The notes beneath the pieces are model-generated. The model was not told where the DNA came from and ran no database searches. It saw only the letters and a list, made by a program, of their open reading frames with translations. This document shows, in pieces, positions 1 through 64,000 of a DNA stretch of 64,000 nt (position 1 is the first letter of the stretch; each line of letters starts with the position of its first letter). The DNA lies in the NCBI GenBank assembly GCA_048940925.1, contig JBHLOC010000025.1:6016-70015 (forward strand). Reading direction: 5' to 3'. This DNA comes from Promethearchaeota archaeon (GTDB lineage Archaea; Asgardarchaeota; Lokiarchaeia; Sigyniarchaeales; SOKP01). Both the position numbers and the translations under genes were made by a program.

Positions 1-562
1 TTTAATAATTACCCAAATATTGATAAAACTAGAGAAGGATCAAAAAATTGTTTAAAAAATGGGATTAAATAAAAGTTAATCGTTAGTTCTTACGGAACGT
101 AAAGTTAAATCCAAACATTTTTGATTTAATTTTTTTAGATAGATTTTGTTAACTTTCCTTAATTTAATATAAAAAGATGAAGCAATATTATATAATCTCG
201 AATTCTTGGCTGAATTCATGGGATTAGATCCCAATATTTTTTAAATCTAATCTTTGAGATTTGTATTAGTTTTTTGAAATTCTTTTCTTATGGCGTCTAT
301 TCTTGATAATTTTAAAACCCCGAATAATTCCGTCAATTATACCTCATCCCGTACAAAAGAATTCGTCTTTTTTTGAACTATCTAGTTTTTGTTTCCATTC
401 TGACATGATTTTAATTTAAGTTTGTGTTTTTAAATTTAAAATCTATTGAAGAAATAAATATATTATTGTTATTAATAATAAGAATGTATTATGAAGAATT
501 ATATTAAGTTAACTTTCTCTTTTAAGCTGTTAACTTGAATTAAATATTTTGTAAGTAGATTA

Positions 563-1423
563 TTACAATCCTAATTCTTCTAGTCTCCGAACTGCCTCTA
601 AAGCTGTGCTGAATATTACGTTCCTTTCGACAGCACACATCATCAGAAATTCATAAACATCATTTAGAGTTCCTTTAGTCCAACCTAATTCAGCGAACTC
701 GAAATGATGCCAGAAACTTTGAAAAACATCAACACTAAGGTCTCCTCTTAATCTATTTCTGAGATAATTAATCTGACTCTTTATATCACCCCCACCAAGA
801 TTCCCACTAACTGGTAATTCAATTATAGAAGATCTTCCTTCAATCCAAGGATCACTTGTTGATGGTCGATAAGGGTAGAACTCCTTATGTCGAGAGTTAT
901 CTGCTAGAATAAAATCACCTGTAGCTGGGTGTTTTAATTTTTCTCCAGGAACAAGTGAGCAATCCACTTTAAAACCTGCCTCCTCCAAGACTTGGATTGT
1001 GTTCGTATGAAATGTAAACATTCCGCTAACATGAGTTACAGGGGGCGGTATATCAAGAGCAATAGCCATTTGTCTAATAGCTCCAGCGATTCTATCTTGA
1101 TTTAAAACACCATTCTCATCAATACAGTAAGCATATCTTCCTTTATATGTGTGGCCATTCTTTCGTTGGGATCCAGGTAAGTGGGAGTGGATCCCAATTT
1201 CATGACCTTCTTCTATAAACCGGAATATATCCTCTAAATGCTCTGATAGAAACTCTTCAGTAATACAGTATGTGACTTTTGGGTTTTTTCCTGTTTCTTT
1301 GAAAATTTGATCAAAAACATCTTCTATCTTAGGTTGTATCTTCTCAAATAACTGCCAAGACCCATCGAAATCTAATTCAGTATGACAAACAAGTACAATA
1401 TGAAGCTCTGTATCTTTACTCAT
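563..1423 (-). CDS. Hypothetical protein, possibly glycoside-hydrolase/deacetylase (NodB-like) fold
   Basis: 286-aa ORF with normal protein composition. His/Asp-containing segments (VCHTELDFDGSW, GHEIGIHSH) resemble metal-site motifs of polysaccharide deacetylases. Function assigned by eye only. Confidence 0.4.
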   Translation of the reverse strand: MSKDTELHIVLVCHTELDFDGSWQLFEKIQPKIEDVFDQIFKETGKNPKVTYCITEEFLSEHLEDIFRFIEEGHEIGIHSHLPGSQRKNGHTYKGRYAYCIDENGVLNQDRIAGAIRQMAIALDIPPPVTHVSGMFTFHTNTIQVLEEAGFKVDCSLVPGEKLKHPATGDFILADNSRHKEFYPYRPSTSDPWIEGRSSIIELPVSGNLGGGDIKSQINYLRNRLRGDLSVDVFQSFWHHFEFAELGWTKGTLNDVYEFLMMCAVERNVIFSTALEAVRRLEELGL

Positions 1424-1612
1424 ATAATGTTATTTATATCTTTATTCATACATAAGATTAATCTTTAAGAGACATACAAGTTTCAAGTTTTTTTAAATTT
1501 TGTCCCAATTTTCTGTGAAATTGGAATGGAAAGGTAAAAATTCTATGCTATTTAATAATTTTAAAATAGATTAAATATTTATTTAGCTTAACAAGGAGAA
1601 GAAAAGAAAAAA

Positions 1613-1891
1613 ATGGCAGGAATAAAAGAGTTAAAAAAAGAACTTTCTGAAATGCGAAATAGTATGGAAAAATTAACAGAAGAATTACATGAGACCAATC
1701 TTGCTATTAGGGAATCATTAAATTCGACATCTCAGGTAATAAAAGAAGCAAGTGAAAAATTTTCAAAAGCATTAGAAGATGTAATGAAAACAATGTCAGA
1801 TTTAACAATTCAGATGAATGTAAGAGATACGATTTTGAAGAATCTTGGGATTGATGGAATGATTCCAGGATTTCTGAAGAAGAAAAAGTAA
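1613..1891 (+). CDS. Small coiled-coil protein, unknown function
   Basis: 92-aa ORF, E/K/L-rich heptad-like sequence. A-rich GGAGAAG element precedes the ATG. The antisense ORF 1707..1898 looks like a shadow. Confidence 0.5.
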   Translation: MAGIKELKKELSEMRNSMEKLTEELHETNLAIRESLNSTSQVIKEASEKFSKALEDVMKTMSDLTIQMNVRDTILKNLGIDGMIPGFLKKKK

Positions 1892-1894
1892 TCA

Positions 1895-2089
1895 TCATAT
1901 TTTTTGTTCCTTTTCCCAGTTCTTAACCACAAAATACAATATTACCAGCGAAATCATATATATAACAGCAATTAACGACCATAAAATAACTTCATTAGTA
2001 TTATTTTCAAATATACCTGCAATTGCTTTGTAAATAAAGAAAATACTAAATAATGTTAATAATCGAATTCCTGAACTTACTTTATTCAT
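1895..2089 (-). CDS. Small two-helix membrane protein, unknown function
   Basis: 64-aa ORF with two hydrophobic stretches (LLTLFSIFFIY, ILWSLIAVIYMISLVILYFVV). Confidence 0.35.
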   Translation of the reverse strand: MNKVSSGIRLLTLFSIFFIYKAIAGIFENNTNEVILWSLIAVIYMISLVILYFVVKNWEKEQKI

Positions 2090-2172
2090 ATTATAAACAT
2101 ATGTGTAATGATTAAAGTAATATATTACTTAGAATTAAAAGTATAATATAGAAAAAAATAAATTGAAATAAA

Positions 2173-2382
2173 ATGAGAGAAAGAACTCCACCAATTTGCT
2201 TTAGTTGTGGTAAGAGTTGCAAAGAATCCATGGATAGAACTTATTATTGTATATGTGATATTGCTATTTGTCATGATTGTATTAACTCAATCAAAAAAAA
2301 TGATAAGGTCTGGATTTGCCCTAAATGTAAAGAAGAAAATGACATAGAAAAAAGTAGATTATTTAGATTGGCCCATGAGTAA
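2173..2382 (+). CDS. Stand-alone cross-brace (RING/PHD-like) zinc-finger protein
   Basis: 69 aa. Ligand spacing is C9-x2-C12-x13-C26-x-C28-x4-C33(H34)-x2-C36-x12-C49-x2-C52, with W-I-C-P-K-C at the last pair. Confidence 0.55.
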   Translation: MRERTPPICFSCGKSCKESMDRTYYCICDIAICHDCINSIKKNDKVWICPKCKEENDIEKSRLFRLAHE

Positions 2383-2433
2383 GTTCTAATTTAATTTATT
2401 TGGTTAAGCAATAAAATTTTTTTAATTCTTTAT

Positions 2434-2505
2434 ATGCCTATGATGAAAATACCTAAGTTATGATTTATTATCAAAGATGATAAGATCAGAGGAAGACTGA
2501 GGCAT
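2434..2505 (+). ncRNA. Candidate C/D-box sRNA (2'-O-methylation guide)
   Basis: Intergenic location. 5' ATGCC (2434-2438) pairs with 3' GGCAT (2501-2505). C box ATGATGA at 2440-2446 and D box CTGA at 2497-2500. Internal D'-like ATGA at 2460-2463 and C'-like TGATAA at 2478-2483. Both putative guide spacers are 13 nt. Confidence 0.4.
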
Positions 2506-2622
2506 TTCTTAATGTTGGACTATTAATAATTAGATATATTAAACAAGAGAAGAAAGATATAAACAATTATAAGCGTTCTAGATTTTAATAACTTAAGTAC
2601 ATAAGAGTGAGATGAGATTATC

Positions 2623-3111
2623 ATGAGTGTAAACATAATTTCAAAGGTTGTAGAATTAGAGAATTGTAATAAGGAGGATTTTATCAAAGCTCTATATAAA
2701 GAAGAGTTTTGGATAAATACTAATCCATCAAAAAAAATGGAAGCAAAATTCATTGCTCCTAATGTATTATATAGTAAAATATTAGATGAAATTGTGAAAA
2801 TTCCTGTTGAAATGGAAGGAGAATTGGTTTTACAGGATAAAGGGGAACAACCTGAAGGGAAAGGACGATTAATTGAATTGAACGTTAGAAATAATAAAGA
2901 TGTTAAAGAATTAGAAGGTAATTTAAGAATCAAGACCATAACTCCAACTAAATCAAAAATAGGAGTTTTTATTAAGAGTTTTTCTTTAGGGAGTGATTTT
3001 CTAAATTTAATTGGGAGAAATGCTGCAGAACTTACTTTAAGAACTAAAATAACAGAAATGTTAAGAAAATTAGAACGTTGGTTAAAAGTAAATTCTCTCA
3101 GTGATTTATAA
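2623..3111 (+). CDS. Hypothetical protein
   Basis: 162-aa ORF with balanced composition. The overlapping 200-aa minus-strand ORF (2523..3125) is L/S/F/I-rich low complexity and is judged a shadow. Confidence 0.6.
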   Translation: MSVNIISKVVELENCNKEDFIKALYKEEFWINTNPSKKMEAKFIAPNVLYSKILDEIVKIPVEMEGELVLQDKGEQPEGKGRLIELNVRNNKDVKELEGNLRIKTITPTKSKIGVFIKSFSLGSDFLNLIGRNAAELTLRTKITEMLRKLERWLKVNSLSDL

Positions 3112-3203
3112 TAGGTAAGATTCATTAATTATATATAGAAGAAATTATTTATGATTCATTTTTAATATAATATGGAGATTTTTTACCAGGATTCAGTTGA
3201 AAA

Positions 3204-4049
3204 ATGAACATTTGGGTATTAGAATCGGATTCGGGCATTACACTCGTCTATAAACCATATATGGAATTTCCTGTAAATGAAGATTTAGTTTCTGGTTTAT
3301 TAACTGCTTTGAATCAATTTACAATAGTGGAATTCAAGCAAGGAATTGATTCCATTGAAATGGGTGGTTTAAGATGGGTTTATATCCAAGATAAAGATAC
3401 TAACTTATTATTTATAGGGGCAGATTCCAAAGAAGTAAGTGGAGATATATTGAGAGCGCGCTTAGATGTCATACGACACACATTTATTCAACAATATGCC
3501 CATGAAAAGAATCGTTGGGGAAGTAATTGGGCAGGTAATGTGGAACTCTACAAACCATTTGAAGATGTTATTGATGAATATTATACCCAATGGAAACAAG
3601 CAGAACGTGTTACATCTGTAGCTGAATTTTTTGATATGTTAGGGATTTTTCAACAAATATTAAATTTAGTGATTAATGTCATTGAAGGTCATTTATCGGT
3701 AAAAAAAAGGAATCGAATCTATAAAAAAATAGAATTACTGTTCAAAAATTATGAGAACCTTGAAATTGTGAAAAAAAATCCTGAATTAAGTAAAATAAAT
3801 TTTCAGAGAAAAACTGGTGTGAACGTTATTAATATCAACCCGACGAACTGTGATATGTTTGTTGCTGAAAAACAATTGATAAATTTAATTAAGACTATAG
3901 TTGAAATACTTAAAGCTGAAGAGGGATTTTATACATGTTTGAAATATTTTATAGAAGAAAATATTTTTGACTATATTTTATCTAATTTTAATCTCTTAAA
4001 CGACCTGAACTTATTTATTTTTCTGATTCAACTCTTTTTATTAAAATAA
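3204..4049 (+). CDS. Hypothetical protein with N-terminal roadblock/longin-like (alpha-beta-alpha sandwich) region
   Basis: 281 aa. The first ~100 aa (IWVLESDSGITLVYKPY..NEDLVSGLLTALNQFT..IDSIEMGGLRWVYIQD..LLFIGAD) follow the strand-helix-strand pattern of roadblock/LC7- or longin-type domains. By eye only. Confidence 0.45.
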   Translation: MNIWVLESDSGITLVYKPYMEFPVNEDLVSGLLTALNQFTIVEFKQGIDSIEMGGLRWVYIQDKDTNLLFIGADSKEVSGDILRARLDVIRHTFIQQYAHEKNRWGSNWAGNVELYKPFEDVIDEYYTQWKQAERVTSVAEFFDMLGIFQQILNLVINVIEGHLSVKKRNRIYKKIELLFKNYENLEIVKKNPELSKINFQRKTGVNVININPTNCDMFVAEKQLINLIKTIVEILKAEEGFYTCLKYFIEENIFDYILSNFNLLNDLNLFIFLIQLFLLK

Positions 4050-4231
4050 TTATCAATCAAAATTTTTAATTTGTGATTCAGTAAAAAGAAATAGTAAAAT
4101 CGAATAAGAAAGATCATTAAAATTTTTAACGTTCTTGCTGTGAAATTAAAAACTGTAGATTTTAATTAGATTTATTAAACGCTGTTTATTTACAATATTA
4201 ATTGATTCTACGATTATCAGTTTAAAATAGA

Positions 4232-5536
4232 ATGGATCTTATATTATTAATAATAATTTTTGTTATTTTCGGAATTGTTATTCTAAGTTATACGAGATCA
4301 AATCTAGATTTTGTCGCCATCTCTCTTTTATGTTGTTTTATAGCAGCATCAATTACATTTGTAGTAAAAGGAACAGATCTACATACGTTTATTGTTAGTA
4401 TTGAATGGCCAGCAATTCTTATTATATTAAGTATGAGTATCATAACTAAAATTGCTCAAGATTCTAATATTTTAGAATATGTTGCCGTAAAACTTTTTAA
4501 AATATCTAATGGAGACCAAAGGATTTTCTTTTGGCTTTTATGTATAATAACAACGTTGTTAGCAGCAATTATAAGTGATGTAGTTGTGGTGTTAATATTA
4601 GCACCTATTGTAATTCGACTCTGCAACTTCTTAAAAATAAGATCTGGGACATATCTATTAGGAATGACAATCTGTATCAATATTGGTTCAATAATTACTC
4701 CATTTTCAAGTGGAGAAAATATTATTATCTCAACGGCTTTTAATCTTGATACACTTTATTTTATTCAGTATTTTTGGATTTTTTCATTTTTGTTACTTTT
4801 TTTAACTATATTTTTAATAGATAAGTTTATTCTCTCAAAAGAACCAAAAATAGAGGAACAACAGAAGAGATTTGTCATAGATTTAATAGACACAGATGTT
4901 ATGGTTAAAAATAAAAAAATGTTTTATCTTAATAGCATCGCTATTATTACAATGATTATTTTATTTGTTGCCCTACCTGTACCCCTATATCTAACAGCAG
5001 TCGTTTCAACTTTAATTTTAGTCCTAGTTAATAGGAAATTTACTAAAAAACCTATGAGTGAACTATTAAAAGATATTGAATGGGAAATCATATTCTTCTT
5101 TATCTCCTTGTATGTTATCATTGAATGTCTTATTCAGGCAGGATTTACTGAAATTTTTACTAATTTACCTTTTCGAGAATTAAATCCAATTTTTTTATCA
5201 TTCTTGATTTTAATTATTGTGAGTTTTGTGAGTGGATTTGTTGCAAATACTCCTACTGCATTAATTTTTAATACCATAATCATGACTTTAATTGCAGCTC
5301 CAAATTATTTTGAACCAGTTCCATTATTATTTGCTTTTATAATAGGGATAAATCTCGGTGGAAATATTATACCTCAAGGTGCTGCCTGTGATATGATGAC
5401 TTTAAAAATCGCACAAGATTCAGGGGTAGATAATCTAAATTATAAACGCTTACTAAAAACTGGAGCTACTTTTGCTTTCATACATATTGGACTCGCAGCT
5501 TTCTACTTAATTATTTTATCAGCAATTTTTGTCTAA
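4232..5536 (+). CDS. Ion/anion permease of the ArsB/NhaD/CitMHS (IT) superfamily
   Basis: 434 aa, ~10-12 predicted TM helices arranged as two halves separated by a charged loop (KEPKIEEQQKRF). Typical of IT-superfamily permeases. Confidence 0.65.
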   Translation: MDLILLIIIFVIFGIVILSYTRSNLDFVAISLLCCFIAASITFVVKGTDLHTFIVSIEWPAILIILSMSIITKIAQDSNILEYVAVKLFKISNGDQRIFFWLLCIITTLLAAIISDVVVVLILAPIVIRLCNFLKIRSGTYLLGMTICINIGSIITPFSSGENIIISTAFNLDTLYFIQYFWIFSFLLLFLTIFLIDKFILSKEPKIEEQQKRFVIDLIDTDVMVKNKKMFYLNSIAIITMIILFVALPVPLYLTAVVSTLILVLVNRKFTKKPMSELLKDIEWEIIFFFISLYVIIECLIQAGFTEIFTNLPFRELNPIFLSFLILIIVSFVSGFVANTPTALIFNTIIMTLIAAPNYFEPVPLLFAFIIGINLGGNIIPQGAACDMMTLKIAQDSGVDNLNYKRLLKTGATFAFIHIGLAAFYLIILSAIFV

Positions 5537-5597
5537 TAAGAAAGAGAGAAAGCATATTAAAAAGTTAGGTTTCCTCGCAAAATTTATTTACTTTAAT

Positions 5598-6125
5598 CTA
5601 TTTTATTCCTTGGTCATCTATAATAAGATGTGTGAGATCAAAGAAAGCCTTTTCAACATTTTCCCCTGTTTTAGCTGAAGTCTCAATATATAAACATTCT
5701 TTATTTTTAACATATTTTTCTACTTCATCCCTATCAATAATTTGTCCTATTTCAGGAATTAAATCAGTTTTATTACCTATTATTACTTTTGGAATGTCAT
5801 TTTTCATAATACTCCGCATTTCTGAGAGCCAACTCTTCATACCTGTAAATGTATGTTGCCTTGAAAGATCAAATACTAGCATTGCACCCTGTGCACCATC
5901 ATAAAAACTTCGATGTAGAAATTTAAATCGCTCTTGGCCTCCTATATCCCAAATATGGAGTTTAATTAATTTTGATGGTTGAAATTCCACGGTCTTAGTT
6001 AAAAAGTCAACTCCAATAGTTAATTTATATTTCAAAGTAAATTCATTATGAACAAATCTGTTTAACAAACTTGTTTTACCAACCGCACTTGGCCCAACAA
6101 TTATAACCTTAAAAGTGAATTCCAT
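5598..6125 (-). CDS. Rab/Ras-like small GTPase (eukaryote-like)
   Basis: G1 GPSAVGKT, switch I TIGVDF, G3 WDIGGQERF, G4 GNKTDL, G5 ETSAK. YDGAQGAMLVFD resembles RabF4/F5. No C-terminal Cys prenylation motif. Confidence 0.9.
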   Translation of the reverse strand: MEFTFKVIIVGPSAVGKTSLLNRFVHNEFTLKYKLTIGVDFLTKTVEFQPSKLIKLHIWDIGGQERFKFLHRSFYDGAQGAMLVFDLSRQHTFTGMKSWLSEMRSIMKNDIPKVIIGNKTDLIPEIGQIIDRDEVEKYVKNKECLYIETSAKTGENVEKAFFDLTHLIIDDQGIK

Positions 6126-6272
6126 GATAGTTTTTAGTCTAAGTAGTTTATTAGATTTATAATTATATTTTTTGTTTTTAAATTTACTCTAAAGCGTAAT
6201 TAGATATATATTAAATTTAACCATTATTTTTAGTTCAATGAAAAAGTAGGATTTAAAAAAGAGTTAAAAATA

Positions 6273-7523
6273 TTATAACCAACCTCTAAGCCGCATAGCG
6301 TTAATAACACGCTCAACAGCAATAATATATGCTCCCATTCTATTATGAGTGCTAAATTTATTTGCTTGTTCTACAGTAGAACGATAAGCGCGCGTCATTA
6401 CTCTATCTAATGCCTCAAAAACTTCAGTTTCTGTCCAAAAGTAACGATAATAACCTTGAACCATTTCAAAATAAGATACAGTAACCCCTCCTGCGTTACA
6501 CAAAAAGTCAGGAATAACAATTATCCCCTTTTCAAAGAGAGTTGTATCAGCATCTGGTGTAGTTGGTCCATTTGCTAATTCTGCAATAATTTTAGTATTT
6601 ATATTATCAACATTATTTCTTGTTATGACATTTTCAAGTGCTGCAGGTACTAATACATCACATTCTAATTCCAACAATTCTTCATTTGTGATATCCTTTG
6701 TCCCTTTTGCTCCCACAACTGATCTTGTCTTTTCTTTATGTTCAGCAGCCATATAAGGATCTATCCCCCCTTCATTATAGATACCTCCTTTAGAATCAGA
6801 TACTGCTATGACTTTGCAGCCAAACTCATCATTTAATAGTTTTGCAGCCCATGAACCAGCATTACCATAACCTTGAACTACTACTTTAGCCCCGTTTAAG
6901 TTAAGTCCAATATCTTTTGCAGCTTCTCGTATAGCAAATACTCCTCCTTTTGCTGTTGCTATTGATCTTCCAGCGCTACCTCCCAATGGTAAAGGTTTAC
7001 CAGTAATTACAGAAGGAGCATGCCTACGGACAATTTTTTCATATTCATCTTGCATCCATGCCATTATTTGAGGATTTGTATAAACATCTGGTGCAGGAAC
7101 ATCTATATTGGGTCCTATAAAATCAGCAAGTTGTCTAATATAATTTCGGGCAAGACTTTCAAGCTCTCTATTACTCATAGCTTTTGGATTGCATATTATT
7201 CCTCCTTTAGCTCCACCAAGAGGAATATCCACACATGCAGTCTTCCACGTCATCCAAGCTGATAGTGCTTTTACTAATGAAGCACTTTCATCTGGATGCC
7301 ATCTTATTCCGCCTTTCATTGGGCCTCTAGCAGAATTATATTGACTCCTGAAACCCTTAAATGTCTTTATCGAACCATCATCCATTTTCATAGTTATTTT
7401 TATTTCTACAAACCTTTCAGGTTCACTTAAAGCATTATAAATTTCACTATCATATCCACTAATTTGACATGCATCATAGAGTTGTTTTTGGCTAATCTTA
7501 AAAGGATCCAACTCTTCACTCAT
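6273..7523 (-). CDS. gdhA: Glutamate dehydrogenase
   Basis: [11 protein letters not shown] and PLGGAKGGI motifs, then a Rossmann [11 protein letters not shown]. Full-length match to the Glu/Leu/Phe/Val dehydrogenase family. The ORF track starts at a TTG (7544); the ATG at 7523 (MSEELDPF) is the more likely start. Confidence 0.95.
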
Positions 7524-7583
7524 CTTAAATTTCACTCTCGTCAATTATACCAATAATAAATTTGAATAATTTTCAATTTCAGG

Positions 7584-7592
7584 TATATAAAA
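7584..7592 (-). promoter_or_regulatory. Candidate TATA box for gdhA
   Basis: TTTTATATA on the minus strand, ~60 nt upstream of the gdhA ATG. TATA-like strings are frequent in a genome this AT-rich. Confidence 0.25.
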
Positions 7593-7720
7593 GATAATTA
7601 TTCTGAATAAATTTGTATTTTTTATTATTTAATTTGATTAATAATTTATGATATAAAATAATAGCAATAAATCTTTTCTATGGGAAAGATTTGGGAAATT
7701 AGAATTTCGGATGTTAAAAG

Positions 7721-7737
7721 ATTGTAATGATTACAAT
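7721..7737. promoter_or_regulatory. Perfect 8-1-8 palindrome ATTGTAAT-G-ATTACAAT between the FrhB-GltD gene and gdhA
   Basis: Read directly from the sequence. Lies 28 nt after the stop of the upstream gene and ~200 nt before the gdhA ATG. Could be an operator or a transcript-end hairpin. Confidence 0.25.
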
Positions 7738-7764
7738 AACCAAGGTCTTAAATTTAAATTATAT

Positions 7765-18139: not shown

Positions 18140-19646
18140 GTTTTACTCCTAAAATATCCGCAATATGCGGATTTGGACCAATATACCTTAATCGGTCTCT
18201 ATTTGAGCGAAGAGATTCCACAGAATCTATTCCCATCGCTCCTAAAACTTCCTTTAATTCTTCATTCCAAGAATGAAATAAATTTATGATTCTTTTTTTT
18301 GAAACATCAATATCTAATCTCTTCACTAAAATTTCTTGCTGTGTTGCGATACCCCATGAACAAAGACCTCTAAAGCATTGCTGGCAGACTCGACATCCCA
18401 TTGCTATTAATACCGGTGTACAACACATAGCTATATCTGCCCCTAATGCAATAGCTTTGATCAAATCGGCAGAATATCTAATAGAGCCCCCAGCAATTAA
18501 TGTTATCTCTTCTCTCAATCCTTCTTGCCTTAACTTTTCATCAACAACTGCAATGGCTATCTCAATAGGGATCCCTGCATGATCTCTAATAATTCTTGGC
18601 GCAGCACCAGTACCCCCTCTAAAACCATCAATTGTTAGGAAATCGGCACCACCTTTAACTATTCCTATCGCAATTGGGGCTGAATTATGTACTGCCGCAA
18701 TCTTTACTCCCACAGGAACCTTATATCTTGTTGCTTCTTTTAATGCTGCTATTAATTGAGCTAAATCCTCTATTGAATAAATATCATGATGAGGATATGG
18801 AGATAATGCATCACTTCCCTGTGGAATCATACGCGTTTGCGAAATTAAATTGCTTACTTTTTCACCTGGGAGATGGCCACCGTGCCCAGGTTTTGCTCCT
18901 TGCCCTATTTTGATTTCTAGACCTGCTGCATTATGTAAATAATTAATATCCACACCAAATCTTCCTGATGCGACTTCAGTAATAATATTTGGAGCATATT
19001 CATAAAAATCTGGATGTAGACCCCCTTCTCCTGAACCTGCTACAATATTTAATTCTTTTACTGCTTGATATATTGCTTGACATGCATTGTAGCTAATTGA
19101 CCCTAAAGACATATGACCAACCATAATTGGCATATCTATTTCAAAATTAGGAAAGAGATTTGTCTTTAATGAAATATCGTTAATATCATCATAATCACCT
19201 GAAAAATTAAGCTGCTTTAACTTTCGTCCAAATATTATTTTAGTTTCTATTGTCTCTCTCAATGGATCAATACTAGGATTTGTGACTTGGCAAGCGTCAA
19301 GAAGTAGGTCATCAAAGATGGATCTAATCGGTCTATCATTGCCCGTTGCTGAAAGTAAAACGCCTCCATTTCCTGATTGAGCCCAAATTATATTTCTAAT
19401 TTTTCTAGTATAGTTACCATGTTGGGGTAAATAAGCATCATTTTGAACAATGCGTATCGCCTTTCCTGGGCACATAACTACACATCTTTGGCACGCTACG
19501 CATTTATTGTCATCAGCAATTATTCGTTCTCCATTGAAATATAGTACTCCAAATGAACAATTATTTACACATCTTTTACATTTCTTACAATTCTCTTGAT
19601 TAATATTTACTCTATAATAAGGGAGAATCTCATGTACTATAGCCAA
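18126..19646 (-). CDS. Glutamate synthase FMN-binding (central) domain protein with N-terminal 2x[4Fe-4S] ferredoxin
   Basis: CKKCKRCVNNC and CVACQRCVVMCP motifs. KIGQGAKPGHGGHLPGEKV, DGFRGGTGAAP, GGSIRYSADLIKAIALGAD. TTG start 6 nt after a GGAGGT. Confidence 0.9.
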   Translation of the reverse strand: MAIVHEILPYYRVNINQENCKKCKRCVNNCSFGVLYFNGERIIADDNKCVACQRCVVMCPGKAIRIVQNDAYLPQHGNYTRKIRNIIWAQSGNGGVLLSATGNDRPIRSIFDDLLLDACQVTNPSIDPLRETIETKIIFGRKLKQLNFSGDYDDINDISLKTNLFPNFEIDMPIMVGHMSLGSISYNACQAIYQAVKELNIVAGSGEGGLHPDFYEYAPNIITEVASGRFGVDINYLHNAAGLEIKIGQGAKPGHGGHLPGEKVSNLISQTRMIPQGSDALSPYPHHDIYSIEDLAQLIAALKEATRYKVPVGVKIAAVHNSAPIAIGIVKGGADFLTIDGFRGGTGAAPRIIRDHAGIPIEIAIAVVDEKLRQEGLREEITLIAGGSIRYSADLIKAIALGADIAMCCTPVLIAMGCRVCQQCFRGLCSWGIATQQEILVKRLDIDVSKKRIINLFHSWNEELKEVLGAMGIDSVESLRSNRDRLRYIGPNPHIADILGVKHAGE

Positions 19647-19648
19647 TT

Positions 19649-20839
19649 TTATACCTCCATTTTAGATAAATTATGTTTTATCAATGGTATTTCAAGACCA
19701 TTTTTAATTAATCCTTTCCCCTGTTTAGCTATAACAACAGATCCACTCTTCGGATGCCAAATATCAAGCAAATCGAATTTATCGTCATCAAGCATCAACC
19801 TTCTAAAGGAGGATTCTTCACTGCTCATATACACAGTATTCTTATCTTCACTAATTCCAACTACTAAAGGCCGTAGTTTTTTTCTATCAGATAATCCTAT
19901 CATAGTAGGAATAGGATCTGAATAACCAACAACAATAGAAAACGGTCCATTCAACATAGCACTTCTATAAGTTGCTCTTATATTTTTGTATATTACTTGA
20001 GTTTTATTATCTAATTTTTCAATTTCTTCATATAATGGTGGTGCTAAAGCAATAGCAACGAGAGGTATTGGGATTTTATGTTTACGGCATAATAAGTCAA
20101 ACAGATACGCGATAACTTCTGTGTCAGTAAAAAGAGTACATTTATATCCAAACGAATCTAAGTACCTTTTATTTGTTCCATAGGATGTTATCTCACCATT
20201 ATGAACCACCGAACAATTTAATAGATTAAATGGATGTGCCCCGCCCCACCATCCAGGAGTATTTGTTGGAAATCTTGAATGTGCCAACCACATATACGCT
20301 TTATATTCTGAAATTTTATAAAAATCTGCAATTTCATATGACCAGCCATTACCTTTAAAAACACCCACATCTTTGCCAGATGACATCACAAATGCATTTT
20401 CAATATTAGCATTGATAGCCATTACTATTTGGACTATTTTTTCATCGTTATCTTCGTTATTATAGTTTTCTGGATCAAAGAACACTCTCCAGATTATCGG
20501 AGGATTGATCACCTCAGAATGCATCTTTGTTGGTATAGGCTCCGATTTGATTATTTTACCATTTTTTTCCAAATATTTTAGGGTATTTGATTTTGCATTT
20601 TCATTGTCAAAAAGAAAATGAAATGCATAATAATTTTTATATTCAGGATAAATTCCGTATCCCGCAAAACCCGCACCAAGACCATTTTCTCTCTCCTTCA
20701 AAATACATAACATTTCAATTACTTTATCCCCTGAAACTCTATTCCCATCAGTGTTTATAAAACCAGATATTCCACATCCATCAAATACTCGCTGATTTCT
20801 ATATTGTGCGGGTAAAGATGTATAATTTTCCCATCTCAT
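19649..20839 (-). CDS. Glutamate synthase glutamine amidotransferase (class II / Ntn) domain protein
   Basis: DGCGISGF catalytic Cys preceded by a ~21-aa leader, HSRFPTNTPG, HNGEITSYG. Start is ATG 20839 (or GTG 20842), a few nt after the upstream TGA. Confidence 0.85.
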   Translation of the reverse strand: MRWENYTSLPAQYRNQRVFDGCGISGFINTDGNRVSGDKVIEMLCILKERENGLGAGFAGYGIYPEYKNYYAFHFLFDNENAKSNTLKYLEKNGKIIKSEPIPTKMHSEVINPPIIWRVFFDPENYNNEDNDEKIVQIVMAINANIENAFVMSSGKDVGVFKGNGWSYEIADFYKISEYKAYMWLAHSRFPTNTPGWWGGAHPFNLLNCSVVHNGEITSYGTNKRYLDSFGYKCTLFTDTEVIAYLFDLLCRKHKIPIPLVAIALAPPLYEEIEKLDNKTQVIYKNIRATYRSAMLNGPFSIVVGYSDPIPTMIGLSDRKKLRPLVVGISEDKNTVYMSSEESSFRRLMLDDDKFDLLDIWHPKSGSVVIAKQGKGLIKNGLEIPLIKHNLSKMEV

Positions 20840-20845
20840 CACTTT

Positions 20846-22194
20846 TCACTCTCTCATGTTTGAAGAATCCGGTTTTATGTTTTCATTCTCTATAATATTA
20901 AATAGTTTTTTCAAATCTCCAACTTTAGGTTTATTAGTTTCTAACCCTACTCTATTACGGGCTGATTTTGATAATAAACCAATAATTCCTTTCTGATAAA
21001 AGGAATAGAATTCACGTGCATATCCTTTTGTAGCATATCCTCGCTCTGTCGCGAGATTACGTAAAATTGAAAAAATTTCAATCATACCAACTCTCATAGG
21101 ACAAAGCTCATAACATAAATAACAATCAAGACACAGCCAAATTGACTGATCAGATATGACCTCTTCAACTCTTCCTTCAAGGAGCTTATAGACAATTTCG
21201 CTTGGTCTGAATTCGGTCAATTTTGATATGATACAGTCATCGTCACATGCTCTACATGAATAACATTTGAATAAGAAATTAGGATCGAAATATTTTCTTA
21301 TTTCCCTATTTTTTGCTTTAATATCTTCAATTTTTTTAAAAAGTGATTTGACTTGCGTTCTGTGGTACTTTTTCATCAATTCTCGAATATTAATCTCTAG
21401 GGCAATACATAATAATTCTGAATAATATAACACGGGAATATCGTAATTACGATCTTCTTTTTTTAAATCTTGTTGCAAATGATCAAATTGAATAAAACAC
21501 TGAGGACAACACACAACAATACAATCAATCTTATTCTCCTTCATACTTAATAATTTCGCATTAATTATTTCTAATGATAAATTTGGACTCCCAGCTCTCC
21601 CAAGACTTCCTCCACAACATTCCATTTTAAATTCATAATCAATACTTTGAGCACCTAAATCTCTAATCAAATCATCAAATAAAGTTGGCTCAAGTGGATC
21701 ATCAGTCTGTACTTTATTGCTTGGTCTAAGGAAGTGACAACCATAAAAAACCGCAATCCTTAACCCCGTTAATGGAAACTTTAAATTATCTTTTATCGTC
21801 TCCCTTCTGAATTTGAAAACGAATTCGACCAAATGATAAATGTTACAATCTCCACGGACTTTAAGATCAATTTTATCCAAATATTCATTGATCTTCTCTT
21901 TTAAATGATGATCTTCTTCAATTTCACCTTTCACTTTTTTGAAGGTTGTAAAACACCCATTACAAGGAGTTAAAATAGCTTTATTCTCCATCTCAGCAAG
22001 ACTAAGATTTCGAGCTGCCGTTAAATAGAACAACAATTTATTAGAATTTTTAATCCCATTCGGCTCAGGACAACAAGAAAACTTTGAATTTTCAGTAAAA
22101 GCAATCCCTAAATAATCTAATACATTTCTTATTGAAACTTCTATAAAAGGAAGCCGATATGTTATAGTGCATCCTGGGAATAAGACTATCTCAT
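20846..22194 (-). CDS. HdrB-HdrC fusion (heterodisulfide-reductase-like, two CCG domains + 2x[4Fe-4S]); start region defective or non-canonical
   Basis: Aligns with methanogen HdrB from its first residues: EIVLFPGC..SCCPEP..TPCNGC, then YGCHFLRP..MECCGGS..VCCPQC. HdrC-like CYSCRACDDDC and CLDCYLCYELCP follow. The ORF track starts at TTG 22036, but the conserved HdrB N-terminus continues in frame up to 22213 with no ATG/GTG/TTG. The only ATG (22194-22192) is one nt out of frame. Confidence 0.75.
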
Positions 22195-22394
22195 GATTAA
22201 TTATTTTAAACCTCTTTAATTATATTAAGTTATTTTAAAAGATTTTGAAAGATTTATGTAAATAGGCTAAATAAATAACATAATTTTACTTAGCTAAATG
22301 ATCTACCTTATTTACTCCTATTCTAGTTATATTTATTTGAGTCTTTATCATAATTTTTTTCACTTTTTTTCTTAACTTCAAATAAAAACTAAAC

Positions 22395-22904
22395 TTATTC
22401 GTAGATAAGAAGCTTTTTCGTCCTATCCATTTTTTGATTATTATTTACAGCTGAAAATACATATGATTCATATTCATTTTTCTTGAGTTTTTCTAAATGG
22501 GATCCTTCTAAAATTAATTCATGACTATCTAATTCTGATACGAATAAGTCCATACACGCAATTCCAGTATCACAATTCCAATTAGGTTCTTTATGTTTCG
22601 GCCCAAAAATCCTTCCAAACGGTATTGAACTATGTTCGCATATATGGATAATATTCCTGCCATAAGAATATTCCTCTCCACATTCTGGACATTCGATCAT
22701 TTTTGAAATTAATTTGCTTCTTTGGTCTAGATTACTTCCAAATGCAAAATAATTAACTTCTAGAAAGTTATCGCACCTCCATTTATAGTCATATCTTTCA
22801 TCTTTGGAGCTCAATCCGCTTTTATTGGCAATTTCTTCACAATCTTGGCATATTTTTCTGTCGTAGTAAATCTTTTTTCCACAAAATTGACATTTCAATG
22901 ACAT
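22395..22904 (-). CDS. Zinc-ribbon protein, paralog of 26925..27326
   Basis: N-terminal LKCQFCGKKIYYDRKICQDCE, a second ribbon ECPECGE..HICEH, and a shared C-terminal LIYE. Confidence 0.6.
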   Translation of the reverse strand: MSLKCQFCGKKIYYDRKICQDCEEIANKSGLSSKDERYDYKWRCDNFLEVNYFAFGSNLDQRSKLISKMIECPECGEEYSYGRNIIHICEHSSIPFGRIFGPKHKEPNWNCDTGIACMDLFVSELDSHELILEGSHLEKLKKNEYESYVFSAVNNNQKMDRTKKLLIYE

Positions 22905-22924
22905 TTTTATTCAATTCTCCAAAT

Positions 22925-23191
22925 TTAGATTGCTTTGTATAGACGTGGGCGTTTATTATAATATATCTCGAGTTTTTCAGGCATTTTTCTCTTAATTCTG
23001 TTTATAACATGCACAACTCCATTTCTGTTATGCCCATATCCCATAGCAGCTGCCCACTCCGCTGCTGTTGAAACTCCAATCTCCTTTAGTTTATCCAAGC
23101 ATATCTCTTCCCACGTTTTTAGTACTATTTGATTCTCTATTTTTATCACTCCATACTTTTTATTAACAATTTTAAGTGCATTTCTAATCAA
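22925..23191 (-). CDS. Small hypothetical protein, possible helix-turn-helix
   Basis: 88 aa, TTG start. GVSTAAEWAAAMGYGHNRNGVVHVINRI looks HTH-like. 20 nt upstream of the zinc-ribbon gene on the same strand. Confidence 0.4.
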   Translation of the reverse strand: MIRNALKIVNKKYGVIKIENQIVLKTWEEICLDKLKEIGVSTAAEWAAAMGYGHNRNGVVHVINRIKRKMPEKLEIYYNKRPRLYKAI

Positions 23192-23633
23192 AATAATGAT
23201 GGGAATCAGATCCCATTATATTATATAATAAGATAAACAAGCTCCTTAATAAAGTTTAGGATTAAAAACTAAACATTATTGCATTATTTAGCAAATTTTC
23301 TTAAATAGATCGACAAAATTATATTCATCTCTAAATAAAAAATTATAAAAAAAAATGATTAATCTGAATAATGTTCATTCTAAAAATATCTTTAATTTAA
23401 ATTTTATGGAAATACTCTAAAAAAATTTCAATAAACGGAGGTTTTTATTTAATTCCTTTTAGTGGAGTAATAAACCTAAAAATTTTTAGTTTTTTGAAAA
23501 ATAATTCTAAAGTTATCATGACCTAATGATTTCATGAATTAAAATTTCCAAGTTTATGCTTTTGAGAGCAATATTGCATTTTTAATAAAAACAAATTGAA
23601 AATAACAACCATTCAACAAATCAAATCGTCAAT

Positions 23634-23668
23634 TGATATTATAAAACAATCTGATATTATAAAACAAT
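23634..23668 (+). repeat. Tandem direct repeat, 2 x 17 nt (TGATATTATAAAACAAT) separated by 1 nt
   Basis: Exact copies at 23634-23650 and 23652-23668, ~130 nt upstream of the permease gene start. Confidence 0.8.
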
Positions 23669-23796
23669 ACAAACGAAAAATAAAGAATTAAATATCAAAG
23701 TATCAAATTTGGGTTAAATACGTCTATTTCTACTGAATTTTAATATCGATATTACAGAAATAGAAAAAAAATAACTTAATAAAGGATCAAAAGATT

Positions 23797-24828
23797 ATGA
23801 GTCTTCTCAAATACATTATTAGAAGAGTGGTTGTTATGATTCCAGTATTATTCGGAGTATTGACTTTAACATTTATTCTTAATAGATTAATGCCAGGGGA
23901 TCCGATTGCTGCTCGATTATCTGCTGCGGGAATACATAATCCCGCACAGGGTCTTTATCAACAGATGAAGTGTCAGCTTGGTCTCTGTGATCCAATAATA
24001 GTTCAATATTTTCGATATGTAGAGGAATTATTCACAGGTCAATGGGGAGTTTCTGTATCTATTGTTCGAAATGAACCTGTCTGGGATCTCATAATGGAAA
24101 GAATGCCATTGACAATAGATTTAACAGTATTTTCTGTGGCAATATCGTCCTTTTTAGGAATTAAGGCAGGAGTTATTTCAGCTGTTAATAGGAATAAAAC
24201 TATTGATACAGTAGTGAGAGGACTTGCTTTATTAGGTGTAGCTATTCCTGTATTTTTTCTAGGAATGTTATTACAATACACATTCGGTTATGTTGTAAAA
24301 ATCTTCGAGCCTACAGGATATTTGAGTATTAACATTGAAAATCCCCCATTTGTGACCGGATTTATTATAATCGATGCTATATTAGCAGGTCAGTTTTATG
24401 TTGTTATCGATTATCTATGGCATTTATGTTTACCTGTGTTTTGTCTGTCATTTATTAGTCTCGCCACTATTACACGTCAGACTCGTTCGAGCATGTTAGA
24501 AGTGTTAGAGATGGATTATGTCAGAACTGCAAGAGCAAAAGGATGTGAAGAAAAAGTAGTAATCCATTCTCATACCTTGAGAAACGCTTTAATTCCGACT
24601 GTGACTATTATAGGATTAAGTATAGCTGGTTTATTAGGAGGAGCTGTTCTTACAGAAACTACTTTTGGATTAAATGGAATGGGGAATCTTTTTGTTAATG
24701 CGATTCTCTTATATGACTATTGGGTGTTAAATGCCCTTGTATTTATGATAACAATCATTTTCATATTTGCAACTTTGCTAACTGATGTAATATACGCAAT
24801 TTTAGACCCCAGAATACGATACAGATAA
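23797..24828 (+). CDS. Peptide/nickel ABC transporter permease (DppB/OppB family)
   Basis: 343 aa. N-terminal RRVVVMIPVLFGV and the EAA-loop region DYVRTARAKGCEEKVVIHSHTLRNALIP. No partner permease or ATPase follows it. Confidence 0.9.
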   Translation: MSLLKYIIRRVVVMIPVLFGVLTLTFILNRLMPGDPIAARLSAAGIHNPAQGLYQQMKCQLGLCDPIIVQYFRYVEELFTGQWGVSVSIVRNEPVWDLIMERMPLTIDLTVFSVAISSFLGIKAGVISAVNRNKTIDTVVRGLALLGVAIPVFFLGMLLQYTFGYVVKIFEPTGYLSINIENPPFVTGFIIIDAILAGQFYVVIDYLWHLCLPVFCLSFISLATITRQTRSSMLEVLEMDYVRTARAKGCEEKVVIHSHTLRNALIPTVTIIGLSIAGLLGGAVLTETTFGLNGMGNLFVNAILLYDYWVLNALVFMITIIFIFATLLTDVIYAILDPRIRYR

Positions 24829-24902
24829 TGGTTTTTATTCACAAAAAGAGATATTTTTTACCTTCTCATCTTATTTACATTCTGCTATATCAAATTAATT
24901 AT

Positions 24903-25133
24903 TTGTAGAAAATTATTAATTAAATCATTTCAATTAACTGCAATAATTGTTAGATCAAATCCATCAGGCAAGTCGAATGTATCTTAATAGCATTTAATCT
25001 CTAGTATTTCCAAGCTTCCTCTTGACACAAAATATTAGTTTCCACTAAAGCCTCAATTGACTAAACCGAAAAGTTGTCATTTCCTTTTGGCAGAAGCACC
25101 AATAAAAGCAATAGATTTAGGGTAAAAAATTTC
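24903..25133 (-). pseudogene. Relic of the N-terminus of a CoA-binding / ADP-forming acyl-CoA synthetase-type gene
   Basis: Minus-strand reading gives EIFYPKSIAFIGASAKRK*QLFGLVN*GFSGN*YFVSRGSLEILEIKCY*DTFDLPDGFDLTIIAVN*NDLINNFLQ. This follows the PKSIAVIGAS..G..NL..GF.G.IYPVNP..EI.G.KCY.S..DIP..VDLAVIAVP pattern. It carries five in-frame stops (TGA, TGA, TAA, TAA, TGA) and then loses similarity. Confidence 0.5.
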
Positions 25134-25246
25134 TCAAAATAATTAATCTGCTTCACAGATGGAATAGATAATTTTGTAACTTAAATTTAACCCATCTTTA
25201 TGATTGATTAAATAAAAATATAAATTTTGCATCAAATGTATTAATT

Positions 25247-26104
25247 ATGCGTTCTGAGGACTATTATCAAGTTATTCAAGAAAAAGATTATTTAGTTATA
25301 ATTAGGGAGCAACTTGACAAGATTGATTCTCGCTATCTCACTAAGTATACTAATCTCTTCTTGGTTATAGGAAATAAGGAGTGTTTATTAATAGATACCG
25401 GGTGTGGATTCTTTCCTCTCAAACCTATTATAAACAAATTTCTGAACGGTAAAAAATTATATGTGGTTAATACTCATTCCCATTTTGATCATGTGGGAGG
25501 AAATGGTGAATTTGATACGATTTATATCCACGAAAATGAGGAAGCCTTCGTAAAAAATGAACTTGATTTAACTTTTCTTAAAGAAGCTCCAAATACTATA
25601 GTGAATCGCTTCAATAATACAAATTTGATTTTACCACCATCAAAAAAGATTATTCCTTTGAAAGGAGGTGAGATCTTCGAACTAGGAGGGATCGATGTTA
25701 GATGGATTCATAACGCAGGACATTCTACAGGTTCTATTTCTTTATACACAGATAAAGGAGAACTTTTTCCTGGTGATCTAGTGCATTATGGTGCTATCCC
25801 ACTTCCACCTAAGGATGATCTATCCTTTATAACAGAAAGTGTTGAAAAACTAATTAAATTATACGATGAAAAAAACATTAATGAAATATATCCTTCCCAT
25901 GAAGATTATGGTGTCTCTAAAGACATATTAACAGAATTATTGAGTCTTCTTAAAAACATCGATGATTTCTGGGAAAATCGGATACCGAATAAATTTAATA
26001 ATGCTTGGGAAATCGATATGGGCGGATTTCATCTAATGTTAAAGGTTGGAATAAAAGAACGTAAAGATTTCCGAACTAAAGTGAGACTCTTAAAAGAGGA
26101 ATAA
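25247..26104 (+). CDS. MBL-fold metallo-hydrolase
   Basis: THSHFDHVGG (HxHxDH) followed by downstream His/Asp ligands (NAGHSTG, PGDLVHYG). Confidence 0.8.
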   Translation: MRSEDYYQVIQEKDYLVIIREQLDKIDSRYLTKYTNLFLVIGNKECLLIDTGCGFFPLKPIINKFLNGKKLYVVNTHSHFDHVGGNGEFDTIYIHENEEAFVKNELDLTFLKEAPNTIVNRFNNTNLILPPSKKIIPLKGGEIFELGGIDVRWIHNAGHSTGSISLYTDKGELFPGDLVHYGAIPLPPKDDLSFITESVEKLIKLYDEKNINEIYPSHEDYGVSKDILTELLSLLKNIDDFWENRIPNKFNNAWEIDMGGFHLMLKVGIKERKDFRTKVRLLKEE

Positions 26105-26141
26105 AGTTTATAAAAAATTGAAGTTTTTCCAATAAGTATTT

Positions 26142-26645
26142 TTATGTATTATTTACTACTTTTTCTTTTTTTTTTAAAGCGGTAAAAGAACTAACTTCTT
26201 TAATGGTATTTAATACGAAATGAGTGTTGGTGTGCTCAACATATGGAGATTTATGAATATCCTTAATCATTTTACTTAATTCTTCTCGGGTTTTAAATCT
26301 CGCTAAAATAAGGGCATCATAAGTTCCTGTAATATCATACACACCAAAAACATTAGGGTTATCAGCAATCTTTTCTTCAACCTCAAACATTTTCCCCTTT
26401 GATATTGTTACCTCTATAATACCCATAATTTCATATCCTAACTTCTCAAAATTAATTTTAGCACCGTAATTTATGATAATACCTTTCTTTTCTAAATTCT
26501 CAACATGATTTTTAATTGTAACTGGTGATCCTACATCTAACTCTTTAGCAAGTTGGCGAAATGAAATTCTACTGTCTTCACTTAGTTTTTTTAGGATGTC
26601 AATATCTAAATCAGAAAAATCTTCATGGGTAGATTGCTGAGTCAT
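26142..26645 (-). CDS. Lrp/AsnC-family transcriptional regulator
   Basis: N-terminal HTH (DILKKLSEDSRISFRQLAKELDVGSPVTIKNHVENLEKKGII) plus a C-terminal RAM domain (VYDITGTYDALILARF). Confidence 0.9.
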   Translation of the reverse strand: MTQQSTHEDFSDLDIDILKKLSEDSRISFRQLAKELDVGSPVTIKNHVENLEKKGIIINYGAKINFEKLGYEIMGIIEVTISKGKMFEVEEKIADNPNVFGVYDITGTYDALILARFKTREELSKMIKDIHKSPYVEHTNTHFVLNTIKEVSSFTALKKKEKVVNNT

Positions 26646-26714
26646 AATAATAAAGAGTTATATATACATTATAAAAGTATGCAATTGTCCATAGAAAAAC
26701 TTAAGAATCGACCG

Positions 26715-26789
26715 AATGATCATTTTTTTCGACGACAAAAATTATCAAATTGTACGATCGATCACTTTATTTAAGTAATAATGATCATT
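26715..26789. promoter_or_regulatory. Two copies of the 10-bp palindrome AATGATCATT in the Lrp / zinc-ribbon-glnA divergent spacer (candidate operators)
   Basis: Exact copies at 26715-26724 and 26780-26789 (65 bp centre to centre). GTACGATC also occurs at 26752 and 26851. Confidence 0.3.
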
Positions 26790-26924
26790 TATAACTGTTA
26801 TTCTCCATTAATGTAAACATTTGAGCTAGAAAAAATTAAAATTTATATATGTACGATCATATCATTAATTATATAATTAAAAATTAGTGAAAATTCCTCT
26901 AAGTATAAAAAAGAAGATTTAGAT

Positions 26925-27326
26925 ATGAAAAAAATGCCATTAAAATGCCCTATATGTGGAAAAAAATATTATTATGATAGTAAAATTTGCCATGAATGCG
27001 AAGATTATTCAAAATATAGTGGTTTGACAAATCAAGATGAGTATTATGTTCAAAAATGGAATTCTGGTGTTTTTTTAGGATTTGATTCCATAACATTTGG
27101 AAGACAAAAAGCAGATAATTTATATATTAAAATTGCTTCTGAACCAAAATTCACGAAATTCAAATCCAGGAAAGACTATAAATGGAACTGTGAGTCAAAT
27201 GTTAGATTTAGGAATTATATTACTCAAAAAGATCATCTTTATCAATTAAATGCGCTTAAGCATTTAACTACTGAAAATTCAAGGTTTTTTGGAAGAGATA
27301 CTAATAATTCATTGATTTATGAATAA
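26925..27326 (+). CDS. Zinc-ribbon protein, paralog of 22395..22904
   Basis: LKCPICGKKYYYDSKICHECE, shared internal blocks (SGL..D.Y..KW, K..KWNC) and a shared C-terminal LIYE. Lies 100 nt upstream of glnA on the same strand. Confidence 0.6.
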   Translation: MKKMPLKCPICGKKYYYDSKICHECEDYSKYSGLTNQDEYYVQKWNSGVFLGFDSITFGRQKADNLYIKIASEPKFTKFKSRKDYKWNCESNVRFRNYITQKDHLYQLNALKHLTTENSRFFGRDTNNSLIYE

Positions 27327-27426
27327 ATTAATAAATAACATGATAAAAATGAATTATATTTTAATATTCAAATCTTCAAAATTAAGTGTAATAATATAAT
27401 TTTAAAAAAAATAAAAAAGAATTATT

Positions 27427-28929
27427 ATGACAAGTACTAAAGAAAGTTTTGTAAAAGGGATTATAGAACCAAGTGTAAACGCTGTAGAAGCAGCTAAAAA
27501 GATCCTCGAAGCGGAACAAGTAAAGTTCGTGTTATGTGCTTTTACAGATGTTCGAGGTATTTTTCAGAGTTTTAGCTCTCCTGTTCATCATTTTTTAAAA
27601 GGAGATCAATATTTTGAAACGGGAATTGGTTTTGATGGGTCGAGTATACGAGGATTTAGAGAACTTCACACTAGTGATATGATTTTCTATCCTGATCCTC
27701 AAGCTTTATATATCCTTCCTTGGACGACCGGTTTTCAAAAAACTGCAGTTTTAATAGGAAATATACGTGAACCGTTCGGAAGTATAGAAGCTGCTGACTG
27801 TGATCCTAGAGGATATGTAGCGCAGCGTGCCATAGATAAAGCTTCAGAATTGGGCTATACATCTTACTTTGGACCTGAAATTGAATTTTTTGTTTTTAAG
27901 TCTATAGATCCAAGTAAGTTAGATTATGATATTTTTACCAGCCCAAAGGGAGGTGCAGGAGATAGTTGGGGCCCACCAAGAGTGAATCCCGTATCTCCCG
28001 AAACCGAGATTGGGGGGTATATATTAAGACCTAAAGAAGCATACTTTAGGAATCCTCCTGAGGATACTACTAATGGTTATCGTAACGATCTTACAAATAC
28101 ACTCGAAACAATGGGATATACCGTTGAGATGCATCACCATGAGGTCTCTACTAAAGGACAAGTTGAAATAAACTATCGTTATAGTGACCTATTGGACACT
28201 GCGGATAAAGTTCAGATTTACAAGCTTGCTGCACGAAATATTGCTGCTAAATATGGATGGATTGCAACATTTATGCCAAAACCAATTTATTTAGATAATG
28301 CTAGTGGTATGCATGTTCATAATTCAATGTTCAAGGATGGTGAAAATGCTTTCTGGGATCCAGATGATGATTATGCTGAGATTAGTCAGGAATGTAGGTA
28401 TTATATTGGTGGCCTTCTCGAACATGCTGAAGCATTAACGGCGATATGTTGCCCAACAGTCAATTCATATAAACGATTAGTTCCTGGATTCGAGGCTCCT
28501 ATTAATATTATGTATAGTCGAAGAAATAGATCAGCATTAATCCGAATTCCAGTGTATTTAAAAGGTGAAAAATACAAAAATAGAAGACGTATAGAATATA
28601 GGGGAGTTGATCCCTCAACAAACTCTTACTTTGCTTTTGCGGCAATATTAACGGCAGGATTAGATGGAATTAAAAAGAAGATTGATCCTGGTGACCCTGT
28701 AGATAAGGATGTTTATGAAATGTCTGAATCAGAGAAAAAGTCTGCTGGTGTGAAACAATTACCAACAACTCTAAAAGATGCATTGGACATTATGGAAACT
28801 GATTCAATATCAAAAGAAATTCTTGGATCTCATCTCTATGATGCCTTCGTAGAATACAAAACAAATGAATGGAATCAGTTTTGTCTTTATGTAACACCTT
28901 GGGAAATTATGAAATATTTAGACTACTAA
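27427..28929 (+). CDS. glnA: Glutamine synthetase, divergent type I with a ~30-residue insertion
   Basis: FDGSSIRGF, PEIEFF, HHHEVS.KGQVEINYRY, ASGMHVHNS, NSYKRLVPGFEAP, RNRSALIRIP. 500 aa versus 450 aa for the second copy. Confidence 0.9.
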   Translation: MTSTKESFVKGIIEPSVNAVEAAKKILEAEQVKFVLCAFTDVRGIFQSFSSPVHHFLKGDQYFETGIGFDGSSIRGFRELHTSDMIFYPDPQALYILPWTTGFQKTAVLIGNIREPFGSIEAADCDPRGYVAQRAIDKASELGYTSYFGPEIEFFVFKSIDPSKLDYDIFTSPKGGAGDSWGPPRVNPVSPETEIGGYILRPKEAYFRNPPEDTTNGYRNDLTNTLETMGYTVEMHHHEVSTKGQVEINYRYSDLLDTADKVQIYKLAARNIAAKYGWIATFMPKPIYLDNASGMHVHNSMFKDGENAFWDPDDDYAEISQECRYYIGGLLEHAEALTAICCPTVNSYKRLVPGFEAPINIMYSRRNRSALIRIPVYLKGEKYKNRRRIEYRGVDPSTNSYFAFAAILTAGLDGIKKKIDPGDPVDKDVYEMSESEKKSAGVKQLPTTLKDALDIMETDSISKEILGSHLYDAFVEYKTNEWNQFCLYVTPWEIMKYLDY

Positions 28930-29309
28930 TTAAATTTTACTTATTTTTTGATAATTCAAATCTCCAAACCATAAAAATGAAAAAGAGATATAATATTAGT
29001 TGCGAAAGGCATTTAGACGAGAAAAATTTTTTAATTGAATACTATTGTTGTGAATACTCTTGAGGCGAGATATTAATAAATAGGTGATTAATTTATTTTT
29101 CAGATCAGAAACACAATTTAGAGTTAATTAGTCTGAAATAATCTAAACTTCAGGAAGGTTGAAAAGTGTGGCAGATAGTAAGAATTGTGAAAGAAATGTA
29201 ATTAAACTCGAGAATTCGATGGCAATTACATTCACCCAAGAATGGTTTAATAAAACTCACTTGAAAGATATTTATATCAAGAATATTAGAAGCAAAATTG
29301 CGATAGAAA

Positions 29310-29897
29310 ATGAATGAATTAGAAAATAATCACACGATAAATGACAGGATAACTATTGCAATAGATGAGCAAACAAAACAAATATTAAATCAGTTAAATA
29401 ATCACTCGGAGAGTTCTCGATCTGAAACAATAAGAAAAGCAATTAAATTTTATCATAAATTTAAGAAAGTTTTTGATCAAAAAGAAAAGGGGGTATCTGC
29501 TCAGGTAAACACTTACTTAGAATTACTTTCTAATGGAGAACATATTATTTTAGATGTAGATCATTATCTAACATTTTTAAAATTTATTGAAAATTCCCCG
29601 AATAAAGATCAGTTTGATGATTTCAATAAATCAATTGGTAGGGCTCATGCAGAAGAATTTTCTCATGATCTTAATATAACTACAGTCCAAAAAGTAGTAG
29701 AACGCCTTGAAGCATGCAATTTTTTCAAAATAATTAAAGATTCATCTAACAAATGTACCCTACTTTTAGGATCTGACATTCAAAAGAACTTTATTAAGAC
29801 TTTTTTAGAAGAAGTCTTAAAAGGTATGGGTTTTAAAGTAAGTATTAACGAAGGATTTTCTAAATTAAAGATAATTATAGAGGATTTTTCAATTTAG
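29310..29897 (+). CDS. Ribbon-helix-helix (CopG/NikR-like) domain protein with a ~140-aa C-terminal domain
   Basis: ITIAIDEQTKQILNQL...SRSETIRKAIKFYHKF fits the RHH strand-helix-helix pattern. Confidence 0.55.
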   Translation: MNELENNHTINDRITIAIDEQTKQILNQLNNHSESSRSETIRKAIKFYHKFKKVFDQKEKGVSAQVNTYLELLSNGEHIILDVDHYLTFLKFIENSPNKDQFDDFNKSIGRAHAEEFSHDLNITTVQKVVERLEACNFFKIIKDSSNKCTLLLGSDIQKNFIKTFLEEVLKGMGFKVSINEGFSKLKIIIEDFSI

Positions 29898-30175
29898 AAT
29901 TCTTCATTCTTTTAAATACAATCTTCAGGATTTTCAAATTGATATATATAATTTTCTCTGCTGCTGTTCTTCGATAAATAACGCTATATTTTAACTTTGG
30001 TTCGAATGTAATCTCAAGTTGATTATTCTCTTCATTATCTTTCATCCCCGAATTCGATCTATTGTCCAATCTAAGCTGTTATTATAAATTACGTCATTTT
30101 GATTTTTTCGCTCACTGATTTGAAAACATCCAAAGTATTGTAAGTACCTAAATAAAGAAAAAAATTACTTTTGAA

Positions 30176-30517
30176 CTATAAAATATCGTCTCCCTTTTCT
30201 CTCGTTCTTATTCTTATTGCGGTTTCGATAGGCATAATAAAGATTTTTCCATCCCCAGGTTTTCCTGTTTGGGCTTTTTCAATAATAGTATCTACAATTT
30301 CATCAATATTTATTTTCTCACTCACTACAATCTCAAGTTTTAATTTATCAATCCATTCTATGCAATATTTACCAGACCTATCTACCAGTTTTATTCCACG
30401 CTGGTGTCCATGACCTTTTACTTTATGGATACTCATACCTTTTATGTCTTTTTCAAATAATCCAGATTTAATTGCTTCTAATTTCTCCGGTCGTATAAAA
30501 CACTCTATTTTTTTCAT
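30176..30517 (-). CDS. glnK: P-II nitrogen regulatory protein
   Basis: 113 aa. MKKIECFIRPEKLE.., T-loop region KGHGHQRG.., C-terminal TGKPGDGKIFIMPIE.AIRIRT. Immediately downstream of amt. Confidence 0.9.
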   Translation of the reverse strand: MKKIECFIRPEKLEAIKSGLFEKDIKGMSIHKVKGHGHQRGIKLVDRSGKYCIEWIDKLKLEIVVSEKINIDEIVDTIIEKAQTGKPGDGKIFIMPIETAIRIRTREKGDDIL

Positions 30518-30535
30518 CTTATTTTTATACCTCCA

Positions 30536-31735
30536 TTATGCTTTTTCTCCGTGGATTGAAATATCTATACCTACGTATTCTTCTTCTTCAGATGCTCTCA
30601 AACCAATTAGTTTATCGATCACTTTCGCAATTACCCAAGTTATTACAAAAGTATATCCAATTGTCGCTATAATTCCTACAGTTTGAATCCATACTTGTCC
30701 AGGGTTGCCTGATATTAATCCTGTAGCCCCCACACTTGCAAAAATTCCGGTAGCAATCGCGCCCCAAATACCTCCCCATCCATGAATAGCCCACGCATCT
30801 AAAGATTCATCAATTTTCGATTTTGAACGCCAAGAAAGTATACCATAACAAATTATTGCAACCACAGCCCCGATTATCAATGCGACCCACGGTTGAACAA
30901 AACCAGCAGCAGGAGTAATTGCGACCAGCCCCGCTAAACCACCCGTTGCTAATCCAAGAGTACTAAATTTTCCCGTTTTATAATATTCTATAATCATCCA
31001 AACTAAGGCTGCTACACTCGCCGCTAATTGTGTATTAAACATAGCTAATACAGCGGTACTGTCTGCAGCTAAAGCACTCCCCCCATTAAACCCAAACCAT
31101 CCTAACCAAAGTAGTCCCATTCCTAGTAATACATTAGGAATATTTGAAGGTTCTATCGATTCTTCTTGATATCCTTTCCTTGGCCCAATTACCAGGGCAA
31201 CTGCTAAGGAGGCAAATCCTACATTTACATGCACAACGGTACCTCCAGCGAAATCCAGAGCTCCTAGAAAACCTAACCACCCACCATCTCCCCAAACCCA
31301 ATGGGCTATAGGAGAATATACTATTATCAGCCAGATTGAGATAAATATCATGAATGCTTTAAAATTAACTCTCTCTGCGAAAGGACTTGCTATAATCGCT
31401 ACAGTAATTATTGCAAACATCAATTGAAACGCCATATATAAAAGATGTGGTATTGTATCAGAATATACTGGATAGGCTTCTGTTCCTACTCCGAAAAGTG
31501 CAAGGAAATTAAAGCCTCCAATAAATCCACCACCCATATCGGGAGCAAAAGCCAAACTATAGCCAATTATGAACCAACCAACTGTTACTATTAATATTGA
31601 GACAAAACACATTGCCATCATATTTATAATATTCTTCTTACGTAGCAAACCCCCATAAAAGAATGCTAACCCCGGAGTCATAATAAAAACTAACCCAGTA
31701 CATATCAAGATAAAAGATATATCTCCACTTGACAA
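30536..31735 (-). CDS. amt: Ammonium transporter
   Basis: LVFIMTPGLAFFYGG, DFAGGTVVHVNVG, GWFGFNGGSA, IHGWGGIWGAIATG. TTG start. Confidence 0.95.
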   Translation of the reverse strand: MSSGDISFILICTGLVFIMTPGLAFFYGGLLRKKNIINMMAMCFVSILIVTVGWFIIGYSLAFAPDMGGGFIGGFNFLALFGVGTEAYPVYSDTIPHLLYMAFQLMFAIITVAIIASPFAERVNFKAFMIFISIWLIIVYSPIAHWVWGDGGWLGFLGALDFAGGTVVHVNVGFASLAVALVIGPRKGYQEESIEPSNIPNVLLGMGLLWLGWFGFNGGSALAADSTAVLAMFNTQLAASVAALVWMIIEYYKTGKFSTLGLATGGLAGLVAITPAAGFVQPWVALIIGAVVAIICYGILSWRSKSKIDESLDAWAIHGWGGIWGAIATGIFASVGATGLISGNPGQVWIQTVGIIATIGYTFVITWVIAKVIDKLIGLRASEEEEYVGIDISIHGEKA

Positions 31736-31928
31736 ATTTATCCACTTTAATAATATTTTAATTTTATTAATTATGGTTTCATTTGATTTAGATTTTGTAT
31801 TCTAAAACTCAAATATAATGAAAAACATCGAATATAAAAGGTTAATTGAGAAAAAAAATTATAGATTAAGATCTTTTAGCTAATTTTATTAACGATCATG
31901 TATTGAATAACAATAAGTTCTTTCATTT

Positions 31929-32081
31929 TATGAAAAAATATGAAATACTCATAAAAGATTGAATAAATAAATAATAATAAAGAAAAAATATCTAAGTTTT
32001 TACAATATCATGAGAAAATTAAATATATGTACCAGGTAAATTTCACTATTAGTTCATAATATAGTTTATATGAAAAAATAT
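31929..32081 (+). repeat. Exact 13-nt direct repeat TATGAAAAAATAT (two copies) in the amt / glnA divergent spacer
   Basis: Copies at 31929-31941 and 32069-32081. A looser third copy (TAATGAAAAACAT) lies near 31816. Confidence 0.6.
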
Positions 32082-32127
32082 AATTGAGTATAATAGAATA
32101 TATTGAAAAAAAATAAAATGAAGAGAA

Positions 32128-33480
32128 ATGATTGAAAAAGACGATCCAAAAAGGAAAGAGATTTGTGATAAAGTAATAGAGAAGATTAAAGAAGAGGATA
32201 TAAAATTTATTTATCTTCAATTTACTGATATCCATGGAATTATTAAATCTTTTGAAATAAACTCCAAGAGGATTGAGGATATTTTTGAAGTAGGTGAGAA
32301 TTTCGACGGGAGTTCTATAACGGGTTACGGAGCGATTGAAGAGAGTGATAAAGTTGCACTTCCTGATCCTAGCACATTTTATCTTTTGCCTTGGAGAAAA
32401 GAAAATAAGGTTGCAAGGGTAATTTGTGATATCTATAAACCTGATGGAAAACGGTATGAAGGAGACCCTCGCAGAATATTACAAAGAGCTGTCAATAAAG
32501 CAAAAGAACTAGGTTATGATTACTATTGTGCTCCAGAAATGGAGTTCTTCATATTAACCCCAGATACCGAAAAAGCATTTAAGCCCTCAGATATGAGAGG
32601 ATATTTCGATTATGATCCATATGATGTTAACGAAATAATAAGGTATAGAATTGCAGAATATTGCGATGCAATGGGTATTTCTGCAGAGTGTGTACATCAT
32701 GAAGTTGCATTTGGACAGCATGAGGTAGATTTCAGATATGATGAAGCAGTAAATACAGCAGATAACACAGTTACAATAAAAACGATAGTTAAAACTGTCT
32801 CGGCGCAACATAATTTATTAGGAACATTTATGCCTAAACCTTTTGATGGGATTAATGGATCAGGCATGCATGTACATCAATCTTTATGGAATAATGGGAA
32901 TAATATCTTTTATGATGAAAATGATAAAGATCATATTTCGATTATCATGAAAAGATGGATTGCAGGTCAATTAAAACACGCTATCTCGATGTGTGCTGTT
33001 TTAAGTAGTTGGCCTAATTCTTATAAGAGATTAGTTCCTGGATTTGAGGCTCCAGTTTATCTTGCTTGGGGTTTTAGGAATAGATCTCCTTTAATCAGGG
33101 TACCAGATTTTCATAATAAATCCACCGCAGCTAGATGTGAAATTCGTTGTCCAGATCCTGCTGGTAATCCTTATCTTCAATTTGCTGTTCTTCTCGCTTC
33201 AGGATTAGATGGGATTTTATCAGAGGAAATTGACATTCCTGAACCAACCGATAGAAATGTATATCATTTATCTTCAAAAGAAATGGAAAAAGAAGGTATT
33301 ATTTCATTACCAGGGAGTCTTAGTGAAGCTTTAAAGTATTTTAGAGATTCAGAATTTATGAAGGAAGTTTTCGGAGAATTAGCATTTAAAAACTACTATT
33401 ATGCCAAATTGGAGGAATTTGATAAATACAGAGTCGTAGTGAGCGAATGGGAGAGAAATAGATATATAACTCATTTGTAG
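32128..33480 (+). CDS. glnA: Glutamine synthetase type I (canonical archaeal length)
   Basis: FDGSSITGY, PEMEFF, VHHEVAFGQHEVDFRY, GSGMHVHQS, NSYKRLVPGFEAP, RNRSPLIRVP. Confidence 0.95.
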   Translation: MIEKDDPKRKEICDKVIEKIKEEDIKFIYLQFTDIHGIIKSFEINSKRIEDIFEVGENFDGSSITGYGAIEESDKVALPDPSTFYLLPWRKENKVARVICDIYKPDGKRYEGDPRRILQRAVNKAKELGYDYYCAPEMEFFILTPDTEKAFKPSDMRGYFDYDPYDVNEIIRYRIAEYCDAMGISAECVHHEVAFGQHEVDFRYDEAVNTADNTVTIKTIVKTVSAQHNLLGTFMPKPFDGINGSGMHVHQSLWNNGNNIFYDENDKDHISIIMKRWIAGQLKHAISMCAVLSSWPNSYKRLVPGFEAPVYLAWGFRNRSPLIRVPDFHNKSTAARCEIRCPDPAGNPYLQFAVLLASGLDGILSEEIDIPEPTDRNVYHLSSKEMEKEGIISLPGSLSEALKYFRDSEFMKEVFGELAFKNYYYAKLEEFDKYRVVVSEWERNRYITHL

Positions 33481-33481
33481 G

Positions 33482-33492
33482 TTTCTTTTTTT
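33482..33492 (+). terminator. Oligo-T stretch after glnA (archaeal-type terminator candidate)
   Basis: TTTCTTTTTTT directly after the TAG stop. Confidence 0.35.
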
Positions 33493-33706
33493 CATTGAAA
33501 TAGTAATTCAGTCAATTTAAAACATAGAAATATTTTATATTTAATTTAAAATCTATTTTTCTTTTAATTATATTATGTTTTGCTGAATGCAGAACAAAAA
33601 TATTAGAATTAAGGGTTGTAGTTAACATAAAGCATTTCAATTTATATAAAATAAAGATTTATCAAATTATGTTCATCCAAAATTTTTCAAAATTAAGGTT
33701 TTTTAA

Positions 33707-33865
33707 ATGAAAGAGGTTACTAAAATATTAAAAGGAAATATCAATAAATTGGTTGATCTAATCAATGAATTTTTAAGAAAGAATGCAGATAAGAATGCCG
33801 AATTGGTTTCTGTTGCTAATTTTGGAGATCGCAAATATTTAGCATTCCTTCAATATGATGTATGA
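33707..33865 (+). CDS. Small hypothetical ORF (52 aa) inside the segment between the two glnA 3'-end copies
   Basis: ATG preceded by AAGG. Translation is MKEVTKILKGNINKLVDLINEFLRKNADKNAELVSVANFGDRKYLAFLQYDV. Below the ORF-track size cut-off. Confidence 0.3.
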   Translation: MKEVTKILKGNINKLVDLINEFLRKNADKNAELVSVANFGDRKYLAFLQYDV

Positions 33866-34253
33866 TAAATCCAAGATAAACAATAAAATTCAGATTATAT
33901 AATTATCAATCCTCTTTTTTTGATTAAATTTTCTAAAGAAATTTCTGATCAGCAATTTCAGATCTTTAATGGGATCTCTTCTAAATGCGTACGATTAGAA
34001 AAAGAAAACCTTATAAAACAGGCTAAAAAAATTAACTAAGAGAAAGAAAAGTTAGAACTGGAGAAAAGAAAAACAAAATTGAAAGACAGAAGGTTTTTGA
34101 TAATTTTGGGAATTGCATTGCTTGGGATCACTGGTGTTGGCACCACTATCGTCATGAGTATCCACCATTGTAGTAGATATGGATGAACAAGCAATAGTAA
34201 CCACAAGAGAATAAAAATATTTATAAAATGGATTACAAAGGAGATAGAATTAC

Positions 34254-34322
34254 ATGGATTTTTCACACAAATTAGTGGTAGTAAGTGAATGGGAAAAAAA
34301 CAGATATATAACTCATTTGTAA
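34254..34322 (+). other. Diverged duplicate of the glnA 3' end; forms a 22-codon mini-ORF with its own SD
   Basis: MDFSHKLVVVSEWEKNRYITHL* versus the glnA C-terminus EEFDKYRVVVSEWERNRYITHL*. The last 47 nt are 41/47 identical, and 5 of the 6 differences are synonymous. AAGGAG lies 10 nt before the ATG, and a T-rich stretch follows the stop. Confidence 0.5.
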
Positions 34323-34446
34323 TCCTTTTTCTTGACTTTTTTTATATAGCTTTTAAGATTAATTTAAAGTCTTTATACAACTTATTTTTATATATATAAA
34401 ATTTATACAAAAAACAAGATAATAATATATTTTGAGTGTTTAAAAA

Positions 34447-36096
34447 ATGCGAAATTCAAAATTAAAGGTTTTAATTGCTCAAATTAATCCTATTGTAGGA
34501 GATATTAACCATAACGCAAAAAAAATAATTGATATTATAAGAGACAATCAGGATTGTGATATTATAGTTTTTCCTGAAATGGCACTTGTTGGCTATCCAA
34601 TTATGGATCATATTTATGATCCAGTGATCAAAAATAGAAATCTTGATGCTATTAGAAAAATCAAGCAAACCAAAACGCAGGCAACAATAATTTTAGGAAC
34701 TTTTACAGAACCAGAAAATTTAAAGGGAAAAATCCAGCGGTTTTATAATTCTGCTGTTATAATCGAAAATAATGAAATAAAAGCTTACGTCAATAAACGC
34801 TTATTACCAAATTATGATATATTTGATGAGAGAAGATATTTTTCATTTGATGATAAATACGAACCTTTGGAACTCAAGGGATATAAAGTAGGAATATTAA
34901 TATGTGAAGATATATGGGATGAGCATTATGATATAAAAGTAGCAAGGAATTTAGTTTCTAATGGTGCTGAAATTTTAATCGTTATAAATGCTTCTCCGTA
35001 TCACATAAATAAGTTTAGGTTAAGAAGTGATTTAGTTAAGGAGAAATCTAACAGTCTTTCAGTCCCTGTCATATATGTAAATATGGTGGGTGGTCTTGAT
35101 GAAATAGTATATGATGGTCAAAGTTTTATAACAAATAAGTTTGGTCAGATAATTTTTAAAGCAAAAGCATTTGAAGAAGATATCTGCTCATTTGAAGTCC
35201 CTATGAAAGATAATGAGCTAATTAAAGAAAAAGATTATACAATTGAATGGAGAGATGAAGCGATAAATGCTCTAACATTAAATTTATATGATTATTATTA
35301 TAAAAGTGGAATTTTTGATGGTGTCGTTTTAGGGCTAAGTGGAGGGATTGATTCAGCTTTTACTGCTTATATTTGTGATAAAGCTCTTGGTTCAGATAAA
35401 GTAACAGCTATTATGATGCCCACAAAATTTACTTCAAAAGAAAGTATTAATCTTGCCCGCAACTTATGTGAGAATTTAAACCTTAAGTATATAATCCATC
35501 CTATTGATGAATTATTTGATGTTTATGAGACTAATTTAGAAAAAAATCTAGGAAATTTACCTTTTGATATAGCAGATGAGAATCTACAAGCAAGAATTAG
35601 AGCAAATGTTTTGATGTATTATTCAAATAAATTCAATTGGTTATTAGTTTCCACTGGTAATAAATCCGAGATTGGAGTAGGTTATTGTACTTTATATGGT
35701 GATACATGCGGAGGGAAAAATGTTCCTGGAGATCTTTTAAAAGTTCAAATATATGAAATCTGTAATTGGATTAATAAAGAGAAAGAAATAATTCCTAAAG
35801 GGATTATTGAAAGACCTCCAACTGCAGAATTACGAGAAAATCAAAAAGATAGTGATTCATTACCTACTTATGAAATCCTTGATGTAATATTAGAGGAAAT
35901 AATTGAGAATGGAATTGGTTCTGAATTTACAAATTTGAAAAGTAAGGGTTATGATATTAATATAATCAATAAGGTAAGAAACCTTTATTTAAATTCAGAA
36001 TATAAACGCAGACAATTAGTTCAAACAATTAAAGTGAGTGAAAGTGCTTTTGGAATCGGGAGGAGATATCCTGTATTAAAAAAAATAAAATTCTAA
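34447..36096 (+). CDS. nadE: Glutamine-dependent NAD+ synthetase (nitrilase-like glutaminase + NadE synthetase domains)
   Basis: N-terminal CN-hydrolase domain (FPEMALVGY, ILICEDIW), then PP-loop GLSGGIDSA and the synthetase domain. Confidence 0.95.
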   Translation: MRNSKLKVLIAQINPIVGDINHNAKKIIDIIRDNQDCDIIVFPEMALVGYPIMDHIYDPVIKNRNLDAIRKIKQTKTQATIILGTFTEPENLKGKIQRFYNSAVIIENNEIKAYVNKRLLPNYDIFDERRYFSFDDKYEPLELKGYKVGILICEDIWDEHYDIKVARNLVSNGAEILIVINASPYHINKFRLRSDLVKEKSNSLSVPVIYVNMVGGLDEIVYDGQSFITNKFGQIIFKAKAFEEDICSFEVPMKDNELIKEKDYTIEWRDEAINALTLNLYDYYYKSGIFDGVVLGLSGGIDSAFTAYICDKALGSDKVTAIMMPTKFTSKESINLARNLCENLNLKYIIHPIDELFDVYETNLEKNLGNLPFDIADENLQARIRANVLMYYSNKFNWLLVSTGNKSEIGVGYCTLYGDTCGGKNVPGDLLKVQIYEICNWINKEKEIIPKGIIERPPTAELRENQKDSDSLPTYEILDVILEEIIENGIGSEFTNLKSKGYDINIINKVRNLYLNSEYKRRQLVQTIKVSESAFGIGRRYPVLKKIKF

Positions 36097-36272
36097 CGAA
36101 TAAGTAAATAATCATCATAATTACTTTGAAGAAAATGATGTTTTACTTGGTTATATGAGGAAATGGAAGAGAATTGAAGATAATATTCATTTTCACAATA
36201 TTTATATAATATTTTTACACTAGTATATTGAATATTTTTATTAGTTTGATATGATAATCTTAAGGGTGATTT

Positions 36273-38078
36273 TTGATTTCAAGTGTAAAAGAAAGTTATA
36301 GAAACATAAAGGAAAAGTATATGAGTATAAATGAATTTCACAGGAATATAATTTTAACAATTTTTATTGCTATTATCTGTTTATTTGTTGGATTATATAT
36401 AATTTTTGTATTTACTCGTCTGTTACCTGTAGATCCTGTGGCTTCTTATTTAGCTGCTAGGGGGATACATAATCCTGCAGAAGGAGCTTATCAACAAATG
36501 AAATGTCAGTTAGGGTTTTGTGATTCTATAACAGTACAATATTTTAAATATATTAGCGATTTTTTTACAGGTAATTGGAGGATATCAGTTTCTTTATATT
36601 CTGGGACAAAAGTTACTGATATATTTGGAGAAACAATTCCAAAAACATTGGGATTAATTTCATTACCGTTGATAATAGGAGGAGGATTCGGATTTTTCCT
36701 AGGAAGGATTTCATCAAGAAACAGAGGTACAGGGAAAGATAAAATTATTCAAGTATTTAGCATTTTAGGAATATCACTTCCTATATTTTTCCTTTGCGGA
36801 ATATTTCAATATGCTCTATGTTATGAGTTAAAGATATGTGAACCTACAGGAATTTCAGCGTTACCTATAGAAATCTTAACTTTCACCCTAACAGCATTTA
36901 TTACTTGGCAAGTTCGCTCCTATTTGACTAATAAATCATATGAAAAATCGCTACTTTTAAATACAATTAAAACAGGAATAAGTTTTAGTTATATCTTTAT
37001 GTTTTGGTTATTAGTAGAAGTTACTTTTAACATATATGGATTTGGTACAATTTTAATATATGCAATTTCGCAGTATGATTATTTTCTTATAAGGGGAAGT
37101 TTGTTCTTAATAATTATAATGTTTGTTATAGTTACAATAAGTTCTAATTTGATCTTCAGCATCTATATGTCTCGAAGAAGTAAATCCTTTGAATATAATA
37201 CAGAACCGAAATTTGATGATACAACAGACAAAGGAGAGAATAGTATTGAAAGCAATCCTGAAGAGAATATAAAAGAGTTTTTACGACGTAGATTGAAATC
37301 TCCTTTCTTTATCCTTGGTGCAATTTTAATAATATTTTTTATTTTTATTGCAATATTCCCTCAATTGATGACACAATATTCTTTATCAGAGACTTTAAAT
37401 CCTTCTTCTGATTTATGGAACCCTCCATCTTCAGAACACCCTTTGGGGCAAACAGTATCAGGACTAGATGTATATGCATTAATAATTTGGGGTATACATG
37501 ATTCAATAATAGTAGGTTTTTTAGCCGTTCTTATAGGTTTGATAGGGGGAAGTATATTCGGATTTATTGCTGGAAAATTTAATCGATGGGGATATAGGAT
37601 AATTATGGGGCTCATGATATTTTTCTATATTTTTCCAGGAATAGTTCTTGTTATACTGTTAATAGATTCTAGTCTACTTTTCTATGGACCTTTCTATTGG
37701 TATGGGTCATTGTTTATTGGGATTTTATTAATTCCTAATTTCACGAGAGTAATTGCTAATGCAATTTCAGGGGAAATTAATATACATAAAATAAGTAAAG
37801 CTGTAATTAGTCAAATCCCGTTAAATTTCGCTATATTTATCGTAATTTATACCACAGTAGGGTTTTTAGGATTATACACATTATATTCTGTTTTAGAGCT
37901 ACAAAATCAGCCAATCCAATTAGGAAGTATTGTTAATATGGGAAGTCAAATACTTCCTGATGCGCCATGGGCTAGTTTCTGGCCAGGACTTACAATTTTT
38001 GGTATAGTTCTGAGTTTTCTTCTTTTTCATGTTGGATTACAGGATTACCAATCGAAGAATCGAATTAAAATTGAATAA
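36273..38078 (+). CDS. Fused DppB-like + DppC-like ABC permease, degenerate coupling loops
   Basis: The N-terminal half is paralogous to 23797..24828 (ARGIHNPAEGAYQQMKCQLGFCD vs AAGIHNPAQGLYQQMKCQLGLCD). A charged linker follows. The C-terminal half begins with the OppC-type EHPLGQTVSGLDVYALIIWG. No recognisable EAA-loop consensus in either half. The ATG at 36321 is a likelier start than the TTG at 36273. Confidence 0.7.
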   Translation: MISSVKESYRNIKEKYMSINEFHRNIILTIFIAIICLFVGLYIIFVFTRLLPVDPVASYLAARGIHNPAEGAYQQMKCQLGFCDSITVQYFKYISDFFTGNWRISVSLYSGTKVTDIFGETIPKTLGLISLPLIIGGGFGFFLGRISSRNRGTGKDKIIQVFSILGISLPIFFLCGIFQYALCYELKICEPTGISALPIEILTFTLTAFITWQVRSYLTNKSYEKSLLLNTIKTGISFSYIFMFWLLVEVTFNIYGFGTILIYAISQYDYFLIRGSLFLIIIMFVIVTISSNLIFSIYMSRRSKSFEYNTEPKFDDTTDKGENSIESNPEENIKEFLRRRLKSPFFILGAILIIFFIFIAIFPQLMTQYSLSETLNPSSDLWNPPSSEHPLGQTVSGLDVYALIIWGIHDSIIVGFLAVLIGLIGGSIFGFIAGKFNRWGYRIIMGLMIFFYIFPGIVLVILLIDSSLLFYGPFYWYGSLFIGILLIPNFTRVIANAISGEINIHKISKAVISQIPLNFAIFIVIYTTVGFLGLYTLYSVLELQNQPIQLGSIVNMGSQILPDAPWASFWPGLTIFGIVLSFLLFHVGLQDYQSKNRIKIE

Positions 38079-38087
38079 AAAGATTGG

Positions 38088-38339
38088 CTAGAATAAGTCT
38101 GGGTGCATTTTTTCGATATTTTCCATAGCTTCAGTAAATAAAGTCTGTAATATCATATTATCATAAACATAGATATTTTCTATTATATAATCTAAAATGT
38201 CATTAGCTATTCTCTTATCTTTGTTAGTATAGTTTTCCATTTTAGATTTAAATAAGATATTAAATTCTTCTTTCAGCCAATCTAATTCCCCTCTTAGATC
38301 TTCTTCTAAGATTTCATAATACTTAACGCTAATTTTCAT
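38088..38339 (-). CDS. Small acidic hypothetical protein
   Basis: 83-aa ORF with helical, E/D/K-rich composition. Confidence 0.4.
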   Translation of the reverse strand: MKISVKYYEILEEDLRGELDWLKEEFNILFKSKMENYTNKDKRIANDILDYIIENIYVYDNMILQTLFTEAMENIEKMHPDLF

Positions 38340-38615
38340 AAATATACCTCAACCTTATAATCTTTTTATAAATCTCCTTTTCTGTTATATAAAATAAATT
38401 GAAAATGCTATAAATAATTTATAGAGACCAGTTTTTATATAACAAATCCCCATATCATCTAATAAGAATTAAAATAATTAAACCCCCAAAAATATCAATT
38501 TTGATAAGGTAATTTTTACAATAGAGTTCAATTTTAATATATAAGTTTTTAAAAAATGACGTTTAATTTGTGTTATCTTAAAGAATTTATAAAAATAGAA
38601 GAGAGTTGAAAATAA

Positions 38616-39143
38616 ATGGGAGGTAAATGGATAGGTATTTTTCCTGTTATATGTGTAGTGTTATTGATTGTCTCTTTGTTTTTACCAATAATGGGTTTAA
38701 GTATTTTTAGTTCTGGAGTCATAGATCCCGCTATAACTGGAAATATTATGCCTTTTGGAGGAGGATTATTGAATGAGCTTGACCCTTATGTTGCTACAGT
38801 TCCTGAAGCTGGTGAACTTCAAACAGCTTTTTTCTGGGTGGGAATTGTCTTTGCGGTTTTTTTTGGTCTTGATGCTTTATTCCTATTTATTAATGGGATT
38901 AGAGTTATGACTGGAAGCAAAGAACTTAAAAAGGCAAGAAAAAGATGGTTGATGGGGGGTTTATCCAGGATTATCAGTCAAGTTATATTAATCGCATTAT
39001 TATTGTTTCTTATTCCAGATCTTATAGCTGATAATTACCCTGGAGTTGAATTGACTTTTACTATTGGGTTAGGAATGATTATGGTAATGGTTGTAGGTGG
39101 AGTTTTGATTTTCGCATGGATTCTTGCTAAAATTGCTGATTAA
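38616..39143 (+). CDS. Integral membrane protein, unknown function
   Basis: 175 aa, four to five hydrophobic helices. GGAGG-like AGAGAG/GGAGG context before the ATG. Confidence 0.55.
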   Translation: MGGKWIGIFPVICVVLLIVSLFLPIMGLSIFSSGVIDPAITGNIMPFGGGLLNELDPYVATVPEAGELQTAFFWVGIVFAVFFGLDALFLFINGIRVMTGSKELKKARKRWLMGGLSRIISQVILIALLLFLIPDLIADNYPGVELTFTIGLGMIMVMVVGGVLIFAWILAKIAD

Positions 39144-39218
39144 ATATATAATATTTCTCTAATTTTTTTTGGGTTTTAATTAGTATCAGATCTCTGTTTT
39201 TCCTTATCCATTGACAAA

Positions 39219-40931
39219 TTATAAATTTTTTAAAACTCCTGACATATGCGCCCAACTGTTACCCCAATTTTCCCAACCTCGTGAATCAGAATTCCATACA
39301 TCAATTTCAAAACCGGAAAATAACCAAGCTACGGGGTAAAGTTCTTCAATAAGACGTTCTTGAATTTTATAATATAATTCTTTTCTTACCGTTTCATCAG
39401 TTTCCACCAAAGCCTTGTCAATCCATTGTTGGACAACTGTGTCATTAGTATGTTGATCATTAACAAACCCATCGCTTTTACTTGAAAATAGGGGATTTAT
39501 GTTGGTACTAGGATCATTAAAATCTGGACTCCAATACCTAGACCACCACAATGCATCTGATGTGGAATTCACAATAAAATCATCTCTTGTCCTAGGAATG
39601 CGGTCTATATGTATTCCAATCTGTTTGAGATTTTCTTTGACCACCAGTGTAAGATTTGCTGTGTACCACCCAGCTCCTGGCATACCAAAGAGATAGGAAA
39701 TATTGTATGTTTCAAGTGGATTGGTACTACTTGCTATTGCTTCCCACTCATTTCCAGAAGTGATATTATCATTAGCACTGAGACCTGCCGTTCCAGGCCA
39801 CTTAGCGTCTATAAGAATTTGTCTTGCTTTTGAAACGTTGTAAAAAGGTACATCAAAAGCAGTCCAGTTAGCATAAAGCAATCCTTTTGAGATTGGCGAC
39901 ATTAACCTTGGTACTGATATATTTTTCGGATAAGAATATTTTTCAAAAATGGAAGTATAATTTAAAGCATATGAAATTGCTTTCCTCATAGTAACATTTA
40001 TTCGATTATTATCCATTCCAAGGTATTCGATAGATGTGACTTCACGTATATTGAAAATAATATTTGGATCCCTGCTATAATTTTCAAGATATAAAATCCT
40101 ACCTGGAGGAGAGATCATAGCAAAATGAGTTTCTCCATATAAGATTCGTTCACTACAGTTTTCCATGGATTCAGTTGAGCTAAAGTCCGTATATAAGAAT
40201 ACAAATCTTTCAATTCTAGGCTCAGGTATGCCCCAATATTTATGATTAGCAATTATCGTAGTATTTTTATATCGTATATTGGATTCAAATTTATAAGGTC
40301 CTGTTCCAATTAATTTTTCATTATCATTAAGGAATCTATTAGCAGGAGTTGATGCGGGTGATAAAATATGGGCTGATAAATGGGTTAATAGTGCCCTAAA
40401 TGGAACGTAGGGCCTATTCAACACAAATCTTACAGTGTAATCGTCCAAAACTAGAGTTTTATTAAGAATAGGTATACCATCTGCATGATACCATATATAA
40501 GAATACCCATGAGGAAAAGTCATATTAGGCAATAATCGAAGTAGTCTATCAAAATTCCACTTGACTGCTGTGGCGTTAAATGGTGTACCATCATGAAATT
40601 TAATCCCCTTTCTAAGAGGACAGGTAAAATTTAGACTATCCTTGCTCCATTCCCCTTTTAATGCCAAGTATGGAACATTATCATAATAGTTACCGGTCCA
40701 TTTTTCGTTAAATAATGGCTCAACAATTTGACTTGGCACGAGATCTTGATCAATGTAATATGGATTGAGAGAGTCAATACTTTCCAAACCTCCAAAACAC
40801 CCAAAAATGAAAGTTTTCTCCTCGCTTTGACCCAATAAAAACACAACACCACCAACTATTCCTGCGATTGCTACAGCTCCAATTAATCCTCCGACCACGA
40901 TAATTTTATGTTCAGCAAAAATCTTCTTCAA
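39219..40931 (-). CDS. ABC transporter substrate-binding protein, family 5 (peptide/nickel), membrane-anchored
   Basis: 570 aa. N-terminal TM anchor (IIVVGGLIGAVAIAGIVGGVVFLL) and overall SBP_bac_5-like blocks (KFHDGTPFNA, GTGPYKF, LGMDNN). TTG start. Confidence 0.8.
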   Translation of the reverse strand: MKKIFAEHKIIVVGGLIGAVAIAGIVGGVVFLLGQSEEKTFIFGCFGGLESIDSLNPYYIDQDLVPSQIVEPLFNEKWTGNYYDNVPYLALKGEWSKDSLNFTCPLRKGIKFHDGTPFNATAVKWNFDRLLRLLPNMTFPHGYSYIWYHADGIPILNKTLVLDDYTVRFVLNRPYVPFRALLTHLSAHILSPASTPANRFLNDNEKLIGTGPYKFESNIRYKNTTIIANHKYWGIPEPRIERFVFLYTDFSSTESMENCSERILYGETHFAMISPPGRILYLENYSRDPNIIFNIREVTSIEYLGMDNNRINVTMRKAISYALNYTSIFEKYSYPKNISVPRLMSPISKGLLYANWTAFDVPFYNVSKARQILIDAKWPGTAGLSANDNITSGNEWEAIASSTNPLETYNISYLFGMPGAGWYTANLTLVVKENLKQIGIHIDRIPRTRDDFIVNSTSDALWWSRYWSPDFNDPSTNINPLFSSKSDGFVNDQHTNDTVVQQWIDKALVETDETVRKELYYKIQERLIEELYPVAWLFSGFEIDVWNSDSRGWENWGNSWAHMSGVLKNL

Positions 40932-41163
40932 TTTAGGAAATTTCTTCTTATCTTTAGGTTTTCCTATTTCATTTTCACCCTCAAAATTAATTTAAAAAAT
41001 ATATGGTATCTATATTGAATTTTAATATAAGTAATAATTCATTAATTGAATTATCGAGTTATTAAATCTTACGATCATATAAAAAATAACGTAAGGTTGA
41101 GATATTACTTCAATTAAAAGTATCTCTTATCTAAATAAGTGAAATATTACAAAATTTAGGGAT

Positions 41164-42171
41164 GTGATTTGTACCATGGTGAACAAAAGAATAGTAGCAA
41201 TTATTCTTGTACTTATTTTTGGTTTTAGTATGACTATCTCTATTCCTATTATTATTCTTTCAGCTGGTTTCTCACCTTTAGTTACAATTGTGGAAACAAT
41301 TAGATTTGAAGATACAAAATATAACTCTTCTGCTGTTGAAGAATTAAATCTTATTGCAGACGTAGGGAATATTAAAATCCAATATATTACTTTGCCAGTT
41401 GAATATTGCGCAATGATAGAAGTTAATTTTGACATGGTTGGGTATAACCTCTTTGGTAGAACTTCTTCTTATTATTTCAATTTTCCTGAAAATAAGAGCT
41501 TTAATAATTTATTCAATTTAGAACTACAATCAGACACAGATTGGTTTGATACTTCAAAATGGATTAAGCAAAATGTAAGTATTGTTGTGTCTATTAATTC
41601 AAACATCCTATTTAATATTAATACGACTATAAGGGAAGAGGGGGATGTTAATATCTATGTCTCAGGCGGAACTATTATCAATAATATTGATGTAAACATT
41701 AAAACAGGTGACATTGTATATGATTTAATTTTTTGTTCAATGAGAGGAAATATTATTGGAAATGTTGATTCAGGGGATATTACTTTAAAGGCTAATAATG
41801 TTAAATACACTCAAAATAATATATGGAATTTAACTAATAATAAAGGTAAAATTGCTCTTGATATAATTCAAACTAGGCTTATGGGTGCTAATTTGACGGG
41901 TACAGGAGAATCAAATTCAGGAAAAATAATCTTAAAATATCGGGATTATTCATCTGATATTGGAGCAATATTCAAATTTTACAATTCTTCGGAGGTTGAT
42001 TGGCATACTTTAGATAATGTTTGGAGAGATTTTAACGGACCAATTCCTCTTGGGCATAACGGGGCGATATTTAAATCCTATGATTTTCCAAACAATTTTA
42101 ACTATGATTTTTCCTTTTTTATAGCATATTCAAATCCCAAAAAATATAAGATAAACCTTACCAGTGTTTAA
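41164..42171 (+). CDS. Membrane-anchored extracytoplasmic protein with beta-helix-like repeats (DUF4097-like by eye)
   Basis: N-terminal TM helix, then repeated GD[IV]x[IVL] turns (GDVNIYVSGG, GDIVYDL, GDITLKAN, GKIALDI, GKIILKY). The ATG at 41176 is the likely true start. Confidence 0.45.
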   Translation: MICTMVNKRIVAIILVLIFGFSMTISIPIIILSAGFSPLVTIVETIRFEDTKYNSSAVEELNLIADVGNIKIQYITLPVEYCAMIEVNFDMVGYNLFGRTSSYYFNFPENKSFNNLFNLELQSDTDWFDTSKWIKQNVSIVVSINSNILFNINTTIREEGDVNIYVSGGTIINNIDVNIKTGDIVYDLIFCSMRGNIIGNVDSGDITLKANNVKYTQNNIWNLTNNKGKIALDIIQTRLMGANLTGTGESNSGKIILKYRDYSSDIGAIFKFYNSSEVDWHTLDNVWRDFNGPIPLGHNGAIFKSYDFPNNFNYDFSFFIAYSNPKKYKINLTSV

Positions 42172-42264
42172 AAAAAATATAATCTTATTTTATTATATTA
42201 TTTACTTGTCATAAGAATATTTAATAAGTCTATTTAGGTTCTAAAAAGCTAATTTATTATTATA

Positions 42265-44073
42265 TTAAACAATCTCTTTCATTTTTTCAATATATTCTAA
42301 AGATTGATGACGAAAATAAATATTATAGAGGTCAGCATACGTCCCTTCCTTAGCCATTAATTCATCATGATTGCCTTCTTCTGCAATGTGCCCATGATCC
42401 AACACAATTATTCTATCTACATGACGCACAGTCCAGAGCCTATGAGCTATTATAATTGATGTGCGTCCTTCAATCGTTTTTTGTAACGCATCTTGGATGC
42501 GAGTTTCTGTGAAAGGATCAACTGAAGCAGTAGCTTCATCTAAGATAAGAATAGCAGGATCTTCTAATAGAACTCGAGCAAAAACTACTAATTGTCGTTG
42601 ACCCATTGAAAGGTGACTACCTCTTTCACCAACGTCTGTTTCTAATCCCTTTGGTAGATCTTCAATCCAATCAGAACCACTAGTTACATTTAATGAATTA
42701 TAAACATCTTCTTTTTGTGCATCTCTACAACAATATTTTATATTATTGTCGATTGAATCTGCAAAAAGGAATGGTGTTTGAGGTATAATACCAATTTGTT
42801 TACGGTATTCTTTAAGATCATAGTTTCTGATGCTTATACCATCTATTAAAATATCGCCTCCTTGAAATTCATAAAATCTTGCTAAAAGTTTTGCTAAACT
42901 AGACTTTCCAGCACCAGTATGCCCAACGATTGCTATTGATTCTCCTGATTTAATTGATAGATTAAAGTTATTAAAAACATTTTTATTTTTTTCATAGTGG
43001 AATGTTAAGTTTCTAATTTCTATATTTCCTTTTAATCTAGTAGGCTTAATATTATCATGTTGAATTACTAATGGTTGGGCATCTACTAAAGCAAAAATAC
43101 GCTCAGATGCCGCCATTCCAGCTTGAAATGTAGGCCAAAATGCAGCAATCGATAATAAAGGAAAAAATAAATAATTTAAGCCTTGGAGAAATAAATTTAG
43201 GTCTCCAGCACTTATCGTTCCTCCTAAAACACCACTACCTCCAAAAAATACTAATAAAGTTATAACAATTCCTTGTATGATTCCTAAGGCTGGGAAGATG
43301 GCATTTAATATAAACGCTCTTCTTAAATTGACCTTATAAGAAGTGTCATTTACATTATTGAACTTTTCATATAATTTTTCTTCCTGACGAAAGGTTTTTG
43401 CTATTTGAATACCAGAGAAGCTTTCTTTAACAAAATCATTAACAGAAGCAAGAGCTCTTTGACCCAATAAAGTCTTATTTCTAGCTATTTTTCGAAATGA
43501 TAATGCTAGTAAAACAAATATTGGAATTGCAATGATTATTGCTGATGTTAATATAATATTTATAAAGAACATAAAAATAAGTAAAAAGAAGAGAATCAAG
43601 ATTGAAGATATTAATTGAATAGACAAATCGACAGTTGTTCCGAAAGTTTCACTATCTGAATTTACTCGACTAACTATTTTACCTGTTGGATTTCTGTCAA
43701 AAAAAGTAAGGTCATGATTTAAAACTGCATCTGCTGCATCTTTTCTCAGATCTAAAACAACACCGCCTATAACTCGAAAAGCATATCGTTGTTGAAAATA
43801 ATTAAAAACCCAACTTAATAAATTAAAAATAAGAATAAGAATAATGATTAAGAATATATAGAAAATATTCCTGTTCGCCTCTAAATTATTAATAATTATA
43901 CTAGTTAGAACTGGGACAACGGCAGAAGTAATAGATGCGATGGTTATAAAAAAAATAACTATCGTCATTGATCGCTTAAATGGACGGAAATAAGATAAAA
44001 TACGCTTTAATAAAACCCTATCAGAAATTTCACGATCATATTCTTCAGCTTCTAAATCCCACCCATATGCCAA
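42265..44073 (-). CDS. ABC exporter half-transporter (TMD-NBD), MdlB/MsbA-like
   Basis: Six N-terminal TM helices. Walker A GHTGAGKSS, signature LSMGQRQ, Walker B ILILDEATAS. TTG start 9 nt after a GGAGG. Confidence 0.9.
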   Translation of the reverse strand: MAYGWDLEAEEYDREISDRVLLKRILSYFRPFKRSMTIVIFFITIASITSAVVPVLTSIIINNLEANRNIFYIFLIIILILIFNLLSWVFNYFQQRYAFRVIGGVVLDLRKDAADAVLNHDLTFFDRNPTGKIVSRVNSDSETFGTTVDLSIQLISSILILFFLLIFMFFINIILTSAIIIAIPIFVLLALSFRKIARNKTLLGQRALASVNDFVKESFSGIQIAKTFRQEEKLYEKFNNVNDTSYKVNLRRAFILNAIFPALGIIQGIVITLLVFFGGSGVLGGTISAGDLNLFLQGLNYLFFPLLSIAAFWPTFQAGMAASERIFALVDAQPLVIQHDNIKPTRLKGNIEIRNLTFHYEKNKNVFNNFNLSIKSGESIAIVGHTGAGKSSLAKLLARFYEFQGGDILIDGISIRNYDLKEYRKQIGIIPQTPFLFADSIDNNIKYCCRDAQKEDVYNSLNVTSGSDWIEDLPKGLETDVGERGSHLSMGQRQLVVFARVLLEDPAILILDEATASVDPFTETRIQDALQKTIEGRTSIIIAHRLWTVRHVDRIIVLDHGHIAEEGNHDELMAKEGTYADLYNIYFRHQSLEYIEKMKEIV

Positions 44074-44077
44074 TTTT

Positions 44078-45916
44078 CTAAGCCTCCTCGCATTGTTTAA
44101 TTAATGTATCAATTTCAACATCAAATTTTTTGACAAAAATTCGTTGATATTCTATTGAAGTTTTTAATAATTCTTCATGAGTTCCTTTAGCAACAATTTC
44201 TCCATTTTTCAATACAATTATTAAATCAGCCCATCGAATTTGACTTAAACGATGTGTGATAAGAATTGTAGTTCGATTTTTAAGGATATTTCGAATAGCT
44301 CTCTGAATTTTATCCTCAGTATTAGAATCTATTGCTGAAGTAGAATCATCTAAAATTAAAATTTTAGGATCGACAAGAAAGGCACGAGCAATAGCAATTC
44401 TTTGTCTTTCACCTCCACTTAATTGAACACCTCTCTCTCCAACTTCAGAATGATATTGGTTTGGTAAATTCGAGATAAACTCGTGTGCTTGCGCTTCTTT
44501 TGCCACTTTAATGACTTGTTCAATTGAGCCTGTATGACCAAATGAAATGTTTTCAAAAATGGTTGTAGAAAACAAAAATACTTCCTGATCTACATAAGAA
44601 ATTTGATTTCTTAACGATTTTAAGGCATACTCACGGATGTCAACATTATTAATCAGAATTCTGCCCTCATCAACATCATATAATCGTGAAATTAATTTTG
44701 TCAAAGTTGTTTTACCTGATCCAGTAGTCCCTACTATTGCTAAAGTTTGACTAGGTTTAACTTCAAAACTTATATTCTTTAATACTGGTTTTTCACTTCC
44801 AGGATAACTAAAAGTCACATTTTCGAATTTAATAGCACCGTTAATTTCCTTTTTATAACCCTCAACATTTTCATCAATTTCTGTTTTTTTATTCATTAAT
44901 TCAAGTAACCTCTGAGCACTTGAAACTGCTAGTCTTATGATTGCAAAAACAAAAATAGATATTGATGTAGGGAAACGTAATAATGCTAATAGACCTAAAT
45001 AACCAATTATTTGTCCAATATTCATCAGACCCATAAAATTAAGGATTATAGCATGTAAGAGACCACCAGTGATAGTCAAGGCTAAAATTAGTAATGGAAG
45101 ATATTTGGCTTCAATATCTCCTTCTTCAACATATGCATTTCTATAATTATTAGCATCATCAAAATATTTTTGACTTTCTTTAGTTTCTTGGGCTGTTGCT
45201 TTAACAACTTCAATTCCAGTTAATGTTTCATTCAATGTTGCATTCATCATCCCATAAAAACCACGTAATTTCCCAGTAACTGGCCCAATTTTTCTGATAT
45301 ATGATCTTAGAGAAATAATAAATAAAATAGAAAAAATTAATGGAGCTAAAATTAACTGTGAAGGATAAAAAGCGATAATATAGAAAATAGGAATTATTAA
45401 CGAGGTGAAGGACTCAAATATTAGGGAGATTGCGGGACTAATCAAAAAATTCATTGTTCGAACATCATCAGTTGCACGTGCCATCAATTCTCCAATTTTT
45501 TGTTGGTCATGAAATGATTGGCTTTTACCAAGGAGATTAGAATAGAATTCTCTTCTACAATCTCTTTCTAATCTTTGTGCTATAACTTCACGTAGCATAT
45601 AATTAGTTAGGCGCAATATAGGAGTCCCTATACTTAATAATAATATGAAAATTGTGTAGAATAGTAAACTTGATTGTTTTCCAGTTAAAAAGTCTGTAAT
45701 TGCATTTCCAATAATAACTAAAATTGCAGATGATAAATTGGCTGTAAGAATAGTGGTAAATAATACAATAATTATAAATGTTTTATTAGATCCATGAAAA
45801 ATATGAGATAATATCCATCTTCTTGAACCTTTCTGTCTTGCTTTTTCAAAAGGATCTTTTCCTGGTCTAAATTCTACATAATTAGCAGTGATCTGATTTG
45901 CTCTTGTACCCTGCAT
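44078..45916 (-). CDS. ABC exporter half-transporter (TMD-NBD), MdlA/MsbA-like partner
   Basis: Walker A GTTGSGKTT, signature LSGGERQ, Walker B ILILDDSTSA. Adjacent to its paralog, suggesting a heterodimeric exporter. Confidence 0.9.
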   Translation of the reverse strand: MQGTRANQITANYVEFRPGKDPFEKARQKGSRRWILSHIFHGSNKTFIIIVLFTTILTANLSSAILVIIGNAITDFLTGKQSSLLFYTIFILLLSIGTPILRLTNYMLREVIAQRLERDCRREFYSNLLGKSQSFHDQQKIGELMARATDDVRTMNFLISPAISLIFESFTSLIIPIFYIIAFYPSQLILAPLIFSILFIISLRSYIRKIGPVTGKLRGFYGMMNATLNETLTGIEVVKATAQETKESQKYFDDANNYRNAYVEEGDIEAKYLPLLILALTITGGLLHAIILNFMGLMNIGQIIGYLGLLALLRFPTSISIFVFAIIRLAVSSAQRLLELMNKKTEIDENVEGYKKEINGAIKFENVTFSYPGSEKPVLKNISFEVKPSQTLAIVGTTGSGKTTLTKLISRLYDVDEGRILINNVDIREYALKSLRNQISYVDQEVFLFSTTIFENISFGHTGSIEQVIKVAKEAQAHEFISNLPNQYHSEVGERGVQLSGGERQRIAIARAFLVDPKILILDDSTSAIDSNTEDKIQRAIRNILKNRTTILITHRLSQIRWADLIIVLKNGEIVAKGTHEELLKTSIEYQRIFVKKFDVEIDTLIKQCEEA

Positions 45917-46098
45917 ATTTTTATAATTATAATGGTAGGAAATTATTTCTCAAGTTATTTTGTTGAAGTACTTTATAGTTAATAGATTTGTTACCTTCAA
46001 AATATAAATTATTAATATAATTATTTCAATAAGGAGAGGATGGTTTTTTTTAAAAGATTATTTATAAATTTAAAATTAATGAGGAAAAGTTGATATAA

Positions 46099-46596
46099 AT
46101 GATAGATATTACTATTAGAAAAGCTCAAGGGGAGGATGCTGAAGAAATATCAAATATTTGGAAAGTTATATGTGCTGAGAGGAAATATTCTGCTGTAAAC
46201 TATCCTTTCACACCTGAACAAGAAAAAGATTATATACTTTCTTTATCTGAACGTGAAATCATTTTTAAAGCCGAAACAAAAGATCAAATTATTGGTTTCC
46301 AATCATTAGACAAATGGGCAAATTATACAGATTCATTTGATCACGTTGGAACAATTGGAACTTTTATTCTTCCTAAATGGCGAGGATATGGAATTGGAAG
46401 AGAATTAGCTATTAAAACGTTTCAGTTTGCCCGCAAACATGAATATGAAAAACTTGTTATATATGTCCGAGCAAAAAATACAGGTGCGATAGAATTTTAT
46501 AAAAATCTAGGTTTTATCCAAAAAGGTGTGCTTTCAAAACAAGTCAAAATTGATGGTATTTATGAAGATGAGATTTTTATGGAATTTTTTCTATAG
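46099..46596 (+). CDS. GNAT-family N-acetyltransferase (phosphinothricin/methionine-sulfoximine acetyltransferase-like by eye)
   Basis: IRKAQGEDAEEISNIW.., acetyl-CoA loop RGYGIGREL, NTGAIEFYKNLGF, KIDGIYEDEIFMEF. Confidence 0.75.
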   Translation: MIDITIRKAQGEDAEEISNIWKVICAERKYSAVNYPFTPEQEKDYILSLSEREIIFKAETKDQIIGFQSLDKWANYTDSFDHVGTIGTFILPKWRGYGIGRELAIKTFQFARKHEYEKLVIYVRAKNTGAIEFYKNLGFIQKGVLSKQVKIDGIYEDEIFMEFFL

Positions 46597-46930
46597 ACTT
46601 TTCACTCAATACTTATTAACCCATTAATAAGAAAGAATGGTTACATTTTGTTAAGGAACAATTTAAATATAATAACTTTCATTAAATAATTGTGTCGGAA
46701 AGAGAAATTGCTTATGATTTAAGATTGGAAGATCAATTAGAGGAAGTAAAGTTAAAAATATGGATGAATGAAGAATTACAAATTCAACCAAAACATTATC
46801 ATCACTCAATTAAGAAAAATTTCCTAAAATTTTTAAATAGATTTTAGCTCTGTTTTTATTTTTCCTTCTTTTTACGATTTAAAATAGAGTTAGTTGTTTA
46901 TGAATTTTTATTGTTTATCAATTAATATGC

Positions 46931-47185
46931 TTAAAAGGGATAATTCTTTTTGGTACTTATAAGAGTTGTGGTTGCTTCTATCCATTGAGATAATTGTTCT
47001 TCAGTTCGGCAAAAACTAACTAGTTTATCTAAATCCTCAAGATTCTTAAATTTACATTCAACTATTAAATCCCACGCACCATATAGAGGTGTTGAATAAG
47101 TTACTTGCCAATTTTCACCCGGATTACTGGATTTTAAATTTTTTAATTTCTCAATCACTTTCCATTGAGCACTAATGATTTTCAT
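46931..47185 (-). CDS. Stand-alone Lrp/AsnC-type ligand-binding (RAM) domain protein
   Basis: 84 aa. YGAWDLIVECKFKNLEDLDKLV aligns with TGTYDALILARFKTREELSKMI of the Lrp regulator at 26142..26645. 75 nt downstream of carB on the same strand. Confidence 0.55.
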   Translation of the reverse strand: MKIISAQWKVIEKLKNLKSSNPGENWQVTYSTPLYGAWDLIVECKFKNLEDLDKLVSFCRTEEQLSQWIEATTTLISTKKNYPF

Positions 47186-47260
47186 TCTGAATAAGATATA
47201 TCCCCGATAATAAATTTTACAACACCTAATATGTGAATAATCTAGACAAATTATTATTTT

Positions 47261-50200
47261 TTACCAATAAACTTCTTTCAAAGAGTTATGGTATTCATTT
47301 AGAGATTTAATTTCTACTTTTTTGGTACGTATTTTTTCAATTGCATCTATAATTGCTTCAGCTAATTGTAAATTAATAATGACGGGAATATTATAATCCA
47401 CAGCCATTCTTCTAATTTTATATTCATCATCCATAATAATTTTAAATTTTTCTTCTACAGTAGTTGGTAAGGGAATATTTATAACCATATCAATACTCCC
47501 ATCTTGTAAACATTGTAAGATATTTGGCTCCATCCCATATTCATGTACTTTATAAAGCTTTACAGCTTTAATACCGTTGTTTTTAAGAGCTATAGCAGTA
47601 TCTTCTGTAGCGAAAATCGAAAATCCTAATTTCTTTAACTTACAGGCCAAAGGTATGACTTTTTTCTTTAATTCTGCTCCACCGACGGAGATTAAAATAT
47701 TTCCTCCATCAATTGGAATGTATTGTTCTGCAGCATCTAATGCTTTGATTAAAGCGTCGGGAAAATTTTCACCAATACATGCTACTTCACCCGTACTTGC
47801 CATTTCTACGCCTAAAACAGGATCTGCTTTATCTAATCTCATAAATGAAAACATTGGTGCTTTAATTGAAACATAATTACCATATGGTAAATCCATTAAT
47901 CTTTTCGGTATTGTTTTACCCATAAATACTTCCGCAGCAAGCCTCATTAAATTTATACCCCTTGTTTTGGAAACATAGGGCATACTTCGGCTGGATCTGA
48001 GATTGCATTCAATTACATAAACTTCACTATCTTTAACAAGGTATTGGACATTAAAAGGACCTTGTATTTTCAATGCTAATGCTATTTTTTTTGTGTATTC
48101 CTCAATTGTCTTTATCACTTTATTTGATACTGTATAATACCCAATTGACATCGTTGCATCCCCTGAATGAATTCCAGCGTTTTCAATATGTTCCACTACT
48201 GCTCCAATAAATACATTCTCACCATCACACACACCATCACATTCCACTTCTCTGGAGTCTGTGAAAAATTTTGTAATGACTACAGGAAACTCTTTTGAAA
48301 TTGATACAGCTAAATCAAAAGTGTCTCTTAACGTTTTTTCATCATATGAAACCCGCATTGCCGCGCCACTTAGGACATAAGAGGGCCTTACTAAAACAGG
48401 ATATTCAACATTTTTAGCGAATTTTAAAGCATCTTCTTTGTTAGTTAGTACGCTCCATCGAGGTTGCTTAATATCAAGCTGATCTAGCAAAGAACTGAAT
48501 TTTGAGCGGTCTTCTGCCATATCTATTCTGCTACCATGGGTTCCAAATATATTTAAATTAACTTTCCGGAAAAACTCAGAATATTTAGAAAATTTTGTTG
48601 CAAGATTTTGGGCAATCTGGCCCCCAACAGAAACAACGATACCATCTGCTTTTTCAAATTCGCAAATATCTAAGATTCTTTCACCAGAAATTTCTTCGAA
48701 GTAGAGCTTATGGGCAGTTTCTGTATCAGTACTTACTGTTTCAGGATTATAATTGACCATAATTGTTTGATCAACTCCTTGTTTTTTGATTCCCCAAAGA
48801 CAGTTAACTGAACCCCAATCAAATTCTACCGAAGATCCAATACGATAAGTTCCAGATCCTAAAATTATAATTTTTTTAAGATTAGCTTTTTTTTCATTTT
48901 CAAAATTAATATCATGTTCTGAAGCACTGTAAGTCAAATAAAGATAATTTGTAATAGCTGGCCATTCTGCTGCTAATGTATCAATTCGTTTAACATAGGG
49001 ATGAATATTTAATCGTCTTCTCATTTGTCTGATATATATTGTGTCAACTCCCATTATTTTTGCTATTTGTCCGTCAGAAAAACCAAATCTTTTTGCTCTT
49101 TCTAGCCAATATTTTTTTTCAGTATCAGAAGTGTCTAATAAATCAAGGTTTTGTAGTTGATATTCTATTTTAATGATGTTTTTCAATTTGTATAAAAACC
49201 ATTTGTCCACTCTTGATAAATTATAGATCTCATCAATAGTGATACCTCGTTTTATTGCTTCAGCAAGTCTGAACACTCTTAGATCTGTTGGATTTCTTAA
49301 AGCATACTTCAATTCATTGATATCATCAATTGGTTTTAAATCATTTGCTACTAAGCCTTTCATACCAATATCAAGCATTCTAATAGCTTTTTGCAGGACT
49401 TCTTCAAATGTCCTTCCAATTGCCATGACTTCGCCTACACTTTTCATCTGGGAGCCTATTCTTCGGTCTACCTTTTGAAATTTCGTAAGATCCCATCTCG
49501 GAATTTTAAGCACTATGTAATCTAATGCAGGTTCAAAACAAGCAGTAGTAATTCCGGTGATCTTATTTTTTAGTTCCGGTAAAGTGAATCCTATTGCTAA
49601 TTTAGCTGCTATATATGCTAAGGGATAACCTGTTGCTTTTGATGCTAATGCTGATGATCTTGAAAGTCGAGCATTTACTTCTATTGCACGGAACTGTTTT
49701 GAAAAAGGATCTAAGCCATATTGAATATTACATTCTCCAATAATACCCAAATTTCTTATAACTCTAATAGAAGCTGATCGGAGCATTTGGTATTCCTCAT
49801 TTGTGAGAGTTTGGCTCGGGCTTACGACCAATGATTCACCAGTATGAAGTCCTACTGGATCAAAGTTTTCCATATTGCAGTTAATAAAACAGTTATCTTT
49901 AGAATCTCGTACCACCTCATATTCAATCTCTTTCCATCCCCATATACTTTCCTCAATTAGAATTTGATTAATTCTTGATTGAGCTAAAGCTTTTTTTGCC
50001 TTTCTTTCGAATTCTTTCATATTATTAACTATACCTGATCCTCTTCCACCTAATGTATATGCCACTCGTATCATACAAGGAAAACCAATCTCTTTTACAG
50101 CTTTTAAAGCTTCAATATATGAATTTACCGCTTGACTCTTACAAACTTTCACATTGGATTTTTCCATTGCTTTAACAAAAAGATTTCTATCCTCAGTTGC

Positions 50201-50572
50201 TTCAATTGCTTCAATAGGGGTTCCCAATACTCTTACATTATATTTTTTAAGAATTCCTTTTTCGTTTAGTTCAACACCTACATTTAAAGCCGTTTGACCT
50301 CCAAAAGCTAATAAAATTCCGTCTGGATTTTCTTTTTTAATTACTTTCTCCACATATTCTATGTTAATAGGTAATAAGTATACTTTATCTGAGAGTTCTG
50401 GATCAGTCTGAATGGTAGCTATATTTGGATTAATTAAAATAGTTTCTATTCCTTCTTCTTTAAGAGCTTTTAATACTTGACTTCCAGAGTAATCAAATTC
50501 TCCAGCTTGACCAATACGGATTCCTCCAGATCCGAGAACCAATGCTTTTCTAATACTTTTATCCAATGGCAT
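47261..50572 (-). CDS. carB: Carbamoyl-phosphate synthase large subunit
   Basis: 1103 aa with two ATP-grasp halves (LVLGSGGIRIGQAGEFDYSG and IILGSGTYRIGSSVEFDW), an oligomerisation domain and a C-terminal MGS-like domain. Confidence 0.97.
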   Translation of the reverse strand: MPLDKSIRKALVLGSGGIRIGQAGEFDYSGSQVLKALKEEGIETILINPNIATIQTDPELSDKVYLLPINIEYVEKVIKKENPDGILLAFGGQTALNVGVELNEKGILKKYNVRVLGTPIEAIEATEDRNLFVKAMEKSNVKVCKSQAVNSYIEALKAVKEIGFPCMIRVAYTLGGRGSGIVNNMKEFERKAKKALAQSRINQILIEESIWGWKEIEYEVVRDSKDNCFINCNMENFDPVGLHTGESLVVSPSQTLTNEEYQMLRSASIRVIRNLGIIGECNIQYGLDPFSKQFRAIEVNARLSRSSALASKATGYPLAYIAAKLAIGFTLPELKNKITGITTACFEPALDYIVLKIPRWDLTKFQKVDRRIGSQMKSVGEVMAIGRTFEEVLQKAIRMLDIGMKGLVANDLKPIDDINELKYALRNPTDLRVFRLAEAIKRGITIDEIYNLSRVDKWFLYKLKNIIKIEYQLQNLDLLDTSDTEKKYWLERAKRFGFSDGQIAKIMGVDTIYIRQMRRRLNIHPYVKRIDTLAAEWPAITNYLYLTYSASEHDINFENEKKANLKKIIILGSGTYRIGSSVEFDWGSVNCLWGIKKQGVDQTIMVNYNPETVSTDTETAHKLYFEEISGERILDICEFEKADGIVVSVGGQIAQNLATKFSKYSEFFRKVNLNIFGTHGSRIDMAEDRSKFSSLLDQLDIKQPRWSVLTNKEDALKFAKNVEYPVLVRPSYVLSGAAMRVSYDEKTLRDTFDLAVSISKEFPVVITKFFTDSREVECDGVCDGENVFIGAVVEHIENAGIHSGDATMSIGYYTVSNKVIKTIEEYTKKIALALKIQGPFNVQYLVKDSEVYVIECNLRSSRSMPYVSKTRGINLMRLAAEVFMGKTIPKRLMDLPYGNYVSIKAPMFSFMRLDKADPVLGVEMASTGEVACIGENFPDALIKALDAAEQYIPIDGGNILISVGGAELKKKVIPLACKLKKLGFSIFATEDTAIALKNNGIKAVKLYKVHEYGMEPNILQCLQDGSIDMVINIPLPTTVEEKFKIIMDDEYKIRRMAVDYNIPVIINLQLAEAIIDAIEKIRTKKVEIKSLNEYHNSLKEVYW

Positions 50573-50576
50573 AAAA

Positions 50577-51710
50577 CTATAGCTCCATAAGTTCTATAAA
50601 TTTATCGAAGAGGTATAACGAATCTAATGGTCCTGGTGATGCTTCTGGATGAAATTGAACCGCTAGAAGGGGTTTATTTTCATGTATTAAGCCTTCATTT
50701 GTTTGATCATCGACATTTTTTAGATATTCTTTAAAGCCATTCTTTTCAAAGTCTTTAACACAAAAACCATGATTTTGTGATGTTATATAACATTGGTTAG
50801 TTTCAGGATTTATAACCGTCTTATTTCCACCTCTGTGTCCATACTTCAATTTGTACTTATACCCTCCAGCAGCTATTCCAAGAATTTGATTTCCTAAACA
50901 AATGCCAAATGTTGGAATATTATTTTTAATTAGTTGTTTACAAACTTTAATTGCACTTATACACATATCAGGATCTCCTGGTCCATTTGAGATGAAAACA
51001 CCATCAGGGTTATAACTCATAATCTTCTCATAACTATAATTATAAGGCGTTAGAATAATTTCTAACCCTCGTTTTATGAAATTTCTCAAGATATTGAATT
51101 TTACACCACAATCTAACACTACAATTCGCCCTTTTGGATTTGGTGGAAAGAAAATTTTAACTTCTTTAGTCGAAACTTCACTTACTAAGTGTCTGAGATT
51201 AGGATCTTCTGCTTTTTTGACAATTTTTTTTAATTCCTCTACATTTGGTCTTTCTTCTGATTCGTAAATAGCTAATAGACAAACTTGAACACCTTCTTCT
51301 CTTAAAATTTTAGTAATAGCACGAGTATCGACCCACTCAATCCCAGGAACTCCTTCCTCACAAAGGAAATCATGTAAAGTTTTTTTGCTTTCATAATGAC
51401 TTGGTTGTTTACAACATTCATTTACTACGAATCCGGTCACTTTTATAGAATCTGACTCAAAATACTTAGTAATTCCATATTCATCTTTTTCCCATGGAGG
51501 AACTCCATAATTTCCTACTAATGGATGTGTCAGTACTACTATCTGCCCTTGATATGATGGATCGGTTAAAGTCTCATTATAACCAGCTCCCGTCATTGTG
51601 TTAAAAACAAGTTCTCCCGTTACTATTTTTGTCGCTCCAAAACCAATCCCTTGAAAATATCGACCATCTTGAAGCATTAATATAGCAGGTCTTTCTTTCT
51701 TATAGAGCAT
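50577..51710 (-). CDS. carA: Carbamoyl-phosphate synthase small (glutaminase) subunit
   Basis: GICLGNQ catalytic Cys, FHPEASPGP, and the N-terminal CarA-specific domain. 4 nt upstream of carB. Confidence 0.95.
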   Translation of the reverse strand: MLYKKERPAILMLQDGRYFQGIGFGATKIVTGELVFNTMTGAGYNETLTDPSYQGQIVVLTHPLVGNYGVPPWEKDEYGITKYFESDSIKVTGFVVNECCKQPSHYESKKTLHDFLCEEGVPGIEWVDTRAITKILREEGVQVCLLAIYESEERPNVEELKKIVKKAEDPNLRHLVSEVSTKEVKIFFPPNPKGRIVVLDCGVKFNILRNFIKRGLEIILTPYNYSYEKIMSYNPDGVFISNGPGDPDMCISAIKVCKQLIKNNIPTFGICLGNQILGIAAGGYKYKLKYGHRGGNKTVINPETNQCYITSQNHGFCVKDFEKNGFKEYLKNVDDQTNEGLIHENKPLLAVQFHPEASPGPLDSLYLFDKFIELMEL

Positions 51711-51856
51711 TTATAAAATTTTCATGAACATCTTTATTTATCTTAAAATAAAGGTAACTAATTTTTTTTTTAAGATTGTTTATTAACGAGTTAAATATAA
51801 AAAGTTAAATTGAGAAATTTTGATGAATCTTGATTAAATTGTCTGTATTAATCCAC

Positions 51857-52918
51857 TTAAATTCTTTTAGTGTCAAGAAATTCCTCTTTAAAGGCAAGTA
51901 AAAATTCTGTAAGGGTTGATTCAATAGCTTTAATTATAGTTTCCAATTCCAAATCATCAAAACTATTCCACCATGAATACCTGTAACTATCCATAACTTC
52001 TAATTCTTTAGGATTTTTCATGGTTATTATTTCATTTTCAAGTAAAAAAGATGGATCTAATAAGTTAGTATCACCATCTTCAAGTCGTCGCTGATTTTGG
52101 AGCATACACTCAAGTAAATCATCATAAAATAATAAGGGTATATACTTTAATTCCTTTGATTTCATTTGAGTTCCCAATTTAATCCGCTCATCTTCTTGTC
52201 TTGAAAATCCCTTCTCCCTAAGATCGAAAATTTCAATATCTATTAACTCTGGATGATATTGAGTCTCATTAACTTTTTTGAATTTTTTATAATAAGTAAA
52301 ATCTTTTACCTTGTAAAGGTTTACACTCTCTTGTTTACCTTTTATCTCTATAAGCATAGAATTTTCTTCCATTCTCTTTCTACATACATCTGCTACAATT
52401 TGACAATAATTTTTGGCGGCATCTATAAGATCTTCCTCAAGAATTTTAGCTTTTATAATTGTATGTAAATAAGCTCTCGAAAAAGCAGAAAAGTCTTCTT
52501 CTAGACGGAATAAATTTCCATAAAGAAATTTTGTCGAATTCCACCATCTTAAAGCTCTTTCTAATGTGAAATGGACAGAAAATTTCTCACGAGACCGAAT
52601 TTCTGTGAAATACAGTAACTTTTCTACTCCATACTGTAGAAAAGGTGCAGGATTGATCACAGCGGTCTTATCGTCGGTGAGAGCAAATGATATTGGTTCT
52701 CGAGGTCGAATTAGAATCGATTTTTCACCATTAAAAACACGATCAACACGCATCGGTAATGGCATGATTGGATTACTCTTTATATTCTCTATGAGATGGA
52801 GTAAATGTGGATTTTTTTCATTAATATATTCTGGTGGAAAGATATCAATGAAAAAGAAAAACGGAGCCGCATCATACTTAAATGTCTTAAATTTATTAAT
52901 TGGTCTTATAGTAATCAC
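51857..52918 (-). CDS. Hypothetical protein (353 aa)
   Basis: Long ORF with balanced composition and a GTG start. No motif I recognise. The overlapping plus-strand ORFs look like shadows. Confidence 0.55.
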   Translation of the reverse strand: MITIRPINKFKTFKYDAAPFFFFIDIFPPEYINEKNPHLLHLIENIKSNPIMPLPMRVDRVFNGEKSILIRPREPISFALTDDKTAVINPAPFLQYGVEKLLYFTEIRSREKFSVHFTLERALRWWNSTKFLYGNLFRLEEDFSAFSRAYLHTIIKAKILEEDLIDAAKNYCQIVADVCRKRMEENSMLIEIKGKQESVNLYKVKDFTYYKKFKKVNETQYHPELIDIEIFDLREKGFSRQEDERIKLGTQMKSKELKYIPLLFYDDLLECMLQNQRRLEDGDTNLLDPSFLLENEIITMKNPKELEVMDSYRYSWWNSFDDLELETIIKAIESTLTEFLLAFKEEFLDTKRI

Positions 52919-53176
52919 TAAAAAATTTTTAATTTACATCTTTGTAATTTATACTCTAAAATACAATAAGAGAAAACTTTAATGATATCTTAAGTTAATG
53001 ATTTTAATTTGTTAATTTCAAGAAAACTTAACAGATTAGAGAACTTATTCGGTAATACAACGATTAGTCTGAAAGAATAAATTGAGAATCTTCTTCTAAC
53101 TAAGATGCTGTTTGTGTAGAATTCACATAGACTCATTACCTTATTCTAAAATAATAAAAAAAATAGAAAAAAGAAA

Positions 53177-54343
53177 TTACTTCATATCTACAAATTTCCC
53201 GTTCTTAAACAATTCACATGGTTTAAGATATTCACTACCAATTTTTTCGGCGAATTCTTCTAATACTTTAACGAGTTCCTCCCAATTTGGAATACCAATT
53301 TCAAAAGGCCCGGGAGCATTCGTACCAGCCATAGCAGCATCATCAATGATTTTCCAACCAGAAACAATACCTTCTTCTAATATTCGACATCCTTCATTTA
53401 GACGAATAGCAAGACGAATTCTAAGGTCAACCAATCCAGCTTTTTTGATTTTAGAGAAATCTGGTTGCGGTCTTCCCTTGGACCAATCATAAAACCCTTG
53501 TCCTGCCTTTCTACCCCATTTACCATCTTTATACATTTGTGCTATTACCTTTCCGGGTTTAAAATCTTCGTGTAATGTTTTGGCATAGTAATTTCGTATA
53601 TGATATCCTGTATCAAGACCAGTGTAATCAGCTAACACTAAAGGTGACATAGGTCCTCTACTCCCGAAATCCGCATCTAAAGATTCAAAAGGTATTCCTT
53701 TTTCTAAGCAAGTGTCAAGAAGATAATTCATATAGATACCACCTGGAGCATTTAACCTATTCACAATAAATCCTGGACGATCCTTCAAGACTTTAGCTAC
53801 ATATCTGTCTCCTCTAAGACAAGGTAAACTCTCACTAACTTTCATACCAATATTCATTGAATCTTCAGAAGCTTTTTCACCAGCAATAACCTCTATTAAT
53901 CTCATTAATGGTGCCGGATTAAAAAAATGCATCCCAATGCATTTGTCTTCTCTATTCGTAGCAGTTGCCATTTCAGTTATAGACATAGTTGATGTATTTG
54001 AAGCAATTACAGTATGAGGAGGAGCATTTTCATCACAAGCTTTGAAGATTTTTTTCTTAACATCCATATCCTCAACAACTGCTTCTATGATTAAATCAGC
54101 ATCTTTTATAGCAGAAGCTAAATCTAAACTTGTTTTCATTCGTGCCATATTTTCGGCTGCATTTAATACTCCTTTAGATTCAAGTTTGTTTAAGCCACCT
54201 TCTATACTAGCGACAGCTTTATCAATTATTTCTTGTGAGATATCTACAAGAGTTGTATTATATCCTGCCATTAATGAGATCTGAGCAATTCCATTTCCCA
54301 TTAATCCAACACCGATTACCACGATGTTTTTAACATCTACCAT
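53177..54343 (-). CDS. 3-hydroxyacyl-CoA dehydrogenase with duplicated C-terminal domain
   Basis: Rossmann VIGVGLMGNGIAQ, SNTSTMSITE, HFFNPAPLM, PGFIVNRL. An extra ~100 aa repeats the 3HCDH C-domain pattern (LAIRLNEGCRILEEGIVS..IDDAAMAGTNAPGPFE). Confidence 0.85.
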   Translation of the reverse strand: MVDVKNIVVIGVGLMGNGIAQISLMAGYNTTLVDISQEIIDKAVASIEGGLNKLESKGVLNAAENMARMKTSLDLASAIKDADLIIEAVVEDMDVKKKIFKACDENAPPHTVIASNTSTMSITEMATATNREDKCIGMHFFNPAPLMRLIEVIAGEKASEDSMNIGMKVSESLPCLRGDRYVAKVLKDRPGFIVNRLNAPGGIYMNYLLDTCLEKGIPFESLDADFGSRGPMSPLVLADYTGLDTGYHIRNYYAKTLHEDFKPGKVIAQMYKDGKWGRKAGQGFYDWSKGRPQPDFSKIKKAGLVDLRIRLAIRLNEGCRILEEGIVSGWKIIDDAAMAGTNAPGPFEIGIPNWEELVKVLEEFAEKIGSEYLKPCELFKNGKFVDMK

Positions 54344-54403
54344 TTTATTTTAACACCTATACTTTTAAATAAATATAAAACTTTAAAGGTTTAGTATTTA
54401 TGC

Positions 54404-55456
54404 TTATCTTAAAAGCCCATAAGCATTTCTCAAACGTTTTTCTGCATCATTAACTATTTCATCAACAATTTTTTTGACGTTTTCCACGCTATGAATAATT
54501 CCAATACTCTGTCCTAAAAGAACTGCTCCTGAATAAACATCCCCTGTATAAGCAGCTTCGTACGCCTTCATTTCTTCAACTAATTCTTGTTGTGACATAG
54601 CTGATTCTTGAGCTATTTTCGCTTCCTTATCAGCTACTAACCCATGATGCAATGAATATTCATTTTTCCATAAGCGTATTGGTCCTAGTGATCCTGTTAC
54701 CAATATAGTATCTTGAGCTTTCGCTGGAGGAACAACTTTTTTATATTCTTCACTAAATTCACTATCATTTGATGCTATAAATCGTGAACCCATTGCAATA
54801 GCTCCTGCTCCCATTGCTAAAGCAGCAGCTAGTCCTTCACCCGTAGCAAATCCTCCACATGCTACTATGGGAAAATCTGGATATTTTTGAAGAACTTGTT
54901 GCAATAAGACTAAGGTACTCACTTTTTCATATGATTGATGACCTCCACCTTCACCACCGGTGACAACCATTCCATCTACTCCTGAAGCAACACACTTTTC
55001 AGCAAGCCATAATGCAGGGGCAACATGAAAGTGCTTAATTTGTGATCCATTTTCTTTCAATTTTTGATACGCTTTTGATTGTGGTAGCGTTTTTGAAGAA
55101 CCTGCACTAGTGATAGCATAAACACATTGGTCTTTTAACCTTTGATTTTCCATAATGAATCTTGGAATTTCTGTAACTAATTGTTGGGCAGCTAATTCCC
55201 TACGCGAAGTTCTTACGTTAAATCCAAAAGGCTTATCTGTGTGCTCAACTACCTCTAACATATTTTCTTTCATAATCTCAATGGGATTTCTTCCTTTTTG
55301 ATAGTCACTTAACAAAGCACTATGACTTAAGACCCCAAGTCCACCTGCTTCTGAAACTGCAATTGTCAACTCAGTTGTGTAGAAAGGGCCCATTGGAGCA
55401 GCGATTATGGGATGTTTAATCCCTAACATTTTTGTTACGTTTGTTTCTAATACCAT
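54404..55456 (-). CDS. NMO/FabK-family FMN oxidoreductase (nitronate monooxygenase / enoyl reductase-like)
   Basis: LGIKHPIIAAPMG, GGEGGGH, ACGGFATGEGLAAALAMGAGAIAMGSRF. Track start is a TTG at 55507; the ATG at 55456 (MVLETNVTKMLGI) fits the family N-terminus. Confidence 0.8.
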   Translation of the reverse strand: MVLETNVTKMLGIKHPIIAAPMGPFYTTELTIAVSEAGGLGVLSHSALLSDYQKGRNPIEIMKENMLEVVEHTDKPFGFNVRTSRRELAAQQLVTEIPRFIMENQRLKDQCVYAITSAGSSKTLPQSKAYQKLKENGSQIKHFHVAPALWLAEKCVASGVDGMVVTGGEGGGHQSYEKVSTLVLLQQVLQKYPDFPIVACGGFATGEGLAAALAMGAGAIAMGSRFIASNDSEFSEEYKKVVPPAKAQDTILVTGSLGPIRLWKNEYSLHHGLVADKEAKIAQESAMSQQELVEEMKAYEAAYTGDVYSGAVLLGQSIGIIHSVENVKKIVDEIVNDAEKRLRNAYGLLR

Positions 55457-55667
55457 TTTTTTCACAATCTTACAATTCTGAATTAAATTATTATATAATT
55501 TAGACAAAGAAATTATTTGTAATGTAAATATTTTTCTCCCATATTAGAAACACCTTTTACAAATCGAAAATTTTTATTTGTTGTTATCAAGAATTATTAT
55601 TATAGTTTTCAAGCTAGTTTTAAACAAATAGAAGCTTTAATTTAATTTCTAAGTCAAGTTGAGTTTA

Positions 55668-56696
55668 ATGGAAAAAAATATTGAAGATTTAACTATTGTA
55701 ATTTATGGGGTTGGTGGAATTGGCGCTACTCTTGGAGGATGGCTATCGGAAAAGCGTGAAAACGTGTACTTATTAGCAAGAGGAGATAATGCAAAAGCGC
55801 TTAAATCTAATGGATTGATTCTTTATGAAAAAGAAAACAATAATCCAGCACCGATACCAGTCAAGATCATCGAAGACTTAAATGAACTTACCAATATTGA
55901 TGTTATAGTAATCACTGTTAAAAATTATGATTTAGAGGAAGTTGCAAAAGATATTTCCAAGAAATTAGGAGACAAACCAATTGTTGTAGGATTACAAAAT
56001 GGGTTTGAGAATCAGTATGTTTTACCAAAATATTTTACTAAGATTGTTTATGGTGTTGTAGTTCAGTCCGGTTGGCGAGATAAACCCGGAATTTTTGGAA
56101 CAAGGGGGAAAGGACACTTAACCCTAGGAACTCCTAACAATGAGAATCAGGAAATTGTTGAAAAAATTGTTGAACTCTTAAATATTGGAATCCCAACAAA
56201 GATAACAAAAGAATTTCAGGATGCAGCTTATTCAAAATTGATAATAAACCTTACAAATGCAACTTTTACTCTAATAAGTTCAGAACTTAAAGATAATGAT
56301 GCGATTTTTAAGTTATGGAAAATAATGATGAATGTATACTTTGAGGGTATGAAAGTTGTAAAAGCAGCTGGATATAAAGAGTTTGAATTGAAGGGGTTAC
56401 TTTCTTGGAAAATAATGGAACTTGGGAAAGATTTTGATAAAAAAACAGCAGTTAACAGTTTTAAAGGAAGTGCTAAATATGCATGGTTAAATAGTATGGC
56501 TCAAGACATGATAAGGCGACAGAAAAGTCAATCTGAGCTTGAATCTCTAAATGGGTATCTTTTAAAATTAGCAGATTCACTGGATATTGAAACCCCTTAC
56601 AATAGAATGATTTATAGGCTTTGTAAGGAGCAATTTAAAAAGATACCTTATAAGCCATTACCTGTTGATGTTGTTTGGGAAAAAATGGAGAATTAA
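55668..56696 (+). CDS. Ketopantoate-reductase (PanE/ApbA) family NAD(P)H oxidoreductase
   Basis: IVIYGVGGIGATLGGWL Rossmann, then the central and C-terminal ApbA-like helical domain. Confidence 0.7.
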   Translation: MEKNIEDLTIVIYGVGGIGATLGGWLSEKRENVYLLARGDNAKALKSNGLILYEKENNNPAPIPVKIIEDLNELTNIDVIVITVKNYDLEEVAKDISKKLGDKPIVVGLQNGFENQYVLPKYFTKIVYGVVVQSGWRDKPGIFGTRGKGHLTLGTPNNENQEIVEKIVELLNIGIPTKITKEFQDAAYSKLIINLTNATFTLISSELKDNDAIFKLWKIMMNVYFEGMKVVKAAGYKEFELKGLLSWKIMELGKDFDKKTAVNSFKGSAKYAWLNSMAQDMIRRQKSQSELESLNGYLLKLADSLDIETPYNRMIYRLCKEQFKKIPYKPLPVDVVWEKMEN

Positions 56697-56865
56697 TTCT
56701 ATATTATTTTTAAAGAGATCACTTATGAAAGAATTATTTTTTACCTATAAAGGTGGTAAAATACATCCAAAACTTAAATGGAAAAATATTTTACCCCAAA
56801 GTGGTAATTACATATTTGGTTATTATGATAGGAATATTTCTTTTAAATAAAAAAATGAAAATGTA

Positions 56866-57993
56866 ATGAAAAAAATTAGATATAAAGATTATTATAATAA
56901 AGTTTTTGGAGCATGGTTAGGAAGAGTTGTGGGAGATTTTATTGGAGCTCCCGTAGAATTAAGCTCACATGATAAGATAAAAGAAAAGTATGGAGAAATT
57001 ACAGATTATATTGAACCTATAGATTTAACTCAGGTAAATGATGATGAAATGTATGAAATCATTGCTTTAATAGCTTTAGAAAAATATGGTATTGAAGTTA
57101 AAGCAGAACAAATTGCCTTAGAATGGGTTAATCTCCTCAATAGAGAAGATATGGTGTTTACTGCTGAAAAAATTGCATTAAATAATCTCAAAGCTCAAAT
57201 TAAACCTCCTCAATCAGGTACTTTAAATAATGTCTATTTTGACTTTATAGGTGCCCAAATGAGAGCGGATATTTGGGGTTTGATAACACCTGGTTGTCCT
57301 GATCTTGCAAAACATTATGCTGAACTCGATGGATCAATCTCTCATGCAGGGATAGGAATAGAAGGAGAAATCTTTATTGCTGTTCTAATTTCTCAAGCTT
57401 TCTTTGAAGAAAACATTAGGCAGAATATTAATAAAGCTCTTCAATATATTTCCCCTGAACAGGATAGTTTATATACTCAAATGGTCAAAAAATCACTTGA
57501 GATCTATGAGACCTATCCTAATGATTTCAGAACAGCAAGGAATATTTTAATAAGAGAATATTGGTTGACAGAAGTATTAGAAGAGGTAATTAATAGTTCT
57601 ACTATTCTACCTATCGAAAGAAGGATTTTACTGAACACTCGTATTGGAAGTGTTCATGTATTACCTAATATTGGGATTATTATATTATCACTTTTATATG
57701 GCGTTCAAGATCAGAATGATCCTTTTGGGAGATCGATATGTGTAGCGGCCATGATGGGTTATGATACTGATTGTAATTGTGGAAATATTGGTGCAATTAT
57801 GGGTGTTCAGCTAGGTGCTGATAAGATCCCTGCAAAATGGAAAGATCCATTGCAAGATACTTTCACTACATACGTAGAAGGATATGAAAAATGGAAAATC
57901 TCTGAATTAGCTCAAAGAATAGTAAATGTAGGAGAAAAAGTTATTCATAATAAAGCAATAGAGAGAATTAGTATTAATAAAAAAGATAATTAA
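56866..57993 (+). CDS. ADP-ribosylglycohydrolase family protein
   Basis: GAWLGRVVGDFIGAPVE near the N-terminus and GYDTDCNCGNIGAIMG near the C-terminus (the two metal-binding motifs of the family). Confidence 0.8.
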   Translation: MKKIRYKDYYNKVFGAWLGRVVGDFIGAPVELSSHDKIKEKYGEITDYIEPIDLTQVNDDEMYEIIALIALEKYGIEVKAEQIALEWVNLLNREDMVFTAEKIALNNLKAQIKPPQSGTLNNVYFDFIGAQMRADIWGLITPGCPDLAKHYAELDGSISHAGIGIEGEIFIAVLISQAFFEENIRQNINKALQYISPEQDSLYTQMVKKSLEIYETYPNDFRTARNILIREYWLTEVLEEVINSSTILPIERRILLNTRIGSVHVLPNIGIIILSLLYGVQDQNDPFGRSICVAAMMGYDTDCNCGNIGAIMGVQLGADKIPAKWKDPLQDTFTTYVEGYEKWKISELAQRIVNVGEKVIHNKAIERISINKKDN

Positions 57994-58189
57994 CTCCTAG
58001 TTTATTTGTATTATCTTTTAATTAAGAAATAAATGTAAAATTTGTAGGTATAGATAGTATTTTAACAATTTTAGCCTTTAAAATGGTTATTACAAAGTTT
58101 AAAGTTTTTATACAGAAACAGTATAAAGTTTATTATATTACTTAAATTTTGAATTGATAATTTTAATAATAGTACCTGTATGAATAAAA

Positions 58190-59344
58190 ATGATACATAC
58201 TAAATTCCAAGAAATTATCGGGACTAAATATCCCATTATACAGGCAGGTATGGGACCTTACGCAACAACTAAATTATGCACCGCAGTAGCCAAAGAAGGT
58301 GGACTAGGTTTAATCTCAACCATAGGTATGGCAGGATATGACGTGAATTTTATTCCAGAAGAAGACCGTAAGTTTGAATTCGGAGTGGGGGGGAGTCCCA
58401 AAAATATTCTCAAGCAAACAATACGGTATGTTTATGAAAACCTTAAAAATCATCCCGAAGCTGTATTTGGCATCAATGTTCCATATGCTAAGGAGTTTAT
58501 TGCACCATCAAAGCAATTTCTGACAGCTGTAGTGGAGCTTTTTGAAGAAATACCAAAATTAAAGAGTCAATTGAAAGTCCTTGTAACGTCAGCTGGTGAT
58601 CCGCTTCCTTGGGCTATTGATGCGAAGGAAAAGGGATCTAAAAGATCATATTTTGAAATTAAGAAAGAAATTCCTTCAATAATTTGGTGTCAAGTATGCC
58701 CAAATGTTCGAGGAGCAAAGAGAGCTGAAAGAGCTGGTGTAGACATAGTTATTGCTTCAGGTAGGGAAGGAGGTGCTCATTGTGCATGGAGAGATACATC
58801 TTCAATAGTTCTTCTTCCAGAAGTAGTTAGAGCTGTCAATTTACCTGTAGTTGGTGCTGGAGGATTCTCGGATGGAGCTTCATTAGCTGCAGCACTCACT
58901 TTGGGGGCTATAGGTATTCAAATGGGTACCCGATTCATTGCAACTCAAGAATCTGATTTTGAACAAATGTGGAAAGAACAACTAGTAAAAGCTACGGAAT
59001 TTGACACAATTATTGCCAGAGGAATGTTTGGTCCCATGCGATTTTTAATTAATCCAGCCTCTCTGGATGTTGTTAATGAAACGATTAGGGGAGCTTCAGA
59101 CCTATATCGTGGGAAACCTTGTCCTACAACAGAAGAAATATTTAACTTAGAAATGCAAGGCTTTAAAAAACTCGTTGAAGAGGATGAAAATGGAAGTCTT
59201 ATGAATGCGGGTGTTGTTACTGGTAGAATTCACTCGATTCCAACTGTTCATGAGCTAATTCAAAATATAATGACTGAAGCAGAAGAAATTATATTAAACT
59301 TACCTAAAAAAGTTATAAAAGAAGAATCTGTAATTTTGGAGTGA
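58190..59344 (+). CDS. NMO/FabK-family FMN oxidoreductase, second copy
   Basis: IGTKYPIIQAGMG, GREGGAH, GAGGFSDGASLAAALTLGAIGIQMGTRF. Confidence 0.8.
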   Translation: MIHTKFQEIIGTKYPIIQAGMGPYATTKLCTAVAKEGGLGLISTIGMAGYDVNFIPEEDRKFEFGVGGSPKNILKQTIRYVYENLKNHPEAVFGINVPYAKEFIAPSKQFLTAVVELFEEIPKLKSQLKVLVTSAGDPLPWAIDAKEKGSKRSYFEIKKEIPSIIWCQVCPNVRGAKRAERAGVDIVIASGREGGAHCAWRDTSSIVLLPEVVRAVNLPVVGAGGFSDGASLAAALTLGAIGIQMGTRFIATQESDFEQMWKEQLVKATEFDTIIARGMFGPMRFLINPASLDVVNETIRGASDLYRGKPCPTTEEIFNLEMQGFKKLVEEDENGSLMNAGVVTGRIHSIPTVHELIQNIMTEAEEIILNLPKKVIKEESVILE

Positions 59345-59350
59345 TTAAAA

Positions 59351-60664
59351 ATGAAAGAATTAAAAGAATGTGTGGTTATTGATGCTGTTCGAACTCCAGT
59401 AGGAAAATCAAGTAGAGCTCAAATGAGGAAGCTTGGAGGCGCATTTAGAGAATATTCTGCTCAGGATTTATTGGTTGATGTTATAAAGTCTATTGTTGAT
59501 CGAACAAAAGAAAAATGTCCAGATTTTGATCCTAAAGAAATTGAAGATTGCCATGTGGGTTGCTTATCGCAACTGGGGGAACAAGGAGGTAATATCGCAA
59601 GAATCGCACTTTTATTAGCGGGATTACCTTACGAAATAGCAGGAGCAACTGTGAATCGATACTGTAATGCAGGACTTCAAGCAATTAATACAGTAGCTAA
59701 TGCCATAAAAGTAGGTGATGGTGATATTTGTATAGCAGCGGGTGTGGAGTCGATGACCCATTATGCCATGGGTTCAGATATGCAAATACCTGGAATGATC
59801 CCCAACTATCCCGTATTTATGTCTCCAGGATGGGCTAATGAACCTTTACGAAGTATTGTGCCTCAAGGGGTTTCTTCAGAGATGATTAGCGATAAATATG
59901 GTTTTACACGAGAAGAGTTGGATAAATTTGGTGTGTGGAGTCATCAAAAAGCTACTAAAGCAATACGTAATGAAGAAGAGTATTTCAAACGTGTGATACC
60001 AGTTACTTATGAGAAAAGGTATACCGATGAAAATATGAAACCATTAATAAACGAATCCACTGGAAAGCAAAAAGTTGAGGAGGTTACAATTACAAAAGAT
60101 CAAACTGTACGAGAGATATATCTTGATGATCCAGAAAAAGGTTGGGAAATGATAAGTAATCTGAAACCAGTATTCAGACCTGCTGAAAAAGGAGGTAAAA
60201 CTACTGCTGGAAATTCATCGCAGATCGTTGATGGAGCTGCAGCAACCTTGTTAATGTCTCGAGAGAAAGCAGATGAGCTTGGATTAAAACCAATGGTGAG
60301 AATACTTTCTTCTGCTGTTGCGGGAGGAGAACCCATTATCATGTTGTTAGCACCAATCCCTGCTATGAGAAAAGCATTAGAACGTGCTGATCTCACAATT
60401 GATGATATGGATGTAATAGAACCTAATGAAGCATTCGCAAGCCCATGTTTAGCATTTGCAAAAGATTTTGGATATGAATTTGATGATCCCAGAGTCAATC
60501 CTACAGGAGGTGCAATCGCGATAGGTCATCCTATCGGGGCAAGTGGAGTAATCTATTTTACTGAAATGGTTAATTACATGAAAAATTACAATAAAAAGTA
60601 CGGTGTGCAATTAATGTGTGGTGGTTTTGGCGTAGGAATCTCCACAGTAGTCGAAGCTCTTTAA
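59351..60664 (+). CDS. Thiolase (acetyl-CoA C-acyltransferase family)
   Basis: VNRYCNAGLQAI (nucleophilic Cys), NPTGGAIAIGHPIGASG and CGGFGVGIS. 6 nt after the preceding NMO gene. Confidence 0.9.
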   Translation: MKELKECVVIDAVRTPVGKSSRAQMRKLGGAFREYSAQDLLVDVIKSIVDRTKEKCPDFDPKEIEDCHVGCLSQLGEQGGNIARIALLLAGLPYEIAGATVNRYCNAGLQAINTVANAIKVGDGDICIAAGVESMTHYAMGSDMQIPGMIPNYPVFMSPGWANEPLRSIVPQGVSSEMISDKYGFTREELDKFGVWSHQKATKAIRNEEEYFKRVIPVTYEKRYTDENMKPLINESTGKQKVEEVTITKDQTVREIYLDDPEKGWEMISNLKPVFRPAEKGGKTTAGNSSQIVDGAAATLLMSREKADELGLKPMVRILSSAVAGGEPIIMLLAPIPAMRKALERADLTIDDMDVIEPNEAFASPCLAFAKDFGYEFDDPRVNPTGGAIAIGHPIGASGVIYFTEMVNYMKNYNKKYGVQLMCGGFGVGISTVVEAL

Positions 60665-60692
60665 ATTACTTATTAATTCTCAACCAATAATA

Positions 60693-60706
60693 TTTCTTTT
60701 TTTTTT
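60693..60706 (+). terminator. Oligo-T stretch after the thiolase gene
   Basis: TTTCTTTTTTTTTT about 30 nt after the stop codon. Confidence 0.3.
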
Positions 60707-60861
60707 CAATATAATTTCAGAATTTTTTGCTAAAGCTTGTTTTACTGCTTTGAATCTTACATCATAAAAACTATGAATTTCTAGTTCTTAATCAATCACT
60801 TAAGATTCTTCTTAAAATTTTATAAAATTAACAATATATAAAAAAAAAAGATTGATTTTGC

Positions 60862-62868
60862 TTATTTCTTTTTTGGCTTAAATATAATTGATGGTTTTGC
60901 AGTGGAGGAATATAAAAATCCTGAGGATTCTCGTATATCTCCATACTTTGATTTTAATTCCTCCAAAGTTCCAGAATCGAGAGCACGGGCATAACATGCC
61001 TCCACACAAATGGGTTGTTTGCCAATATCAAACCGATCTACACAATAATTACACTTTTGCATTTTAGTAATTTCTCCATCTGCAAACTGAGGTGCTGAAT
61101 AAGGGCATACATCTTTACATAAATGTCCTGCACAATTAAGACATCTCTCAGCTTCATTGATTGCAGCTTCTTCATTAAACCCTAAGCTTACTTCATTAAA
61201 ATTTGAGACTCTTTCAGATGGAGACAGAAGTGGCATAGTTTGACGCTCTTTTTTCTCAATTTCTGGAGGAATATCTACTTTTATTTTAGATGCTTCAATT
61301 ATTGAGCTCTGTCTAACTCGAAGTACATCACATTGAAGAAAGCGATGGATATGAGAAGCAGCTTTTTGACCACTTGCTATAGCATCAATAATACTAGCTA
61401 CTCCACTAAAACAATCTCCAGCCACAAATACACCTTTGTTGTCGACCATTAATGTTTCCGGATCTGCTGTTATAGTTCCCATTTTCCCAATCTTTATTTC
61501 ACTTGAGCTACTAATATCAGGTATCTGACCAATTGCAAAAATAACGGTATCTGCTTCTAGTGTAAGTTCCTTATCACTAACCACATCAAAGTGTGCTTCT
61601 CCATCTTCATCAAATGTGCATCCTGAGATTTCAAGACATCCCACTCCGCAAACTTTCCCATTATTACTAATAATCTTTGTGAAAGTACGCGAATCATATA
61701 TCTGAATTCCCTCCTCACGAGCTTGTTCAACCTCTGAGGCTTCCGCGGGCATATCATCACAACATTCAAGACAAGTTACTCCTACTTCAGAGGCACCAAG
61801 ACGACGGGCAGTACGAGCGCAATCCATAGCAACATTACCTCCCCCAATTACAAGAACTTTATCACCGAGTTTAATTTCTTTACCTAGATTGACATCTCGC
61901 ATGAATGAAGTCCCTACTAGTGTTCCTTCTAAATCAGCACCAGGAATTTCAAGTTTCTTTCCTTTATGAGCCCCTATCGCTACTAGCACAGCACCATAAC
62001 CTTGTTTGAAAAGGTCATCTAATCCTTGGTTTAGATCAATTGGAGTATTTATTTTGATTTCAACTCCAAGTCCTTTAATGTAATCAATATCCCTGTTGAG
62101 AATATCACGTGGTAAGCGATGTTCTGGGATACCTACTGATAACATACCACCAACTTTAGATAATGTTTCAAAGATAGTAACTTCATACCCTAATCTTATT
62201 AAATCGTAAGCAGCCGCTAAACCAGCAGGGCCAGAGCCAATAATAGCTACTTTTTCTGATTGTGTTTGCGGAAGGCGTTTTGGAATTTCCACATGTACAT
62301 TATCAGCAACAAAACCTTTAAGTGCCTCAATAGCAATCGCTTGATCTACATCTTTTCGAGCACATACTTCTTCGCAAGGGTGAAGGCAAACTCGACCACA
62401 TACAGAAGGTAATGGCATCCTTCGTCTGATTAAATCCAAAGATTCCTTAAATTTACCTTTAGCTATCAATGCAATATATGCAGGAATATGAAGATGAACT
62501 GGGCATGCTACTTGACATGGTGCTTGAGATTCTCCATATGAGTAATCAAAGCCTATAGCTTCTTTTGATATTATACCACAAACATGTTCTTCACGACATT
62601 TATCTTTATCAACAATAACAATCCCATCTTCCTCTCGCTTACTAATTGCTTCATTAGGACAAATATAGGAACATACTGGTTCTTCACAATGATAACAGTT
62701 TGCAATGAGATAACTCGCAAAAACATTCGGAAATGGACCTTCTTCTTGATATTGAATCCTCATCCATGAAGCTAGACCTGCCGGTTGATCATGCCAGTCT
62801 TTACAAGCTATTCTACAGGCATTACAACCTGTACACCTTGTTTGATCAAAATAAAATCCTACTTGCAT
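60862..62868 (-). CDS. DmsB-like four-cluster Fe-S subunit with an inserted GltD/NfnB-like NAD(P)H flavoprotein module
   Basis: The N-terminus MQVGFYFDQTRCTGCNACRIACKDW..CYHCEEPVCSYICP..IVIVDKDKC and the C-terminus CLNCAGHLCKDVCPYSAPQF..KCNYCVDRFDIGKQPICVEACYARAL..LEELKSKYGD align with E. coli DmsB end to end. Between them lie ~480 aa of GltD-like sequence (CQVACP, VCGRVCLHPCEEVC, VAIIGSGPAGLAAAYDL, GGGNVAMDCAR). Confidence 0.8.
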   Translation of the reverse strand: MQVGFYFDQTRCTGCNACRIACKDWHDQPAGLASWMRIQYQEEGPFPNVFASYLIANCYHCEEPVCSYICPNEAISKREEDGIVIVDKDKCREEHVCGIISKEAIGFDYSYGESQAPCQVACPVHLHIPAYIALIAKGKFKESLDLIRRRMPLPSVCGRVCLHPCEEVCARKDVDQAIAIEALKGFVADNVHVEIPKRLPQTQSEKVAIIGSGPAGLAAAYDLIRLGYEVTIFETLSKVGGMLSVGIPEHRLPRDILNRDIDYIKGLGVEIKINTPIDLNQGLDDLFKQGYGAVLVAIGAHKGKKLEIPGADLEGTLVGTSFMRDVNLGKEIKLGDKVLVIGGGNVAMDCARTARRLGASEVGVTCLECCDDMPAEASEVEQAREEGIQIYDSRTFTKIISNNGKVCGVGCLEISGCTFDEDGEAHFDVVSDKELTLEADTVIFAIGQIPDISSSSEIKIGKMGTITADPETLMVDNKGVFVAGDCFSGVASIIDAIASGQKAASHIHRFLQCDVLRVRQSSIIEASKIKVDIPPEIEKKERQTMPLLSPSERVSNFNEVSLGFNEEAAINEAERCLNCAGHLCKDVCPYSAPQFADGEITKMQKCNYCVDRFDIGKQPICVEACYARALDSGTLEELKSKYGDIRESSGFLYSSTAKPSIIFKPKKK

Positions 62869-62870
62869 AT

Positions 62871-64000
62871 CTAGTCACCCTCCTTTTCCAATTTAACTTG
62901 AACTAAGCAAGTTTTCAACGCTGCAGCACCTCCCTCAGCCATAGCATCCTTAGTTAAGGTATTTGCACAACCTCCCCTATCAATTCCATTCTCATCAGGA
63001 TTATACCAAGCACCCTCATAAATGCAAACTACTCCAGGTATAATTCTTTTTGTTACAAAAGCCTCAATCGCTACAGTTCCTCTATCATTAAAGACTAAAC
63101 ACATATCACCATTTCTAACACTGCGAGGTTCAGCGTCAATAGGATTTATCCACATTCGGTGTGGAATTGCTTCCATAAGCCATTCAATCTTATATAGTTC
63201 TGAATGGACTCTCTGCCTTGGATGAGGCGAAATTAATTGAAGTGGATATTTTTCTGCTAACGGATCATCACGATTCTCCCATGTTGGTACATATTTCGCA
63301 ATAGGAGGACAAAGAGGATTATTCCAACTAGCAATTTGATCAGAATAGATTTCAATCTTCCCCGAAGGTGTTGGGAAAGGATTGTTTTCAAAATCATCTA
63401 TATTCTTCTTGAATGCAATATAAGGTTCTTCAAGTTCAATTCTATGGATCCCTTCTCTTTTATACTTATCATAATCTTTTATGTTTGTTCGTAGATCTTG
63501 TGCCATAATAGTGAATAAACGAAGCCATTTATCATTAATTTCATCATATTTATCTATAAGTCCTTTCGCGGGAGCAAGTTGGGGATTTTTTAAAAATTGT
63601 TCAAGAACTTCCTCTCTCTTAAAGTTCTTAATCCCTAATCTTTCAGCTAATTCCTCTGCTATTTGTATATCATCCTTACATTCACCTATAGGCTCGATTG
63701 CTTTATTCATGTGACCAAAGTAAGGTCCTGAAGGCCAAGGTCTTGTAAGATCGCTCCTTGTCGGAAAACCAGTTACTGGAAGGACGATATCAGCATATTG
63801 AGCAGTGGGTGTTAACCATAGTTCTGGTACTACTGTAAACAAATCCTCTCGGCTCATAGCTTTTGCTGATTTATTTACATTTCCTGTCTGATTTAGGAAA
63901 TCGCATACGCAGAACCAGGCAAATTTTATATCTGCAGGATACCCTCCAGATTTTCCTTTAAGAATTGCATCAAAAATCTTATTTACATGCATTCTGGTAT
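62871..64000 (-). CDS. DmsA-like molybdopterin/tungstopterin oxidoreductase catalytic subunit, C-terminal part (gene continues beyond the window)
   Basis: PLQLISPHPRQRVHS, MWINPIDAEPRSVRNGDMCLVFNDRGTVAIEAFVTKRIIPGVVCIYEGAWYNPD and GGCANTLT match the DMSO-reductase-family C-terminal domains. The frame is open to the window edge. The stop lies 2 nt before the Fe-S subunit ATG. Confidence 0.85.
   Translation of the reverse strand, partial: TRMHVNKIFDAILKGKSGGYPADIKFAWFCVCDFLNQTGNVNKSAKAMSREDLFTVVPELWLTPTAQYADIVLPVTGFPTRSDLTRPWPSGPYFGHMNKAIEPIGECKDDIQIAEELAERLGIKNFKREEVLEQFLKNPQLAPAKGLIDKYDEINDKWLRLFTIMAQDLRTNIKDYDKYKREGIHRIELEEPYIAFKKNIDDFENNPFPTPSGKIEIYSDQIASWNNPLCPPIAKYVPTWENRDDPLAEKYPLQLISPHPRQRVHSELYKIEWLMEAIPHRMWINPIDAEPRSVRNGDMCLVFNDRGTVAIEAFVTKRIIPGVVCIYEGAWYNPDENGIDRGGCANTLTKDAMAEGGAAALKTCLVQVKLEKEGD

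Follow-up and report, generated by a model that had tools for sequence, protein, structure and literature searches.

The glutamine synthetase gene (glnA) of the Lokiarchaeial (Promethearchaeota) Asgard archaeon studied here appears to end in sequence acquired from another lineage, and its original 3' end probably persists further downstream as a non-functional relic of 48 nt. We regard the locus as a recombination scar, most likely formed by one homologous and one illegitimate junction. In the window (the whole 64-kb stretch of DNA analysed in this study), glnA is located at 32128-33480 on the + strand and encodes a type I glutamine synthetase (GS) of 450 aa (NCBIfam TIGR00653 GlnA, 496 bits), for which the closest solved structure is the M. 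mazei GS. The gene nadE, encoding a glutamine-dependent NAD+ synthase of 549 aa (NCBIfam NF010588, 601 bits), is present at 34447-36096 on the same strand. The end of glnA recurs between these two genes, with the distal copy offset by 842 bp.

Lineage types of the two glnA ends

The two copies of the glnA 3' end (33432-33479 and 34274-34321) can be aligned without gaps with 42 of the 48 nt identical, while 41 of the 48 are identical in the frame chosen in the initial annotation (33433-33480 versus 34275-34322). The best other match to the 48-mer in the window has 29/48 identities and the probability of such a repeat arising by chance is ~3e-12 (binomial tail multiplied by the number of positions); the repeat reported in that annotation is real and its similarity formally significant. 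The five synonymous changes and the single replacement (AGA to AAA, R to K, from the proximal to the distal copy) described there could be confirmed in the same frame, and the stop codon additionally changes from TAG to TAA. An identical 20-nt core at the 3' side is common to both copies (AGATATATAACTCATTTGTA). The weaker similarity which had been described about 6 codons further upstream is at the level of chance, with 12/30 identities to the proximal copy and 9/30 to the related genome L102 (counted by hand from the alignments, where ~30% identity is expected in such DNA). Homology of the distal copy to glnA therefore begins at ~34272-34275.

Up to ~33400, the body of glnA belongs to the host's own lineage, here called B type, and resembles that of L102, which together with L023 is closest to the host. 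In codons 1-405, glnA differs from that of L102 with a pS of 0.22-0.47, close to the value for nadE (0.36); in codons 406-450, the pS rises to 0.65. A switch from B to A type is located between the informative sites 33399 and 33405 (max-chi2 25.7; 0/2000 permutations), with an A-like fraction of 0.26 to its left and 0.88 to its right, the reference A and B types each being defined from only two genomes. In the zone 33354-33399, A and B sites are mixed. The replacement end assigned by this switch (33402-33480, + strand) comprises approximately the last 26 codons of glnA, including the proximal copy, and is nearest to L032 and L002, to both of which the proximal tail is identical in protein sequence.

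The replacement end is followed by a 97-nt fragment of an A-type glnA-nadE spacer (33481-33577, + strand) with an oligo-T run after glnA. Local alignment of this fragment to the L002 spacer gave z=10.7 (74/89 identical; 76.6% over 94 nt in blastn, E 2e-13) and alignment to that of L003 gave z=4.7, as compared to z=0.2 with the host's own distal spacer and z=-0.3 with L023. In L002, L003 and L032 the A-type spacer sits between intact glnA and nadE genes, and the fragment in the window stops ~27 nt before the position at which nadE starts in the A-type genomes. By sequence comparison, the stretch from ~33400 onwards, with the ~26 terminal codons of the working gene and the next 97 nt, is the glnA-nadE junction of another lineage, of the L002/L032 type.

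The distal copy (34275-34322, + strand) consists of 15 codons and the stop codon and makes up the C-terminal 16 codons of a 22-aa mini-ORF (34254-34322). It continues into a B-type spacer (34323-34446, + strand), which contains the T-runs of the old glnA terminator and the presumed nadE promoter, and into a nadE of the B-type lineage, as in L023 and L102. This spacer matches that of L023 with z=11.0 (88/111 identical) versus z=0.0 for the proximal spacer, and blastn aligned 34279-34436 to L023 7310-7465 with 78.6% identity (E 9e-31). nadE is 87.8% identical to that of L023 at the nucleotide level (dS 0.41) and, together with the downstream genes, follows L023 and L102 (dS 0.35-0.41). Since the distal copy and its spacer match the glnA tail and spacer of L102 and L023 (z=11), the distal copy can be assigned as the native glnA end. 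Among individual tails, the proximal one is nearest to L032 (3 differences) and the distal one to L004 and L010 (4-5 differences).

Both closest relatives retain the empty site. L102 and L023 carry glnA, a 122-nt spacer and nadE without anything between them, and the segments 7310-7352 of L023 and 3826-3868 of L102 each match both copies in the window. An exact look-up of the window's GS gave no match, a metagenome scan with NadE gave no hit above 80% aa identity, and a search with the C-terminal part of the GS led to L102 (92%) and to no A-type donor. A second stub of the GS tail was not found in 80 species-level Loki genomes and 12 metagenome loci, with more than 100 loci examined in all. 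The glnA of L023 is itself a mosaic; a breakpoint at glnA codon 143 of the window, first placed from the comparison with L023, was rejected because the closer relative L102 reveals it as L023's own mosaicism. The position of nadE shifts as well. Another gene-end scar, a 5' stub of nadE (32009-32048), is also seen at the locus, 1.4 kb away.

Composition of the intervening DNA

The initial annotation had described the DNA between the copies as a 52-aa ORF, a transmembrane ORF interrupted by a stop codon, and filler. Both ORFs are present as described. Not all of the interval is filler, the 52-aa ORF being conserved. Downstream of the A-type spacer fragment, a 53-nt segment (33578-33630) matched nothing in the loci or the window or among phages and plasmids, and a remnant of the nadE start suspected in it was not significant. 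The next piece (33631-33939, + strand) is a small-gene cassette consisting of a TATA-like promoter region, the 52-aa ORF (33707-33865) and a T-rich 3' flank. Nine homologous proteins of 52-53 aa share 75-90% identity with the ORF and pN/pS is 0.12-0.20, which marks it as a conserved gene under purifying selection. Its AlphaFold model has a pLDDT of 64, too low for a fold search. The DNA homology of the cassette to other loci (82-85%) is confined to 33631-33939 and occurs in at least 4 other genomic contexts, for example acetyl-CoA hydrolase/histone. The cassette behaves as a wandering unit, suggesting element-like mobility in at least one piece of the insert. Flanking repeats of at least 20 nt are absent around the cassette in its other contexts, and the duplication of the glnA tail is therefore not a signature of the cassette.

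The cassette is followed by an internal fragment (33941-34168, + strand; covering residues ~10-86) of a gene whose product is a 133-aa protein with a zinc ribbon and a transmembrane segment. Two homologues, P0011 and P0012 (133 aa each), match it at E 1e-13 and 2e-12, respectively, and tblastn aligned residues 3-86 at 48.8% identity (E 2.6e-24), the identity being strong only from 'EISDQQF' on. Truncated at both ends, having lost cysteines and being interrupted in frame by a TAA (34037-34039), the fragment is a pseudogene. A 133-aa gene upstream of glnA in L102 and L103 was considered as its parent and rejected, as it encodes an unrelated protein of the same length. The last piece (34169-34271) is junction DNA that lacks glnA homology upstream of ~34272 and contains a TATA-like sequence (TTTATAAA, 34220), the motif AAGGAG (34238-34243) and, from the ATG at 34254 on, the first six codons of the mini-ORF. 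Remnants of nadE or glnA in the interval were sought by blastx, tblastx and local alignments against shuffled sequences (z 0.1-1.4), including comparison of 'MQNKNIRI' and 'TTCAAAATTAAGG' with nadE starts, and all candidates were rejected. Taken together, the filling reads as a patchwork of unrelated pieces from other loci.

Formation of the arrangement and rival explanations

We propose the following course of events. The ancestor would have carried glnA, a spacer of ~122 nt and nadE, as L102 and L023 still do, and ~0.87 kb of DNA would have been spliced into the 3' end of glnA. The left end of this DNA, holding the ~26 last glnA codons and 97 nt of spacer from another Lokiarchaeial lineage (A type, like L002/L032), would have recombined with the resident glnA by homology at ~33400, so that the frame was kept and the GS remained complete. 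The right end would have been joined illegitimately at ~34272, 48 nt before the resident stop codon, with the loss of ~30 nt of resident coding sequence, and the resident last 15 codons, terminator, spacer and nadE would have moved 842 bp downstream. The rest of the insert would consist of the 52-aa gene cassette, the internal fragment of the 133-aa membrane protein gene and the two short pieces at 33578-33630 and 34169-34271. The copies would have diverged within full-length, strongly constrained GS genes of two lineages, and after its displacement the stub would have begun to drift, its R to K change lying at an invariant arginine. Because neither the donor nor the source loci of the two short pieces were found, a single event is assumed here; the order of joining and the pathway, of the kind of homology-facilitated illegitimate recombination (HFIR) or templated-patchwork repair, are likewise proposed from the product.

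A mixture of lineages at one locus might point to an assembly chimera of two co-occurring strains or species, as the samples contain several related Loki glnA genes and many partial contigs that differ by 5-10% fall on glnA. The chance of this is negligible, since single contigs from independent runs in 4 studies carry the glnA tail, insert, stub and nadE with 0 differences: the single Logan contig X1 spans 33447-34844, the single Logan contig X2 covers 32422-34844, and X6, X9 and X12 cover the locus piecewise, as do X8 and X11. The arrangement therefore does not stem from assembly. Direct repeats on either side of extra DNA would also be expected if the glnA tail, alone or together with its spacer, had been duplicated in tandem around an insertion and the copies had then diverged in situ. 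Such a duplication is very unlikely, as the two spacers are mutually dissimilar (z about 0) and yet each is orthologous to that of a different lineage; in the same way, the proximal tail is nearest to L032 while the distal tail is nearest to L004/L010 and adjoins a spacer of the L023 group. The initial annotation had proposed a decayed integrative element that supplied a replacement gene end and left the original end as the distal repeat. The replacement and the displacement are borne out and the element is unsupported. Under such a reading, an attP carrying the replacement end would have targeted the 3' end of glnA, with attL now proximal and attR distal, and the integrase and the bulk of the element would later have been deleted. 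The direct repeats with their identical 20-nt core around DNA that is absent from L023 and L102, and the restoration of the gene exactly in frame, would equally result from integrase-mediated insertion at the end of a gene; the occurrence of the cassette in several contexts would agree with it, and the 3'-truncated gene fragment beside the stub would suit a later internal deletion. Against this, neither an integrase nor any element gene was detected in the interval or within about 10 kb on either side (Pfam and PHROGs on the interval ORFs, Pfam on the neighbouring genes), where the genes encode GS, PII, Amt, NadE, ABC transporters, an AsnC regulator and a metallo-beta-lactamase-fold protein. 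The insert showed no phage or plasmid similarity and consists of chromosomal-type spacer, a small chromosomal gene cassette and a gene fragment rather than element DNA. Rfam and tRNA scans of the window found nothing, which argues against a tRNA-type att site nearby. What adjoins the replacement end is chromosomal spacer between glnA and nadE of the A type, and the A-type genomes have no element at this position. Moreover, the type does not change across the core in either copy (A-A for the proximal, B-B for the distal), whereas reciprocal recombination between att sites predicts hybrid arms, and the B to A switch lies ~30 nt upstream of the point at which the stub starts, so the exchange as it stands was not reciprocal. 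Excision joints were not seen in the reads; the sole joint, a skip from 33428 to 34281 in X8, was rejected as an excision product because it comes from the glnA of another species (L011 type) mapping over both copies. We therefore consider an integrative element unlikely.

A different question is whether the relic has been retained for a function, as the initial annotation also suggested. The mini-ORF at 34254-34322 would encode a 22-aa peptide (MDFSHKLVVVSEWEKNRYITHL) that mimics the C-terminal helix of GS, modulates the assembly or activity of the enzyme and is kept by selection. The signals described for it are present, namely an intact frame, the ATG, the SD-like AAGGAG with a spacing of 10 nt, the TATA-like box 34 nt upstream and T-runs after the stop codon, and of the 16 codons derived from GS, counting the stop, 15 are either identical or differ synonymously. 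Conservation of the tail motif W-E-x-x-R-Y reaches the GS of M. mazei. The window contains 0.9 TATA-like 8-mers per kb, and SD-like motifs precede 12 of 43 long ORFs here versus a background of 12%. Selection on the peptide is nevertheless highly improbable. Its ancestry fully explains the synonymous bias, since the copies are the orthologous tails of two lineages and such tails normally differ in this manner: the proximal tail has 3 synonymous and 0 replacement codon differences to L032, 4 and 0 to L002, and 6 and 0 to L004. The only replacement in the stub falls on an arginine that is invariant in 79/79 relatives, giving WE-K in place of WE-R. Across the more than 100 loci examined, the stub is confined to a single species. 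Its first six codons and all of its expression signals come from junction DNA of unrelated origin. The T-run is simply the former terminator of glnA, which L023 and L102 also have, and the SD-like motif is predicted to pair with the stop region in a hairpin (z=-2.4). No population variation of the stub was seen among the metagenome contigs, and a run search found no RNA runs holding the locus sequence. A more specific version, in which the displaced tail was co-opted after the junction DNA had provided promoter, ribosome-binding site and start codon, and in which the free C-terminal helix competes with or supplements the inter-ring contacts of the dodecamer and so tunes GS activity, is equally improbable. 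If true, it would be a micro-protein born of a recombination scar in an Asgard archaeon.

Related systems and significance of the locus

Gene ends displaced by incoming DNA are known elsewhere. Attachment of e14 or phage 21 in the icd gene of E. coli leaves a C-terminal icd pseudogene. In the T6SS loci of Vibrio cholerae, orphan effector ends and immunity genes result from sequential displacement (PMC5361080). As at glnA, in both systems the replacement 3' end is in frame with mostly synonymous differences and the old end persists downstream as a short pseudogene fragment. In contrast to e14, there is no integrase or prophage at glnA, and in contrast to the T6SS effectors, GS is a housekeeping enzyme and not a polymorphic toxin. 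Nothing indicates that the new end has changed the function of GS, the tail protein being the same as in L002 and L032.

HFIR is known from bacteria with natural competence and from conjugation in E. coli (PMC3240628). In HFIR, as proposed for our locus, one end is anchored by homology (here in glnA at ~33400) and the other is joined without homology (here at ~34272), and foreign DNA is gained while a short resident stretch is lost. At the left junction, the switch within homologous sequence leads into the A-type spacer as donor-type DNA; at the right junction, there is no glnA homology to the left and ~30 nt of native coding sequence are missing. HFIR is not known from Asgard archaea and the process at glnA is read from its product only. 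Furthermore, the insert is made of multiple pieces rather than of one donor segment, and a template-switching repair is therefore an equally good label for it.

The earlier suggestion of a GS-directed micro-protein had sP26 of Methanosarcina mazei as its precedent. sP26, of 23 aa, is a reported interaction partner of GlnA1 (bioRxiv 10.1101/2020.05.06.080432; PMC11957540), and it resembles the mini-ORF product in its size and in having an archaeal type I-alpha GS as proposed target. Judged from the published descriptions, the likeness goes no further than these two features. The sP26 gene has a locus of its own between MM_2083 and MM_2084, is expressed as a leaderless transcript induced by N limitation and is conserved across Methanosarcina, unlike the stub with its single species. 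The papers do not describe sP26 as GS-derived. Stable binding of sP26 to GS was itself not seen in two cryo-EM studies (PMC11957540, PMC10651883).

The stub is a pseudogene fragment of a well-understood kind which in itself matters little, and it should not be annotated as a gene. It also carries a caution, in that differences which are only synonymous are no proof of selection on the shorter of two copies if the copies stem from different lineages. It is of some worth as a dated, well-resolved case of inter-lineage Lokiarchaeial recombination inside a core metabolic gene, where the breakpoint is mapped within a few bases, relatives keep the empty site and a 5' stub of nadE lies a short distance away. 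Taken with the mosaicism of the L023 glnA and with a nadE whose position shifts, this scar points to an Asgard nitrogen-assimilation cluster that has been reshuffled by homologous and illegitimate recombination.

A second glnA 3' end upstream of nadE

The gene glnA (32128-33480) encodes a type I glutamine synthetase (GS) of 450 aa (TIGR00653, 496 bits) and lies upstream of nadE (34447-36096), encoding a glutamine-dependent NAD+ synthase (NF010588, 601 bits). The initial annotation described a second copy of the glnA 3' end, and this could be confirmed: the last 15 codons and the stop recur 842 bp downstream with 42 of 48 nt identical (33432-33479 versus 34274-34321), and the two copies have an identical 20-nt core in common. 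In the frame used originally, 41/48 positions agree, with five synonymous codon changes, one AGA to AAA change (R to K) and TAG replaced by TAA. The second-best match of the 48-mer anywhere in the 64-kb window is 29/48, and given the base composition, 42/48 would arise by chance somewhere in the 64 kb with a probability of about 3e-12. The weaker similarity claimed for six further codons upstream is at chance level and therefore the homology starts at about 34272-34275. The ATG at 34254 with AAGGAG 10 nt upstream, the T-runs, the 52-aa ORF and the transmembrane (TM) ORF with its in-frame TAA at 34037 are all present as described.

The arrangement is real DNA and is found on single Logan contigs from independent public sequencing runs of four studies. 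A 1398-nt contig of run X1 spans 33447-34844 with 0 differences from the window, a 2423-nt contig of run X2 spans 32422-34844 and is identical to the window over 33380-34470, and contigs of X6, X8, X9, X11 and X12 cover the arrangement piecewise. The locus sequence was found in none of the public RNA runs in which it was looked for. The X2 strain has 21 differences from the window within 133 nt of glnA (32454-32586, six amino-acid changes) and 16 further ones up to 33330, with none over 33331-34844, which is either a within-population recombination patch or a chimeric Logan contig.

Close relatives of the GS are encoded in 80 species-level genomes, all 80 of them Promethearchaeota (Lokiarchaeia-type Asgard) MAGs. 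The window backbone is nearest to that of the relative L023 (81.6-90.1% nucleotide identity on both sides of the locus), and the JGI contig L102 is comparably near (glnA 90.0%). In both, glnA is followed directly by a spacer of ~122 nt and nadE, which is the empty site that the initial annotation had envisaged. A single site in each (L023 7310-7352; L102 3826-3868) is matched by both window copies, thus the window contains ~0.8 kb of extra, repeat-bounded DNA. A six-frame motif scan for a second GS tail gave 0 of the 80 genomes and 0 of 12 further metagenome loci.

Lineage type of the two copies

Sequences of the L102/L023 kind are referred to as B type and those of the L002/L003/L032 kind as A type. 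The spacer of the distal copy is identical to the L023 spacer at 88/111 positions (z=11.0, 0/500 shuffles) and is followed by nadE with 87.8% identity to L023. In contrast, the 97 nt after the proximal copy (33481-33577) resemble neither the distal spacer (z=0.2) nor L023 (z=-0.3), and match the glnA-nadE spacers of L002 (74/89, z=10.7), L003 (z=4.7) and L032 (z=2.7), where this A-type spacer sits between intact glnA and nadE. Compared with L102, window glnA has a pS of 0.22-0.47 over codons 1-405, which is sister level (nadE 0.36), and pS leaps to 0.65 over codons 406-450. Among the sites differing between L102 and L032, 74% of the 149 up to 33399 have the B-type state in the window and 14/16 from 33405 on have the A-type state, which places the switch between 33399 and 33405 (max chi2 25.7, 0/2000 permutations). 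Taken together, the spacer matches, the pS jump and the site switch show that the last ~26 codons of the working glnA and the spacer downstream of it are foreign, and that the distal stub is the native glnA end, which has remained joined to its own terminator, spacer and nadE.

A breakpoint at codon 143 of glnA, which appeared in the L023 comparison, was rejected as a signal of L023's own mosaicism. Between L102 (2517-3866) and L023 (6001-7350), pS of glnA is 0.28-0.30 for codons 1-120, rises to ~0.6 for codons 181-360 and drops to 0.04 for codons 406-450; recombination within glnA therefore recurs among these lineages. Two different contigs of one MAG (DZ1B.338; L014 and L073) each carry a GS of the glnA type. 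Some Loki genomes may therefore have two such glnA loci, which could provide foreign-type tails from within the genome, or this may be a binning error.

The intervening DNA and the mini-ORF

Beyond the A-type spacer, the interval consists of 53 nt, a 309-nt cassette (33631-33939), the TM ORF fragment and ~100 nt. It has no resemblance to nadE or the rest of glnA and no Pfam or PHROG family match. The 52-aa ORF of the cassette (33707-33865) has its own TATA-like promoter region and nine homologues of 52-53 aa with 75-90% identity; with a pN/pS of 0.12-0.20, it is a conserved small-protein gene. The AlphaFold model of the protein, one helix and a beta hairpin, is of low confidence (pLDDT 64). 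DNA homology of the cassette (82-85%) stops sharply ~75 nt to either side of the ORF. At other loci (L093-L099) the cassette is found in several genomic settings, such as between acetyl-CoA hydrolase and archaeal histone genes, with 90-96% nucleotide identity between copies in different contexts. It therefore behaves like a wandering mini-cassette. The TM ORF is an internal gene fragment (33941-34168, residues ~10-86) of a gene with intact 133-aa homologues, P0011 and P0012 (from L100 and L101), which contain an N-terminal four-cysteine zinc ribbon and transmembrane helices. A collection of 5.8 billion proteins yielded no other intact homologue, and the two match no Pfam or NCBIfam family. The window fragment has lost most of the cysteines, carries an in-frame stop and possesses neither end.

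The mini-ORF (34254-34322, 22 aa) draws its ATG and first six codons, together with a TATA-like box and AAGGAG, from the final ~100 nt of the interval. The synonymous-only divergence of its tail had been taken as a possible sign of a retained micro-protein directed at GS. However, most differences between the GS tails of Loki species are synonymous (67% over all pairs), and the proximal tail shows synonymous/replacement codon counts of 3/0 against L032, 4/0 against L002, 5/0 against L010 and 6/0 against L004. Tails from two lineages thus appear synonymous-only even if the shorter one is under no selection, and this ordinary pattern explains the divergence. The sole replacement puts a Lys into the stub where 79/79 relatives have the Arg of W-E-R, as early neutral drift would be expected to give; the stub shows no variation in population contigs. 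SD-like motifs precede 12/43 long ORFs in the window against a 12% background, and the frequency of TATA-like 8-mers is about one per kb. A predicted RNA hairpin (34205-34350; MFE -25.1 kcal/mol, z=-2.4, 2/200 shuffles fold as well) would pair GGAUUACAAAGGAG, upstream of the mini-ORF, with CUCAUUUGUAAUCC in its stop region and would engage the SD-like motif, but it is weak and possibly of chance origin. None of these features speaks for translation. The Methanosarcina protein sP26 (23 aa), invoked as a precedent, is similar in size and proposed target only: it is encoded at a separate locus by a leaderless nitrogen-regulated transcript, is conserved across Methanosarcina, and two cryo-EM studies did not observe it stably bound to GS (PMC11957540, PMC10651883). 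Translation of the mini-ORF as a GS-directed micro-protein therefore seems highly improbable; the reading frame most likely came about by chance at the junction.

Recombination around glnA

One junction lies within homology at ~33400 and the other would be at ~34272, without homology, with ~30 nt of resident sequence lost and ~0.87 kb gained. This pattern would be the signature of homology-facilitated illegitimate recombination, a process known in bacteria (PMC3240628). Templated patchwork repair fits equally well because the filling consists of at least four unrelated pieces. The main rival is a site-specific integrative element, which the initial annotation had proposed as inserted and since decayed. 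The 20-nt core shared without mismatch and the restored reading frame of glnA are in its favour, and its central idea, that a replacement end was supplied and the original displaced, holds. However, no recombinase gene is present in the interval or within ~10 kb on either side, the interval has no phage or plasmid match, and chromosomal-type DNA adjoins the replacement end. In addition, the two sides of the core agree in type within each copy, neither copy being hybrid, the exchange is non-reciprocal, and excision joints are not seen.

A second gene-end scar, a nadE 5' stub, is present at 32009-32048. It comprises the first ~36 nt of a nadE of the type found in the relative L060 (ATGAGAAAATTAAATATATGTACCAGGTAA, readable as a 9-codon ORF), joined to the final 87 nt of the L060-type nadE-glnA spacer. 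A full nadE occupies this position, between amt and glnA, in L060, L062, L057 and L058. The stub is at the end of a 4.7-kb block (27417-32089), 84-90% like L060 and L062 and absent in L023, L102, L001, L002 and most relatives, which carries a second GS of 500 aa (27427-28929), an RHH-domain regulator (29310-29897), and glnB/PII (30176-30517) and amt (30536-31735) on the minus strand. The spacer found 5' of glnA in L023 stands 5' of the 500-aa GS in the window, and nadE lies upstream of glnA, downstream of it or elsewhere, depending on the lineage. The second scar, the block and the shifting nadE thus mark the nitrogen cluster as recombination-prone in these archaea.

Indel turnover near the locus is frequent. 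The segment 36097-38068, a 601-aa fused permease-like ORF (36273-38078) that L102 does have, is absent in L023; 39171-42250, with a solute-binding protein gene and a 335-aa ORF, is also absent in L023.

The distal copy is a displaced native glnA 3' end and represents a genuine, well-resolved and ordinary recombination scar. The wandering 52-aa cassette and the mosaic nitrogen cluster are of more interest than the stub itself.
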